Assembly (NCBI GenBank): GCA_965216325.1
Contig: OZ244160.1
Coordinates: 800,001 to 864,000, forward strand
Length of the DNA stretch: 64,000 bases
Reading direction: 5' to 3'
DNA from: Coraliomargarita sp.
Lineage (GTDB): Bacteria > Verrucomicrobiota > Verrucomicrobiia > Opitutales > Coraliomargaritaceae
A program made the position numbers and the translations under genes. The stretch's first letter is position 1; each line of letters opens with the position of its first letter. The notes under the pieces were generated by a model. It saw only the letters and a program-made list of their open reading frames with translations. It was not told the DNA's origin and made no database searches. Positions 1-64,000 of the stretch are shown here, piece after piece.

Positions 1-1
1 G

Positions 2-766
2 CCGATTGGTTTTCTACAATATGGTCGCCGTAATCAGATTGTGGATGTCGAGCAGTGCCCGATCGCGACGACTGCGATCAACGAAGCGCTGCCTGAGGCT
101 CGTGAAGAAGCTCGTGCCTCCGGCGGCAAAAAGCGTCGCCAGCGTGGTGGCACACTGTTGCTTCGTGACGTGCTTGAAGGCGTGATCACGAATCCGAAGG
201 AGATCGTTTCCGAGCGAGTGGGGGACATCACCTTCCAGTTCAAGGCGGGCGAGTTCTTCCAAAACAACCCGTTCATTTTGCCGCACATGGTGCATCACGT
301 GGAAAGCGAAGCGTCCTCTCTAGGAGCGCGCTATCTGGTCGATGCCTACTGTGGTTCGGGCTTATTCTCGCTCTCGACGGCGAAATCCTTCGAGCAGGTG
401 GCCGGGGTGGAAGTTAGCGCAGAAGCGGTCCTCTGGGCGCAGGCAAACTGCCGAATCAGTGGTATCAACAACGCGCGCTTCCTGATCGGCAAGGCCGAGG
501 CGATCTTCAATGGGCTGAAATTCCCGGCGGAAGAGACGGCGATGGTCATCGATCCACCGCGTAAGGGCTGCGATGAAAGCTTCCGCCAACAATTACTGAC
601 TTATCGTCCACAGCGCTTGGTCTATGTCTCCTGCGATCCAGCGACACAGGCACGTGATGTGAAGGAATTTGTTGAAGGGGGCTACACGATTACGCGAATT
701 CAGCCGTTTGATCTGTTCCCGCACACTCGTCACATCGAAAATGTGATCTCCTTGAGTTTGGCTTAA
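2..766 (+). CDS. RNA m5U methyltransferase (TrmA/RlmD family), 5'-truncated by the window edge
   Basis: FFQNN, DAYCGSG, IDPPRKG, YVSCDPATQARD and FDLFPHTRHIE motifs; the frame is open back to position 2. Confidence 0.9.
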   Translation, partial: PIGFLQYGRRNQIVDVEQCPIATTAINEALPEAREEARASGGKKRRQRGGTLLLRDVLEGVITNPKEIVSERVGDITFQFKAGEFFQNNPFILPHMVHHVESEASSLGARYLVDAYCGSGLFSLSTAKSFEQVAGVEVSAEAVLWAQANCRISGINNARFLIGKAEAIFNGLKFPAEETAMVIDPPRKGCDESFRQQLLTYRPQRLVYVSCDPATQARDVKEFVEGGYTITRIQPFDLFPHTRHIENVISLSLA

Positions 767-913
767 AGAGAGTCGCAGTGGCATCCTGCCGCTTTCAGTT
801 TGACCAGAGCGGAAGCGGCAAGATGGCGCTTCTACATTAAAATTAGGGGTTGACGAACGCGCGGATGAGCGCATTTTCACCCTCTTTTCATTCACACTGA
901 ACCAGAATTTTCC

Positions 914-1114
<201 letters not shown>

Positions 1115-1156
1115 GTTTATTAGTGCGGGTGCTCACAGCGCTTGCTCTGAACTGAG

Positions 1157-1191
1157 TCCCGGCCCCGCATTTCGCGCGCCGGGATTTTTTT
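1157..1191 (+). terminator. Intrinsic terminator after rpsU
   Basis: TCCCGGC/GCCGGGA stem followed by a T run. Confidence 0.7.
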
Positions 1192-1194
1192 GCC

Positions 1195-2151
1195 ATGTCG
1201 ATTCCCCTCATAGACCGTCTTTCACTGTCCACTTGCTGGTGCTCTGCCCGCCATACCGATGGCTATGCGATGGTGAAGGAAATGGCGGATTTGGGCTTCA
1301 AACAGATTGAGCTCAGTCATGGTATCCGGATTTCATTGGTTCCGGGCATCTTACAGGCCTTGGAAGAAGGACTGGTTAAAGTCTCTACAGTTCATAATTT
1401 CTGTCCTTTGCCTCGTAGCGTGCAGCACGCGGCGCCCAATTTGTATCAGCCCTCAGCGCCGGATGCCCGCGAGCGTATGCTGTGGAAGAATTATACGGAG
1501 CAGACGATGGACTTCGCTCTGAAAGTGAATGCTGAACTCATCGTCATGCACTCCGGTAGTGCTTGGTTTTTCTTTGGCTACCCGGAAGCGAAATTCGATA
1601 AGTGGTTGGAAGAATCGGATCTGCAGATTGCTGACTATTTAGGGGATAAGGCTTTTCTGAAGCAGCGAGACAAAGCGATGAAGCGGATTGGTCGTGCGGC
1701 CAAGAAACTCATGCCGCAAATCAAGCAGTCTTACGAGACGATCTTGCCGAAGGCAAAAGAGCAAGGAATTCGCTTTGGTCTGGAGAATCGCGAAGGCATG
1801 GAAGAGATGCCCTTGGACGATAAGTTTGCGGACTTCCTCGATGATCTCGGTGAGCCGGAGACCTTTAGCTATTGGCATGACACCGGACATGCGCAGATTA
1901 AGCATCAGCTCGGCTTGTTGGATCATCGCGAGCATTTGGAAGCAAATGCCGAGCGCCTAGCGGGCTTTCACCTGCACGATGTCTCTGAGAGTGGGCGTGA
2001 CCATCAAGTGCCAGGCACAGGCACGATCGATTTCAAAATGATTGCCGAATTTGTGCGCCCAGAGCATCTGCTCACCTTGGAATTGAGCCCCAAGCTGACG
2101 ACTCAAGAGGTACTGGCCTCGCGCGACTACATTTTGTCGGTGTTTGAATAG
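1195..2151 (+). CDS. Sugar phosphate isomerase/epimerase family TIM-barrel protein
   Basis: GLENR, WHDTGH, FHLHD and DHQVPGTGTIDF metal-binding motifs. Confidence 0.8.
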   Translation: MSIPLIDRLSLSTCWCSARHTDGYAMVKEMADLGFKQIELSHGIRISLVPGILQALEEGLVKVSTVHNFCPLPRSVQHAAPNLYQPSAPDARERMLWKNYTEQTMDFALKVNAELIVMHSGSAWFFFGYPEAKFDKWLEESDLQIADYLGDKAFLKQRDKAMKRIGRAAKKLMPQIKQSYETILPKAKEQGIRFGLENREGMEEMPLDDKFADFLDDLGEPETFSYWHDTGHAQIKHQLGLLDHREHLEANAERLAGFHLHDVSESGRDHQVPGTGTIDFKMIAEFVRPEHLLTLELSPKLTTQEVLASRDYILSVFE

Positions 2152-2168
2152 GGTGCCGGGGTTCCGCC

Positions 2169-2513
2169 TTACCCGAAGGTTTTTCGGTTCCAGCCCCAGT
2201 CTTTGGGGGTGATATCCAGGACGTTGATAAAAATGCGTTCAGGGTGAATCTCTACGGTCGATTCGATGGCTTCGCAGAGTTTGGGCGAGAGTTGTTCGCA
2301 GGCATCTTTAGGGAGACGTAATCCACGGACTTCAACAAAGGCTGTGGGGATGGTGCTTTCGCCGAGGGTCATCTCGGCTTCAGTCCAAGCTGTCATTAAA
2401 TACTGTGTCGACTTGCCAAGTGTTTCGGCGAGCACCTTGGAGCAGGCAGCGAGGCATCGTTGTTTCTCTTCGGGGCTTACGTCAGCATTCGAAGTAATCT
2501 TTAAATAGGGCAT
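2169..2513 (-). CDS. MIF/phenylpyruvate tautomerase family protein
   Basis: Pro after the initiator Met (MPYLKITSN), ERIFIN, C-terminal WGWNRKTF; 114 aa. Confidence 0.85.
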   Translation of the reverse strand: MPYLKITSNADVSPEEKQRCLAACSKVLAETLGKSTQYLMTAWTEAEMTLGESTIPTAFVEVRGLRLPKDACEQLSPKLCEAIESTVEIHPERIFINVLDITPKDWGWNRKTFG

Positions 2514-2558
2514 CTTTAGTGACTTGTGATTAGACTGGCCTCTGGCTCTGACTCAGTC

Positions 2559-3500
2559 CTAAGCGTGCGTCAGGTTCTTGAGGAAGCGTTCGCTGCGCGG
2601 TGTGTTTGAGTCGGCCACCCACGCGGTGAGAACAGCTCCCTGTAGGGCCGAGAGTTGCAAGTCCTGTATTTGAACTCCGGATACGTCTTCACTGATGGCT
2701 GCAACCAATTTTTGTTTGAAGAGTGCATTGCCGCTGATGAGGCCACCGCTGAGCGCCAGTGGCAGTTCGTCGAGATCGCTTTTCGCTTTAACAGCTTTGA
2801 CGAGTTCCACGAGTTCGCTGATGGCATTACGCATAATTTTTCTAGATGGGGCATCCCCATCTTCAGCGAGCATGAAAATTTCTGGGCTTAAAGCTGCGAT
2901 TTGGCGAGTGCTGCAGTTCCCTGGGTCAAATGTCGTGATGTCCTGGACAGCTAATGCATGCTCAATTGCTTGGCGCAAGGGTGCCTCGCGGTCCTGGGTT
3001 TTAGCCGCTAGTATCGCTTGTTTTCCAATCCATCCACCGCTCCCTTCATCACCAATTTTAGCGCCCAGGCCTCCGGCACGGTGATGGTTACAAGCATTGT
3101 CTACCGACATACATATGGACCCTGTTCCCGCGATTAGAATACAACCGGGCTTCCCCAGGAAGGCACCGCTGAGCGCAGCTTCAACATCGGTGGTTAAGAT
3201 CGGCTTCAGGGAGAACTTGAACGGGAGGCTTCCTAAAATGCCTTGTAGAATGTCCTGACGCTCTGGTGCTGCGCTGCCAGCGAGGGAGAAGCAGGCTGCT
3301 TGAATCTCGTAGCTTTCGTCTTCGACGCCGAGCAAGGCTTTTCGACAGGCGCTCTTTAAATTCTGCGCGACGATTTCTTCGGAGCTAGTGGTTAGATTGC
3401 TGGGGCCGGAAATAGCCGAGCCAATATATTCGCCGTCGTCATTTACGACTAAGCAACGGGTTTTAGTGCCACCCCCATCTATTCCGAGATACAACTGCAT
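2559..3500 (-). CDS. BadF/BadG/BcrA/BcrD ATPase family, N-acetylglucosamine kinase-like
   Basis: LGIDGGGTKT, IAGTGS and GDEGSG motifs. Confidence 0.85.
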   Translation of the reverse strand: MQLYLGIDGGGTKTRCLVVNDDGEYIGSAISGPSNLTTSSEEIVAQNLKSACRKALLGVEDESYEIQAACFSLAGSAAPERQDILQGILGSLPFKFSLKPILTTDVEAALSGAFLGKPGCILIAGTGSICMSVDNACNHHRAGGLGAKIGDEGSGGWIGKQAILAAKTQDREAPLRQAIEHALAVQDITTFDPGNCSTRQIAALSPEIFMLAEDGDAPSRKIMRNAISELVELVKAVKAKSDLDELPLALSGGLISGNALFKQKLVAAISEDVSGVQIQDLQLSALQGAVLTAWVADSNTPRSERFLKNLTHA

Positions 3501-3528
3501 GATTTAGGAAATGCAGGACTTTGGAGCG

Positions 3529-4567
3529 TTTGTCGATGCCTTAGCTTGGGGATTCGATCGCCCCCTCTGATCTAGCCAACGGATGGCTTGATGATGGTTC
3601 ATTGTTACCTTCCAGGAAGATCGGGGTGGTATTCTCTTCGTAGCGTGCCGCTTCAGCAAACGCTCTTCTTCGGTAAGCTTAGGGCATGATTTTCTTACTC
3701 TGGAGGAGCGTTTGCTGAAGCGGCACGCTACGCTATCACAACGGTATGCGCCTGTTTTCAATGCAATATCGTGTGCTGCTGAATTGGATTTTCAAGCAGA
3801 GTGCGTCCACAAGTGGAGCACCTACAGGAGGCCAATCACAATGCTCTAGGCGCCAATTGCTTGAATCAATAGCTTTGTCGATGCCTTAGCTTGGGGATTC
3901 GATCGCCCCCACTGATCTAGCCAACAGATGGCTTGATGATGGTTCATTGTTACCTTCCAGGAAGATCGGGGTGGTATTCTCATCGTAGCGTGCCGCTTCA
4001 GCAAACGCTCTTCTTCGGTAAGCTTAGGGCATGATTTTCTTACTCTGGAGGAGCGTTTGCTGAAGCGGCACGCTACGCTATCACAACGGTATGCGCCTGT
4101 TTTCAATGCAATATCGTGTGCTGCTGAATTGGATTTTGAAGCAGAGTGCGTCCACAAGTGGAGCACCTACGGGAGGCCAATCACAATGCTCTAGGCGCTA
4201 ATTGCTTGAATCAATAGCTTTGTCGATGCCTTAGCTTGGGGATTCGACCGCCCCCTCTGATCTAGCCAACGGATGGCTTGTTGATGGTTCATTGTTACCT
4301 TCCAGGAAGATCGGGGTGGTATTCTCTTCGTAGCGTGCCGCTTCAGCAAACGCTCTTCTTCGGTAAGCTTAGGGCATGATTTTCTTACTCTGGAGGAGCG
4401 TTTGCTGAAGCGGCACGCTACGCTATCACAACGGTATGCGCCTGTTTTCAATGCAATATCGTGTGCTGCTGAATTGGATTTTGAAGCAGAGTGCGTCCAC
4501 AAGTGGAGCACCTACAGGAGGCCAATCACGATGCCCTAAGCGCCAATTGCTTGAATCAATAGCTTTG
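3529..4567. repeat. Three tandem copies of a 345-bp unit containing a 27-bp perfect inverted repeat
   Basis: Units start at 3529, 3874 and 4219 with a few substitutions; IR CGTAGCGTGCCGCTTCAGCAAACGCTC at 3639-3665 pairs with 3706-3732. Confidence 0.97.
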
Positions 4568-6149
4568 CCAGCACAATCATGACGATCAGAGCCACCGGAT
4601 AAGCGGATACATAGCTGACAACCGGTACTTGAGAGTCGGTTTTTGCAGTGATTGCCCCCAGGGCTGGGGTCGATGTCATACTGCCGCAGACGCCACCGAG
4701 TGCCTGTAGTGGGTCCAAGCCGAATAGTTTACGTGCAAGCGGCCAGGCAATTATCAATGGCACTACGGTGACTGCCAGACCCAGTCCGAAGAGTGCGAGA
4801 CCGTACTGGTGCACCGTATCCACGAGCGAGACGCCACCCTTGATGCCAGCATTCGCGAGGAAAAAGACCAGTCCAAGCTCTTGTAGCAGGAGACGTGTCG
4901 GGCGTGGAATGTGACCGACAATGCGTCCGACGCGTCCGAAGTGACCAAGGATCAGAGCCACAAAGAGTGGGCCACCCGCAAGGCCGAGTGTAATCGCAGG
5001 GCTATTCGGCAACCCAATGGGCATAATACCGGCGATAATGCCGAGCGTGATGCCTGCAGACAGGGATAGCAGGTCCGTTGCATCGATTGCACTGCTGCGG
5101 TGACCGGTGGCTTTGGCGAATTTCTTGAGGTCCTCACGACGACCGACAGAGGTCAGCGTATCGTTCTGCTCAATGACGGTGGATGCATTGGGCACAAACG
5201 TGAGGCCGAGGCGTGTGATACGTGTAATGACTACGCCATACTCCTTTAGGGGGGCGAGCTCACGGAGGTTTTTCCCGCAGATCTTGCGGTTGGTCACCAG
5301 TAGCTGTTGGCGCTCATTTTCCACGTCTTTGAGTAAGTGGCGTGAACTACGATGTCCGATATAGTCGACCGCAATCTCGATCTCTTTACTGCGTCCCACG
5401 AGCAGGAGCAGTTGTCCTTCGGTATAACTGTCGTCATAGCTCAGCGGCACGAGCTGACCCTCTTTGAAAATACGCGAGACTTGGCAGGCGTTTAAATTCG
5501 TGATGCCCGAGTCGGCGATTTTCTTACCGAACAGGTTTTGGTTGGTTACTTCCACCAGCACATTTTCGACACGGTCTTCCGCGGTATCCGCTTTCTCGTG
5601 TTGGGCCGCAATTGCCTCGAGGTCGTGCTTGAGAATGCGTGGCATTAACTGCACGAAGAGCACGACGCCAATCACGCCAAAGGGGTAGGCGATACCATAG
5701 CCAATACTGACGCCACTCGACCCGCTGGCGACGCCCTCAGTCGCAGCAGCCAAGGCTGGAGTGCTGGTCAAGGCTCCGGCAAAGATACCGGCTGCCAGAT
5801 CGGAAGGGAGGTTGAGCGATTTGGCTCCAATCCAGGTAATCAAGCCGCCACTGCCCACGATAATGAGTGCGAGTTTGGCAAGATTCGCTCCTTCACGTGC
5901 GACGGATGCAAAGAAGCGGCCGCCTGCACCGATACCAACACAATAGACAAACAGTACGAGTCCAAGCGTCCCCACACCTCCGGGGATCGTGTAACCGAGG
6001 TGACCCGCCAGTAAGGCAGAGAACAACACACCAGAGCTGCCGAGGTTGATGCCTTTGATGGTGATGCTGCCGAATAACAGTCCGGTTGCAATGACCGCGA
6101 ATAGGGTGATCATCGGTTGATCCAGTAGGAGAGTGTGAATGGCTTCCAT
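4536..6149 (-). CDS. AspT/YidE/YbjL family transporter with TrkA-C domains
   Basis: Duplicated GALTSTPAL/GSMTSTPAL and YGIAYP/YVSAYP motifs; central soluble region. Confidence 0.9.
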   Translation of the reverse strand: MEAIHTLLLDQPMITLFAVIATGLLFGSITIKGINLGSSGVLFSALLAGHLGYTIPGGVGTLGLVLFVYCVGIGAGGRFFASVAREGANLAKLALIIVGSGGLITWIGAKSLNLPSDLAAGIFAGALTSTPALAAATEGVASGSSGVSIGYGIAYPFGVIGVVLFVQLMPRILKHDLEAIAAQHEKADTAEDRVENVLVEVTNQNLFGKKIADSGITNLNACQVSRIFKEGQLVPLSYDDSYTEGQLLLLVGRSKEIEIAVDYIGHRSSRHLLKDVENERQQLLVTNRKICGKNLRELAPLKEYGVVITRITRLGLTFVPNASTVIEQNDTLTSVGRREDLKKFAKATGHRSSAIDATDLLSLSAGITLGIIAGIMPIGLPNSPAITLGLAGGPLFVALILGHFGRVGRIVGHIPRPTRLLLQELGLVFFLANAGIKGGVSLVDTVHQYGLALFGLGLAVTVVPLIIAWPLARKLFGLDPLQALGGVCGSMTSTPALGAITAKTDSQVPVVSYVSAYPVALIVMIVLAKLLIQAIGA

Positions 6150-6233
6150 TTTTGAATTAGTAATGCTTATCCTGGGTTAATTTAAGATAAGATTGTTTTA
6201 TTTCAAGCCTTGTTTCTTAAAACGAGCGAGATG

Positions 6234-6806
6234 CTACTGAGCGAGTTGCCAATAGCAGGCGCGAAACACTTCCCGCACGTTGCCACCGCTTTGCTGAAAT
6301 GCAAGTTTGGCCTGCTCAATTAGTTCGGGGCTACAGTGATCATGGGAGAGTTGTCGCACCAATGTTTCAGTCAGTGGCCAGTCGGGGCTGGTGTGGTGTA
6401 GAATGGCTAATCGGCGCTTGCGGTGCAGTGTCGCGATTAGGGCTAAGTGTTTCCGGCGGGTGATGCGGCGTAGCTGGAATTGCTGCCAGCAGTTGAGCAC
6501 TTCAGCACCGTCGAATAGGCAAACTGTGCCGGAGGACAGGCTACGGAGTCGATGGATTGCTGCGTTACGTTCGTGGTGGGATGAGTCCCGATTCAAGCGC
6601 AGCCAGTGTGTCGGTCGATCACGTGCCGTTAAGAGTGGCTCGAGATCTTCCAAGAGTGTGGTTTTGCCCGTTCCGTGTGGTCCGAGGATGCAGGACCAGC
6701 GTAACTGTAACGCAGATACTGCCAACTGCTGCAGCTCAGGTCCCTCAAGCGAGTAGCGTATGCGCTCAACGTTTGAGGAACGAAAAGGATTTTCGTTTGC
6801 TTTCAT
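6234..6806 (-). CDS. Small P-loop ATPase, function unknown
   Basis: Walker A GPHGTGKTT, Walker B-like CLFDGAE, C-terminal GGNVRE. Confidence 0.7.
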   Translation of the reverse strand: MKANENPFRSSNVERIRYSLEGPELQQLAVSALQLRWSCILGPHGTGKTTLLEDLEPLLTARDRPTHWLRLNRDSSHHERNAAIHRLRSLSSGTVCLFDGAEVLNCWQQFQLRRITRRKHLALIATLHRKRRLAILHHTSPDWPLTETLVRQLSHDHCSPELIEQAKLAFQQSGGNVREVFRACYWQLAQ

Positions 6807-7173
6807 CGGCGACTTGATGGAGGTCCACTGCTTGACCGTGCGGGCTCACAGTGATCGGCAGGCGATACTCGGCCTTGCTTTTTTTGACGTGCAATTCGAG
6901 GGCCCAATTGACCGAGATCAGTGTGCCGGCAAAGGAGTAAGGACTTGGCGGCAGCGTGAACTCAAAGGCTTCTTCCCCGCTGGTTTGTTCGGTTCTCCAA
7001 GTTTGTTCAGCCTCGACCTTGCGGTCCTGAGTGCCTCTGCCTTCGGTGATCCAGCCGAGTGAAAGCGTGAGCTCTTTGGGTGCCTTATCCAGAGCCCATA
7101 GTATCTTACCGGACAGCGTTTGCCCGGGCTCGACCTGTGTTTGTGGTATATCGATAAATAGGTTGGCTTCCAT
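6766..7173 (-). CDS. Hypothetical beta-sandwich protein (arrestin-N/SpoOM-like)
   Basis: Start ATG at 7173 overlaps the upstream stop (TAATG); FEFTLPPSPYSFAG..VNWALE motif. Confidence 0.65.
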   Translation of the reverse strand: MEANLFIDIPQTQVEPGQTLSGKILWALDKAPKELTLSLGWITEGRGTQDRKVEAEQTWRTEQTSGEEAFEFTLPPSPYSFAGTLISVNWALELHVKKSKAEYRLPITVSPHGQAVDLHQVADESKRKSFSFLKR

Positions 7174-8372
7174 TATCTGTGGGAGTCGAGGTGATTGCTG
7201 AGTGGGCGAACGGTAATGGGGTACTGGTCTTTGATATCTGGGTAGCGGGGGATTTCGCCTTCGACCTCTAGCTGCCATTCGATTTGGTTATTACCGCTGT
7301 CAAAGCTGTGCATGCTATCGATTGGAAGGCTGAGCTTGAGGATGCCGCGCTGCTGGCTTGCCGGTTGATCGAGCTCGAGGAGGACCTCTTGATGAAATAT
7401 GGAACGATCAGTGACTGAGTCCGTGCCACGGCGATAAGTAGCCGCTTCCTGCCCGGTTATTTGTATCGTCAATGTTCGCAGGCGGTGCAGTGGCTTATTG
7501 GCGTTCCACTCCAGTTGCACGGGTTCGCCGAGTCGCGGGCTGGCTTCGCTCAGGGTGAGCTCAAGCTTCGGGTTGGCGAGGGCTAGCAGGCTATGGAAAA
7601 TTGCAAAAATCAGGCCGATGCCGATCAGCACAAAGGGAATGATGAAGACGGTCAGAAACCATTCCGGATTGCCGCTCAGGTGGCTTTGAACGGCTATCGT
7701 GACGAAGACACCCGTGATGCCATTCCAAAAGATAGCGGCGAAGGTGGTGCCAATTACTTTGCCGATGCCTGAACTGCTGGGCTTTAATACTTGGGTGCCA
7801 CTTGACTGGGTGCTTACCGGTTGGTGTTGATTGCCAACGCCCAGCTTCCAGCGTTTGGGCAGCAGGCCGATGGCTCCAAGGAGCGCGCCCATGCCGATGA
7901 GCATAAAAATCGAGGTGAAGGGAATGATGATAAAAACGATACGGGGGATATCTCTGCTGATCACCGCGCTTCGCGGGTTGTCGGGATCCACCCAACAAAT
8001 CTGCTGTGAACCTTTGGGGTATTGCGATACTACCTTCGCTTTTCCGCTGCGACCACTTGAGCTGCTATCATCAAAGTTGTAAGTGTTACTGACGTATGCT
8101 TGGCCGTTTACTTCGTAACTGAAGCTGATCTCAATACTGTAAGTGTCGCCGTCGCTACTATCATGTGTTTTAACAGCGCTGGACAGGATCTCGCACTTCG
8201 TTTCCACCCAGTCTTTGCTCCCTAAGGACTTCAGGAGTGGATTCAGCCCCATCATCCAGCAGAAGAGGGCACCCATGCCAAAAAACATGCAACCAAAGAT
8301 CAGTAAGCCGATCCGACCCGAAACTTGTTTGGAGCCGCCGCCGGGACGTATGGATTTGTTGTCTCTAGCCAT
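7173..8372 (-). CDS. DUF3592-like membrane protein with a C-terminal beta-sandwich domain
   Basis: TM helix, W..TKCEIL, FSYEVNGQAY, CWVDPDNP, then further TM helices. Confidence 0.75.
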   Translation of the reverse strand: MARDNKSIRPGGGSKQVSGRIGLLIFGCMFFGMGALFCWMMGLNPLLKSLGSKDWVETKCEILSSAVKTHDSSDGDTYSIEISFSYEVNGQAYVSNTYNFDDSSSSGRSGKAKVVSQYPKGSQQICWVDPDNPRSAVISRDIPRIVFIIIPFTSIFMLIGMGALLGAIGLLPKRWKLGVGNQHQPVSTQSSGTQVLKPSSSGIGKVIGTTFAAIFWNGITGVFVTIAVQSHLSGNPEWFLTVFIIPFVLIGIGLIFAIFHSLLALANPKLELTLSEASPRLGEPVQLEWNANKPLHRLRTLTIQITGQEAATYRRGTDSVTDRSIFHQEVLLELDQPASQQRGILKLSLPIDSMHSFDSGNNQIEWQLEVEGEIPRYPDIKDQYPITVRPLSNHLDSHR

Positions 8373-8758
8373 GAGTAAAGTGGAATGATTGTTGAACCGT
8401 TAATTTACGTTAATTTACGTTAATTTTTAGGAGAGTATCTAGTTAAATTCTCGTTTGCGTATTTCACTTGGTAGCGCAGCACCGTCCTCGGTGCGCACCA
8501 CGTTTTGTCAGCCGTATTGTGTGACTTCGATGCGGCGCCCGTCGCGTCAGAGTCGTCGTTCCAGACTGCGGGCTTCGCAAGCAAAGCCCCTACGGCGAAG
8601 CACAGTTTGGTTCTGATTTTCTCCTTATTCGAGTGCCATCATGGCATGCCTGTAATGGAAAAGGATTCGACCATTTGGTGTGAGTTACTCTTCGGCCTCT
8701 TGAATTACGTGCCATATGTATGCGCATGATTCACGTAAATTAACGTTCATGAACGGTC

Positions 8759-10759
<2,001 letters not shown>

Positions 10760-10946
10760 TCAAAAGCGTTCTATTCGAGAGATCAATATTGAACCCAAAC
10801 GATGCAAATGCGTTTCCGGAATCGATATCATACCGGTTTCTATTGTGTTTGAACCTCTAGTCAGGTCATTGCGGCCTGTCTTTCGGATGCATTAATAACG
10901 GATTTGGAAAGCTTCGGCAGTGTTGACTCGAGCCCGCGTTTGAGGA

Positions 10947-11013
10947 GGACAGGAATGTCCTGCCTCCTGTATCAAGCGCTTCGTTTAAAGGAGGACGGAC
11001 ATTCTTGTCCGTC
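10947..11013. repeat. REP-like palindrome pair (GGACAGGAATGTCC type)
   Basis: GGACAGGAATGTCC followed by the inverted GGACATTCTTGTCC. Confidence 0.55.
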
Positions 11014-11171
11014 TTTCAGTTCATACTGTATTGAAGGTGGTATCAGCGGTGATCTAATGTTGTTTAGAAGATCGTTTGGCCGCTTAGCGAGGGACATTTG
11101 GCCGCAAACGTCCCTGCCGTCTGCACGATATCGGATAGCTGAAAGTGGGGGAGTATTTATTCTATCAGAAC

Positions 11172-12557
11172 CTACAGGGCATCCAACGGGCTGAGTATCT
11201 GATCTGTCTGGTCTTCCATCACGTGCAGATAGATCATTGTGGTCTCCACGCAGGTATGCCCGAGAAACTCTTGAACGGTTCGTATATTGGTGCCGTTTTC
11301 CAGTAGATGCGTGGCGTAGCTGTGCCGCAGCACGTGCGAGTTCGAGCGTTTGGGGATTTCAGCCTCTGCTGCTGCCCTTGAGAGCTGCTTCTGGTAGGCT
11401 CTCGGCAGAACATGATGCCGCCGCTTGGGTGCATCCGGCTCGCCCCGAGGGTCCCTCGATAGCCGGTCCATCGGAAAAAACCAAAACCACGCCCAGCTCT
11501 TTGCGGCTTTCGGCATCTTCTTACCCAATGCATTGGGCAGATAGACGCCGGGCGTATCTGCCTTGCGGTCTGCCTCGTGTAGCGGACGTATCGCCTCTAA
11601 ATGCGCTTCAAGCGACGTCTTCAGTGACTTGGGTAGTGGCACACATCGGTCCTTATTGCCCTTCGAGGCGCGTATGTAGAGTTTGTTGCGTTCCAGATCA
11701 ATGTCCTTGACCCTCAAGCGGCACAGCTCGGAGATACGTAGGCCGCAGCCATACTGTAGCCGTGCCATCAAGGCCCATTTGCCGTGCATTTTGTCGAACA
11801 GTCGCTTGATCTCACCCATCGAATAGACGACCGGGTAATACTTCTTCGGATTTGCCTTCACGTAGTCGCTGAAGTCGCCCAGCTCTAGTTTCCGCACCTC
11901 CCGTAGGAAAAATACACCTGCATTGAGTGCCTGCTTCTGTGTGCTTGCTGCGATGCCTTCTTCCACTGCCAGATAGCTGAGGAAGCGTTTCAGAGCTGCC
12001 TCATCAAAATCCTCCAAGCCATTTTTGCTGCCCAGAAAGCGCTCCATTCGCCGAATCCAGCCAAGGTAGGCCTCCTCTGTCCGGTAAGACTTCTGCTGCA
12101 CCCGCATCAAGCGCACCGTCTCCTCATACCAAGGGTCAATCGGTGCCTGCTTCTGAAGCTCTGCGACTGTGTGTGCATACTGTTGGCGGCCATCCGCAAA
12201 TTCCCGTGCTGCAGTCGCTTCCGCGGATAGGTTTACCTCTCCGCGCTCCTCCCGCGGTTTAGGCCGTGCATTCGATTGTTTGGCCGGCTGCTCCGCAACG
12301 TTCCGGCGCTTTGCTGCCTCGCGGAAAAACCAGTTCAAGCCGTCCATCCACTGTTTTACCTGCCATTCTGCGGGGTGACGCGTCTCCACTAGGTGCTCAA
12401 TGAAATCGCGCGCTGAGGTCGTCGTTGCCGGGCTCGACTCCCGCTTTAAATGCCCCAGGAACCAGTTGATAATGATGCGGTGCCGTTCACGTTCACTCTC
12501 ATGCAGCCGTGCGGATTTGAGAGCCTCGGACCAATTAGGAAATGAGATTGTCGTCAT
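11172..12557 (-). CDS. intI: Integron integrase with long N-terminal extension
   Basis: YGCGLRISE, HVLRHSYATH and LGH..VETTMIY catalytic motifs, plus the IntI-specific insert VYLPNALGKK.P.A.KSWAWFWFFP...RRHHV; divergent from the cassette array; likely start ATG at 12557. Confidence 0.95.
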   Translation of the reverse strand: MTTISFPNWSEALKSARLHESERERHRIIINWFLGHLKRESSPATTTSARDFIEHLVETRHPAEWQVKQWMDGLNWFFREAAKRRNVAEQPAKQSNARPKPREERGEVNLSAEATAAREFADGRQQYAHTVAELQKQAPIDPWYEETVRLMRVQQKSYRTEEAYLGWIRRMERFLGSKNGLEDFDEAALKRFLSYLAVEEGIAASTQKQALNAGVFFLREVRKLELGDFSDYVKANPKKYYPVVYSMGEIKRLFDKMHGKWALMARLQYGCGLRISELCRLRVKDIDLERNKLYIRASKGNKDRCVPLPKSLKTSLEAHLEAIRPLHEADRKADTPGVYLPNALGKKMPKAAKSWAWFWFFPMDRLSRDPRGEPDAPKRRHHVLPRAYQKQLSRAAAEAEIPKRSNSHVLRHSYATHLLENGTNIRTVQEFLGHTCVETTMIYLHVMEDQTDQILSPLDAL

Positions 12558-12789
12558 AACCGAAATAGTGCACGTAAGTTCACTTTTCGCAAGTGAGATC
12601 AGCAAAATACCTGAAGTTCAGATCGCAGTGGCGTAGAAGCTCGCGCGCGCGTATTCGGAGACATTCTGACACACTGACTGTCGAGTTATACTGAAACGCC
12701 GCAATCTAAGTATGCTGCAATTCGCTCATATAGAGCAATTAGCGAATTTCTTTTTATTGGTCTTGTAACGTTTTAAGGATGATGCAAAT

Positions 12790-12823
12790 CTTTCAAAAAA
12801 TACACTAATAAAAACTGTTATGG
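12790..12823 (+). other. attI region; putative crossover G|TT at 12817
   Basis: GTTATGG (12817-12823) is the exact complement of the cassette 1 R'' CCATAAC; A-rich context upstream of intI. Confidence 0.7.
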
Positions 12824-13260
12824 AAATGAAATTTGAAGAAGTCAAAGATGCCAAAACAGTCCTGAAATATCTTTCCGAATCGGGCATCGGTGGGCTGAAT
12901 GAAAAAGAAATCGACAGGTGCATATCCCTTCTGTGCAAGTCCCACGTTCCATATACCGCAAAATCTGGCGGAGATATGAGAGTCATTGTCGCTTCGCAAC
13001 TTTTGAACACCGCGAAGCAGCAACTTTTTATACAAAGAATAGAAGAAGAAAATCAAAACACTCAGAATTGGTTCAAGGTTCTTGCTATAGGTTCCCTTGC
13101 AATAGGAGCCTTATCATTCCCATGGCAGGCAGGGATAGATACCCACAAATTATGCAGATTTGTCCTACCAGAACATATGACATCCAAATGCGGTGAGCCG
13201 AAGGAAATGGTGGACATCCAAGAGCAACCACAACCCTCTCAATCATCGAAGGAAACCAAT

Positions 13261-13266
<6 letters not shown>
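12820..13266 (+). CDS. Cassette 1 hypothetical protein with one TM segment
   Basis: ORF fills the cassette; stop lies within R''; the start may be 12826. Confidence 0.75.
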
Positions 13267-13809
<543 letters not shown>

Positions 13810-13813
<4 letters not shown>

Positions 13814-13871
13814 AACCAGACGCTACGGGGCAACGCCGCTAGCGCGCCGTCGCCCGAGCTTCACGTTATGA
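13810..13871 (+). other. attC2
   Basis: CTAGAAC (complement of GTTCTAG) ... GTTATGA. Confidence 0.9.
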
Positions 13872-14431
13872 AGTTAAAAATTGTTTTAACGCTCTTAGCT
13901 GCCACCTCAGCACTTTTTAGTGCTGGCGAGCCGAAGATCTATAAAGAAATCACTCTAGCCTTTGGGGATGTATATGGTGGGAACGATTGGGGAGTTTATC
14001 TCAATGGGGAACGATTGAACGAAACACTCGACGAAGCCCTTGAGAGGTATAGTGATACACCAATCCTATCTGTTATAGTTGAAGTAAACCCTAGATTGCC
14101 ACACAATCGAGGAGTATTAAATGGACATGACTTGTTTGAAGACCCAAACCTCGGTGATCGATATTTGATCAAGCAGGGAGAAGCACGAAAGCTGCGGTTC
14201 GTTCGAACACCTGTAACTCGCACAGAAGCATGGGCGCGCATCAAAGAATATATTCAGGAGCAAGAATTGGACATGAACGAAGTCAGGCTTCAGAGCATTA
14301 GATTTTTACATCGAGAAGAAACCAATCATTACAGATGGCATTTTATTTACCCTCGCAAGAGGGCCAGCGGAAAGCTTACCATATTCTACGATCTACTTAC
14401 CGACGGAATTACCCACGGATACGCCCCTTAA
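13868..14431 (+). CDS. Cassette 3 hypothetical exported protein
   Basis: Signal-peptide-like MKLKIVLTLLAATSALFSA; ATG lies inside R'. Confidence 0.8.
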   Translation: MKLKIVLTLLAATSALFSAGEPKIYKEITLAFGDVYGGNDWGVYLNGERLNETLDEALERYSDTPILSVIVEVNPRLPHNRGVLNGHDLFEDPNLGDRYLIKQGEARKLRFVRTPVTRTEAWARIKEYIQEQELDMNEVRLQSIRFLHREETNHYRWHFIYPRKRASGKLTIFYDLLTDGITHGYAP

Positions 14432-14436
14432 CACAA

Positions 14437-14497
<61 letters not shown>

Positions 14498-14504
14498 AAA
14501 TAAA

Positions 14505-14909
14505 ATGATCATTCTCATTTCAGCCATAGGACTCACGATAGCACTCGGGCTACTCTGCATAGCCGTAAGGAACAAAAGAACCTGGCTACAAATGACCATT
14601 GCAGCGGTGTCAATTTTAGCAGCAGCTATTGTCTCTGGTAATATCGGAGTCGTAGTTGGAAGCAGCTTAGAAGAGAATAAAAATAGAATACTGATTCACG
14701 ATTTAGCATCAGAGCTAAAACGAATACCTGAAGGATCTAGAACATTACTGGATCACTCCTTAATCGATTTAAACGAAGCACACCAAAAGAAAGATGATGC
14801 TGACTTAGTCCAGAAAGACTATGTCTCGATGGCGGAGATAGCTTTGATCTCCAATGCACGATCCTACTCACTAGAAAAGCAGCCCCAACAAGACGGAGTG
14901 AGCAACTAG
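14505..14909 (+). CDS. Cassette 4 hypothetical membrane protein
   Basis: Two N-terminal hydrophobic helices; the ORF reads into attC4. Confidence 0.75.
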   Translation: MIILISAIGLTIALGLLCIAVRNKRTWLQMTIAAVSILAAAIVSGNIGVVVGSSLEENKNRILIHDLASELKRIPEGSRTLLDHSLIDLNEAHQKKDDADLVQKDYVSMAEIALISNARSYSLEKQPQQDGVSN

Positions 14910-14948
14910 TGTGCTGCGCCCACTAGTCGCTCATCCTCGACGTTAGAC
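14883..14948 (+). other. attC4
   Basis: CCCCAAC, GAGTGAGCAACTAGTG/CACTAGTCGCTCATCCTC arms, GTTAGAC. Confidence 0.9.
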
Positions 14949-14955
14949 AGAAATA

Positions 14956-15486
14956 ATGAAATCAAAAATCTCAGCACTCTGGAAGTTCATCAACACCCCG
15001 ATAATCATACTGCTGCTTGCGTGTTTAGCACTCCCCCTGGTGTTGCAAACCTTTCTATCAGTCATCTACAGAATCGAGCGGCTTAGTCATTCATACCAAG
15101 ACAATTCCATAGTATTAAATCCAACTCGCTTTAAGGAAGTCAGAGATAAAATCATCTGGTCTCAATTTGAAATGAGAGAAGACTTAGGACGTAAAGACCT
15201 CCTGTTTTTTCCGAAAATCAAAAATGAATCGAACGAAACACTAACAGCAATCAGAGCATCACTCCTAATTTATGACGAAGAAGGGAAACTACTAGACGTA
15301 ACACCTATATTTATTCAGTCAGAGTATTTGTTCCCAGGAGAGGAATACACAGCAAAAATATCGATTAAATATGGCTTTTCTAGCATGCCATCCGCAGATC
15401 TACGTGCAGCTGTAATTGATGGAAAGCAAAAGCTGAAATTTGAAGGCAGGATCGACAACTTCTCAGTTATTCGAGACGTCCGCTAA
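14956..15486 (+). CDS. Cassette 5 membrane-anchored protein, FxLYD-like domain
   Basis: N-terminal TM helix; IKNESNE..LLIYDEEGKLLD..LFPGE pattern. Confidence 0.7.
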   Translation: MKSKISALWKFINTPIIILLLACLALPLVLQTFLSVIYRIERLSHSYQDNSIVLNPTRFKEVRDKIIWSQFEMREDLGRKDLLFFPKIKNESNETLTAIRASLLIYDEEGKLLDVTPIFIQSEYLFPGEEYTAKISIKYGFSSMPSADLRAAVIDGKQKLKFEGRIDNFSVIRDVR

Positions 15487-15507
15487 ACTAGAACCGAAGT
15501 AAATTAG

Positions 15508-15833
<326 letters not shown>

Positions 15834-16139
15834 GTTGAACAAGCCCGCCCTTGGATTAACGGCGCGGCTTAGTATATGCGAAACGCTTTTGGCGGCACTG
15901 CTGGAGGGGCGTTCGGATCGACGCGGCTAGGAGATTTGTAAATCTCAAGCTGCGGCAGGCATGTGGTTTTCCGGCATCATGCCGTAAAACCACATCAGCA
16001 CAGAGAGTTGGTGTGGGCGCAGCTAAATAATGGCGTTTTCGTATCCACGCTACGGATACATCCCAAAAACGGGCACAAGCAAGCACGGCCCAAATCTGAT
16101 GGGATTCGGGGCTGCGGCCTGTCTGTTGAACACGGTTGA

Positions 16140-17243
16140 TCATTTGCGGTAAAGTAAGGCGGTGCTCAGCGGTGGGCCACGGACTGGACGGAGCTTGCCG
16201 ACGCGGTGCAGCTGCCCCTCGCAACAAGGACAACGCAGAGGCTGTTCTTCAGGTAGTTGGATCGCAGGTGCACGGCCGCCGAGCAGGAAGCGCAGCCTGC
16301 GGTATTTATCCCGCGCGGCAGCTGAGAGGGTGCCATAGTGCCGCACGCGTGTCAGCCCCTTGGGCAGAACATGCAGCAGCCAGCGGCGTATCAGCTCGGC
16401 GGGCTCAAGAGCCATCAGCCTGCGCTGGCCCGTAGCCGAATCGGTCCACCATAGCCGCACACGCCCTTGCGCATCGTAACCAGCCAGACGTTCTTCACTG
16501 AAGGCGCTCTTGCCCACATACGCCGCGAGGTAGCGTAGTGCACGTTTGCCACGACCAACCGGTTGAACGTTCACGTTCCAATCCATACGCGCGAGTTGTG
16601 GATCCAGTTCAGCAGACCGGCCCGGATGTTTCTCGCGCAACGCACGCAGGAACTGGTCGCGATAGCTGCGCGCCAGCGCGGCATACGGCAACAGGTAGTT
16701 CTCGTGCTTGGCGCGGATTACTTCGCATCCGCTCTGGCTGAGTGCAGCGGCAGGCACGAGCACGTGCACATGCGGGTGATACTGCACTTGCCGTGTCCAC
16801 GTATGCAGCACCGCCACAAAGCCCGGCTCGCCACCAAAGTGCTTCGGATTGGCAAACAGTTCTTTGATCGCTCCAGAGCTGGCCGCGAACAACAACTGAT
16901 AGGCGACCCGGTCGTAGCGCAGGAAGAACCCGCGCAGTTGCTCGGGCACCGTGAAGGTCAGCATGAAGTATGGCACCGGTAAGCGGCGAGCCTGTTGGCG
17001 TGCTGACCACAGCTGCTGCGTGCGCCCTCCACAACTCGGACAGGCTCGATGGTTGCAGCTGTGATACACATAGTGCTCACGCTCGCAACTGGCACACAGG
17101 TGCACATGCCCGCCCAATCTAGACGTGCGACAACTCAAGACGGCTTCGACTGCTCGCCAGTGTGCGGCAGGGATCTTGTGTGCCCCGCCGCGCGCGCTGA
17201 CATACTCCGGCCAATGCCGCCGCAGTAGATCGGCCAGCCTCAA
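16140..17243 (-). CDS. IS91-family (HUH Y2) rolling-circle transposase
   Basis: Zn-binding CRT..LGG..CASC..HSCNHRACPSC, TFTVP, HUH motif HPHVH, YLAAY, HVLPKG..RVRHYG. Confidence 0.93.
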   Translation of the reverse strand: MRLADLLRRHWPEYVSARGGAHKIPAAHWRAVEAVLSCRTSRLGGHVHLCASCEREHYVYHSCNHRACPSCGGRTQQLWSARQQARRLPVPYFMLTFTVPEQLRGFFLRYDRVAYQLLFAASSGAIKELFANPKHFGGEPGFVAVLHTWTRQVQYHPHVHVLVPAAALSQSGCEVIRAKHENYLLPYAALARSYRDQFLRALREKHPGRSAELDPQLARMDWNVNVQPVGRGKRALRYLAAYVGKSAFSEERLAGYDAQGRVRLWWTDSATGQRRLMALEPAELIRRWLLHVLPKGLTRVRHYGTLSAAARDKYRRLRFLLGGRAPAIQLPEEQPLRCPCCEGQLHRVGKLRPVRGPPLSTALLYRK

Positions 17244-18205
17244 CGCTTGCTGCGCTTCGACAAGGCCGGAGCGATCACACTGTCAAACAGTGCGCTCTGG
17301 CTCTGGCGGCCACCTTCTTCACTTAGCTCGGTTACATGCAGATACACCAGCGTGCTCTTCAGTTCCGAGTGGCCGAGATAGCGACTGACCTGACGAATCG
17401 ACACCCCGTCCTCCAGCAAATGTGTGGCAAAACTATGCCGCAAGGTATGCACCGTGAAGTGCTTGTTGATGCCACTATTGGCGCGGATGATCCGCATCGC
17501 CATCTCCAGCGCCGAGCTGCTCATCGGCTTGGCGCTGCGGTGCATCGCCTGCGCCTGAGAGATGCCTGACTGCTTCCAGCCGCGCCCCACGCCAGGGAAC
17601 AGCCAGTCCGGATTGCGGTGGCACTTATAAAATGCCCGCAACCGCTTGACCATTGCCGGGCAAATCGGCACCTCACGCGCCTTGTTGCCCTTGCCATGGC
17701 GCACGCGAACGACGCCGCGTCCAGAGTCGATATCCGTCGGCTTGAGCTGCAAGGCCTCCTGTAAACGCAAACCACAGTGATAGATCAGCGAGAGCACCGC
17801 CCGAAAGCGACCCTCATGCACACAGGCCAGCACACGCCGCACCTCGTCGCGCGTGAGCACGCTCGGCAAAGGCTCGCGCCGCTGCAGCGTGAACTCCGAC
17901 CACAGCTTCCACTCCCGGGCCAGCACATCACGGTAAAGCGTCCGAATCGGCACCAGCGCCTGATTCACCGTTGACGCGGCCAGCTTTTGGTCGTCGCGCA
18001 GGTAGATCAGATAGTCCAACACCTGACGTTCCGATAGACGGCGCAACCCCGGGCCCTTCGGTTGGTAGTGCTCGCCCAAGCGATTGACCCAATCCAGATA
18101 AGCCTTACGACTACGAGGCGAGTGAGCTTTGCTATGGACATGCGCATAGAACTGTTGATACGTTTGCGAACACTGAGTCTTTGATGATTTGGTATTTTTT
18201 TTCAT
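17240..18205 (-). CDS. Tyrosine recombinase associated with the IS91-like transposase
   Basis: YHCGLRLQE, GKGNKAR, HTLRHSFATHLLE, LGHS..STLVY; lacks the IntI insert; 4-bp TTGA overlap with the transposase start. Confidence 0.93.
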   Translation of the reverse strand: MKKNTKSSKTQCSQTYQQFYAHVHSKAHSPRSRKAYLDWVNRLGEHYQPKGPGLRRLSERQVLDYLIYLRDDQKLAASTVNQALVPIRTLYRDVLAREWKLWSEFTLQRREPLPSVLTRDEVRRVLACVHEGRFRAVLSLIYHCGLRLQEALQLKPTDIDSGRGVVRVRHGKGNKAREVPICPAMVKRLRAFYKCHRNPDWLFPGVGRGWKQSGISQAQAMHRSAKPMSSSALEMAMRIIRANSGINKHFTVHTLRHSFATHLLEDGVSIRQVSRYLGHSELKSTLVYLHVTELSEEGGRQSQSALFDSVIAPALSKRSKR

Positions 18206-18309
18206 CCGGGCAGGTTGGGGCAACTCAGCCTAGCCCGGAACTTTTGACTTTAGAAACCACCCACCAAGACGCCCAAGCACTTAACCAACAGCCGCCGCGC
18301 AGCGGCTTT

Positions 18310-18365
18310 GTTCAACCAGACAGAGTGAGCAACGGCATACGCCGCGCTCATCTTCGACGTTCACT
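18310..18365 (+). other. attC7
   Basis: GTTCAAC ... GAGTGAGCAAC ... CGCTCATCTTC ... GTTCACT; same family as attC4 and attC8. Confidence 0.88.
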
Positions 18366-18374
18366 GGAAAGAAA

Positions 18375-18411
18375 TTGACATTTTAATGTTTTAGCGTTTT
18401 AGTGCTAAATT
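18375..18411 (+). promoter_or_regulatory. Putative internal promoter/operator of TA cassette 8
   Basis: TTGACA at 18375, 17-bp spacer, TTTAGT; repeated TTTTAG motifs just before the ATG. Confidence 0.55.
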
Positions 18412-18633
18412 ATGAAACGCGCTACCGTATATTTTGAAGAGGACCTCCACCTGGCCCTCAAAATGAAGTCTGCTGAGATTTCAACTCCAGTGTCTGAACT
18501 AGTGAATGACGCTGTCCGTTCGGCACTGCTCGAAGACGCTGAGGACTTAGAAGCATTCAAAGAAAGAGAGAATGAACCCGTAATCGACTTTGAAGCTTTT
18601 GTTGCTGCGCTAAAAGAAGATGGAAAGCTATAA
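18412..18633 (+). CDS. Cassette 8 antitoxin (CopG/ribbon-helix-helix)
   Basis: MKRATVYF beta-strand, SELVNDAVR, acidic C-terminus; overlaps the toxin gene. Confidence 0.85.
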   Translation: MKRATVYFEEDLHLALKMKSAEISTPVSELVNDAVRSALLEDAEDLEAFKERENEPVIDFEAFVAALKEDGKL

Positions 18634-18880
18634 GATCGTCATCAAGAAATCGGCAGCGAAAGAAATCGAGAAAATCGAAAAGAAAGACCGAATTCGTATT
18701 GTTGAGAAGATTCGAACCCTCGCTCAAGACCCACACCCAGCAGGGAGTAAAAAACTTTCAGGACAAGAAAAATATAGAATCAGACAAGGCAACTACAGAA
18801 TCTTGTATCAGGTTATTGATACAAAATTAGTCATCAATGTTGTTAAAGTGGGACATCGCCGAGACGTCTACAAAAACTGA
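18620..18880 (+). CDS. Cassette 8 RelE/ParE-family toxin
   Basis: KSAAKEIEK, KKLSG, YRIRQGNYRILY, VKVGHRRDVY. Confidence 0.92.
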   Translation: MESYKIVIKKSAAKEIEKIEKKDRIRIVEKIRTLAQDPHPAGSKKLSGQEKYRIRQGNYRILYQVIDTKLVINVVKVGHRRDVYKN

Positions 18881-18940
18881 CGTGAACCAGTCGGAGTGAG
18901 CAACGGGACAATCGCCCCGCGCTCATCCTTTACGTTAACG
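18881..18940 (+). other. attC8
   Basis: CGTGAAC (pairs with GTTCACT, 1 mismatch) ... GTTAACG. Confidence 0.88.
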
Positions 18941-18973
18941 CCGTCGCCACATCTCGACGATCGACGAAAGAAC

Positions 18974-19411
18974 ATGAAGCTCAAGATCCCTATCGTTTTG
19001 ACAATTTTTGCCGCAAGTAACCTCCTTGCGGTCACAGCAACTAAAGAATTGGACGCTGGGTTGTTGTCCATTTTCGAGCAGATGCAGTCAGGTTCGGATG
19101 CTTCAAAGCTCAAAGGAAAAGAATTTTGTGCCGACCTGACAGTGAAGATCGCCACGGAAAAGTTGCTGATATTCACGGATGCTTACCTCCAAGCGGATGA
19201 AGAAACAAAATACCAAATCGGGAAGTGGATATTCACGCCGAATCAAGTTTCTGAAGTCGCAGCAAAGCGTGGAGATGCATTGACAGTAAAGTTTAAGATA
19301 GAAGAGGTCAGAACAGAAGCGCCCTACGCAGACATGCCACACTTTACCGCAACGATCCTATCCATGGAGCCGACAGGAAGCATGGTTGATCCAGTCGATG
19401 GTGGACAATAG
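18974..19411 (+). CDS. Cassette 9 hypothetical exported protein
   Basis: Start ATG 18974, signal-peptide-like MKLKIPIVLTIFAASNLLA; stop lies inside attC9. Confidence 0.75.
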   Translation: MKLKIPIVLTIFAASNLLAVTATKELDAGLLSIFEQMQSGSDASKLKGKEFCADLTVKIATEKLLIFTDAYLQADEETKYQIGKWIFTPNQVSEVAAKRGDALTVKFKIEEVRTEAPYADMPHFTATILSMEPTGSMVDPVDGGQ

Positions 19412-19452
19412 ATTTCGCTGCGCTCATCTATTGCCACATCTCACCGTTGGGG
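19385..19452 (+). other. attC9 (ATC core)
   Basis: GTTGATC, GATGGTGGACAATAGAT/ATCTATTGCCACATC arms, GTTGGGG. Confidence 0.82.
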
Positions 19453-19462
19453 AGAAGAAAAC

Positions 19463-19507
19463 TTGAAAAAAACGGAAAAAGAACTTAATTTAGACTCATT
19501 ATGAGTC
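19463..19507 (+). promoter_or_regulatory. Putative promoter and palindromic operator of TA cassette 10
   Basis: TTGAAA at 19463; palindrome GACTCAT-T-ATGAGTC (19493-19507) overlaps the start codon. Confidence 0.6.
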
Positions 19508-19752
19508 CAATTTTAAGCCCGTATTCGGCCAGTATATCAGAGCTAAAAAAGAATCCCAGCCAGCTTATAGAACAAGCTGACGGTGAAGTAGTTGCCATTC
19601 TAAACCACAATAAGCCAACAGCTTACCTAATCCCAGCAGAGACCTATGAGTGGATTAGCAACCTAATCGAAGATCAGGAACTACGAGATATTATTGAACA
19701 AAGAGAAGCAGAGAAAACACAGGCAAAGGAAATTAGCCTAGATGAGCTATAA
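19501..19752 (+). CDS. Cassette 10 Phd/YefM (StbD-like) antitoxin
   Basis: ASISELKKNP, VAILNHNKP.AYLIP. Confidence 0.92.
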   Translation: MSPILSPYSASISELKKNPSQLIEQADGEVVAILNHNKPTAYLIPAETYEWISNLIEDQELRDIIEQREAEKTQAKEISLDEL

Positions 19753-20029
19753 ACTAAAATTCCTACCGAGTGCTCTCAAGGAATGGAATAAAATCGGATC
19801 TACTATCCGAGGGCAGCTAAAAAAGAAGCTGGAGGAGAGATTGAAGGAACCAGTAGTTCCCGGGGACCGACTTCATGGCTTTAAAAATCACTATAAGATT
19901 AAGCTTCGATCCTCCGGTTACAGATTAGTCTACGAAGTCGATGATGGAGAAATCTCAGTCATCGTTATTACCGTTGGGAAGCGAGAGCGGTCAGAAGTCT
20001 ACAGTAAGGCTGAGACGCGCAGCAAGTAA
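19742..20029 (+). CDS. Cassette 10 RelE/StbE toxin
   Basis: ALKEW, YKIKLRSSGYRLVY, VGKRERSEVY. Confidence 0.93.
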   Translation: MSYKLKFLPSALKEWNKIGSTIRGQLKKKLEERLKEPVVPGDRLHGFKNHYKIKLRSSGYRLVYEVDDGEISVIVITVGKRERSEVYSKAETRSK

Positions 20030-20042
20030 CCCCAAACGCCGT

Positions 20043-20510
20043 TTACTGATGGATCAAGGTGAACGCTTGGCTCGTAGACGCGTTTCTCAGGATCGCCATC
20101 GCTTGTTGCTCGGCTGCGCGCATGGCGGCGCGATCTTCGTCATTGCGATCGTCATAACCCGCCAGATGCAGCCAGCCGTGAATTAGATACAGGCTCAGTT
20201 CGTCGCTGAAGGTTTCCTCCAGTTCGGCGGCCTTGGTTTGCGCGTGATCGACGGAGACGATGATTTCTCCAGCGGACTCCATTTCCTCGTCGGCGGGAAA
20301 GGTAATCACATCTGTAGCGGTCGGGTCGTCCATGAAGTCGTCGTGGATTTGGCCGATCTCTTCGTCGCAAACGAAGACAATGGAGAGCTCACCGGGAGTG
20401 ATCGGGAACTGGCCCGATGCTTCGATTGCAGCGAAGAGTGCGCGCGTGGCCGATTCGGGCTCACTTAGGCGCTTATACCGGTTGTTGATTTCCAGCTGTA
20501 TCGCGCTCAT
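20043..20510 (-). CDS. ybeY: rRNA maturation endoribonuclease YbeY
   Basis: TDVITFP, GEIIVS, HGWLHLAGYD; start ATG at 20510. Confidence 0.92.
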   Translation of the reverse strand: MSAIQLEINNRYKRLSEPESATRALFAAIEASGQFPITPGELSIVFVCDEEIGQIHDDFMDDPTATDVITFPADEEMESAGEIIVSVDHAQTKAAELEETFSDELSLYLIHGWLHLAGYDDRNDEDRAAMRAAEQQAMAILRNASTSQAFTLIHQ

Positions 20511-22884
20511 TAGATGGTTTGGGTTCTTCCTCAGGTTCCTCTTTGTCTTCCTTTGGATACTCAATGCGTGAGTGCAGCATGTTGAGCAGGGTATAGACGA
20601 AGCTTTGCTTGATTTTGTCGAGTTCCTGGAAGGTGAGTGGGCACTCGTCGAGCTGACCATCTTCGATGCGGTCCTTGAAGATATTGTCGATCAGTTCTTC
20701 GATCGCGGGTTGCGAGACTTTCTTCAAGCTACGGCTGGCGGCCTCGAGGCCATCGGCAAAGAAGATGATCGCGCTTTCTTTGAAGGCCGGCTTGGGGCCG
20801 TCATAGCGGTAGGTGCTTTCGTCGACCTTTGTCTGCTCTTGATTACGGCCGTTTTTGTCGGGGAGGGGGGACTTGGTGTTTCCCTTTTCCTTTTGCTGGG
20901 CCTGATAGTAGAAATATTGGATGAGGCTGGTGCCGTGGTGTTGGCGAATCACGTCGGTAATCACGCGGGGCAACTTGTGCTTTTTGGCCATTTCCACGCC
21001 TTCTTTGACGTGCGCTTTAATCACCAGCGCGCTCATCGAAGGGTTTTTCTCATTGTGTGGGTTGATGCCGTCGCGCTGATTTTCAACGAAGTATTCCGGC
21101 TTCACCAGTTTACCGATGTCATGAAAGAAGGAGCACACACGGCAGAGCAGCGGGCTGGCGCCGATGGCGGCTGCAGCATTTTCGGCCAGGTTGGCCACCA
21201 TCAGACTGTGGTGATAGGTGCCGGGGGCTTCCATCTGCATTTGGCGCAGGAGCGGGTGATTGAAATCGGTCAGTTCGAGCAGGGTGATCTCTGTGGTGAC
21301 TTTGAAAATGTGCTCCAGCACCGGTAGAATGCCGATGGCAATCACACTGGTGAGCAAGCCAATGATCAAGGCGATCAGGGCTTGTTGCCAAATGAGTCCG
21401 AAGGAGTAGTTGCTGAGTGCTCCGATGATGGCACCAGCCAGAGCCGCAGTGGCTCCTGCGGTTAGACCTGCTCGGACAAGCTTAGAGCGCTTGCGAATAT
21501 TGGTGGAGAAGTAGCTGCCGACGACTCCGGACAGGAATGCAATCAACATGAAATCGATCGAGTTGTTTTGGATGATACCAAAGAGCACGGACACGATGAG
21601 TGCGCAGATAATCGCTGGAGCGGCACCCACCAGAACGGCAACCAATATCGGAGCCAGCGCATAGGGGGCGATAAACGGAAGCATGCGCACCATTGGTCGA
21701 TCGCTCAGGGCAGCGACTTCGCCAATTTCCATGATCACGCGAATAATCAATAGGTTGATCAGAACGCTGACGGCTGTGATGGCAATGGCACGGTTGCGCT
21801 TATGAATGTTGCCCATGCTTTGCTTAATGTAGAGGTAAACTGCCATGAGCAGAATGGCGGTCAGCATCATCCGTTGGACAAACAAGGGCTCAATGAGCAT
21901 CGAGTCTGTGCCGAGTTCGAGTTCGGCTTTTTGGTAAGCATTAATGCGTTCCAGGTCCAGTTCGGTGATGATAGCACCGGGCTCAATCAGCGTGTCGCCT
22001 TCGGCAAAGCGAATGGGTTCAACGCTAAGTGCGGCGATTGCGCGTTGTTTGGCTTTCTGGGTGCCGGATTCGCTATAAACCAGGTTGACTTGGAGGCCGG
22101 GGCGGAAGACTTCGAACAGTTTTCGCGCAGTTTCTTTATCGCGTGAAAGCGCGTTAATGCGAACGCGTAGTGTGATCAGTGCATCATCCAGTGATTGGGC
22201 TTTGGGCAAGTTGTTTTGCCCGTCTTCATCGATGAGCTGGATAACGGTGAGTTGAGTGAGGCCCTTACTGTTGCTGCTACGATTTGAGTAGATGCCGTCT
22301 TCATAGAGTAACTTCAGCACGGCGAGGGCATCGTTGAGCAGGACCGAGCGTTCTTTGGGGCGGATGGTGGTCGCGACATCGATCATGGCCTGTGCTGGAA
22401 TCTCGATTCCAGAGGCTTCGATTAATTGGTTTGCGACTTTTTCGAATTCGGCCTGCACGACTGTATCGCCTTCGTTTTCGAACTCGATCTGGGTCTTGGC
22501 TAAATTTGAGATTAAGTCTGAGATGACTTTGCGGAAGGCTTGGTAGGGCTCAAAAGTGCGTTTGAAGACCGGGGGAACTTGTGCGCGCACCGCATCCTGA
22601 CGTTTTTCGAGTAATTCGTTGCTGGTATACTCGAAGGGGAATTCGGCAACGACACGGCTGGGGGCTGGCTGCTTGAGGAGCAGTTGCGGCCCCTTGGGCT
22701 TTTGGCCAAGGAAGCAAATCACAACGACTAGTGCCGAAAAGATGAAGAACAGGCCACCTTCGACCAGACGGCTGGTTTCGAAGTAGTGGGTAGTCGCGGA
22801 CTTGTCGGCTCCACGCCCTGCATCCTTTTTTACTGGGTGCTGTTTGTCCTTACGGGACGATTTCTTTTTGAGAAGTTCGACCAT
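20473..22884 (-). CDS. 7TM-HDIG phosphohydrolase (PgpH-like)
   Basis: APGTYHHS, HDIGK..P.YFVENQ, QHHGT, YRYDGPKP and a TM block; phoH-HD-ybeY synteny. Confidence 0.9.
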   Translation of the reverse strand: MVELLKKKSSRKDKQHPVKKDAGRGADKSATTHYFETSRLVEGGLFFIFSALVVVICFLGQKPKGPQLLLKQPAPSRVVAEFPFEYTSNELLEKRQDAVRAQVPPVFKRTFEPYQAFRKVISDLISNLAKTQIEFENEGDTVVQAEFEKVANQLIEASGIEIPAQAMIDVATTIRPKERSVLLNDALAVLKLLYEDGIYSNRSSNSKGLTQLTVIQLIDEDGQNNLPKAQSLDDALITLRVRINALSRDKETARKLFEVFRPGLQVNLVYSESGTQKAKQRAIAALSVEPIRFAEGDTLIEPGAIITELDLERINAYQKAELELGTDSMLIEPLFVQRMMLTAILLMAVYLYIKQSMGNIHKRNRAIAITAVSVLINLLIIRVIMEIGEVAALSDRPMVRMLPFIAPYALAPILVAVLVGAAPAIICALIVSVLFGIIQNNSIDFMLIAFLSGVVGSYFSTNIRKRSKLVRAGLTAGATAALAGAIIGALSNYSFGLIWQQALIALIIGLLTSVIAIGILPVLEHIFKVTTEITLLELTDFNHPLLRQMQMEAPGTYHHSLMVANLAENAAAAIGASPLLCRVCSFFHDIGKLVKPEYFVENQRDGINPHNEKNPSMSALVIKAHVKEGVEMAKKHKLPRVITDVIRQHHGTSLIQYFYYQAQQKEKGNTKSPLPDKNGRNQEQTKVDESTYRYDGPKPAFKESAIIFFADGLEAASRSLKKVSQPAIEELIDNIFKDRIEDGQLDECPLTFQELDKIKQSFVYTLLNMLHSRIEYPKEDKEEPEEEPKPSNERDTAGNQQPV

Positions 22885-22922
22885 GCTATGGAGTTGAGGT
22901 GAGTGTGACAGTGAAGGTGGGC

Positions 22923-23876
22923 TTAAGCTGGGGTATGCTCTGCGTAGGCGGTAATAATACGCTGCACCAGTGGGTGGCGGACGACATCGTCGCCCTCGAA
23001 GTAGAATAAGCGGATGCCATCGATCTTCTTGAGGATGCGGCTGGCTTCCTTGAGGCCGGATTGCTTGGCTTTGGGGAGGTCGATCTGGGTAATGTCGCCG
23101 GTGATCACCATCCGTGCCCCATCGCCCAGGCGTGTGAGGAACATCATCATTTGCTCGTGGGTGGTGTTTTGTGCTTCGTCGAGAACAATAAATGCATTCG
23201 ATAGGGTGCGGCCGCGCATGTAAGCGAGGGGCGCGATTTCAACGATGCCCCGTTCGACGAGCTGATTGACCGTGTCTTTGCCGATCATATCGTTCATCGC
23301 GTCGTAGAGTGGTGTGAGGTAGGGCAGGATTTTTTCCTGTAACTCGCCGGGGAGAAAACCGAGTGCTTCGCCTGCTTCGACGGCGGGGCGGGTGAGGATG
23401 ATCTTCTCGATGTTGCCTTCCAGTAGTTCTTTGAGTGCCATTGCCATCGCCAGGTAGGTTTTACCGGTTCCAGCAGGGCCAATGCCAAAGGTGATCGGAT
23501 TTTTTTCAATGCACTGAAGGTAGCGCTTTTGGCTCAGCGTTTTGGGGATGATACTTTGGCGCTTGAGCTTAATGACCAGAGGGTTGGCGTAGATTTCGCG
23601 CAGCTCTTCGGCACGGCCATCGGCGACAGTGCGTAGGGTGTGATGAAAATCGGAAGTGCGCAGGCGAATGCCTTGCTTTCGAGCTGCTTCCAGCAGTTCG
23701 AAGACTGCCTTGGCTTTGGTGATTGCGGACTCGTCCCCGGTGATCTGCAGCCAATCTTCACGGCTGACAAGCTCGACACCGAGAACGCGCTCGGCTTCTT
23801 CAAGGTTGCGAGTGTCGTTGGAGTATAACTGGCTCAGATGGCGAGCGTTCGGGAAATTGAGAGTCTGTTCAGGCAT
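22923..23876 (-). CDS. phoH: PhoH-family ATPase
   Basis: GPAGTGKT, RPAVEAGE.LGFLPG, YMRGRTL, LDEAQN. Confidence 0.95.
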   Translation of the reverse strand: MPEQTLNFPNARHLSQLYSNDTRNLEEAERVLGVELVSREDWLQITGDESAITKAKAVFELLEAARKQGIRLRTSDFHHTLRTVADGRAEELREIYANPLVIKLKRQSIIPKTLSQKRYLQCIEKNPITFGIGPAGTGKTYLAMAMALKELLEGNIEKIILTRPAVEAGEALGFLPGELQEKILPYLTPLYDAMNDMIGKDTVNQLVERGIVEIAPLAYMRGRTLSNAFIVLDEAQNTTHEQMMMFLTRLGDGARMVITGDITQIDLPKAKQSGLKEASRILKKIDGIRLFYFEGDDVVRHPLVQRIITAYAEHTPA

Positions 23877-23915
23877 AGGTATCGAGAGGCGACGACGTGC
23901 TTGCAGGTGTGCGTG

Positions 23916-24452
23916 TTAAGCTTCGACGCAGTCGTTGAGACGCGCCCACATGGCGTCCATTGAGTCCGGTAGCACTCGAGTGTCGCCAATCACTGGCATG
24001 AAATTGGTATCCCCGTTCCAGCGGGGCACGATGTGGCAGTGTAAATGGCAGGGGATGCCTGCGCCGCCCGCATGTCCAAAATTGAAGCCGATGTTAAAGC
24101 CGTCGGGTTTGAGTGCTCGAGTTAGAATTTCCTGAGCTTTGACGATCAGGTCCATGAGTTCGTGACGTTCGTCTTCGTTGAGGTCTTCCAGTCCGGGGGC
24201 TTCACGGTAGGGCAGGGCGAGTAGGTGGCCCGCATTGTAAGGGTAGCGGTTCATCACGATGTAGTTCCACTTACCTCGATAAAGAATATATTCGGCTTGG
24301 TCGTCGTCGCTTTGGTGAATTCGCACGAATGGATTGCCCCCCTCATCGGGGTTCTTGGGGGCTAGGATATAGGGCATACGCCAATAGGCATGCAGGCGCT
24401 GCATGGAATCGGGCAGTTCGTTTGCGGCCTTAGTGGAAGTAGATTTCGACAT
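23916..24452 (-). CDS. HIT-family hydrolase
   Basis: NRYPYNAGH and HLHCHIVPRW. Confidence 0.92.
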   Translation of the reverse strand: MSKSTSTKAANELPDSMQRLHAYWRMPYILAPKNPDEGGNPFVRIHQSDDDQAEYILYRGKWNYIVMNRYPYNAGHLLALPYREAPGLEDLNEDERHELMDLIVKAQEILTRALKPDGFNIGFNFGHAGGAGIPCHLHCHIVPRWNGDTNFMPVIGDTRVLPDSMDAMWARLNDCVEA

Positions 24453-24620
24453 AAATTAACGTCCCATAGTAGAGGTGTCAGACTCTGCCGTCGATTGTTT
24501 TCTCGGAGGGCAAATGTTGTCAAAATCGATGTGCCGGTCGCTTTTTTCTGGATTGCGTTCGCCTTTACTTGAAGCAAGCCTGCGCTGTTTGGGTTCATTC
24601 GTCCTAAACTGAAACCTCCC

Positions 24621-25697
24621 GTGAGCGAAATCGATCAGAATTTAACTTTCAAGCAAGTGCCCAAGGACTTGCGTTATGTAGCCTTTTTGCTGTTAGGCTT
24701 TGTCCTATTCATGGTCTGGGACCAGTGGTTCTGGTGGGGCGATCGTGAGGATTATAGCTTTGGCTATTTGGTGCCGCTCTTTGTGGGCTATGTGCTCTAC
24801 GACCGCTGGCCGCGAATACAGTCTTACTTGGTGAAGGGGCATGCGGCGGATGGCGATGCTGAGCCGTCGAGTTGGGATCGGTTTGTACCACTCCTCACAG
24901 GGATTGCGGTCGCTGCCTTGTGTGCGGGCTTAGCACTTTACATGTTTGGTGCCTTGCTGCGCTCGGTGACCGGTCCGCAAAATCCGACTTCGCTGGCGAT
25001 TGCGCTCGGTTTTGTGCCGATTGCGCTGTGCACATTGTTTTTATTCTCCGGGCAATCTGTGAAGTCGGATCAGATCCCGCTGAAGAACCGAATTGGGTTT
25101 GTCGGCTTGTTTTTGTTCCCGGTTTTGATTTGGCTGATTTCGGCGCCTCTAGTGGGGGTGATCGAGAAGAAATTGTTGGTATTCCTGCAGTCTTGGGTGG
25201 CGTCAGTGGTGTTTAATTCCTTGGATTTACTTGGGTTTGAGATCGAGCGTAAGGGCAGCGTGCTGGTGTTGCCGACTGGAGAGGTTGGTGTCGAGGAAGC
25301 TTGTTCTGGAATTCGTTCGCTGACCGCTTGTATTTTTGCGGGCTCCTTTTTCGCGGCGGTTTTCTTGGACAGTATGAAGAAGAAGCTGCTGCTGGTGCTC
25401 TCGGCGATGGGCTTGGCAGTCCTGACCAATTTGATGCGCAGTATGTTTCTGACACTGTGGGCTTATTATAATGGTGCGAACGCCATCGATGAACACTGGC
25501 ACCTTCCGCTTATCGGTGACATCGGCAGTGTGCACGATGTAACGGGCATGGCGATCCTCGGGTTGACGTGTTTGGGGCTGCTATGCCTGCTGCCGGTATT
25601 TAATTTTAAATTAAGTGATCATATCGATCACGATTTCTTCGAGGATGATGCAGGCAATGGGAACGAAGTCGCGTCGGGGCAGGATCAGACAAAGTAG
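24621..25697 (+). CDS. Exosortase/archaeosortase family protein
   Basis: Multi-TM; VEEACSGIRSL, NLMR and HD catalytic residues. Confidence 0.88.
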   Translation: MSEIDQNLTFKQVPKDLRYVAFLLLGFVLFMVWDQWFWWGDREDYSFGYLVPLFVGYVLYDRWPRIQSYLVKGHAADGDAEPSSWDRFVPLLTGIAVAALCAGLALYMFGALLRSVTGPQNPTSLAIALGFVPIALCTLFLFSGQSVKSDQIPLKNRIGFVGLFLFPVLIWLISAPLVGVIEKKLLVFLQSWVASVVFNSLDLLGFEIERKGSVLVLPTGEVGVEEACSGIRSLTACIFAGSFFAAVFLDSMKKKLLLVLSAMGLAVLTNLMRSMFLTLWAYYNGANAIDEHWHLPLIGDIGSVHDVTGMAILGLTCLGLLCLLPVFNFKLSDHIDHDFFEDDAGNGNEVASGQDQTK

Positions 25698-25702
25698 TAT
25701 AA

Positions 25703-27187
25703 ATGGCAGAGAAACGTAAGATTTTCATGGTGGCCCCGGAAGTGGCGCCGTTGGTTAAGGTGGGTGGCTTGGCTGATGTGGCTGGAGCGCTATCGAAGGC
25801 ACTGGATTCTCGTGGGCATGACGTGCGCATTGTGATGCCCAAGTATGCGGGCTTAAAGCATATCGAAGGTGCGATTCCCCATGAGCGCCCATTAATCGTG
25901 CATCTTGGTGGACATGAGGCCTATGCCCGTGTGTGGGAATGCAAATTGCCTGGCTCCAATGCGATTTGCTATCTCCTGGAGCATAACCAGTTTTATGATG
26001 CACCGTCTGTCTATGTTGGCCCCAGTGGCGATGAAATGGATAACGCGCAGCGCTATACCTTTCTCAGCCGCGCAGCGATTGACCTGTGCAACTATTTGGA
26101 TTGGATTCCCGATGTGGTGCATTGCCACGACTGGGCGACTGGGCTGACACCTGTGTATTTGAATACCACTGAGTGGACGAAACCGCTGGGGCGTGCCGCT
26201 TCGGTCATGACACTGCACAATATGCAGCATCAAGGCTGGTTCCATCGAGATACGATTGACTATGCGGGGCTGCCGCAGTCGGTGTTTCGCCCGGATGGTC
26301 TCGAGTCCATGGGCGAGTTGAACATGCTCAAGGGGGGCATTTATCATTCGACTAAAATCACCACGGTGAGCCCGACGTATGCGGGCGAGATTCAACAGCC
26401 AGAAGGGGGCCACGGTCTGCACAATGTGTTGCGCTTCCGTGCTGCAGATTTGATTGGAGTGATTAACGGGATCGATTACACCGAGTGGGATCCTGCGACA
26501 GATGCCTTACTGCCTGAGAATTTCTCGGCTGATGATCTGTCAGGGAAGGCTATCTGCAAGGCGAAGCTGCAGGAAGCCTTTGGTCTCGAAGTAAATGCGA
26601 AGATTCCGCTGTTTACGGTGGTGTCGCGTCTGGTGGACCAGAAGGGCTTGGATTTGTTGGCTGCCATCGGCGATCGCTTGATGGAAGAAATGCAGATTCA
26701 GGTGGCTGTGCTTGGCACGGGAGATCCTGCGCTTGAGGGGGCATTCCGTGGATTGGCAGAACGTCATCCCGGTCGTTTTGGGGCCTATTTGGGCTTCGAC
26801 AATGAGTTGGCTCACCTGGCTGTGGCGGGAGCTGACTTTCTGTTGATGCCGAGTCGTTTTGAGCCCTGTGGTTTGAGTCAAATGTATGCCATGGTCTATG
26901 GTGCCCCACCTATTGTGCGTGCGACTGGCGGCCTGATTGATTCGGTCGAGCAATATATCGAGGGCGAGGGGATTGGCACAGGTTTCCGCTTTGAAGAAGC
27001 CACTCCGGATGCTTTTTACTACACGATCGGCTGGGCTTGCTCGACTTACTACGACCGTCCAGAGGAATATGCGCAGTTGCAACGCAATGGCATGACGACC
27101 GATTTCGGGTGGGGAGTCTCTGCAGGCGTTTATGAAGATGTCTATAAGTGGGCTGTGGATGCACGGCAGAAGTCGTTTGGTGCGTAA
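25703..27187 (+). CDS. glgA: Glycogen synthase
   Basis: KVGGLADV, HCHDW, SRLVDQKG, PSRFEPCGL. Confidence 0.97.
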   Translation: MAEKRKIFMVAPEVAPLVKVGGLADVAGALSKALDSRGHDVRIVMPKYAGLKHIEGAIPHERPLIVHLGGHEAYARVWECKLPGSNAICYLLEHNQFYDAPSVYVGPSGDEMDNAQRYTFLSRAAIDLCNYLDWIPDVVHCHDWATGLTPVYLNTTEWTKPLGRAASVMTLHNMQHQGWFHRDTIDYAGLPQSVFRPDGLESMGELNMLKGGIYHSTKITTVSPTYAGEIQQPEGGHGLHNVLRFRAADLIGVINGIDYTEWDPATDALLPENFSADDLSGKAICKAKLQEAFGLEVNAKIPLFTVVSRLVDQKGLDLLAAIGDRLMEEMQIQVAVLGTGDPALEGAFRGLAERHPGRFGAYLGFDNELAHLAVAGADFLLMPSRFEPCGLSQMYAMVYGAPPIVRATGGLIDSVEQYIEGEGIGTGFRFEEATPDAFYYTIGWACSTYYDRPEEYAQLQRNGMTTDFGWGVSAGVYEDVYKWAVDARQKSFGA

Positions 27188-27244
27188 ATTCTGTTTTACG
27201 CTCGAAGTTGACGTGCTGCACGAGAAAGGTTCAATCCTTGCGCT

Positions 27245-27670
27245 GTGAACGATCCAAATAGAGATTTTAACGAAGTCATCCGCACAATTCGTCAGGATGA
27301 TCCTCGCTATGCGCGAGGCGCCTACTATTTTTTGCGTCAGGCGCTGGATTACAGCCTCAAGGAGCTTCACAAGCGAGGCGACCTGGATCGCTCGAACCAC
27401 TTGACTGGACAGCAGTTGTTGGAGGGCATTCGGCTCTATGCTTTGGACCAGTATGGGCCGATGGCTCGAACTGTGCTCGAGCACTGGGGGGTGAAAAAAT
27501 GCGACGACTTTGGCAATATCGTGTTTAATTTGGTCGAATGCCGAGTGCTCGGAAAAACCGAGAATGACAGTCCTGAGGATTTTAGTGAGGGCTACAAATT
27601 TGAAGAGGCCTTCGATGGTGAGTTTCGACCACAAATGGCGCCGACGACGAAGCGTCCGCGCATGTATTAA
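27245..27670 (+). CDS. Conserved PVC-superphylum protein (Minf_1886-like)
   Basis: DPRY..AYYF, HLTGQQLLEG, YGPMA..VL.HWG, DFGNIVFNLV. Confidence 0.8.
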   Translation: MNDPNRDFNEVIRTIRQDDPRYARGAYYFLRQALDYSLKELHKRGDLDRSNHLTGQQLLEGIRLYALDQYGPMARTVLEHWGVKKCDDFGNIVFNLVECRVLGKTENDSPEDFSEGYKFEEAFDGEFRPQMAPTTKRPRMY

Positions 27671-27760
27671 TTTTCTGAGGAGTCAGAAGGCATCAGTCAG
27701 GGTTCAGAAGCTGATAATGCCGTTCTGATCCTTGTTCTCTGACCTCTGATATCTGAATTA

Positions 27761-30337
27761 ATGGACCCGATCGAGTTTTCCGCTGCGGCGACGCAGGACG
27801 TTTTAGATCGCTTGTTTAAAGCGCCGATTTCGCGCCGTATCTTACCCAATGGCTTAACGGTGTTGCACCGCCCGGATTTTTCCAGCGAGGTGGTCTCGGT
27901 GCAGGTGTGGGTCAAAACAGGCAGTATCCATGAAGATACGCTGATTGGCTCCGGCCTGTCCCATTATCTGGAGCACATGCTGTTCAAGGGCACCTCCCGC
28001 CGGGACGGCAAATCGATCAGCCGCGAGGTGCATGCGATGGGAGGCGGCATCAATGCCTACACGACCTTCGATCGCACGGTTTACTACATTGATGCCCCGT
28101 CGGCCGCCTTTGAGGGGGCAGTTGATATCTTAGCGGATATCGTCTTACATTCGACACTTCCGGAACAAGAAGTCGAGCGTGAGCGTGATGTGATATTACG
28201 CGAGATCGACATGGGCTTGGACGACCCCGACCGTCAGCTTAGCCAGGCCCTGTTTCGCACTGCGTTCCAGCGCCACCCGTATCGCGAACCAGTGATTGGG
28301 CATCGTGAGCTCTTTGAGCAGGTGACGCGCGAAGAACTCTGGACCTATTACAAGGCACGCTATGTGCCGAATAACATAGTGGTCACTATTGTCGGTGCGA
28401 TTGATTCGGAGACCTGTGAGCGATCTGTCGATGCCGCCTTTGGTTCCGTTTCTCGTGGACGCTTGGCCCCAGTGCAGATTGAGCAGGAGCCCGTGCAACT
28501 CGCTGCACGCCGTGAAGATATTATCGGTGAGTATAATATCTTTCGTGGCGGGCTCGGGTTCAAAGTGCCGCATTTGAGCCACGAGGATTCGCCACGTTTG
28601 GATGCGCTGGCGCATGCCCTCGGAGGAGGGGAGAGTTCGTTGCTATGGGAGCGTCTGCGCAATCAGGAGCAAGTCGTGCATTACATTGACTGTCGGAACT
28701 GGAATCCGGGGGGCAGCGGCTTGTTTTGGATTTCCTACGTTTGCGACCCTGGTGATGAGCAAAAGGCCGAGACTGCGATTCGTTCCATTCTTGCAGAGGT
28801 CGCCGAGGCCGGGCTCGATGAATCGGTTGTGGAAAAGGCCCAACGCCAAGCACTGAGCGGCGAAATTAATGGACGCAAAACCATGAGTGGGCAGGCCTCA
28901 CGCCTTGGACTGGGTGAAGTGGTTCTTGGCGATATTTACTATGCACGCCGCTATCTGAAACGGTTGCAGGCGGTGACTGCCGAGGATTTGCAGCAGGTCG
29001 CTCGCACTTACCTTGTCGATCATACTTTTTCCGCAGTGACCATTGGCCCTCGGGCTGAGGAGGTAACTGGGCCGGTTCAGCAAGAGCTCAGCGCTCCCAA
29101 TGCGGTTGAGCGCCTCGAGTTGGACTGCGGTGCAACATTGCTGCTGCAGGCGGATCATCGCTTGCCGAAAGCTCACCTCAGAGCGGTTCTGCTAGGCGGT
29201 CCAAATTATGAGCCGTCGGATCAGCGTGGAGTGGGGGCGATCTTGGCAGAACTGTTGACGAAGGATACTCAGGCACGTTCTGCGGCTGAGGTTTCCGAGG
29301 CGGTCGAGGGCGTGGGCGGACGCTTCACTGCCAGTGCGGGTAACAATACCTTGAACCTTGCGCTTGAAGTGCTGCCGACTGATCTCGAACTTGCGGTGGC
29401 TCTCTTTACGGACGCACTGACAAGGCCTAGCTTCGATACGAAGACCTTTGAGATCGAGCTGGAAGGGCAGGTCGCTGGACTCAAGGAAGAGGACGACGAA
29501 ATTTTTGAATACGGCTTCCGCAAGTTACGTGAAGCGTTTTTCGAGAGCCACCCATTTGCGATTGGCGCGGATGGTCGGATCGAAGATTTGGAGAAGCTTA
29601 CAGTCGGGCAGGTCCGTGCGCATTTCGAGCAATTGCTGCGCGCTGAAAATCTGGTTATCTCGGTCTGTGGTGATTTTGACCGTGATCAATTAATTGGGTG
29701 GTTGAACGCGGGATTGAGCGGACTCAGTGCGAAAGCTTTTGAGCTGACGACTACGCATGCCTTTGACGGGCCCACGAAGGCTAAGGACCTGAAGCTGGCA
29801 ATGGACCGTGAGCAGGCAGTCGTCTTTCAAGCTTTTCCCGATGTTGGGATTACTGACGACGATTATGTGGTCGGGGAAATGATGAACGAACTCTTTAGTG
29901 GTATGTCGAGCCGCCTGTTTGAGCGTGTGCGCGAGGACAAAGGCATGGCTTACTATGTGGGATCGACTCGTGTGCTTGGCCTGCAGAACAGTATGTTTGT
30001 GCTCTATGCCGGCACGCATCCGGATATGGTCGATGAAGTTTTGAAGGAGATGAATGGTGAAATTGCCCGTGTCATTGCCGGTGATGTGTTGGATGATGAA
30101 CTCACGCGCTGCCGCACACGTCTTAAAGCGGCTCGTCCGATGGGGCGCCAAACGATCGGGGCACGGGCGATGCATGCGGCGATCAATCATACCTATGGGC
30201 AACCGTTGGACGATGATGCGGAGCATGCTGCCAAGGTGGATGCGGTGGATGCGGATGCCTTGGCTTCGTTTGCCAAGCGCTACTTTGCTGCGGATCGCCG
30301 CGTGCAGCTGGTTGTGCAGCCGGATGGTGAGTCATAG
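27761..30337 (+). CDS. M16 (pitrilysin) family zinc peptidase
   Basis: HYLEH (HxxEH), NAYT; two-lobed architecture. Confidence 0.93.
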   Translation: MDPIEFSAAATQDVLDRLFKAPISRRILPNGLTVLHRPDFSSEVVSVQVWVKTGSIHEDTLIGSGLSHYLEHMLFKGTSRRDGKSISREVHAMGGGINAYTTFDRTVYYIDAPSAAFEGAVDILADIVLHSTLPEQEVERERDVILREIDMGLDDPDRQLSQALFRTAFQRHPYREPVIGHRELFEQVTREELWTYYKARYVPNNIVVTIVGAIDSETCERSVDAAFGSVSRGRLAPVQIEQEPVQLAARREDIIGEYNIFRGGLGFKVPHLSHEDSPRLDALAHALGGGESSLLWERLRNQEQVVHYIDCRNWNPGGSGLFWISYVCDPGDEQKAETAIRSILAEVAEAGLDESVVEKAQRQALSGEINGRKTMSGQASRLGLGEVVLGDIYYARRYLKRLQAVTAEDLQQVARTYLVDHTFSAVTIGPRAEEVTGPVQQELSAPNAVERLELDCGATLLLQADHRLPKAHLRAVLLGGPNYEPSDQRGVGAILAELLTKDTQARSAAEVSEAVEGVGGRFTASAGNNTLNLALEVLPTDLELAVALFTDALTRPSFDTKTFEIELEGQVAGLKEEDDEIFEYGFRKLREAFFESHPFAIGADGRIEDLEKLTVGQVRAHFEQLLRAENLVISVCGDFDRDQLIGWLNAGLSGLSAKAFELTTTHAFDGPTKAKDLKLAMDREQAVVFQAFPDVGITDDDYVVGEMMNELFSGMSSRLFERVREDKGMAYYVGSTRVLGLQNSMFVLYAGTHPDMVDEVLKEMNGEIARVIAGDVLDDELTRCRTRLKAARPMGRQTIGARAMHAAINHTYGQPLDDDAEHAAKVDAVDADALASFAKRYFAADRRVQLVVQPDGES

Positions 30338-30423
30338 GTGATCGTAGGGGCGGGCGTTTCGCACGCCCGTCTGCTGGTGTCGGCTCACGAAAAAAGCGGT
30401 AAGATGCCGCTTCTACTTTAAAT

Positions 30424-30460
30424 AAAAAAGAGGCCGAATTGCAGTGCAATCCGACCTCTT
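30424..30460 (-). terminator. Intrinsic terminator after the AP2-like gene
   Basis: AAGAGG..CCTCTT stem with an adjacent A6 on the + strand. Confidence 0.6.
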
Positions 30461-30483
30461 GAAAGTTTGAAGCGTTTAGCCAA

Positions 30484-30975
30484 TTAAGCCTCACGGGCCT
30501 TCATTTGCTGGCTCAGGCGGCGGTAGAAGTTCGGGCCGTGAATTTCACGCATCATCTTGCGACGGTGATCGACTGCCAACTTGAACGCCTTCTTTTCACC
30601 ATACTTTTTGATGGAGAAAGAGGTGCATTTCTGCACACCAGGCTCTGGACGCCAGCTTACCGAGTAACACTCGTGCTTGGTGCCGTTGGGGCCGATTTTA
30701 GTGGTGCGCGATACGCCGAGCTCACCTGTTGTATTGCGGGAGTCGGATACGACGATGCGGCGCTGGCGTGGCTTCTTCGGAATCGCTTCGAGCTCCTCGT
30801 TCAGCTCATCACGATAAGCCTTTGCTAACTTTTGAGCTTTGCCCTTACCGCCGCATTTACGGTCGCTGAAGAGCTTGGAGTAGGTCTTACCATTGCGGTA
30901 ACCGCGAACGAACCAACCGTGAGTTGACCCGGAATCGATACGGCTAATGCCTTTATTTGCTTTTGATCGTGCCAT
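30484..30975 (-). CDS. Basic protein with tandem AP2-like DNA-binding domains
   Basis: KGISR..GWFVR..KLFS..A..YRD and NTTGELGVSR..FSIKKYGEKKAFKLA..HR; start ATG at 30975. Confidence 0.75.
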   Translation of the reverse strand: MARSKANKGISRIDSGSTHGWFVRGYRNGKTYSKLFSDRKCGGKGKAQKLAKAYRDELNEELEAIPKKPRQRRIVVSDSRNTTGELGVSRTTKIGPNGTKHECYSVSWRPEPGVQKCTSFSIKKYGEKKAFKLAVDHRRKMMREIHGPNFYRRLSQQMKAREA

Positions 30976-31305
30976 TGTATTATGTGTTTTTGAATAAGGG
31001 GGAACTGTTCCAGACAATTGAAGAACTTAACGTAATAGCGTTTCTTAATTCTTTCAACTAACGAGAACGATTAGTATTTCTAAACAAACCTTACAGAAAA
31101 AAGGTCCTTTTTTAAATTGCAATTTTTTAATCTTCCATCTTGCAGATGCTAAATTACTTACGATTTTTTACATTTGCTCACTATTTGCGTTGTTAATGCG
31201 CTTTTAAGATTAGTTTTTTTATGTTTTTGATCCATGTGGAAGGGCTTATATTTTTACGATTTGTGACATTGCCTAGGAGCACGCTTCGGGGCAGCTTATT
31301 CCAAA

Positions 31306-31950
31306 GTGGATAGGGAACTAAAAGTTAAGGTTTGCGGCCTCACCAGAGAGCAGGATGTGCAACACGTCCTTGAACTCGGTGCAGACTATTGTGGTTTTAT
31401 AGTCTATCCTAAGTCGCCACGTGGGTTGGATTTGGCAACGGCGCAAGGCTTGGCTTTACAAGTTCCTGAGGGAAAGCGTGTAGTGGTTGATGTTGAGCCT
31501 TCAGTTCGGCTGCTGGAGACTTATCTATCTGCAGGCTTTGACTATTTTCAGCTACACACTCGTGGTGGCTTTGATGCGGCTCTCTGTGCGGAATGGAGCG
31601 AATTGGTGGGGCCGGATCGTTTGTGGCTCGCACCGCGTTTGGCGCCGAATGAAGCCTTTCCGCTAGACTGCCTAAGGTATGCACGGACGATCTTATTGGA
31701 TACTTACTGCAAAGATCAGGTTGGTGGCACGGGCAAAACCGGCGACTGGGGCCAGTTCGCTGAACTGTCGCGAGCGCATCCGGACACTACATGGATTTTG
31801 GCGGGAGGCTTAAATCCAGACAATGCGTTAGCTGCGATCGAGCACACCGGAGCGCAGCATCTGGATTTCAACAGTGGCGTGGAATCGGCACCTGGTGTAA
31901 AGGATCACGCCAAGCTCCTCGCTTTGTTTCGACAGTTGGGCCGCGCCTAG
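31306..31950 (+). CDS. trpF: Phosphoribosylanthranilate isomerase
   Basis: VKVCGLT, SPR, GGTGKT.DW, LAGGL, SGVE.APGVKD. Confidence 0.95.
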   Translation: MDRELKVKVCGLTREQDVQHVLELGADYCGFIVYPKSPRGLDLATAQGLALQVPEGKRVVVDVEPSVRLLETYLSAGFDYFQLHTRGGFDAALCAEWSELVGPDRLWLAPRLAPNEAFPLDCLRYARTILLDTYCKDQVGGTGKTGDWGQFAELSRAHPDTTWILAGGLNPDNALAAIEHTGAQHLDFNSGVESAPGVKDHAKLLALFRQLGRA

Positions 31951-31958
31951 TTGGAACA

Positions 31959-33956
31959 TTACCAACTGCGTGAGGGGGCGACGCGTAAGGTTTCGTAGCG
32001 GCCCGGGTCGACTTCTTGAATGAAGCGGCTCGGGTTCATGCGAATTACATTATTACCCTTCTGATTCAGCATCGGATAGCTTAGGTAAAGCTCTTCCATT
32101 GCACGTGTCGCAGCGACGTAGAATAGGCGGCGCTCTTCGTCCAAATCACCATCGTCGATGGTGCGTTGGAGCGGGAAGGTGCCATCGGCGAGTCCGAGAA
32201 CGAAGACGACTGGAAATTCGAGTCCCTTCGCTTGGTGAATGGTTGTCAGACGCAGGCAATTCTTGAGCTCCTCAGGGCTGCGCTCGTTGCTTTCCGAGGC
32301 GAGCAGCACGAGCTGCGCAAGCAGCTCCTCCATCGTTTCGTAGCGACTCGCGAAGCTGATCAGACTTTGTAGGTCGTCCTGGCGCTCGGTCCAGTTTGGA
32401 TAGATTTCACGGATGAAGGTGCCATACCAGCCATCCAATCCGAGCTGGACGACTTCAGCCGGGGGCTGCTCAGAAAGTGCATTGGAGAGCTCACGAATGG
32501 TTTCGGCCAGCGAGGGCCATTCTTCCTTCGCATCGGCAGGGACTTTCTTGAGTACGTCTTCGGAGACGAGTACATCGCAGAAATTCAGGGATTTCTTCTC
32601 TGCCAGCTCACGGGTGAACTTGTGCAGGCGTTCGGCTGTTTTGGGTCCAACTTTGGGCAGCAGGGTGGTGAAGCGTGCAAAGGCGGAGACATCTGCCGGA
32701 TTCGATGCAAAGCGTAGTTGCGCCGAGAAGTCCTTGATGTGTGCTTGTTCGAAGAAGCGCACTCCGCTGGTGATCTGGTAGTCGATGTTGCGGCGAGAGA
32801 GCTCCATTTGCAGATCCATCGCCTGGAAGTGAGCGCGGTAGAGAATCGCGACATCGGACAAGTCGCGGCCTTCGTCGACCAGTGCCTGCAGGCGCTGAAG
32901 AATGAAATTCGCTTGCGCACGGGTGTCCATGATCGGCACGAAGTAGGGGCGTGGGCCGGAGGGCTTTACCGCGCGAAGTTCCTTAGAATAGCCTTTGCCA
33001 ACTGTTTGACCTTCGAGCACAGCGTTGGCGAAATCCAGAATTTCAGGGGTGCTTCGGTAGTTGGTCTCAATTTTGTGGATGACCGCATCCTCATGGCGCT
33101 GGTCGAAACGCATGATATTGTCAAAGTCGGCCCCGCGCCATGTGTAGATGCACTGCGCGTCATCGCCAACGGCCATTATTTGGTGGTGGCTGCCAAAGCA
33201 ATCGACGATGTCGGATTGCAGCCGGTTGGTGTCCTGAAACTCGTCGACTAGAATGTGCTTAAAGCGCTCCTGATAAATGGCCGCTACATCCGGGTGCTCA
33301 CGCAGGAGCTTGAGTAGAAGCTCCAAGAGGTCGTCGTAGTCGACGACTTGCTGCTCGATCTTGATCTGTTGGAAGGTAGCGTGGATAGCGGCGATCTTTT
33401 CTGCCATATTATCCAAGAACGGGAAGTGCTCGTTGGCTTCTTCGACGACTGGGGTGCAGGTGTTGCGTGCGAAGCTAATGATGTTGGAGACGACCTTGGG
33501 CTTCGGATAGTTCTTGGTCTTGATGAATTTGGGATCGACTTGGTTGATTGCGTTCTTGAGCAGTGATTCGGCTTCGCCTTCGTCGAGAATGGTGTAGTTT
33601 TTCTTCAGGCCGATTTTCTCGCCATGCACGCGTAGGATGCGCGATGCGATACTGTGGAATGTGCCGCCCCACATCTGGCGACGGGAGATGGATGTCAGGT
33701 CCTCGACACGCTCGAGCATTTCGCGTGCTGCCTTGTTGGTGAAGGTGAGCAGCAGAATCTCATGAGGCTGCACGCCGGAGTGCAGCAAATAGGCGACGCG
33801 ATAGGTGAGGGTGCGCGTTTTGCCCGAGCCTGCGCCTGCTAAGACCAAGGCGGGGCCCGGATCGGCGGTCACTGCCGCGTATTGCTCATCGTTGAGCTCG
33901 GCGCGGAAATCGATCGGTGCAAAGGCAGTAGAAAAGGCGTCGGGAAAGTCGGACAT
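31959..33956 (-). CDS. UvrD/PcrA/Rep family DNA helicase
   Basis: [40 protein letters not shown]. Confidence 0.95.
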
Positions 33957-34019
33957 GGCTAGGAATTAGGATGTGGATGCGATGCGGTGCAAAGCTAAAT
34001 ATCAAGTTGCGGTTTATGT

Positions 34020-35474
34020 GTGGAGTCTTTGCTTAATCGAATGCAGATCATTCCGTCCTCTATGCTTCCTGAACGCGACAAGGAAAGCCTCCGTGCCTTC
34101 CTGAGTGGCTGCCGTGAAGCGGCCCAAGCGAAGGGGCATTTTCAGTTGGCGAGCATTTCCCTGTCGGTCAAACACATCGCCCCCTTGGCTGTGCTGGAGT
34201 CGATTTATGAGCCGGATGAATTGCACTTTTATGTGGAGCGTGCAGCTGCGGATGAAGCGATTGCTGGTGCAGAAGCCGTTGTGGGGGCAAGTTTTAGTGG
34301 AGCCAATCGCTTTGCAGAGGTGAAAGCCTTTGCGGATGAAATTCTGGCCAACACGATTGCAGTGGGTGATTTGGATAAGGCTTTTACCGGGCCGCACTTT
34401 TTTACGGCTTTCACTTTTGAAGATGAGGTGCCCGAAGGAGCTGCATTTCCTGCAGCGACAGTCTTTGTGCCGCGCTGGCAGGTGTCTAAATCGAAGGGAC
34501 AGTATGGTGCGGTTGCCAATCTCCGTGTGGATGCCGATAGCGATCTGGAGCTGCTGGTGGAGAAGGTATGGGGCGCCTATCAAAAATTTGCGGTCTTCGA
34601 TTATGCGCGGGAACCCGAGTGCCAGGAGGTGCCAGTCGCTGAGTTGCCGAAACAGGTTACGCGCACGGAGCTCAAGCCAGATGTTTATGCGCAGGCAGTG
34701 GAGCAGGCGATTGATGCGATTCGTCAGGGCGCTTATGAGAAGATTGTGCTCGCACGTGGGATTTCGCTGCAAGCGGATTGCCCATGGCAGCCTCTGCATG
34801 CCTTGAATCGTCTACGTGAGCGTTTCTCGGGGTGTTTTACATTTTCATTTGGAGGTGGGGCCGCACGCAGCTTTATCGGTGCGAGCCCGGAACGTCTGTT
34901 GCGTATTCGCAATGGGCAACTCGAGACCGAGGCCATTGCGGGGTCGGCACGTCGTGGTGCGAGTGCTGGAGAAGATGCCCGTTTAGCACGCGGTTTGCTG
35001 GAAAGTGAAAAGGACCTGCACGAGCACACCTGTGTGCGGGATTCGATTCTGCGTCGTCTCAGCAGTGTGGGAGTCGAGGCTGCGGCCGATGGCGCACCGC
35101 GTTTGCTACAGTTGGCCAATGTGCAGCACCTGCAAACACCGATTCATGCCGAAGTTGCGGATTCGGTTCATTTGCTGGATATTGTTCAGGAATTGCATCC
35201 CACGCCAGCAGTGGGCGGCACGCCTCGTGAGCAAGCGGTGCCACACATTGCCGAACTTGAACAGATCGATCGCGGCCTCTATGCGGGCGCAATCGGTTGG
35301 TTTAATCACCTGAACGAAGGGGAAATACTGGTCGGTATTCGTTCCGCATTGATCGAAGGTAAAGAAGCGAAACTCTATGCCGGTGCGGGGATCGTCGAAG
35401 GCTCGGATCCTGAGAAAGAAACCCGTGAGACCGAGATCAAATTGTCGGCCTTGTTGGATGTCTTTACGCCTTAG
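34020..35474 (+). CDS. menF: Isochorismate synthase
   Basis: [35 protein letters not shown]; the start may be 34041. Confidence 0.85.
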
Positions 35475-35564
35475 CAGGTTGATTTTGTAGCATAGGCGTC
35501 TCGCTGTGTCACTCGAGTAGGAGGTGTATCCAGAAAGAAACAGGCAAGATTCCTGTTTCTACGC

Positions 35565-35942
35565 TTAACGGAACGTGGCATTCGGATCCGCTTCTTGGAT
35601 CATGCGGATCTGTTCGGCTGGAATGATTACCTTGTAGTCACGCTTGCCTTGCCGGTAAGTCAGAATCAGCAGATTACTCCGCTCGCTCTTTTCAACCTTG
35701 TAGACGTTTTCGATTACATAATCGAGGTCGCCTTTAACCGCAAACACATCGGCGCGATTCGATGTCGTGAAACGAAGCTCATCAAAGGTGGTGACCCATT
35801 GATCGGCGAAGTTTCCAGCATACTGCTTGCGCGCTAGGTTCGGATCTTCAACGAGTTTCAGTGTATGTGGTATATCGTTATGCGCAGATAAGCTAGCGCA
35901 CCAGAGTAGGGGGATGACTAATGTCGGGAGTAAGCGCTTCAT
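35565..35942 (-). CDS. Hypothetical exported protein
   Basis: Signal-peptide-like MKRLLPTLVIPLLWCASLSA. Confidence 0.65.
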   Translation of the reverse strand: MKRLLPTLVIPLLWCASLSAHNDIPHTLKLVEDPNLARKQYAGNFADQWVTTFDELRFTTSNRADVFAVKGDLDYVIENVYKVEKSERSNLLILTYRQGKRDYKVIIPAEQIRMIQEADPNATFR

Positions 35943-35992
35943 ACTGTGAGAAGATGTGCGGATCACCTTATTCCGCAATTGGTGTGGACACT

Positions 35993-36181
35993 AAAAAAGC
36001 CGCCTCGATTGAGACGGCTTAAAAAGTGGCACACCTGCAGGGCTTGTTCCGAGCGCAGCGACAAGACCGGGCCCTGAGCTTGCGAAGGGAACCGGACCAC
36101 CGAAGGTGAAAAGTCCCGGAAAATTGCCTACCGCATCAGTCAGACACAAAAAAGCCGCCTCGATTGAGACGGCTTAAAAAG

Positions 36182-36197
<16 letters not shown>
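35993..36197. repeat. 50-bp direct repeat of the tRNA 3' end plus terminator (35993-36042 and 36148-36197)
   Basis: AAAAAAGCCGCCTCGATTGAGACGGCTTAAAAAGTGGCACACCTGCAGGG occurs twice, offset 155 bp. Confidence 0.92.
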
Positions 36198-36258
<61 letters not shown>

Positions 36259-36352
36259 ATTTGAGGAAGGCGGGATAAAGACTGATTTTTAGAGGCAGAT
36301 CAAGCAGAACTTTCAAAAAAGTTGCAGTTTTGTGAACTTGCCCAAATCGCCT

Positions 36353-36712
36353 TTAGATCGGGCGTGCGTAAACCATTACTGCTGCGAGAATTCCGAGAAT
36401 CAGCAGAACCCACCAAAGTTTGCAGGCGCAGTCTGGTTTGCGGTTAATGACAGCAATCAGGCCGCCCAAAATGAGCCAAATGACCAATTTTACCAGGATC
36501 CAACCCTCGGTGAAGCTGTAGCCCATTTTGGAAATCAGGCCAAAACCAGCGATAAATACGATCAACAGACCAATACCACTGGTGATCGAGCCGAGCTTTT
36601 TGATACAGGCGTTATCGCTGCCAGAGAGGCTGCGGGCAATAAGGGCACCGTATCCCATGAAAATCATGAGGATACCGACGACGTGAAGGATGTGGTAGAT
36701 GTATGGAGGCAT
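36353..36712 (-). CDS. Small 4-TM membrane protein
   Basis: Four hydrophobic helices; W..VKL motif. Confidence 0.75.
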   Translation of the reverse strand: MPPYIYHILHVVGILMIFMGYGALIARSLSGSDNACIKKLGSITSGIGLLIVFIAGFGLISKMGYSFTEGWILVKLVIWLILGGLIAVINRKPDCACKLWWVLLILGILAAVMVYARPI

Positions 36713-36878
36713 TGGATTCGTTTTTAGTTAGAAGTGAGAAGTTTGTTGCTGACTACGAAAATCGCGAAATAAGCGAAAGCTACAGTGTAATATGTTCGTT
36801 TCGTGTTTTTCGCGTCTTTCGTAGTCGATTCTACGCCAGAACGCGTGTGTTCGCGGTGTAGACTTACCCGCTTGTAGC

Positions 36879-36916
36879 AAAAAGCAAGCCCGACACGGAT
36901 GAAAGTGTCGGGCTTG
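36879..36916 (-). terminator. Intrinsic terminator after hpf
   Basis: CAAGCCCGACAC/GTGTCGGGCTTG stem with a nearby A run. Confidence 0.65.
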
Positions 36917-36995
36917 GAAATGGATCAGATAGTCAGTGGGTGGGCGCTAGGTAGAGCGGATACTGATCTCTGTCATCTACTCTCTGGCCTCTGAA

Positions 36996-37361
36996 TCAAA
37001 CCGCCTTGGGGATCTCGGCCGGAATATCGACCATATGAGTATCCTTGCGCTTGACGCGCTTCAGCCGTGAGCGGCGACGCAACATTCGGTCGAGCTTCTG
37101 AACCATGTCGTCGATTGACTTGTAAAGATCGTCCGTGGCAGCGCTTGCAATGTGGTCATTGCCGCGCACTTCAAGGTGTCCCTTCGCAATAAATTCTTTC
37201 TGGTGGGACTTATTGTGACTGTCATATTCGAGCTCAACGCGCATACGGATGATATGGTCGTCGTGTTCGAACAGCTTCTCTGCCTTCTGGTGAACCACAT
37301 TTTTGATCGCATCGGTCAGTTCCATGTTGAGGCCGGAGATGATGACGTCATGTTGCTTCAT
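36996..37361 (-). CDS. hpf: Ribosome hibernation factor HPF/RaiA
   Basis: ISG.NMELTDAIK..V..K..KL and DLYKSID..V.KLDR; start ATG at 37361. Confidence 0.9.
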   Translation of the reverse strand: MKQHDVIISGLNMELTDAIKNVVHQKAEKLFEHDDHIIRMRVELEYDSHNKSHQKEFIAKGHLEVRGNDHIASAATDDLYKSIDDMVQKLDRMLRRRSRLKRVKRKDTHMVDIPAEIPKAV

Positions 37362-37441
37362 TATTATTACCTTTCGTTTGTGGTTTTGGTTTTTAACGAA
37401 GACCGCAGCCTTCGCCGCTTCGTTCCATCTGAGCAAAAAAA

Positions 37442-38275
37442 ATGCCAAGACCTAATCGACTCCTTAAGGAATACTTCGACCGCGTCTCCGTAATCATCAT
37501 TACGGGCGGTTCGTCAGGTATTGGCACTGCTCTCATCAAAGCAATTATTACGTTACGAAAGGATCTGGTGATATGCAACCTTTCTCGGTCAAAACCGGAC
37601 TTTTTTTTAGGTGAGCAGGGGCACCATATCGAGACGGATCTATCCGATCAATCCGCTCTGGAAAGGGCCTCAGAGCAGCTTCAGGAGATTTTGGGGGCGG
37701 CGCCTAAGGGAGAGCTTTTACTAATTAATAACAGTGGCTTTGGTGACTACGGTTTACTGCCTGAATTAAGCGTTGAAAAACAGCTGCGAATGGTCGATCT
37801 GAACATCAAGGCGATCATCGATTTAACCATGCGTCTGCTGCCTGCTTTAGAGCAACGCGGGGGCGCGGTGATGAACATCGCTTCGACGGCAGCTTTCCAA
37901 CCCACGCCCTTTCTGGCGACCTATGGAGCGACCAAGAGTTTTGTGCTGCATTGGACGCTTGCGCTTAATGATGAGTGGCGGGGGACCAATATGCGGGCTG
38001 TGGCTGTATGCCCAGGGCCCACACGATCCAATTTCTTCAAAGCAGCGGGTTTTGATACGCCGCCGATGCAGGGGGGCGTAAATGGTTTTCTGGATATGAC
38101 TGCGGAGCAAGTCGCGGATCTTAGTTTATCTGGGCTTGTACGTGGCAAATCGCTCGTGGTGACTGGTTGGAAAAACCGTCTGATCGCAAGCTTTGGTGGT
38201 GTGGTGTCGAAACGCCTTTCGACACGGATTGGTGGTGCTATTTTGCGCAAGCTACGCTTAGAGGCGCATAAGTGA
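37442..38275 (+). CDS. Short-chain dehydrogenase/reductase
   Basis: TGGSSGIG, NNSG, YGATK. Confidence 0.92.
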   Translation: MPRPNRLLKEYFDRVSVIIITGGSSGIGTALIKAIITLRKDLVICNLSRSKPDFFLGEQGHHIETDLSDQSALERASEQLQEILGAAPKGELLLINNSGFGDYGLLPELSVEKQLRMVDLNIKAIIDLTMRLLPALEQRGGAVMNIASTAAFQPTPFLATYGATKSFVLHWTLALNDEWRGTNMRAVAVCPGPTRSNFFKAAGFDTPPMQGGVNGFLDMTAEQVADLSLSGLVRGKSLVVTGWKNRLIASFGGVVSKRLSTRIGGAILRKLRLEAHK

Positions 38276-38278
38276 GAG

Positions 38279-38358
38279 TGGAGGGCAACGCTCCGTCGTT
38301 GCCGTTCGGAGTTGCTTGCTTTGGCGCGGTGGTGGCAATGACGGAGCATTGCCCTCCA
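38279..38358. repeat. REP-like inverted pair between convergent genes
   Basis: TGGAGGGCAACGCTCCGTCGTTGCC and GGCAATGACGGAGCATTGCCCTCCA. Confidence 0.8.
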
Positions 38359-38363
38359 TGTTA

Positions 38364-41300
38364 CTAGCGTTTGAGCTGACGGGAAATGTCGTCAGCGAGT
38401 TTTTCGAGGCGCTTTTCGGATACCTTTTGCGCAGTACCGAGCTCTTGGGCGTAGACGGAGACCTTGAATTCTTCCAATAGCAGTTGATAAGGCCGCACCA
38501 GCGCTTTGTGTGCATCGGTTTTTGCCTGCTTGTTCAGCTGGGCAAGTTGTTGCTCAAAGGGTGCTACACGCTTGGACTTCTCCATGTCGCCTTGAATGTT
38601 GGCTTTGGCGCGCTCGGCGCGAATCATCATGGCCTTCAGGAAACGGGTGAGATGTGGCAAGTCGCTAAACGCGCTACGCTCCAGTAGATCTCTCGGTGCG
38701 AGCTGTTCCATGTGCGCGCGCATACCTGGATAACAAATCGCTTGAGCGGTTTGCTTTTTCTCGAGCAGGAGTTCAACCGCAAGGCGTGCTTCGAGGAGCT
38801 TACGTAGTTGGTCGATGAGTTGCTGGATGATGCCGCGGCGCTCTTGATCAGCGCGGGCCTGCACTTTTTCAAAGCGGCTTTGCTTGAGTGGCAAATGCAC
38901 TCCGGTGCGGAACAGGTGACGGCGTAGGTGCGCCCACGCAGGAGCTTTCAACTTGTCAACGCTACCGAGCGGTAGGAGTAAGGTTCCCAGTTGCTTGAGG
39001 TCTTTGAGGTCGCGACGCAGCCAACCAAGCTCACGGCCCATGACGATCTCGCCCAGTGCAGGCCAGCCGTTTTCGGTGGCGGCTTGTGCAGACTCGAGGT
39101 CAGGCAGTAACCTTAGGTGCACTTGCTCCTTCTCTTCAACCAGTGCGGGGTAGGCTTTGAGTGGGAGTCCTGCTTCGCCCGAGAGATCAACACACTCAGG
39201 AAGGTCGCCGAAGTCCCAGGTACTCAGATTCTCGCGTTCGTATTTCGCGGTGGCTTGTTGCCATGCTGGAATGCTTTCGAGTCCGCTACCTTTGGCGACT
39301 TGTTGCTCCTGTTCTTCGAGAGCGTCACGTAGTGCGCTGAGTTCGCGTCCGGTTGCGAGCACTTCGCCCTTCGCGGTGCTGACTTGGATGCGTGGCTTGA
39401 GGTAGTCTGGGATCTCGGTGCGAGACCAGTCTTCGCGATTGGTTAGAATCTTGTATTCAGATTGTAAATACGCCGAGAGCGTTTCACGCAGTGGCTTGTT
39501 GGAGGGCTTGATCTGTTGGCTGATTTGCACTGCACGTTCTTTGAGTGGGTGCAGGCTTACGCGAATTGCTTTCGGTAGGCCGCGCAGTAAGCTCTCGATC
39601 TTTTCTTCGAGGTGTCCGGGGACTGCCCAGTCGAGCACGCCTTGCTGAATAGCGCCGAGTTGGTTGATGGCTACCTGAACTGTCACTCCGTCGTCTTCGC
39701 CGCCCGGATCATGTCGGTAGTGTAGGGGCAGGGTGCTGCCGCCAATGTTGACTGCTTTCGGGAAGGCCTCGCCGAGATCATTCTCACTGCTTTCGGGGAG
39801 GAGGTCGTCCAAGCGTGCTTTGAGGAAGTCGAGGTTGCCGCCGTATTGCTCTTTGGCGAAGCGGCGCAGTTCGGCATAGGAACCGACTGCTTTGAGGCGA
39901 TTGTGATAAAAGTCGAAGAGACGATCCTCGATGGTGAGGCCGGAGCCCATACGACGACGTGCGAGTTCGGACTCGGCTTCTTCGGCGAGTTGTGTGTTTG
40001 CCTTAAGGAAGTCCGGGCGCTCGCGGATGCCTTGCTCGATCAGGCCATTGCGAATGAAAATTCGAGTTGATTCGGCAGGATCGAATTTGGTCAGCGAGAC
40101 ATTGCTGCGCGCAATCTCGAGGCCGAAGAGTAGTTTGCGTTGCTTACATTGAGCGGCGCAGGCTTTGGTGCTCCAGAAGGGCTCAGAGTGTTTGGCTTGA
40201 ATGAGGTCGCCTGCGACTTCTTCAATCCAGCGGGCATCGATCTTTGCTGCGGTGCGTGCAAATAGGCGACTTGTTTCCATCCATTCGCCGCAGACAATCC
40301 AATCAGGGGCGGAGGTCTTAGCTGGCTTAACTTTGCCTTTCTTCTGGTAAGAGGCCTTACGCTGCTTCTTGGCCGTCTCGTGGTCGAAGAGTGCCGAGCC
40401 CGGGAACAGCATGGCCTTGCGATTGCGCGGGCCGCGGTAGTTGTGCTCCTCTTCTTTGATTGCCAGATTACTGAGCAGCCCGCTCATTATGCTTCGATGA
40501 ATCGCAGCATATTCGCTTCGCTCGAACGTCGAACTTTGAACATCGGACGTCCAATGTTGAACGCTTTCGGTTTCGTATGTCTTCGATGTTCGACGTTCAG
40601 TGTTCGATGTTGAACGTTCCACTCTCAGCTTCAAAATTCTTTGAAGCTGAGAGTGGATGTCGCGCCATTCGCGCATGCGCTGATAAGAGAGGAAGTGCGC
40701 TTTACAGAACTTGCGCAGCTTGCGCTGCGAGAGTTCGTCCATCTTGTCGTGGTAGGCATTCCAAATGTTCAGCAGGGTGAGGAAGTCGGAGTCCTTATTG
40801 ACGAAGCGGCGCTGCATTTCGTCGGCTTCCTTTGCGAGCTCGGATGGCCGTTCGCGCGGGTCCTGAATCGATAGTCCGGATGCAATGACTAGCACATCGG
40901 CGACGGCATTCTCACGCTGTGCTTGCAGCAACATGCGCGCGACTGTTGGGTCGACGGGAATGTGGGCAAGACGACGTCCGAGCTTTGTTAGACGGTAGGC
41001 GTCTTCGTTGCCTTTGTTGATGTCGGAAAAGACGGCGCCGAGCTCGGAGAGTAGTCGATAGCCCCCACGGATGGAATTATCCGCTGGAGGCTCGATGAAC
41101 GGGAAGGTGCGCACATCGCCTAAGCGAAAGGCCATCATGCGCAGGATGACCGCGGCTAGATTGGAGCGATGAATCTCCGGTGTGGTGAAACGTGGACGTG
41201 CGTTGTAGTCTTCTTCTGAATACAGACGATAGCATACGCCATTGCTGACACGACCACAGCGGCCCTTGCGTTGGTCTGCGCTCGATTGAGCCACGGGCTC

Positions 41301-42326
41301 GATGGGGAGACGCTGTGTGCGCGAGTGTGGACTGTATCGACTAATGCGTGCGAGTCCGGCGTCGACCACGTAGCGAATGCCTGGCACGGTGAGTGAGGTT
41401 TCTGCGATGTTGGTCGAGAGGATAACCCGTCGGCGTCCAGCGGGATGAAAGATCCGCTGTTGGTCAGCGTTGGCGAGTCGCCCGTAAAGAGGAAGAATAT
41501 CGCAGGAACGCGCAGGGGAGTCTTCGAGCAGGCGACGCAGTTCGTGGATGTCGCGCTCGCCCGGAAGGAAGGCGAGGATGTCACCCTCGCGATTGTCGCG
41601 TAGGATGTCGCCTATGACTTCGGCTGCGGCTTCGATAAAGGTAAAATCTTTGCCTTGGGCGGCTTCCTGAACGTCTTCGACTGGGCGGTAGATCAGCTCG
41701 ACGGGATACATGCGCCCGGAGACTTCGATAATCGGCGCGTTGTTGAAGGCCTTGGAAAAGGTCTCGGTGTCGATCGTGGCTGAGGTGATGACGATCTTGA
41801 GGTCTTTGCGTTTGTCGGCGAGTTTGCGTAGGAAGCCGAGAATGAAGTCGATGTTGAGGCTGCGCTCGTGGGCTTCGTCGATGACGATGGCTTCGTAATC
41901 TTTGAGCAGCGGGTCATCCTGAATCTCGTTGAGCAAGATACCATCAGTCATGACCTTGATGGCGGTTTCCTTGCTGGTCTGGTCGGTGAAGCGGATCTTG
42001 GCGCCGACTTCGTTGCCGAAGTTGACCTTGAGCTCTTCGGCGATGCGTTGCGCAACCGAGAGCGCTGCGACGCGGCGTGGCTGAGTACAACCGATGAGAC
42101 CCTTTTGGCCAAGGCCGCACTCGAGGAGAAATTTTGGGATCTGTGTCGTCTTCCCAGAGCCGGTTTCGCCTGCGATGACGACGACCTGATGGTCGCGCAC
42201 GGTGCGAACGATCTCCTCGCGCCGCGCGTGGATTGGGAGTTCGTTGCTGTAAATGGGGTGGAGCTGGGAGGTGCGGCGCGGGGACGCGCCTGCGCTACCT
42301 TCCTTGGGGGACGCAGTCGGTTTCAT
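38364..42326 (-). CDS. hrpA: ATP-dependent RNA helicase HrpA
   Basis: [31 protein letters not shown]-terminal [14 protein letters not shown]. Confidence 0.95.
40522..40620. repeat. Inverted heptamer array (TCGAACR/TTCGATG) in frame inside hrpA
   Basis: Same unit as the intergenic arrays at 54851-54979 and 56230-56349. Confidence 0.85.
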
Positions 42327-42383
42327 TCTAACTTCTGGCTTCTGACTCCTGACTTCTAATCGCGACGCGATGAGCGTTGCGAT

Positions 42384-43361
42384 TTACTCATCCTCGCTTT
42401 CGTTCATGAAAGCCCAGATCGTGTGACGGCCGTAAGGGCGGATGTGTGCGACGTAGTCCTCTTTCTTATACTGAATTGGAATGTCGGGCACGGCCTTGTC
42501 GACATAGACGCGGCCTGCTGGGCAGGCGCCGCAGAGCCGGCTGGCGATATTGATACTGCGGCCGATGTAGTCGTTGCCGGACTCCAAGTGACTCGCGAGA
42601 CCGAAGCCGATGCCCGCGCCGATGCCTTCGGGGGCACCATGGGTAAAGTGCGGGCCATCGCTGACAATTTTCCAGCGGTCCTTGAGGGAGAGGCAACCAC
42701 CGATGGCGACATTGACTGCGATTTCACGGTCGTTCGGATTCGTTTCCCAGATCGCGACGACACCGTCGCCGACCAGTTTGACGAGATCGGGCGGGAAGCG
42801 CTCAAAGGATTTGCCCACCATATTATAGAAGGCTGACATGAGTCCACAGGTGTAGGGCGACTCGATGTTGGGCTCTTCGCAGAATAGACTGAAGCCGCGA
42901 ATATCAATGACTACCGCGAGCACCTCACAGGGCTTGCCGAATTCGACCTCGCTTTCACCGCTATCGATGAAGGGGTAGTCCGAGTAGAGGCTTTCCTCAA
43001 ACTGGTAGTAGGTCGCCTTGTCGACCGAGTCGCTGTAGAAGCTCAGGCCTTGCTGGTAGCGGTCGTAAGTCTTCGGGCGATATTGCAGTTCGGAGATGCT
43101 GTAGCCCTCGTTATATTGCGAGCGGCTGGTGTAGAAGCGTGCGGAGTATTTGCGCACCCGGCGCTCTTTGCCTTCAAGCTTTTTGAGAACGTTTGCGACG
43201 TTGGGTTCGTCGAGCACGATAAATGCCTCGTAGCCATCGATTGTGAAATACACGTGACGGTATTCCGGATGGACGGTTTGAAAGCGGCTACAGATATCCC
43301 AGAAATCGCTGAAGGTGAGGTCTGGGATCGGATAGTGCCGACGTATGATGGTGGAAGGCAT
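42384..43361 (-). CDS. Class III nucleotide (probably adenylate) cyclase with an unknown N-terminal domain
   Basis: IDIRGFS, KLVGDG, DYIGRSINIASRL. Confidence 0.85.
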   Translation of the reverse strand: MPSTIIRRHYPIPDLTFSDFWDICSRFQTVHPEYRHVYFTIDGYEAFIVLDEPNVANVLKKLEGKERRVRKYSARFYTSRSQYNEGYSISELQYRPKTYDRYQQGLSFYSDSVDKATYYQFEESLYSDYPFIDSGESEVEFGKPCEVLAVVIDIRGFSLFCEEPNIESPYTCGLMSAFYNMVGKSFERFPPDLVKLVGDGVVAIWETNPNDREIAVNVAIGGCLSLKDRWKIVSDGPHFTHGAPEGIGAGIGFGLASHLESGNDYIGRSINIASRLCGACPAGRVYVDKAVPDIPIQYKKEDYVAHIRPYGRHTIWAFMNESEDE

Positions 43362-43441
43362 GAAGAATTGTAAAAACGAACCATGACTCTTGCGCGGCAG
43401 GGCATGGAATCAAGAGTAATTCGGCTATGCTTTGTACAGAG

Positions 43442-43508
43442 TCTTAATCTTAATCCTACTCATAATCTTAATCGACACGTGAGATTAAGATTATGAGTAG
43501 GATTAGGA
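43442..43508. repeat. Inverted hexamer array
   Basis: TAATCCTACTCATAATCTTAATC and its complement GATTAAGATTATGAGTAGGATTA. Confidence 0.85.
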
Positions 43509-43531
43509 ATTGGGTGCACCTCAATGGGCAC

Positions 43532-43565
43532 AAAAAAACTCCGGCGATGATCACCGGAGTTTTTT
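43532..43565 (-). terminator. Intrinsic terminator after rpmB
   Basis: A7-CTCCGG..CCGGAG-T6. Confidence 0.8.
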
Positions 43566-43583
43566 GAAAGTCTGTGTCGGGGC

Positions 43584-43816
<233 letters not shown>

Positions 43817-43894
43817 GAAAGTTCCTTTGTTTTGGATGAAAGCGGTGCAAAGTAGGGTTTGAGGCGCTTCGATCAAGCCTTTTTCTTGAAAAAA

Positions 43895-44890
43895 TCAGCT
43901 TGTTTTCAGGCCCCATAATACTTGGAAACGACGCCCCATGTGGGCCGGATGGATCAATTCCATCAAAGTCTGGCGGTCTTCGCTGAAGCTCCAGGCTGCG
44001 CCACTCACGATGGTTTCGGCGGCCCGAGCGGCTCGCTGGACCAAGAAGGCCTCTTGGCTTTCGAGGGTCACGGAAGTCAGTCCGGCAGCCTCTAGTTGGG
44101 CCTTGAGGGGGTCCCAGCAGACGTCGCAGGTGATGTCTTTTTCGCCGGGCAGGGCAAGTAAGTCGTTTTCTTGTCGATGCTTATAGTAAGTTCGGGCAGT
44201 GCCGCTCGGGCAGTCCTCGGTCAGGGCCTTCCAAGTCTTTCCGTAGTCGAAAAACAGTAGTAGGCCGGTCCAGTCTTGGGCCAGCAGGTCGGCCATCGCG
44301 GCTTCGGCTTCGAGCGGCCAGTCGAGTTCGTAGCCATCCGGCACGAGTTCGGGTAGGCGATCGGCATTGGTGGCGACGGGCGCGCTCAGTTGATCGAGTA
44401 GGATCTCAGTCGGCTGGCCATCGTCGTCGAGGGTGACGCCACGCTCGCGCCAAGCGCCGTCCTTGAAAATCAGGCGGTGAAAGGGGAGTGCATCCAGCCA
44501 TTCGTTGGCAAACAGCACGACAGGGCCATTGACGACAATCGGCTCGCCTTGACGGATGACTGTGTTGTCGGTGAAGGGAGTGCCTTCCAGATTATCGAGC
44601 AGGGAGCGGCCTGGTTCGGCGGCGATTTCGACGAAGGTGCTCTGCGCAGCTACGTCCGTGCCCAGTAGATCTTCCGCGGCGGTGCTGACGAGCTGGGCGA
44701 AGACTTTGCCCAAACTTTCCGCAGTGTAGAAATCGCGTTCGGGGGAACGGCCGACGCGTTCGGTATCACGCGTGTAATAGCCGCAGCCCTCCGCATACAG
44801 CGCGAGTTGAATGTAGTCGCGATAGCTGATGGGACCGTTTGCGCAGTGCTCGCGTAGCTGGTCGATTACGTTTTCGTAGGCTCCTGTCAT
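43895..44890 (-). CDS. MidA/NDUFAF7-like SAM-dependent methyltransferase
   Basis: GYY, DFYTA, ANEWLDALP, FDYG, DITCDV, MG.RFQVL. Confidence 0.88.
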   Translation of the reverse strand: MTGAYENVIDQLREHCANGPISYRDYIQLALYAEGCGYYTRDTERVGRSPERDFYTAESLGKVFAQLVSTAAEDLLGTDVAAQSTFVEIAAEPGRSLLDNLEGTPFTDNTVIRQGEPIVVNGPVVLFANEWLDALPFHRLIFKDGAWRERGVTLDDDGQPTEILLDQLSAPVATNADRLPELVPDGYELDWPLEAEAAMADLLAQDWTGLLLFFDYGKTWKALTEDCPSGTARTYYKHRQENDLLALPGEKDITCDVCWDPLKAQLEAAGLTSVTLESQEAFLVQRAARAAETIVSGAAWSFSEDRQTLMELIHPAHMGRRFQVLWGLKTS

Positions 44891-44924
44891 TTACAAACGC
44901 CAACAAGTAGACACAGTCTCAGCC

Positions 44925-46178
44925 ATGCACAAGCGCACTTTCAAATGGGCCCTCATTGGTGGCACGTTGTCCTTTTGGGCGGCAATCATACTCTTCCAAC
45001 CGAGTGCCCGAGCGCTGTTCTCGTTTGAGTTCTGGCAAAATCTTGCCCGTTACAGTCGGGTCATGCGTCTCGTGGAGACTGAGTATGTGCATGCCGATGA
45101 CGTCAGTTATGAGGAGCTAACCAATGTGGCATTGCGCGAATCAGTGCGCTCGCTCGACAAGTATTCAGACTACATGATCCCCGAAGACTTTGAGACCTTC
45201 AACATGGCGTCGAATCAGGAGTATGTTGGGGTCGGCATCGAATTGACTGAATTTGGTGGGCAGGTGCGGATTACGCAGGTGTTCGATGGCGGAAGCGCTG
45301 AGGAAGCTGGCTTGTTGGCCGGCGACGTGATCGCCTCGGTAGATGGTGAGAGTGTTCGTGGTGAATCGCTGCCTGAAGTCTCCGAGCGTGTGCGGGGGGA
45401 ACCCGGCACGAGTGTGCTGCTTGAAATTGAGCGTATGGGGGAGGGCGCCCCATTGGCATTTGAGATGGAGCGCCGTGCAATTGCATTAGATGCCGTGGTG
45501 GATATCGAGATGAAAACGCCGACAGTGGGTTACTGCCTGCTTCGTCAATTCACGGAGAAGGCGGACATTGAACTTGCGGCTGCGATTTTGGAATTGGGGG
45601 CTCAGGGCATGCAGGCATTGATATTGGATCTGCGTGGAAATCCAGGTGGGCGTCTTGATTCGGCGGCATTGATTGCCGACCTCTTTTTAGAGCCGGGACA
45701 AACGATTGTGACGGTTGAGGCGCGCCGTGGTTTAGTTGAAACGGTTCAAACTGAACCCTCTCAAACCAATTTCAAGGGGCCGATGGCGATCCTAATTGAT
45801 GAAGAGAGCGCGAGTGCATCTGAGATTCTGGCGGGAGCTTGTCGAGATTATGGCCGCGCAATTTTGATCGGAGCACAAACATTCGGGAAGGGCTCGGTGC
45901 AGAGTGTCTTCCAGTTTCGCGGGGGGCATGGATTGAAGCTGACAACTGCACGTTACCTGTTGCCAGACGGCGAAGCGATCAATGGCACGGGCGTAGCTCC
46001 GGATGTGAATGTAGAGCTGAGTCGTGAGGACTCTTACGTGCGACTGCTGCAGCGGCATCATTTGCGCGAAATGGATGCGGTTGAGTTTGAGCGGCGTTTT
46101 GGTTTTGCGCCGATTGAGGATCAGCCGCTACAGCTTGCTCAGGAAATGCTTGAAGCAACGTTGTTGGGCAAACGCTAG
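44925..46178 (+). CDS. S41 C-terminal processing protease with PDZ domain
   Basis: GVGI, LDLRGNPGG, SASASEI, TFGKGSVQ. Confidence 0.93.
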   Translation: MHKRTFKWALIGGTLSFWAAIILFQPSARALFSFEFWQNLARYSRVMRLVETEYVHADDVSYEELTNVALRESVRSLDKYSDYMIPEDFETFNMASNQEYVGVGIELTEFGGQVRITQVFDGGSAEEAGLLAGDVIASVDGESVRGESLPEVSERVRGEPGTSVLLEIERMGEGAPLAFEMERRAIALDAVVDIEMKTPTVGYCLLRQFTEKADIELAAAILELGAQGMQALILDLRGNPGGRLDSAALIADLFLEPGQTIVTVEARRGLVETVQTEPSQTNFKGPMAILIDEESASASEILAGACRDYGRAILIGAQTFGKGSVQSVFQFRGGHGLKLTTARYLLPDGEAINGTGVAPDVNVELSREDSYVRLLQRHHLREMDAVEFERRFGFAPIEDQPLQLAQEMLEATLLGKR

Positions 46179-46272
46179 GGGCTCCGCTTGCGGAGCCCGC
46201 AGTGTGCTTGGCGGTTCAATTCGTAGACTTTTGCATCGCCATTCTAACTGCTAACTTCTCTCTTCTACAATT

Positions 46273-47307
46273 ATGCTACTTGCAATCGAAAGTTCCTGCG
46301 ACGAATCCGCACTTGCGCTGTTTGACCCTGCGCGGGGGATCGTTGGTGAGTGGGTGCACAGTCAAATCAGTTTGCACAAGGAATACGGCGGTGTGGTGCC
46401 GGACCTCGCCAGTCGCGAGCATCTGAAGAACTTTTTCCCTCTGCTGGAGGCGTCCGATGTGCTTCAGCATAAAGCGCAGATCAACGAAGTGGTCGTGACC
46501 AATGGTCCGGGCCTTGCGGGCTGCCTTGCGCTGGGCATCGCCTTTGCGAAAAGTATTGCTCTCGCATGGAAACTTCCAGTGCGCGGGGTGAACCATCTTC
46601 GCGGGCATGCGTATTCGCCGTTCATTAATCTGCATGCTGAGAATCCCGCAGGTTTTACGAAGGCGTTCCAAGGGCTGCTGCCGCACTTGGGACTGATTGT
46701 TTCGGGTGGTAATACGATTCTGTTTGAGATCGATGTAAACCAGCAGCTCACCGTGCTCGCAGAAACGGTCGACGATGCCGCCGGTGAAGCTTTGGACAAG
46801 GGCGCCAAGTTGCTGGGGCTGCCTTATCCTGGTGGGCCGCATGTCGAAAAGCTCGCCCAGTCGGGGAGTGCTGAGGCCTACGAATTTCCCAAGGCAATCG
46901 CGCCGCGTAACGAGCGCCGCTTCAGTTTTTCTGGTCTGAAGACTAGTCTCCGGTACCGTATGGAGAAGATGGACGACGCGGAACTGGACGCTGCCATGCC
47001 GGACATTTGCGCGTCGTATCAGGGCGCGGTAATTGCGCAACTGCGCGGCAAGACACGTCACCTGATTAACGATGGCAATTACCGCAGCCTCGGGCTGTCC
47101 GGAGGTGTGTCGAATAATAAGGCCTTACGTGCATCGATGCAGGATTTGGCGAAGCGTCATCGCTTGTCTTGTCTGATTGCGGAGCCAAAGCACACGGGGG
47201 ACAACGCTGCGATGATTGCCTTTGCAGCGTTTGCCGATCCATCTGGCACCGCGGCGGACTCTGCTGAGTCGCCACTCAGCATTCAACCTGCACTACGTTT
47301 AGCTTAA
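46273..47307 (+). CDS. tsaD: tRNA threonylcarbamoyltransferase TsaD
   Basis: IESSCDE, GGVVPDLASREH, NHLRGH, DDAAGEA.DK, DNAAMIA. Confidence 0.95.
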   Translation: MLLAIESSCDESALALFDPARGIVGEWVHSQISLHKEYGGVVPDLASREHLKNFFPLLEASDVLQHKAQINEVVVTNGPGLAGCLALGIAFAKSIALAWKLPVRGVNHLRGHAYSPFINLHAENPAGFTKAFQGLLPHLGLIVSGGNTILFEIDVNQQLTVLAETVDDAAGEALDKGAKLLGLPYPGGPHVEKLAQSGSAEAYEFPKAIAPRNERRFSFSGLKTSLRYRMEKMDDAELDAAMPDICASYQGAVIAQLRGKTRHLINDGNYRSLGLSGGVSNNKALRASMQDLAKRHRLSCLIAEPKHTGDNAAMIAFAAFADPSGTAADSAESPLSIQPALRLA

Positions 47308-47738
47308 TGAACTGTCCTTGTCAGAGTGGGGCGCTTTACGCTGATTGCTGCGAGCCCTTTGTGAACCAAAAAGCCAAGGCCTCAACGGCCGAGGCGCTGA
47401 TGCGCTCGCGTTTTTCGGCCTATGTGGTCGGTGCGATCGATTATCTGGTCGCGACCACCTTGCCCGCGTCGCGCACAGCTCATCTACGCGCTGGCTATCA
47501 ATCAACCCATGATGAAATCGAGTGGTTGGGACTCGAAGTGCTGTCTACTTGGAGAGGTGGCGAGTTGGATAAAGTCGGCAAAGTGGAATTTCGTGCCACG
47601 TATCTGCAGCAGGGGCAAGCCGCGGAGCACCATGAGTTGTCCCGTTTTCGCAAGCGCGGCGGTGAATGGTTCTACGTCGATGGCGAAGTTGAGGACCGAA
47701 TGAAGTCGCACAGGCGTCCCGCCTGTCTCGCAAATTAA
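47307..47738 (+). CDS. YchJ family SEC-C motif protein
   Basis: CPCQSG..Y..CC, LMRSRFSAY, VEF.A, WFYVDG. Confidence 0.92.
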   Translation: MNCPCQSGALYADCCEPFVNQKAKASTAEALMRSRFSAYVVGAIDYLVATTLPASRTAHLRAGYQSTHDEIEWLGLEVLSTWRGGELDKVGKVEFRATYLQQGQAAEHHELSRFRKRGGEWFYVDGEVEDRMKSHRRPACLAN

Positions 47739-47768
47739 ATGAAACAGGCAAGATGCCTGTTTTACATC

Positions 47769-47799
47769 AAAAAAGAGCGCTCGTTGCGGAGCGCTCTTT
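47769..47799. terminator. Terminator between convergent ychJ and clpP
   Basis: AAAAAAGAGCGCTC..GAGCGCTCTTT. Confidence 0.75.
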
Positions 47800-47823
47800 G
47801 GAAAGTATCTGGATGATGCCGGT

Positions 47824-48405
47824 CTAGATCTTGTCGATGATGCCGTCGGCCAGACCGTATTCGATGGCTTCGTCCGCAGTCATGTAGAAGTCGCGGTCGG
47901 TGTCTTGCTCGATGCGCTCGAGAGGTTGGCCGGAAGTCTTCGCCAAGATCGCGTTGAGCTCGTCGCGCAGGCGCTCCATTTCCTTGGCTTGGATATGGAT
48001 GTCGACCGCAACGGCGACCATCTGACCAGAGATCAGTGGTTGGTGGATCAATACGCGGCTGTGCGGGTAGAGGAAACGCTTCCCCTTGCTTGCACCGCAG
48101 AGCAGGATGGATCCCATACTGGCCGCCATACCGGTGACGACCACTTTGATCGGAGAGCTGATCAGCTGCATGGTGTCGTAGACCGCCATGCCCGCGGTAA
48201 TCGATCCGCCCGGTGTGTTGATGTAGAAAGTGATTTCTTTACCTGGCGCGTCTGCTTCCAGATAGAGGAGCTTCTCGGTGATGTCCTTGGCGGACTTATC
48301 GCTGACCTCGCCCCAAAGGAAGATTTTGCGATCTTTCAGGAAGCTCTCCTGAATTTTGGCGCCTGCAGGTTGTTCGGAATCTTTTTTCTTTTTGTCGTCG
48401 GCCAT
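47824..48405 (-). CDS. clpP: ATP-dependent Clp protease proteolytic subunit
   Basis: YINTPGGS, AASMGS, IHQP, DRDFYM. Confidence 0.96.
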   Translation of the reverse strand: MADDKKKKDSEQPAGAKIQESFLKDRKIFLWGEVSDKSAKDITEKLLYLEADAPGKEITFYINTPGGSITAGMAVYDTMQLISSPIKVVVTGMAASMGSILLCGASKGKRFLYPHSRVLIHQPLISGQMVAVAVDIHIQAKEMERLRDELNAILAKTSGQPLERIEQDTDRDFYMTADEAIEYGLADGIIDKI

Positions 48406-48476
48406 TAGTTGAACGGGGTGTTTGTTTGAAAGGAATAGAAGAGCAGGAGCCGGCTTAGTTTCAAGCCGCGACTCAA

Positions 48477-48920
48477 TTAAGCTTCGATTTTCTCGATGCG
48501 GCGCTGGTGGCGTCCGCCTTCGAATTCAGCGTCGAGCCAAATGGATACAATCTTGAGTGCAAGCTCCTCAGAGACTGGACGTGCACCGATAGAGATGCAG
48601 TTGGCGTTGTTGTGCTCTTTGGTCATTTGCGCGGACCACTCATCCCAGCATAGGCCACAGCGTACGCCTTTGACCTTGTTGGCGACGATTGCTTCGCCAT
48701 TACCGCTGCCACCGAGTACGATGCCGTAGTCGGCTTTGCCTTTGGCGACCGCCTCCGCTGCAGGGCGGATGAAATCCGGATAATCGCAGGATTCGTCGCT
48801 GTCGCAGCCGAAATCAAGGACTTCGCAGCCGCGCTCGCGCAGTAAATTGATGATTGGGGCCTTTAGTGGGAAGCCCGCATGGTCAGTGCCGATGGATACA
48901 GTGAGGGTCTTTGTGCTCAT
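48477..48920 (-). CDS. rpiB: Ribose-5-phosphate isomerase B
   Basis: DHAG, DYPD, GSGNGE, HNNAN, FEGGRH.RR; start ATG at 48920. Confidence 0.93.
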   Translation of the reverse strand: MSTKTLTVSIGTDHAGFPLKAPIINLLRERGCEVLDFGCDSDESCDYPDFIRPAAEAVAKGKADYGIVLGGSGNGEAIVANKVKGVRCGLCWDEWSAQMTKEHNNANCISIGARPVSEELALKIVSIWLDAEFEGGRHQRRIEKIEA

Positions 48921-49060
48921 AGAAAGCAAGAAACAAAGGCCGCTCAAGGGCCTAGTGCAATACGCAAACCAAGGAAATTTCTTCGGAAAAAGGGCTTGCC
49001 CTAGAGACGGAAGCGCCTACTTTCACGCGCTTTTCCAATTTATCTGAGAAAGTTTTTATT

Positions 49061-49237
49061 ATGCCAAGAGAGCACGTAATCATTGAATGCACCGAAGCCC
49101 GCGCAGAAGGCAAGCCGGTGTCCCGCTACATGACCACTCGCGACAAGAAGGCACAGCCTGACCGCATCGAGAAGAAGAAGTATAACAAGTTCCTTCGCCG
49201 TCACACGCTGCACCGCGAGCTCAAGAGCTCCAAGTAA
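49061..49237 (+). CDS. rpmG: 50S ribosomal protein L33 (missing from the ORF track)
   Basis: Translated by hand: [58 protein letters not shown]. Confidence 0.95.
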
Positions 49238-49254
49238 GCGCGATATAGAATTTC

Positions 49255-49290
49255 AAAAAGCCCGCACTCGAACGAGCGCGGGCTTTTTTT
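49255..49290 (+). terminator. Intrinsic terminator after rpmG
   Basis: AAAAAGCCCGC..GCGGGCTTTTTTT. Confidence 0.85.
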
Positions 49291-49429
49291 GTGTTCAGCT
49301 GAATGGAAGCGACTTCAAAACCGCCTAAAGGCGGGACCCCAACCTCACGAACCGTCTGAGCTGAAATTATTTTGCCAATAATTGTTCTGCCCAGTTTACG
49401 TATGATCGCTCTCTGCTCGAAAATTAACT

Positions 49430-49849
49430 TTAACTATCCGCTTCGTAGCGTCCACCGTAGCCGGGTTCGTAGAGGCGCAGCCCGAGATGTTGGGCCATTA
49501 TGCTAAAATGCTTGTCGTTGGCATAAGCTCGGCAATCCAGATCGATAGCCAGCGTCGCGATGAGAATATCGTTCCAAGGTAGCGTATGTCCTTGGTCGCG
49601 TAGCTTCCAAGCGTTGAGCTTCGCTGCTTTCCAGTGTTTTTCTTCGACGGATCGATAGGGGATACATTCGAAGTAAAACTCCAACCGCTTGCGGTCTTCC
49701 TTCCGTGCACCGCCCATGAATTCGAGCTTCACTGGGCTACACCAGCAGGCTTCGTATTCTTCCAGCAAGTTTTCGAGTCCAACCTTGTAGGCCAGGTCGC
49801 CATTACGACGACTGGCCTCGATCCAAACCGAAGTGTCAACGATGACCAT
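49430..49849 (-). CDS. VapC/PIN domain toxin
   Basis: IVDTSVWI, E, DILIA, NDKHF. Confidence 0.9.
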   Translation of the reverse strand: MVIVDTSVWIEASRRNGDLAYKVGLENLLEEYEACWCSPVKLEFMGGARKEDRKRLEFYFECIPYRSVEEKHWKAAKLNAWKLRDQGHTLPWNDILIATLAIDLDCRAYANDKHFSIMAQHLGLRLYEPGYGGRYEADS

Positions 49850-50052
49850 TAGCTATTGCCAGCTTCGATCGCGTCGTTGGTGGCAGGGTAGTCAAATGCA
49901 CCTTCGCGTAATAAAGTGCCGAACTCTTTGGCTTTCTTGCGATTAACGAATTCGGTGACCGCTTTGGCGACTGCAGGGCTCTTTTTAGACTCACCCGTAA
50001 TGCGCGCCAAGTCTTTCAATATCGCTTCATCGATATCTACAGTGATTCTCAT
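49849..50052 (-). CDS. VapB-type antitoxin
   Basis: MRITVDIDE..L, KS.AV.KAV.EF; stop/start overlap with the PIN gene. Confidence 0.85.
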   Translation of the reverse strand: MRITVDIDEAILKDLARITGESKKSPAVAKAVTEFVNRKKAKEFGTLLREGAFDYPATNDAIEAGNS

Positions 50053-50112
50053 TGAGTATAAAATGACTCAATTTGATGATTTTTCAAGTTGGTTTTGATG
50101 ACTTTTGCAGGT

Positions 50113-51549
50113 CTAGGCCTGCTCCAAGTCGAAGCCGTCTTTTTTGTCTTTAACGACCCAGCCTTGGGCGAGGAGGGCGTCGCGGAGTTCGTCGGCTTTG
50201 CCCCAGTCCTTGGCTTGCTTGGCTTCCCAGCGCTGTTGGGCGAGGGCGACAATTTCCTCCGGTGCATCGACTGCGGCTGCTTCAACGGTGAAGAGCTCCA
50301 AGCCGAGCGCGTAGAGGAGGCTGCCGAAAGCTTTGAGCATGTCGCGAGCGGAATCCGCGTCGAGTGATGCGGCTGGGTTGGAGCCGATCACGCCGAAGAT
50401 GGCGCCGAGGCAGGCTGCGGTGTTCAGATTGTTGCGCAGCGCATCCCAAGCCTTGCTGAAGCGACCGAAGTCTTCGGGTGCTTTCTTAGTAATGTAGTTC
50501 GCGAGTGCGGACTTGTCTTCACCGGTCTTGGCGAGCAGGGACTCGGCGAAGCGCTCGAGCTTTTGCAGGGCACTGGTGGAGGCGTGCAGGCCATCGAAGG
50601 TAAAGTTGAGCTGCTGGCGGTAGCTACCAGCGATCAAGGTGTAGCGCACAACCATTGGGTTGAAACCCTTTTCCTGCAGGTCGTTGAGCGTGTAAAGATT
50701 GCCGAGGCTCTTGGACATCTTGGCGCCTTCCACCATAAGGTGGGCGCTGTGGAACCAGTGTTTGCACAGGCATTTACCATGCGCGCATTCGGATTGTGCG
50801 ATCTCGTTCTCGTGGTGCGGGAAGCAGAGGTCGACACCGCCGCCGTGGAGTTCGATGGTCTCACCGTCAAATGCAGCGTCGATCATGGCCGAGCACTCCA
50901 AGTGCCAACCTGGACGGCCTTCGCCCCATGGGCTCTTCCAGTAGTTGTCGCCATCTTCCGGCTTGCGGCCCTTCCAGAGCGCAAAATCGGTCACGGACTC
51001 GCGGTCATACTCGTCGGCGTCGTTGACTTCGCCGGCTGAGTTTTCGGTCTGTGTTTTGAGCTCGCGCTGCTTGAGCTTGGAGAGGCTGCCGTAGTCGTCG
51101 TAGGAACTAACGCGGAAGTAAACCGAGCCGTCCTCAGTCGCGTAGGCGTGACCTTTCTCGACCAGTTTTTCGACCAGTGCAATTTGCTGAGGGATGTGTG
51201 CAACCGCACTCGGCTCCACGCTTGGTGGCAACATGTTGAGCGCGTCGCAGTCCGCGTGGAATTTCTCCGTCCACTTCGCGGTAAATTCGCCCAGCGACAG
51301 GCCTTCCTCCATCGAGCGGCGGATGGTCTTGTCGTCCACATCGGTGATGTTGCGGACGTGCTTTACCGGAGTGCCGTCCACTTCAAGCACACGGCGCAGT
51401 GTATCCTGAATCAGGAAGGTGCGGAAGTTGCCGATGTGCGCAGGACCATACACTGTCGGTCCACAACAGTAGAAACGTAGTGGCTTCTCGCTCTCGTTGG
51501 AGAGCTGCTTTACGGATCGGCTGTGTGTGTCGTAGAGTTGGACGGACAT
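50113..51549 (-). CDS. cysS: Cysteine--tRNA ligase
   Basis: CGPTVY, HIGN, GRPGWHLECS, KMSKS. Confidence 0.97.
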   Translation of the reverse strand: MSVQLYDTHSRSVKQLSNESEKPLRFYCCGPTVYGPAHIGNFRTFLIQDTLRRVLEVDGTPVKHVRNITDVDDKTIRRSMEEGLSLGEFTAKWTEKFHADCDALNMLPPSVEPSAVAHIPQQIALVEKLVEKGHAYATEDGSVYFRVSSYDDYGSLSKLKQRELKTQTENSAGEVNDADEYDRESVTDFALWKGRKPEDGDNYWKSPWGEGRPGWHLECSAMIDAAFDGETIELHGGGVDLCFPHHENEIAQSECAHGKCLCKHWFHSAHLMVEGAKMSKSLGNLYTLNDLQEKGFNPMVVRYTLIAGSYRQQLNFTFDGLHASTSALQKLERFAESLLAKTGEDKSALANYITKKAPEDFGRFSKAWDALRNNLNTAACLGAIFGVIGSNPAASLDADSARDMLKAFGSLLYALGLELFTVEAAAVDAPEEIVALAQQRWEAKQAKDWGKADELRDALLAQGWVVKDKKDGFDLEQA

Positions 51550-51612
51550 TTTTTTAGAGAAGTTAGAAGGCAGAAGTTAGGAGTTAGAAGCTGCTTCTAC
51601 GGTTAAATCGAA

Positions 51613-52554
51613 TTACTTACTGTTGAGTTCGACGAGCTTCGCCATGATTGCCTTTTGAGCATGTAGGCGGTTTTCGGCTTCGTCAAAAATGATGCTTTTC
51701 GGGCTGTCGAGCACTTCTTGGCTGACTTCTTCACCCGCGTGCGCAGGTAGGCAGTGCATGAAGTAGGCCTCCGGCTTCGCGAGGGCCATGAGTTCGGCGC
51801 TCACTTGATACGGTGCCATCTCCTTCAGGCGTTGCTCGGCTTCGGCTTCGTCGCCCATGGAGACCCAGACGTCGGTGTAGATCACGTCGGCGTCTTTGAC
51901 CGCTTCTTTTGGATCGACGGTGTAGGTGTAGGTGACCGGCAGGTCATCGGCCTTGAGTGCATCGACCACGGATTGCTTTGGTTCGTAGCCCTCTGGACCA
52001 GAGACGGCGATTTCCATACCGAACATTGCTGCAGTCAGAATCCAGGAGTTGGCCATGTTGCAGGCGCTGTCACCGAGGAATGCGACCTTCTTGCCCTCCA
52101 GCGTATTGATGTCAACTGCTTCCGGTGAGTAGCGCTCGAGGAGGGTGAAGATGTCGGTGTAAAGCTGGCAGGGGTGGTTGAAGTCGGTCAGGCCGTTGAT
52201 GATCGGCATGGTTGCATGCTTTGCGAACTCTTCGACGACTTCGTGCTCATAGGCCCGAATTACCAAGCCGTGCAGGTAGCGTGAGAGCACCTTGGAAGTA
52301 TCTTCCACAGTTTCGCCTCGGCCGATCTGGGTGTTTTGGGAATTGAGCACGATGGGGAATCCGCCGAGCTCGTTAACGCCAACTTCGAAGGAAACCCGTG
52401 TCCGTGTGCTGCTCTTGTAGAAGAGCAGGCCCCATGATTGCATGTTGAGGGCTGCCGGGCAGTTGAGCCGGTTATCTTTGAAGCTCTTGGCGAGCGAGAA
52501 CACTTCTTGCGCTTGTTCGAGCGTGAAGTCAGTGACTTTGAGGAAATGGTTCAT
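51613..52554 (-). CDS. argF: Ornithine carbamoyltransferase
   Basis: STRTR, HPCQ, WVSMG, HCLP; start ATG at 52554. Confidence 0.95.
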   Translation of the reverse strand: MNHFLKVTDFTLEQAQEVFSLAKSFKDNRLNCPAALNMQSWGLLFYKSSTRTRVSFEVGVNELGGFPIVLNSQNTQIGRGETVEDTSKVLSRYLHGLVIRAYEHEVVEEFAKHATMPIINGLTDFNHPCQLYTDIFTLLERYSPEAVDINTLEGKKVAFLGDSACNMANSWILTAAMFGMEIAVSGPEGYEPKQSVVDALKADDLPVTYTYTVDPKEAVKDADVIYTDVWVSMGDEAEAEQRLKEMAPYQVSAELMALAKPEAYFMHCLPAHAGEEVSQEVLDSPKSIIFDEAENRLHAQKAIMAKLVELNSK

Positions 52555-52556
52555 TG

Positions 52557-52693
52557 TTCGAGATACGTGATACGTGATACGTGATTCGAGATGTGGGGTT
52601 TGAAAATGGAATGAGTTCAACCACGGATAGACGCGGATAGACACGGATGTGCTGCGTTAGGTGATCTGTGTGAATCTGTGTTCATCGGTGGTT
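52557..52693. repeat. Heptamer (GATACGT)n plus an inverted 9-10-mer array between argD and argF
   Basis: AACCACGGATAGACGCGGATAGACACGGAT and ATCTGTGTGAATCTGTGTTCATCGGTGGTT. Confidence 0.8.
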
Positions 52694-52699
52694 ACTTAC

Positions 52700-53884
52700 T
52701 TAGGATTTTAGCTCGTCAAAAATTTGGTCGAGAATTGCGACGCTTTTGCTCAGTTGCGCACTTGATGCAGTGAGTGCGGGGAGTAAACGGATTGTGTTGT
52801 GACCTGCTGGAACGATGAGGAGCCCCTTGTCGCGTGCGGCCGCGGTGACTGCGAGACAGTCGGCATGTAGCGGGAGGCCGATCATGTAACCTTCGCCCCG
52901 AAAGCCAGCGATGTGCTGTGGATACTTCTTGGCCAGTGCCTGAAGCTCTTGGTGCCATACCACGGATTGGGAGCTGACTTGCTCGATGAGGTTTTCCTCT
53001 TCGAGGATGTCGAGCACGGCGTTGGCTGCAGCAGATGCGAGTGGGTTGCCACCGAAGGTGGTGCCATGCGAGCCCGGTTGGAAGAGTTCCGCGTAGGCTT
53101 CCGCGACCCAGATTGCACCAATCGGGAAACCAGCGCCCAGCCCCTTGGCCATACCAATCGCGTCGGGAGTGACGCCTGCTTTTTCGAATGCAAAGAAGTG
53201 ACCGCTCCGGCCGATGCCGCATTGGACTTCGTCGAGCATGAGGAGTGCGCCTCGCTCGGTGCAGAGTGCCCGCAGTTCTTGCAGGAAGCTGGCTTCGGCT
53301 GGGAAAATGCCGCCTTCGCCTTGTATCGATTCGATGAATACAGCCGCGACGGACTCGTCGACAAGCTTGTCGAAGCTGGCGATGTCGTTGATCTTGCCAA
53401 ACTTGAAACCTTCGAGCATGGGCCGGAAGCCGCCTTGGATTTTCTCTTGTGGAGTCGCGCCCATGCCACCGAAAGTCCGGCCGTGGAATGCATCTTCTGC
53501 AGCGACTACAGTAAACCGCTTGGCTTCTTCACCAGTGACTTGCTTCCCGTGAAGGCGAGCAAGCTTGATCAGCGCTTCATTGGCTTCAGCGCCGCTGTTG
53601 CAGAAGAGCACCCGACCCGGGCCAGCCTTGGCGACGAGCCGATCTGCGAGCTTTTGCTGGCCGGGGATGCCATAAAGGTTGCTGCAGTGGGTGAGGGTGG
53701 CGGCTTGCTCTTGGACGGCTGCGACCCATTTTGGGTGCGAGTGTCCGACGGAAGTCACTGCGATGCCACTGCCAAAGTCGAGGTAACGCTTGCCCGTCTC
53801 GTCGAAGAGATGCAGGCCTTCGCCCCGCACTGCGTTGAACGCGGGCGGGCCGTAGTTTTTCATGAGCGTTGGATGGTGAGACAT
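52700..53884 (-). CDS. argD: Acetylornithine aminotransferase
   Basis: NSGAEANE, FHGRT, DEVQCG, AKGLGAG, HGTTFGGN; arg cluster context. Confidence 0.93.
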   Translation of the reverse strand: MSHHPTLMKNYGPPAFNAVRGEGLHLFDETGKRYLDFGSGIAVTSVGHSHPKWVAAVQEQAATLTHCSNLYGIPGQQKLADRLVAKAGPGRVLFCNSGAEANEALIKLARLHGKQVTGEEAKRFTVVAAEDAFHGRTFGGMGATPQEKIQGGFRPMLEGFKFGKINDIASFDKLVDESVAAVFIESIQGEGGIFPAEASFLQELRALCTERGALLMLDEVQCGIGRSGHFFAFEKAGVTPDAIGMAKGLGAGFPIGAIWVAEAYAELFQPGSHGTTFGGNPLASAAANAVLDILEEENLIEQVSSQSVVWHQELQALAKKYPQHIAGFRGEGYMIGLPLHADCLAVTAAARDKGLLIVPAGHNTIRLLPALTASSAQLSKSVAILDQIFDELKS

Positions 53885-53950
53885 TTGATTAAAGAGTTTG
53901 TATTGTAGGGCTCGTGCTTGCACGATGCCGGCGCTTTGCAAGCAAAGGCC

Positions 53951-54844
53951 CTACGAATTAAAAATTTCGGTTCCGACGCCTTTGTCGGTAAAGATTTCAA
54001 GAAGGAGGCTGTGTGGTTGCTCTCCGTCAATAAAGTGAACGCGGTGCACGCCACTGTTGAGGGCTTTCACTGCGCTGTCTGTCTTCGGGATCATACCTTT
54101 GCTGATAGTGCCGTCGGCAACGAGGCCTGCGACTTCCTCGGTCTTCAGTGAGGACATCAGTGATTCGGGATCGTTGATGTCGCGCATGAGGCCGGGCACA
54201 TCGCACAGGTAGACTAATCGTCGTGCGCGGAGTGCGCCCGCTACGCGAGCAGCAGCCGCATCGGCATTGGTGTTGTAAACTTGACCGTCTTCATCGCAGG
54301 CAACCGGAGAGATGACTGGAATATAGCCATCATTGAGTGCCTTCTTGATGATCTTGGTTTTGACCGTGTGTGTTTCACCCACGAAGCCCACGTCCACGGA
54401 TTCGCCATCGACCACGACTTCTTTCTTGTCGCAGACGAGGATGTTGTTGCCGGGAATGCCGAGCGGACGTGCGTTCTTGGCTTGGAGGATCTCACAGATC
54501 TCTAGGTTGACGACTTTGTTGAGTGTGTGGTCGACCACTTTGACGGACTCTGCGGTTGTGACACGTAGGCCATGTTCGAAGCGGGTTTCGACATTGGATT
54601 CAGCCAAGGCGCGGGTGATCGCCTTGCCGCCACCGTGCACGACGACGACTTTGATACCGACGGAGTGTAGGAATGCGATGTCCGTTGCCACGCGTGTGCG
54701 CACCTTCGGATCTGCGTCGTCCATGAATGCGCCGCCATATTTTACCACAAAGATCGCGTCGCGGAAGCGCTGGATATACGGGAGTGCTTCCAGCAGCACG
54801 GCTGACTTTGTAGTGGCGTCGAGATGGTCGGTTTTGGTGGTCAT
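53951..54844 (-). CDS. argB: Acetylglutamate kinase
   Basis: VVKYGG, VHGGG, GLRVT, NTNAD, GMIPK. Confidence 0.95.
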   Translation of the reverse strand: MTTKTDHLDATTKSAVLLEALPYIQRFRDAIFVVKYGGAFMDDADPKVRTRVATDIAFLHSVGIKVVVVHGGGKAITRALAESNVETRFEHGLRVTTAESVKVVDHTLNKVVNLEICEILQAKNARPLGIPGNNILVCDKKEVVVDGESVDVGFVGETHTVKTKIIKKALNDGYIPVISPVACDEDGQVYNTNADAAAARVAGALRARRLVYLCDVPGLMRDINDPESLMSSLKTEEVAGLVADGTISKGMIPKTDSAVKALNSGVHRVHFIDGEQPHSLLLEIFTDKGVGTEIFNS

Positions 54845-54850
54845 TGGTGG

Positions 54851-54979
54851 GAACATCGAACATCGAACGTCGAACATTGAACGTTCAACTTCGAATGAAG
54901 TGTTATGAAAGTATTATTCGTAAAAGTGAGTTTTTGCTGATTCGAAGTTCAAAGTTGGACGTTCGATGTTCAACGTTCG
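54851..54979. repeat. Inverted heptamer array between argJ and argB
   Basis: (GAACATC/GAACGTC)n and (GTTCGAT)n arms. Confidence 0.85.
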
Positions 54980-54997
54980 TGGATTTTAATAAATGCG

Positions 54998-56224
<1,227 letters not shown>

Positions 56225-56229
56225 TGTGG

Positions 56230-56349
56230 GAACATTGAATGTCGAACTTTGAACGTCCAACTTCGAATAGATTGATTGTTAACTGTTTATGTCAGGCGTT
56301 GAGCGTGGTGATTCAAAATTCGATGTTGAGCGTTCGATGTTCGACGTTC
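56230..56349. repeat. Inverted heptamer array between argC and argJ
   Basis: Same unit as 54851-54979. Confidence 0.85.
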
Positions 56350-57370
56350 ACACGAGTCCGGCAGTTTCTTCGAAACCGAACTTAAGATTCATGAGCTGCA
56401 CGGCTTGGCCGCTAGCGCCTTTGAGGAGATTATCGATCACCGAAGTGATCACAAAGTTTTCAGTCCGCGGATCGTAGACCGCAGAAATGTCGCACCGGTT
56501 GGTGCCGGTTACATGCTTGGTGTCCGGATAGGTTCCAGTTGGCAGCACTTGGACAAATGGCTTGTCGGCGTAGGCCGAGTTCCAGGTGCTGTAAACTGTG
56601 TCGATGCCAGTCTTGGCTTTAGCCACGATGGTGGTTGAGATGCCTCGCGACATGGGCGCGAGGTGTGGATTGAATTGCACTACGCAGTCTGCGAAGGCGG
56701 CTTTCTCGAGCTGCTCTTCGATTTCCGATAGGTGGCGGTGCTTGGGCAGGCCGTAGGCCTTCATACTCTCGTTGCGCTCGCAGTAGATAAAGTCTTCGGC
56801 GACTTTGCGTCCTGCGCCGCTCACACCACTGTAGCTGTTGATTACGATGCCTTTGGGATCGATGAGTCCAGCTTTGAGCAGTGGGATTAAGGGCACTTGG
56901 ATACTGGTTGGGTAGCACCCCGGGCAGGCGATCAGGGATGCCTTTTTCCAGCTGTCGTCCGCGAGTTCCGGGATGACATATGGAGCGGCGTCGAGCAGGT
57001 GTGGTGCCGGGTGCGGGTGGCCGTAGTAGTCTTCGTAGATCCGTGTGGAGTTGAGCCGGAAGTCAGCACTCAAATCGATCACGGTTTTGCCCGCTTGGTA
57101 GAGTGGATCGGCAAATTCGGAAGCCACGCCGTGTGGGAGGGCGAGGAAAATGATGTCGAGCTCGTCGTTGGCAGCGAGTTCAGCTGGATCTGAACTGGTG
57201 AATTCCAACTCACCCACTGCGTGTCGCAGCGCAGGCATCACATCGGCGACCTTTTTGCCCGCAAGTGAGCGCGAAGTCACTGCCGCGAGTTCCACTTGTG
57301 GGTGCCGCGAGAGTAACTTGACGAGTTCTTCTCCGCCATAGCCAGAGGCTCCGATGACTGCTGCTTTCAT
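56348..57370 (-). CDS. argC: N-acetyl-gamma-glutamyl-phosphate reductase
   Basis: GASGY.G, DLSADFRL, PGCYPT, SGVSGAG, DNLLKGASGQA. Confidence 0.96.
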   Translation of the reverse strand: MKAAVIGASGYGGEELVKLLSRHPQVELAAVTSRSLAGKKVADVMPALRHAVGELEFTSSDPAELAANDELDIIFLALPHGVASEFADPLYQAGKTVIDLSADFRLNSTRIYEDYYGHPHPAPHLLDAAPYVIPELADDSWKKASLIACPGCYPTSIQVPLIPLLKAGLIDPKGIVINSYSGVSGAGRKVAEDFIYCERNESMKAYGLPKHRHLSEIEEQLEKAAFADCVVQFNPHLAPMSRGISTTIVAKAKTGIDTVYSTWNSAYADKPFVQVLPTGTYPDTKHVTGTNRCDISAVYDPRTENFVITSVIDNLLKGASGQAVQLMNLKFGFEETAGLV

Positions 57371-57418
57371 TTTGAGATGCGGTAAAACCGCGATAAATTA
57401 AGATGAGTGAAAATAGGG

Positions 57419-57466
<48 letters not shown>

Positions 57467-57491
57467 GCAAAAACTGCGTCCTTGCCGCGTA

Positions 57492-57897
<406 letters not shown>

Positions 57898-57924
57898 TGT
57901 ATTAAAAGTGGTAATTAAGCCCGA

Positions 57925-58350
<426 letters not shown>

Positions 58351-58507
58351 GATTTCTTGGAAAAAGGGGAGGAAACTAGGTTCGGCGGCTTGCCTGTCAA
58401 TTGGAATTTTGGAGATTTTTCACATCTACCTGATTTTTTATTGCCAAAGCAGGCTCTGGCGTCATTTTCCCCTGCTTTTCCACATAATAACTAGAGGAGA
58501 ACTTACT

Positions 58508-58723
58508 TTGAGAGACGACTACCTACATCAAGCACAAGAAGTGATTACCGACCCGATGATCCTGATCAATGTGGTCTCGCGTCGTGCGAAGCAACTGAAA
58601 AGCGGCTACAAGCCACTGATCGAGTCTCTTGAGCGCTTGTCCGCTGAGGATATGGCTCTCCGCGAGATTATTGAAGGTAAGATCACTTACCAGCTCGACG
58701 AAGGCGAAGAGGTCGAAGCGTAA
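58508..58723 (+). CDS. rpoZ: RNA polymerase omega subunit
   Basis: TTG start after AGAGGAG; LINVVSRRAKQL and ALREIIEGKI. Confidence 0.85.
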   Translation: MRDDYLHQAQEVITDPMILINVVSRRAKQLKSGYKPLIESLERLSAEDMALREIIEGKITYQLDEGEEVEA

Positions 58724-58815
58724 ATCGAATTTCGATGCTCCGCATGTTATAATCGGGAGCATTTGTAACTTTCAGTGCGGGACGGCTACAATCGTCCCGC
58801 ATCTTTTTTGTCCCT

Positions 58816-59295
58816 ATGTGTGCTAAGAAGAAAAAGCCGGACGACCGCTATAAGGAAATCCGCAATGCCAAGGCGAACCACAATTATTTTGTGGGGGAGC
58901 GCTTTGAAGCTGGCATCCAGCTGCTGGGCACTGAGGTAAAAGCGATCCGTAATGGTAACGCACAGCTCGGAGAGTCGTTCTGTCGCATTGAGAAGGGTCA
59001 GGTATGGCTCTATAATTCGCACATCGGGCACTACGAATTTGGTAATTTCCAAAATCACCCACCTCGTCGGAAGCGCAAATTGCTCCTGAATCGTCGCGAG
59101 ATTAACAAATTGATCGGTGCGATTGATGCGGGTGGTAAGACCTTGGTGCCGTTGCGCATCTATATGAAGCACGGTTTGATCAAGATCGAGATCGCGCTGT
59201 GCACGGGTAAAAAGCTGCACGACAAGCGTGAGACCTTGAAACGCAAGGTGGTGATGCGCGAGGCCGAGCGTGAAATGCGCGGCGGGCGTCGCTGA
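58816..59295 (+). CDS. smpB: SsrA-binding protein
   Basis: EAGIQLLGTEVKAIR, RKLLL, GKKLHDKRE. Confidence 0.97.
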   Translation: MCAKKKKPDDRYKEIRNAKANHNYFVGERFEAGIQLLGTEVKAIRNGNAQLGESFCRIEKGQVWLYNSHIGHYEFGNFQNHPPRRKRKLLLNRREINKLIGAIDAGGKTLVPLRIYMKHGLIKIEIALCTGKKLHDKRETLKRKVVMREAEREMRGGRR

Positions 59296-59304
59296 GTGCT
59301 TGGT

Positions 59305-59386
59305 CGCAGGGGCTTTGCTTGTGAAGCCCGCAGTCAGAACGGGAAGTTATTGCTCGGTGTCGGGCTTCGCGAGCAAAGCCCCTGCG
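59305..59386. repeat. REP-like inverted pair (related single copies at 8567-8594 and 46177-46203)
   Basis: CGCAGGGGCTTTGCTTGTGAAGCCCG and CGGGCTTCGCGAGCAAAGCCCCTGCG. Confidence 0.8.
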
Positions 59387-59429
59387 CTTTCAACACTGCC
59401 TTTAGTCAGTGTCATGCGGTAAGCGCCAT

Positions 59430-60695
59430 TCAGCTGTTTTCGGTGTATTTGAAATACCGCTCGTCGGCCAGGCTTTCAATCAAGTGCTGCGAGGTCGCGC
59501 TGTCATCGCTCAAATTGCGCACTTCTTCTTTGCTGATACGGTCGCGTTGGCTGAGTGCCATCGCATTGCGAATTACGCGGCAGAGCTTTGCATAGTCGAA
59601 GGTCGCGCAGTTTGCCTGTAGATACTTAATTGCCGAGCTGGAGATCGTGCGTGTGCGCAGGAAGGGGTGGGCCATACGCAATGTGCTGAAAATATTGTGC
59701 ACGATCATCGCAATATCGTCCTCGCGCGACTCCATCGTTGGCATGGCTAGAGGCGTGCTTTGTTTGCGGACTGCCTTGAAGACTGGTTTGACGCCGCTGG
59801 GGAAGTAAGCTTCAGAGTCGTTCACATGACCCACGATCAGTTGGAGTGGAGCATCTTTAATTTCGAAGAGTTTGTCCAGGAAGCTCGCGAGCTCTATGGC
59901 TGAGTTGCTACTCCAGTCTTCGGTTAGGCCCAGGTAGCAGTAAACTTTATGGTCACCGGCCTGGCCCTCTTTGAGGATTTTTTCGAGAACCTCCGCATCC
60001 AAGTGCATCGGGTCGAGTGCGTAGAGTGGGCTGGAGTCACCACTTGCACGGAAGTTCAATTCTCGTGCAACGAGTTCAAATTCGGCGCCTTCGTCTCCCT
60101 CTAATAAAATAATAGGCCTTTGATCGAGTTTGGTATCCATTTCGACCAGAAAATTCTGCATCACCATACTGTGTGCTTGAAGGTAGCGCGCGATTGTCGG
60201 GGACCTGAAGATCGGCAGCGCATTTGATGGCTGTGTGACGGCTTGGGAAGCTGTCTTTGGCGTTGTCTCAGCTTTACGCGCTACCTTACGAGCAACCTTC
60301 TTACGTGCCTTCTTTTTCTTGGCCGCTTTTTGGGCGATTTCTCGCAGTATTGATTGGACCCGTGCAAGTGCGCGGTCCGTATTGCTTGGCAGTAGCAGGT
60401 AGTTTTCGACGCCTGCTGGGCACTGGCTGCTTTCAATGCTGGTTTGTTCGGTCAAGCGCTCAAAGGTGACGAGGTTGGTGCGCTTGCAGCTTGTGTAAAG
60501 TGGTTCAAATGCCCAGATCAGCTCTTCCAGCTGCATGTCGTAAAACACGGCATCGGCCTTGTTTAGCTTTCGAATTGCTTTGAGGAGCGGCTCCAGAGAC
60601 TCGTGAAACACATGCTCGTGTTCGAGCTCTTTCAAAAGCTCTGCAAGTTGCTTTTGTGCGGCAGGGTCTTGGGTCAGCAGGTGGATCATGGGCAA
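59430..60695 (-). CDS. Degenerate NtrC/sigma54-activator-like protein
   Basis: Receiver-like N-terminus; ILLEGDEGAEFELVARELN and MPTMESREDDI resemble bEBP motifs but lack the Walker A lysine and GAFTGA. Confidence 0.6.
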   Translation of the reverse strand: MPMIHLLTQDPAAQKQLAELLKELEHEHVFHESLEPLLKAIRKLNKADAVFYDMQLEELIWAFEPLYTSCKRTNLVTFERLTEQTSIESSQCPAGVENYLLLPSNTDRALARVQSILREIAQKAAKKKKARKKVARKVARKAETTPKTASQAVTQPSNALPIFRSPTIARYLQAHSMVMQNFLVEMDTKLDQRPIILLEGDEGAEFELVARELNFRASGDSSPLYALDPMHLDAEVLEKILKEGQAGDHKVYCYLGLTEDWSSNSAIELASFLDKLFEIKDAPLQLIVGHVNDSEAYFPSGVKPVFKAVRKQSTPLAMPTMESREDDIAMIVHNIFSTLRMAHPFLRTRTISSSAIKYLQANCATFDYAKLCRVIRNAMALSQRDRISKEEVRNLSDDSATSQHLIESLADERYFKYTENS

Positions 60696-60811
60696 ATGTT
60701 GGTTTGATTTAGTTCAAAACCAACTGGTCAATAGTCACAATCATCATCTATCTGCTTACCTGAATGCAAGTAGCGTATGTAAAAATAAGTAATTATTGCA
60801 GCTTTTTTACG

Positions 60812-63800
60812 TTAAGGCATCTGCTGCAGTTTATTAGATAAGCGCTGGGTCGTTCGGTAATCGATCTTACCGCTACCGAGTAGTGGTATTTGTTCAACGA
60901 AGATCCAGTCATTGGCTTTCGGTTTCCAGAGGTTGGGGACCTTGAGCTCGCTCAGGCGTCGTTGTATCTCCTCGATGCTAAATTTGCTATTGGAATACAC
61001 CACTGCGATTCGCTCGCCTTTGCGTTCATCTTGGATGCGCAGGGCAACGAGCTGATCAGGTTGTAGTGTGAATGCCTCCTGTAGTGCTTTTTCGACGACA
61101 GCGAGTGAGATCATTTCGCCGCCAATTTTGCAGAAGCGGGATAGGCGTCCAGTGATTGCAAAGAAGCCATCTTCGTCGAGCACGCCCATATCTCCGGTGT
61201 TATACCATCCATGTTGTATGGCATCATTCGTTAAGTCATCGCGATTCAAGTAACCATGCATCACATTTGGCCCTTTTATGTGAATGAGGCCTTCCGCTCT
61301 CGGTTGGAGCGTTTTGCCGGTATCCGGATCGGTGATACGGATGGCCATACCTGGTAGCACGCGCCCCAGGCGATCGGGGCGATTGCCAGTTTCGGGTAGT
61401 TTGTCGACTTCAACGTTTGGCAAGCTGAGTGCGCAAACTGGAGATAGTTCGGTGGCTCCATAGCCTTCGTAGGGACGAATACCGAAGCGCTTTTCAAACA
61501 TGTCGGCTATTCGTGGCTGCAGCTTTTCGGCACCGGTGAAGGTGTAGCGGAGGTATTTGAATTGTTCTGGCTTAACCTTGCGGATGTAGGCGAGTAGGAA
61601 ACTGGGGGTTGTGAGTAAAATGCTGCCTTGGTTGTCTTCGGCGAGCTTGCCCACAGCGGTCGCTTCGAGTGGATTGTTGTGGCTCGCGATGGTTAAGCCC
61701 GAGAGTAGTGGGAACCAGAAAGTTGCTGTGTAACCAAAGGAATGGAATACTGGCAGTGTCGCGAGCATGACATCATCACGTTGTGGACTAATCACGCTTC
61801 GAAACGAGGTGATGTTCGAGAGTATATTGTAGTGACTGAGCATGACTCCCTTGGGTTCCGAGGTGGATCCGCTTGAGAACAGCACAGTTGCGACGTCATC
61901 TGGCTGAGGGGCTGTTTTGTTCGAGAGCATGGTCGTGGGTAGGCAGCGGGCGATGAAGGTGTAGCGTAGCTTCTCAAACTTGCTAACCGTGGCCATCAGG
62001 TCTTCGATGTAGAGGGTGTTTTCTGGTAGGTGGAGCTCGGTAAAGCGTTCGATGAATTGACGGGAAGTCAGCACTGTGCGCATCGAGCATTGTTCGATGG
62101 TAGACTGAAAGGTGTCAGTGGGCAGGGTGTAGTTCAGGTTGGCACTGACCCGTCCGGCTAAATCCACTGCTATGTTTGCTAGGCTAGCGCCGATGCCAGT
62201 TGGCAACAAGATGCCAATATGCTGTTCCTGTAATGTAATTGATTTCTGGATACGTGACTTGAGGATTAGGCTTCCCGTTAATAACTCGCCGTAAGAGACT
62301 TGCTTACCACTACTTTGGATTTGAGCGGTCTTGGACCAGTTGCGACGAGCCGATTCAATGAACTCGGTGCTTAGCTGCTTGCTGTCCTGTTTGTTGGATT
62401 CGAAGTGCGTTACCGATAGTTCGCTGACCGCTTGTTGCACTTCAAAGCTGCTTGAGTTGGACGGCATGGCCTTGCCGTAGTGGACGCTTACCTTGTAGCG
62501 AAAGTCTTTCAAGGGGCGTAGCTGTGGCATGCCATTGTAGTAGCTCGATACGCTGCCCCAGGCGCCACCAATGTAGACGGGGATAATTGGATGATTGCTG
62601 CCTTTTACAATCCGTTCGAAGCCAGGCTTGAACGGACGCATCATGCCGGTGCGACTGAGTGCGCCTTCTGCGAAGATGCACACGAGATAACCTTCATCCA
62701 GAGCGTTACGAGCAGTCTTGAGTGATTTGATGAGCTGCTTTGGGCCGTCGCTATCTTGGATGAGCACGACCTTGGCGATATCGACTACCATACGCACCAG
62801 CCAGTTGGAGTTGTTGTAGAAGTTCCGCGACATGAGCATACGGATCCGGCGCTGCTGGCTCGACATGATGAGCACGGCATCCATCAGACTGACGTGATTG
62901 CAGACAAGTAAGGCTGGCTTGTCTGTTGGGAGGTTCTCCAGTCCACGCACACGCAGCCTATAGCAGACGCGCGTGATGCACATGACGACGAATTTGATGA
63001 AGAAGTCCGGCAATACCCAGAGTGCGAAGACAGCAAGACCAGCGAGGAGCAGAGAGAAAATTAGAAAGCCGTTTTGGGCGGAATTGCCGAGGATACTTGA
63101 GTTAAGGTAGAGCAGTCCGCTGGCGATGAGGATGCCAATCCAGCTGGTAAAGGAATTGGCTGCCTGAATCGCTCCAATTCGGTCTCTGGGGCTGCGGAAT
63201 TGAATGAACGCTTCCAGGGGAACAATAAAGAGCCCGGCAGCAAAGCCGAGTATTGCCATGCAGATTGCAGCGAGCGTGAGATTACCTTCACGGAGGAGGC
63301 CAAGCGTTAGCAATGAAGTGCTCATGAGGAATGCTCCAATTGGAACGATGCCGAATTCGATTGAGCGCCCGCTAATCCAACCGGCAAAACTGGAACCGAG
63401 TCCGATGCCAATGGCGGTTAATAGAAAGAGTCGGGTGGATTGTTCGCTGCTTAGACTGAGTTGTTCCGCTCCAAAGCTCAGCACATTGAGTTGGATGAAG
63501 CCTGCGACCAGTGAGAAAACGCCGAGGGCTAGAATCGACAGCAGCAGAAAGCCATCTTTACTGATGTATCGATATGTCTGAATGAGGCTGCCGTAGCCAT
63601 TGAGTCGAAGTTTACGCTCAGGGTGGGCGGGCGAGGGCGCAATGTTCAGCGAGGCCATGAAGCCGAGGCAGGCCACTGCAATGCAAGCAAGTGCGGCTAG
63701 ACCAAAACGACCATCGACGAGTAGACTGATTTCTGGAGCGACTGTGGTTCCGGCGATGATCGCAAGAAAGGTAAAGAGCTGCAGCGCACCGTTGGCTTTG

Positions 63801-64000
63801 GAAAGGGCTGTTGTGGAGACTTGTTCGGGGATGAGTCCATACTTACACGGCCCAAAGAAGGCGCTCTGTGCCGACATCAGGAACATCGTTACATAGAGCA
63901 GAGCATCGATACTAAGTGTCAGAGCCAGTGCGCCGAAGCTCATGACTGCGACTTCAGTTCCTTTGAGTAGAACAATTAGGTGCCGCTTGCTGAACTTGTC
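60812..64000 (-). CDS. aas: MFS/acyltransferase/acyl-ACP synthetase fusion (Aas-like), 5'-truncated by the window edge
   Basis: MFS helices, NHVS..D, FAEG, FSSGSTSEPKG, YEGYGATE, TGD; the frame is open to 64000. Confidence 0.9.
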   Translation of the reverse strand, partial: DKFSKRHLIVLLKGTEVAVMSFGALALTLSIDALLYVTMFLMSAQSAFFGPCKYGLIPEQVSTTALSKANGALQLFTFLAIIAGTTVAPEISLLVDGRFGLAALACIAVACLGFMASLNIAPSPAHPERKLRLNGYGSLIQTYRYISKDGFLLLSILALGVFSLVAGFIQLNVLSFGAEQLSLSSEQSTRLFLLTAIGIGLGSSFAGWISGRSIEFGIVPIGAFLMSTSLLTLGLLREGNLTLAAICMAILGFAAGLFIVPLEAFIQFRSPRDRIGAIQAANSFTSWIGILIASGLLYLNSSILGNSAQNGFLIFSLLLAGLAVFALWVLPDFFIKFVVMCITRVCYRLRVRGLENLPTDKPALLVCNHVSLMDAVLIMSSQQRRIRMLMSRNFYNNSNWLVRMVVDIAKVVLIQDSDGPKQLIKSLKTARNALDEGYLVCIFAEGALSRTGMMRPFKPGFERIVKGSNHPIIPVYIGGAWGSVSSYYNGMPQLRPLKDFRYKVSVHYGKAMPSNSSSFEVQQAVSELSVTHFESNKQDSKQLSTEFIESARRNWSKTAQIQSSGKQVSYGELLTGSLILKSRIQKSITLQEQHIGILLPTGIGASLANIAVDLAGRVSANLNYTLPTDTFQSTIEQCSMRTVLTSRQFIERFTELHLPENTLYIEDLMATVSKFEKLRYTFIARCLPTTMLSNKTAPQPDDVATVLFSSGSTSEPKGVMLSHYNILSNITSFRSVISPQRDDVMLATLPVFHSFGYTATFWFPLLSGLTIASHNNPLEATAVGKLAEDNQGSILLTTPSFLLAYIRKVKPEQFKYLRYTFTGAEKLQPRIADMFEKRFGIRPYEGYGATELSPVCALSLPNVEVDKLPETGNRPDRLGRVLPGMAIRITDPDTGKTLQPRAEGLIHIKGPNVMHGYLNRDDLTNDAIQHGWYNTGDMGVLDEDGFFAITGRLSRFCKIGGEMISLAVVEKALQEAFTLQPDQLVALRIQDERKGERIAVVYSNSKFSIEEIQRRLSELKVPNLWKPKANDWIFVEQIPLLGSGKIDYRTTQRLSNKLQQMP

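Follow-up and report, generated by a model that had tools for sequence, protein, structure and literature searches.

The window analyzed here, a 64,000-nucleotide stretch of a Coraliomargarita sp. genome (contig OZ244160.1), contains one of three active-looking copies of what appears from its sequence to be an IS91-family insertion sequence, 2,525 bp in length, belonging to the subgroup in which a tyrosine recombinase gene lies upstream of the gene for an HUH (Y2) transposase. The mobile unit runs from about 15792 to 18316, terminates in its own attC-like hairpin, and lies within a single host integron attC, directly following its R'' box (xxxxAAC|C or xxxxAA|C), in antisense to the cassettes. 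Insertion makes two hybrid attCs out of the one host attC that is split: the left hybrid combines the host R'' with the element hairpin and the element GTTGAAC, and the right hybrid combines the element GTTCAAC with the remainder of the host site. We hold with moderate confidence that this is a recombinase-bearing IS91-family element with an attC-like hairpin of its own, inserted antisense at the R'' box of host attCs, integrated by its recombinase and copied by its HUH enzyme. What the sequences show directly is where the element begins and ends, where and in which orientation it inserts, that its ends and hairpin are conserved, and to which families its proteins belong; the division of labor between the two proteins is a proposal.

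Genes and boundaries of the element

The element encodes two overlapping genes on the minus strand, in keeping with the initial annotation of a two-gene unit antisense to the array. The downstream gene (16140 to 17243) encodes an IS91-family HUH (Y2) transposase of 367 aa, and its TTG start overlaps the stop codon of the recombinase gene (TTGA). This protein matches PF04986 (4e-43, 147.9 bits) and PF14319 (5e-29, 100.6 bits), scores 339.3 bits against NF033538 (cut-off, 125) across model positions 2 to 354 of 356, possesses the IS91-type zinc-binding N-terminal domain of HUH-Y2 transposases, and carries HPHVHV and YLAAY, which we take to be signature motifs of IS91/HUH-Y2 enzymes. The co-oriented gene directly upstream (minus strand, 17240 to 18205, with the open reading frame extending to 18223) encodes an integron-integrase-like tyrosine recombinase of 321 aa from the ATG at 18205, with a run of eight A residues after the start codon and with PF00589 and PF13495 domains. 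Its best NCBIfam model is the integron integrase, TIGR02249, ahead of XerA, XerC, and XerD, though the match falls in two stretches and its 191.9 bits are below the cut-off of 265. The integron integrase of the host array, which lies outside the element (11172 to 12605, minus strand; 477 aa, including an N-terminal extension of ~160 aa), scores 339.5 bits against the same model and cut-off; the two proteins share 30% identity, and their alignment has gaps at the LPNALGKK...WFWFFP segment of IntI. With a subthreshold score and without the IntI-specific insert, the recombinase thus appears to be IntI-like but not an IntI. Smyshlyaev et al. (10.1101/542381) place IS91-borne recombinases in an "Integron-like" subgroup that is without the IntI insertion. 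The recombinase-upstream arrangement recurs in 31 of 37 relatives' loci, the other six being cut by contig ends or fragmentary, and the recombinase-transposase pair is present in 3/3 Rhizobium copies.

The genome holds three near-identical copies, and comparison among them defines a common stretch corresponding to 15791 to 18319 of the window, within which only position 17728 (a SNP) and the homopolymer run at 18195 to 18202 (longer by one T) vary. Contigs assembled from the strain's own four runs break at 15791 and 18319, and element depth in these contigs is ~2.5 to 4 times that of the flanks. The GC content of the element region is 61 to 62%, versus 43 to 47% in the surrounding cassette array. 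The left flanks of the three copies end in ACACATC, ACCGAAC, and GCCTAAC, and the right flanks are three different attC remainders. Neither solo hairpins nor gene-less derivatives were found in this genome, only the three full copies.

Read along the plus strand, the element comes after ACACATC (15785 to 15791), the R'' box that the host contributes to the split attC and a heptamer that is different in each of the three copies; in the window it belongs to an ORF-less cassette (15563 to 15791), and its complement, GATGTGT, serves as R' in the attC before it (15561). The hairpin module follows (15792 to 15833, minus strand), composed of a spacer, a 9-bp stem (AGTTATCAA/TTGATAACT) extended by a GC stem, a loop, and another spacer. 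The right-end core and inverted repeat (15834 to 15848, minus strand) read GCGGGCTT-GTTCAAC on the coding strand; within the site that belongs to the element, this GTTCAAC serves as the R''-type box, and its plus-strand reading is the R' of the left hybrid attC. A non-coding region between this repeat and the transposase stop (15849 to 16139, minus strand) contains a covarying hairpin (15961 to 15995) and a conserved block. At the other end, the leader, left-end inverted repeat, and core (18206 to 18316, minus strand) read TTGAAC-AAAGCCGCTGCGCGG on the coding strand and adjoin the remainder of the split host attC (18317 to 18365, plus strand), which consists of CAG, L'', loop, L', and the R' box GTTCACT, whose partner R'' AGTGAAC lies at 18883.

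Short inverted termini had been reported at the outset, and they are present as a 15-nt inverted repeat with 87% complementarity, GTTGAACAAGCCCGC (15834 to 15848) and GCGGCTTTGTTCAAC (18302 to 18316). By itself this pair ranks 12th among 47 inverted pairs of the region; its weight comes from its conservation at the ends of relatives. As had also been proposed, the ends supply core boxes: GTTGAAC (15834) occupies the R' position of the left attC-like site and GTTCAAC (18310) the R'' position of the right one, and both fit the R'-to-R'' chain that spans the whole array. The third GTTGAAC described earlier is present as well (16125 to 16131, 9 nt past the transposase stop codon), together with the accompanying ~290 bp of non-coding DNA (299 nt, 15841 to 16139). 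This third copy is kept neither in L008-L011 nor in a seven-way alignment of relatives, and the word occurs 19 times in the window against 8.1 expected; because it is unconserved in relatives and over-frequent in the window, we read the copy at 16125 as a chance occurrence and rejected it as a functional site.

The anatomy originally proposed, an intact cassette lying between two complete attC sites and splitting none, had to be abandoned: the copies share 15791 to 18319, so one host attC is split, and the moving unit is 15792 to 18316 rather than the G|TT-bounded 15835 to 18359. Of the idea of a mobile element with cassette-mimicking ends, what survives is a recombinase-IS91 element, resident in arrays, whose ends provide attC core boxes; the cassette anatomy does not. 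The second inference of the initial annotation, an ssDNA-circle-generating machine that could create cassettes, is a conceivable role of the element. A plain IS91-like element with the 15-nt repeats as its boundaries, either landed at a GTTC in a tiny cassette that was already there or forming an intact cassette between two complete host attCs, would accord with the inverted repeats and the GTTC/GAAC words at both ends, and the sites flanking the genes on both sides do resemble attC and fold. We nevertheless consider this extremely improbable. The stem-loop of the left "attC" (15792 to 15840) is 100% identical across three unrelated contexts, whereas host attCs vary among themselves, and in other genera it accompanies the element in conserved form; since the stem-loop and R' are common to the three copies, they travel with the element. 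Within the right-hand attC, GTTCAAC alone is the element's, and the remainder is the host's and varies from copy to copy after CAG, which means that what moved was not the G|TT-bounded cassette. The flanks of the three loci are unrelated, contrary to segmental duplication.

Insertion at the R'' box of host attC sites

No target duplication accompanies insertion beyond one ambiguous C. All seven copies or relatives for which both flanks are available (5/5 Verrucomicrobia and 2/2 gammaproteobacterial) have the element at the same R'' position of attC-like sites; ends lying inside the motifs and insertion at non-attC sites, the pattern that the initial annotation set against its own reading, are thus not what these close homologues display. 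In a test of arm complementarity, the remainder of the split host attC (18317 to 18365) gave a p value of 0.005, and six of the seven targets tested (the three copies here plus L008, L011, L033, and L036) gave p ≤ 0.005. The exception, L002, is one of the three copies in this genome and has a target with only the 5' attC half (p = 0.69), which suggests that a folded target may not be required. The attC arm-duplex test, which replaced a constrained-fold version that favored long prefixes and missed attCs evident by eye, has a sensitivity of ~4 of 6 native attCs, with some start coordinates 1 to 2 nt off.

Among 15 reconstructed target sites, the flank terminates in AAC in 10, AAT in 4, and GAC in 1, and 12 of 22 flanks carry an antisense ORF (80 aa or longer) whose end lies no more than 51 nt from the junction. 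The outer flanks, read on the coding strand, begin with GATG, GTTC, and GTTA in the three copies and with GTT (three loci), GAT, GGT, TTT, and ATT at the seven relatives' loci. Identity between element and target at the crossover is limited to AAC-C (ATC-C in the window). Two-strand exchange by tyrosine recombinases needs 6 to 8 bp of identity, and the little identity present here therefore fits single-strand exchange better. A preference for the strand that is single-stranded at the replication fork was considered separately and found no support; judged by cumulative GC skew, the top strand of the target lies on the lagging-strand template in only one of the three copies.

The consistent orientation also bears on whether the element is an ordinary integron cassette that the host IntI moved via the "wrong" strand of a target attC. 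In its own orientation the element shows the canonical order of a cassette (TTGAAC, genes, GTTCAAC, hairpin, and G|TT), three IntI genes are present in the genome, and two of the three copies are in arrays adjoining intI (that in the window and L003, ~10 kb from the third intI). IntI prefers bottom strands, however, so antisense insertion at R'' would be rare under its action, yet all determinable orientations are antisense at R'' (12 of 22 flanks with the antisense ORF signature and 7 of 7 cases with both flanks). The element moreover carries its own recombinase gene (31 of 37 loci), and relatives multiply on Rhizobium plasmids at non-attC sites, with no integron feature in the regions examined; we accordingly judge mobilization as a cassette by the host IntI to be highly unlikely.

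Targeting seems to differ across the wider subgroup. In a blind metagenome sample, 14 of 63 distinct 5' flanks pass this crude arm-duplex test (sensitivity, ~4 of 6) and about half look unlike attC, and the Rhizobium relatives lie beside IS5-type or other transposase genes rather than attC. On account of these Rhizobium sites and metagenome flanks, we treat attC targeting as a lineage trait and do not extend it to the whole subgroup. A search of 40 relatives' genomes with 15400 to 15793 as the query recovered no uninterrupted target, and only the conserved attC at 15509 to 15567 matched; no circle, empty-site, or excision junction was found in the strain's contigs (four runs). The only joint listed in those contigs concerns the attC at 15511 to 15558. 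A literature search, which did not extend to ISfinder and TnPedia entries, found no description of an element that targets the R'' of integron attCs.

Conservation of the terminal hairpin

The hairpin module (15792 to 15833) is identical in 3/3 copies in this genome and nearly invariant in 7/7 Puniceicoccaceae loci, and its predicted DNA fold has a free energy of -11.1/-11.2 kcal/mol (z scores of -3.6/-3.3). Of 30 scanned loci from relatives, 23 have the motif GGCTT[G/A]GTTCAA[C/T] followed by a hairpin, and conservation of the 5' end TTGAAC-[A/G/T]AAGC(C)GCT.CGCG extends to relatives from Verrucomicrobia, Chloroflexota, Gammaproteobacteria, and Rhizobium; a 24-nt left-end motif retrieved 79 metagenome loci. 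One relative, L008, whose transposase and recombinase are 68% and 81% identical to those of the window's element, matches it at both ends: the 5' end is the same, and at the 3' end GGGCTTGTTCAAC is again joined to the hairpin, in which changes in the stem compensate each other. The site of L008 is a reversed attC remainder. Chloroflexota ends (n = 12) show compensatory changes in 4 of 12 stem pairs. The second hairpin, in the non-coding region (15961 to 15995), has 17-nt arms with 94% complementarity, and its position is conserved with different stem sequences in L048, L052, and L053; by analogy to the oriIS of IS91, 15849 to 16139 is presumed to be an origin region. At another locus, L049, a hairpin stump caps a toxin-antitoxin cassette.

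As a yardstick for attC likeness we used an imperfect palindrome, ~55 to 140 nt long, that has RYYYAAC...GTTRRRY boxes, L boxes that pair, and extrahelical bases on a single arm. When the ends of the element are joined they give GTTCAAC...GTTGAAC boxes together with the stem, the fold is significant, and the stems covary; the joined form is present in L021, a contig with a head-to-tail junction in which the hairpin abuts TTGAAC. The bulge lies on the coding-strand 3' arm in the window's element versus the non-coding-strand 3' arm in L010, and the spacers of Chloroflexota hairpins are asymmetric in the sense opposite to the window's. Unpaired bases and spacers thus pointed to no consistent strand across relatives, so that the strand assigned to the exchange below is a tentative one.

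The hairpin seems to be associated with the recombinase, since in the one canonical IS91 compared that is without a recombinase gene the terminal hairpin was not significant (z scores of -0.55/+0.37) and the end abuts GAAC. In the window's element, GTTC is located between the inverted repeat and the hairpin, and the polarity of this internal tetranucleotide is opposite to that in the canonical copy, so the inner boundary offers no clear nick site.

A candidate mechanism and relationship to known systems

In the mechanism that we infer, both in its assignment of steps to proteins and in the strand exchanged, the ends joined as a circle would form a perfect site composed of GTTCAAC, hairpin, and GTTGAAC. 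The IntI-like recombinase would carry out a single-strand exchange to which the element contributes its folded hairpin and the host attC the 5' arm (RYYYAA^C) of its top strand, an exchange akin to that of IntI on two folded attCs, minus the strand-selecting insert of IntI. Replication would then finish the insertion, and the HUH transposase, replicating the element as a rolling circle from its right end, would supply circular copies in single-stranded form. The expected circle junction would consist of the element end ...GCGGCTTTGTTCAA followed by C-CCTGAAGTT..., and the expected restored site would be ACACATC followed by CAGACAGAG.

An HUH cut of the "peel and paste" kind, made in a single strand behind AAC, explains the junctions equally well, and the HUH transposase could perform the whole move, with one-strand cuts after AAC (left) and after GTTCAAC (right) and an ssDNA circle pasted after an AAC that precedes a similar hairpin, leaving the recombinase only to resolve head-to-tail multimers. 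AAC precedes both plus-strand junctions (ATC in the window), so that one-strand cuts would restore attC seamlessly, and the top strand of attC offers AAC ahead of a hairpin. IS200/IS605 enzymes cut beside subterminal hairpins; a tandem copy, which a resolvase role would address, exists in L021; and the half-attC target of L002 and the many non-attC flanks suit a short-word target. Movement as ssDNA by rolling circle, as described for IS91 in PMC7923331, is also compatible with this scenario. We regard it as rather unlikely all the same, since the canonical IS91 end examined directly abuts GAAC without a hairpin. With GTTC on the inner side of the hairpin, between it and the inverted repeat, canonical HUH ends would strand the hairpin, yet the hairpin moves. 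The crossover at AA|C of the RYYYAAC box at the hairpin foot is, furthermore, the crossover position of IntI, which the recombinase resembles.

A more far-reaching and distinctly improbable version of recombinase-driven insertion would treat these elements as "autonomous cassettes," in which the HUH replicase spools off an ssDNA circle whose end folds like an attC and the insert-less IntI-like recombinase pastes it into an attC top strand. Hairpin ends could stay behind as the working attC of a neighboring gene, and flanking genes could be taken along when rolling-circle copying reads through; in this way the elements would give rise to new cassettes that bear attC. Such elements would be present-day relatives of whatever the integron integrase/attC pair arose from.

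Under the reading that we favor, of an IS91-family element integrated by its recombinase and copied by its HUH transposase, the system would unite in nature an HUH enzyme that produces ssDNA and a tyrosine recombinase that recombines hairpins, a combination that makes strand choice by IntI-like enzymes without the IntI insert, and the origin of attC sites, accessible to testing. Annotation is affected as well: the two hybrid sites that arise from every insertion will be mistaken for ordinary attCs by software and readers, as happened in this window, with the result that cassettes are miscounted and the split site is hidden.

The element resembles members of the IS91 family (IS91, IS801, and IS1294) in its Y2 HUH transposase with a zinc-binding N-terminal domain, its short terminal inverted repeats, the ~300 nt of non-coding DNA after the transposase gene, and the absence of target duplication. 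The recombinase gene coupled upstream is a further likeness to the ISfinder members of the family that have an upstream "phage integrase" gene, such as ISAzo26, ISWz1, and ISSod25; ISWz1 appears in PMC11322121. It differs from IS91 in that its outer end is a hairpin with RYYYAAC/GTTRRRY-type boxes, whereas the canonical copy examined has a repeat abutting GAAC/CAAG; the right end of the element does not abut GAAC/CAAG (GTTC/CTTG), and its target is the R'' box of an integron attC, in one orientation.

With integron cassettes the element shares a hairpin site with complementary 7-nt boxes and an AA|C (G|TT) crossover, a recombinase whose best family match is the integron integrase, and, in its own orientation only, the order of genes, attC, and G|TT. 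Unlike cassettes, it is antisense to all ORFs of the array and located at R'' rather than R', its common unit (15791 to 18319) is not the G|TT-bounded segment in array orientation (15835 to 18359), and it encodes both a transposase and a recombinase of its own, the latter lacking the IntI insert and scoring below the cut-off. Cassette shuffling by itself adds no copies, whereas the three near-identical copies of the element fit copy-making transposition.

Independent insertions at one position of different attCs, observed at seven loci, place the element functionally among attC-specific mobile elements. IS1111-attC elements combine a DEDD transposase with a guide RNA, and group IIC-attC introns combine a reverse transcriptase with a ribozyme; the enzymes of the element, an HUH transposase and a tyrosine recombinase, are unrelated to these, and the element brings an attC-like site with it. 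It shares with both groups their homing to attC, and with the introns their antisense orientation to cassettes, as described in PMC9229058. That paper states that it found no IS interrupting attC sites, and in it ISShvi3 in a Shewanella integron is mentioned without a target rule, a hairpin, or a link to a recombinase; likened by description only, ISShvi3 is probably the same phenomenon noticed in passing. The element would be a third kind of specialized attC invader, after group IIC introns and IS1111-attC and using different enzymes, and the only one of the three with a recombinase from the subgroup of the integron integrase and an attC-shaped site.

Integron array and boundaries of the mobile unit

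The window carries a chromosomal integron, whose integrase gene (11172-12605, minus strand; 477 aa; TIGR02249 match of 339.5 bits against a cutoff of 265) is followed by an array of plus-strand cassettes that runs from ∼12700 to 20040 and forms a low-GC stretch of the window (43 to 47% versus ∼54%). Reading of the intergenic DNA recovered an unbroken chain of attC sites, in which the last four bases of each R' box are complementary to the R'' box of the next site: R' GTTCTAG is matched by R'' CTAGAAC, GTTATGA by TCATAAC, GTTGGGT by CCCCAAC (one mismatch), GTTAGAC by GTCTAAC, GATGTGT by ACACATC, GTTGAAC (15834) by GTTCAAC (18310), and GTTCACT by AGTGAAC. By this chain, the GTTGAAC and GTTCAAC end motifs of the IS91-family unit occupy R' and R'' positions, as proposed in the initial annotation. 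The integrase has an N-terminal extension of ∼160 aa with no Pfam match in it and is one of three such paralogues in the genome (the others at C1:2766085-2767434 and C1:2853694-2855013 of the genome contig; mutual identity 39%), which therefore has three integrons. Immediately upstream of the element lies a cassette without any open reading frame (ORF) of at least 50 aa (15561-15791), both cores of which are an A/T variant (R' GATGTGT rather than GTT..., R'' ACACATC rather than ...AAC) that moves with the cassette. Downstream are toxin-antitoxin cassettes at 18412-18880 (a small ORF and a ParE-family toxin) and 19501-20029 (Phd/YefM and a ParE/RelE-family toxin).

A search of the 3.06-Mb, single-contig genome recovered three copies of the element (the window copy and those at loci L002 and L003), which in an alignment that included the flanks are identical over window positions 15791-18319 except for a SNP at 17728 and an additional T within the 18195-18202 run. 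The common sequence takes in the whole stem-loop and R' of what had been read as the upstream attC (15792-15840), and of the downstream attC it includes only GTTCAAC(CAG). The left flank heptamers differ (ACACATC, ACCGAAC, and GCCTAAC), and each right flank is an attC remainder unlike the other two. These boundaries are also where contigs of the strain's own runs end (15791 and 18319), with a depth over the element ∼2.5 to 4 times that of the flanks. Because the copies share 15791-18319 but not their flanks, the mobile unit is 15792-18316 on the minus strand, or 15791-18315 if the cut falls at AA|C, and is 2,525 bp long either way. A single host attC is interrupted between R'' and L'', and the two apparently complete attC sites are two hybrids. 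The initial annotation had described an intact cassette between two complete attC sites, neither of them split; this anatomy is contradicted by the three-copy comparison, and we consider it very improbable.

The feature itself is real, and the observation behind that annotation was partly confirmed and its interpretation partly supported: two overlapping genes antisense to the array encode a tyrosine recombinase and an IS91-family transposase, the inverted termini are present as a 15-nt inverted repeat (15834-15848 and 18302-18316), and both the third GTTGAAC (16125) and a noncoding stretch (299 nt) were found. Taken by itself, the repeat does not stand out (12th among the 47 inverted pairs of the region), and GTTGAAC is frequent across the window (19 copies versus 8.1 expected), with no conservation of the third copy among the relatives compared. 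The noncoding region downstream of the transposase gene also contains a 17-bp hairpin (15961-15995) that could be an origin or terminator; its position is kept, with an altered stem sequence, in three relatives (L048, L052, and L053). Neither solo hairpins nor gene-less derivatives were found in the genome, which holds only the three full copies. The target of the L002 copy retains only the R''-L'' half of an attC (L002:4030-4200; C1:1302335-1302500), with a further attC-like site ∼130 nt beyond; no intI is nearby, and the array therefore lacks an integrase. The L003 copy lies ∼10 kb from the third integrase paralogue.

Relatives and their target sites

The transposase scan recovered 37 loci, in 31 of which a recombinase gene lies directly upstream of the transposase gene; the remaining six are cut by contig ends or are fragments. 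A copy in another Verrucomicrobia genome (L008; 68% identity for the transposase and 81% for the recombinase) is laid out in the same way, starting with G|TTGAACAAAGCCGCT and ending with GGGCTTGTTCAAC, the hairpin, and CTTCAGG|GTTAGAC. Changes in its stem compensate one another, and it sits in a reversed attC remainder, adjoining an antisense ORF. The right end is almost invariant in seven Puniceicoccaceae/Thalassobacterium loci, one of which (L049:558-640) is a stump of the hairpin plus 7 nt (GTTGAACAAGCCCG) that caps a yefM-yoeB-like cassette. This cassette is at the array edge, with ordinary chromosomal genes beyond.

Distant members in Prosthecobacter and other Verrucomicrobia (46 to 49% identity), as well as in Chloroflexota and Gammaproteobacteria (∼36%), keep the 5' end TTGAAC-NAAGC(C)GCT.CGCG and the 3' end GGCTT[A/G]GTTCAAC, after which comes a hairpin whose sequence is quite different; the 3' motif was present in 23 of 30 loci scanned, and compensatory double changes occur at 4 of 12 stem pairs across 12 Chloroflexota ends. 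At L021 the hairpin directly abuts the TTGAAC of a second copy, giving the joined form GTTCAAC, hairpin, GTTGAAC. This head-to-tail junction (L021:170-300) joins two slightly different copies, with one base differing in the 5' arm of the hairpin, and is therefore a true tandem rather than the assembly of a circle. In a metagenome copy (L098) the 5' flank consists of a hairpin and then GTTGAACAAAGACGCC, which suggests that one element was inserted into the end of another.

The last three bases of the host flank are AAC in 10, AAT in 4, and GAC in 1 of the 15 reconstructed targets. Of 22 flanks, 12 contain an antisense ORF (80 aa or longer) whose stop lies no more than 51 nt from the junction, a pattern that marks a cassette in reverse orientation; in five others, the nearby ORF is in sense and has a length of 140 aa or more. 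Of seven occupied targets, six passed an arm-complementarity test (P ≤ 0.005). These were the targets of L008, L011, two gammaproteobacterial loci (L033 and L036), and two of the three copies here; the third copy, L002, was the exception, its target having the 5' half of an attC only. Targeting of attC thus holds throughout this element's own lineage. A blind metagenome sample comprised 79 loci sharing the 24-nt left end, 63 of them distinct and with enough flank; 14 of these 63 flanks passed at P ≤ 0.05 in a test that detected only ∼4 of 6 native attC sites. A few further flanks are attC by eye, and roughly half have nothing attC-like. Homologous ends and a hairpin are also present in three Rhizobium plasmid copies that are identical to one another, but their neighbors are IS5-type or other transposase genes, and these copies may have a different target preference. 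They reside on Rhizobium johnstonii 3841 plasmids pRL7, pRL10, and pRL11 (L045 to L047), each with a transposase gene 385 to 414 nt downstream; two of these genes belong to the IS5 family, and the third bears no annotation beyond "transposase." Since the own-lineage targets are attC sites whereas about half of the metagenome flanks and the Rhizobium sites are unlike attC, only some lineages within the IS91 subgroup that bears a recombinase home to attC.

Encoded proteins and proposed mode of movement

The transposase belongs to the IS91 family (NF033538, 339 bits) and is full length, with zinc and Y2 domains and the HPHVHV and YLAAY motifs. Every catalytic landmark of the recombinase aligns with the integron integrase IntI, whose family model is the best match (191.9 bits), ahead of XerA, XerC, and XerD; the match is below the cutoff and split into two stretches because an IntI-specific segment is missing. 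This profile agrees with the placement of IS91-borne recombinases in an "Integron-like" subgroup without the IntI insertion, as outlined by Smyshlyaev et al. (10.1101/542381). An A8 run after the recombinase start codon (ATGAAAAAAAA; window 18195-18202) is A9 in the L003 copy (C1:2841916-2844443). There, the added base causes a frameshift past codon 3, and what remains is an ORF of 279 aa starting at a downstream TTG; the run is a possible slippage switch for the recombinase.

Element and target are joined at AAC in an RYYYAAC box located at a hairpin base, always with the element antisense and with only ∼4 nt of identity between the partners at the crossover. IntI cuts folded attC strands in the 5' arm at 5'-RYYYAA^C and swaps one strand, with replication finishing the reaction; bottom-strand selection depends on extrahelical bases, which its extra domain recognizes. 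If an IntI-like enzyme lacking this domain acted on the element hairpin and on the target top strand in its 5' arm, the outcome could be exactly the geometry seen. By analogy with the IS91 rolling-circle model as summarized in PMC7923331, strand displacement at the right end would yield the strand complementary to the element genes; this would be the strand that needs joining to the target top strand, so that the roles of the two enzymes would fit together. The recombinase probably integrates the element and the HUH transposase replicates it.

In the main rival, which we regard as unlikely, the HUH enzyme alone performs a "peel and paste" after AAC and the recombinase serves to resolve multimers. 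Movement by the host IntI is more doubtful still, fitting poorly with both the constant antisense orientation and the spread of the element in Rhizobium. Bulges and spacers of the hairpins point to different strands in different relatives, and orientation relative to replication is inconstant, with one of the three copies having the target top strand on the lagging-strand template according to GC skew. The cumulative GC skew of C1 peaks at ∼1.1 Mb and has its minimum at ∼1.8 Mb, so the replication arms would be very unequal (∼2.4 and 0.7 Mb). No excision or circle junction was seen in contigs of the strain's own runs, and the genomes of 40 relatives yielded no empty site.

Comparison with known elements

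No description of an IS91-type element targeting attC was found in the literature searched, with ISfinder, TnPedia, subscription journals, and supplements lying outside its reach. According to one report, no attC site was found to be interrupted by an IS (PMC9229058), and in another the passages on ISWz1 deal with it solely as a carrier of resistance regions (PMC11322121). The feature is an IS91-family element that splits attC, encodes an IntI-like recombinase, and carries an attC-like end of its own; its mechanism is inferred. One canonical IS91 examined has no recombinase and no significant terminal hairpin and directly abuts GAAC; the window element has GTTC between the inverted repeat and the hairpin, which places the hairpin outside the canonical HUH end, yet the hairpin moves with the element.
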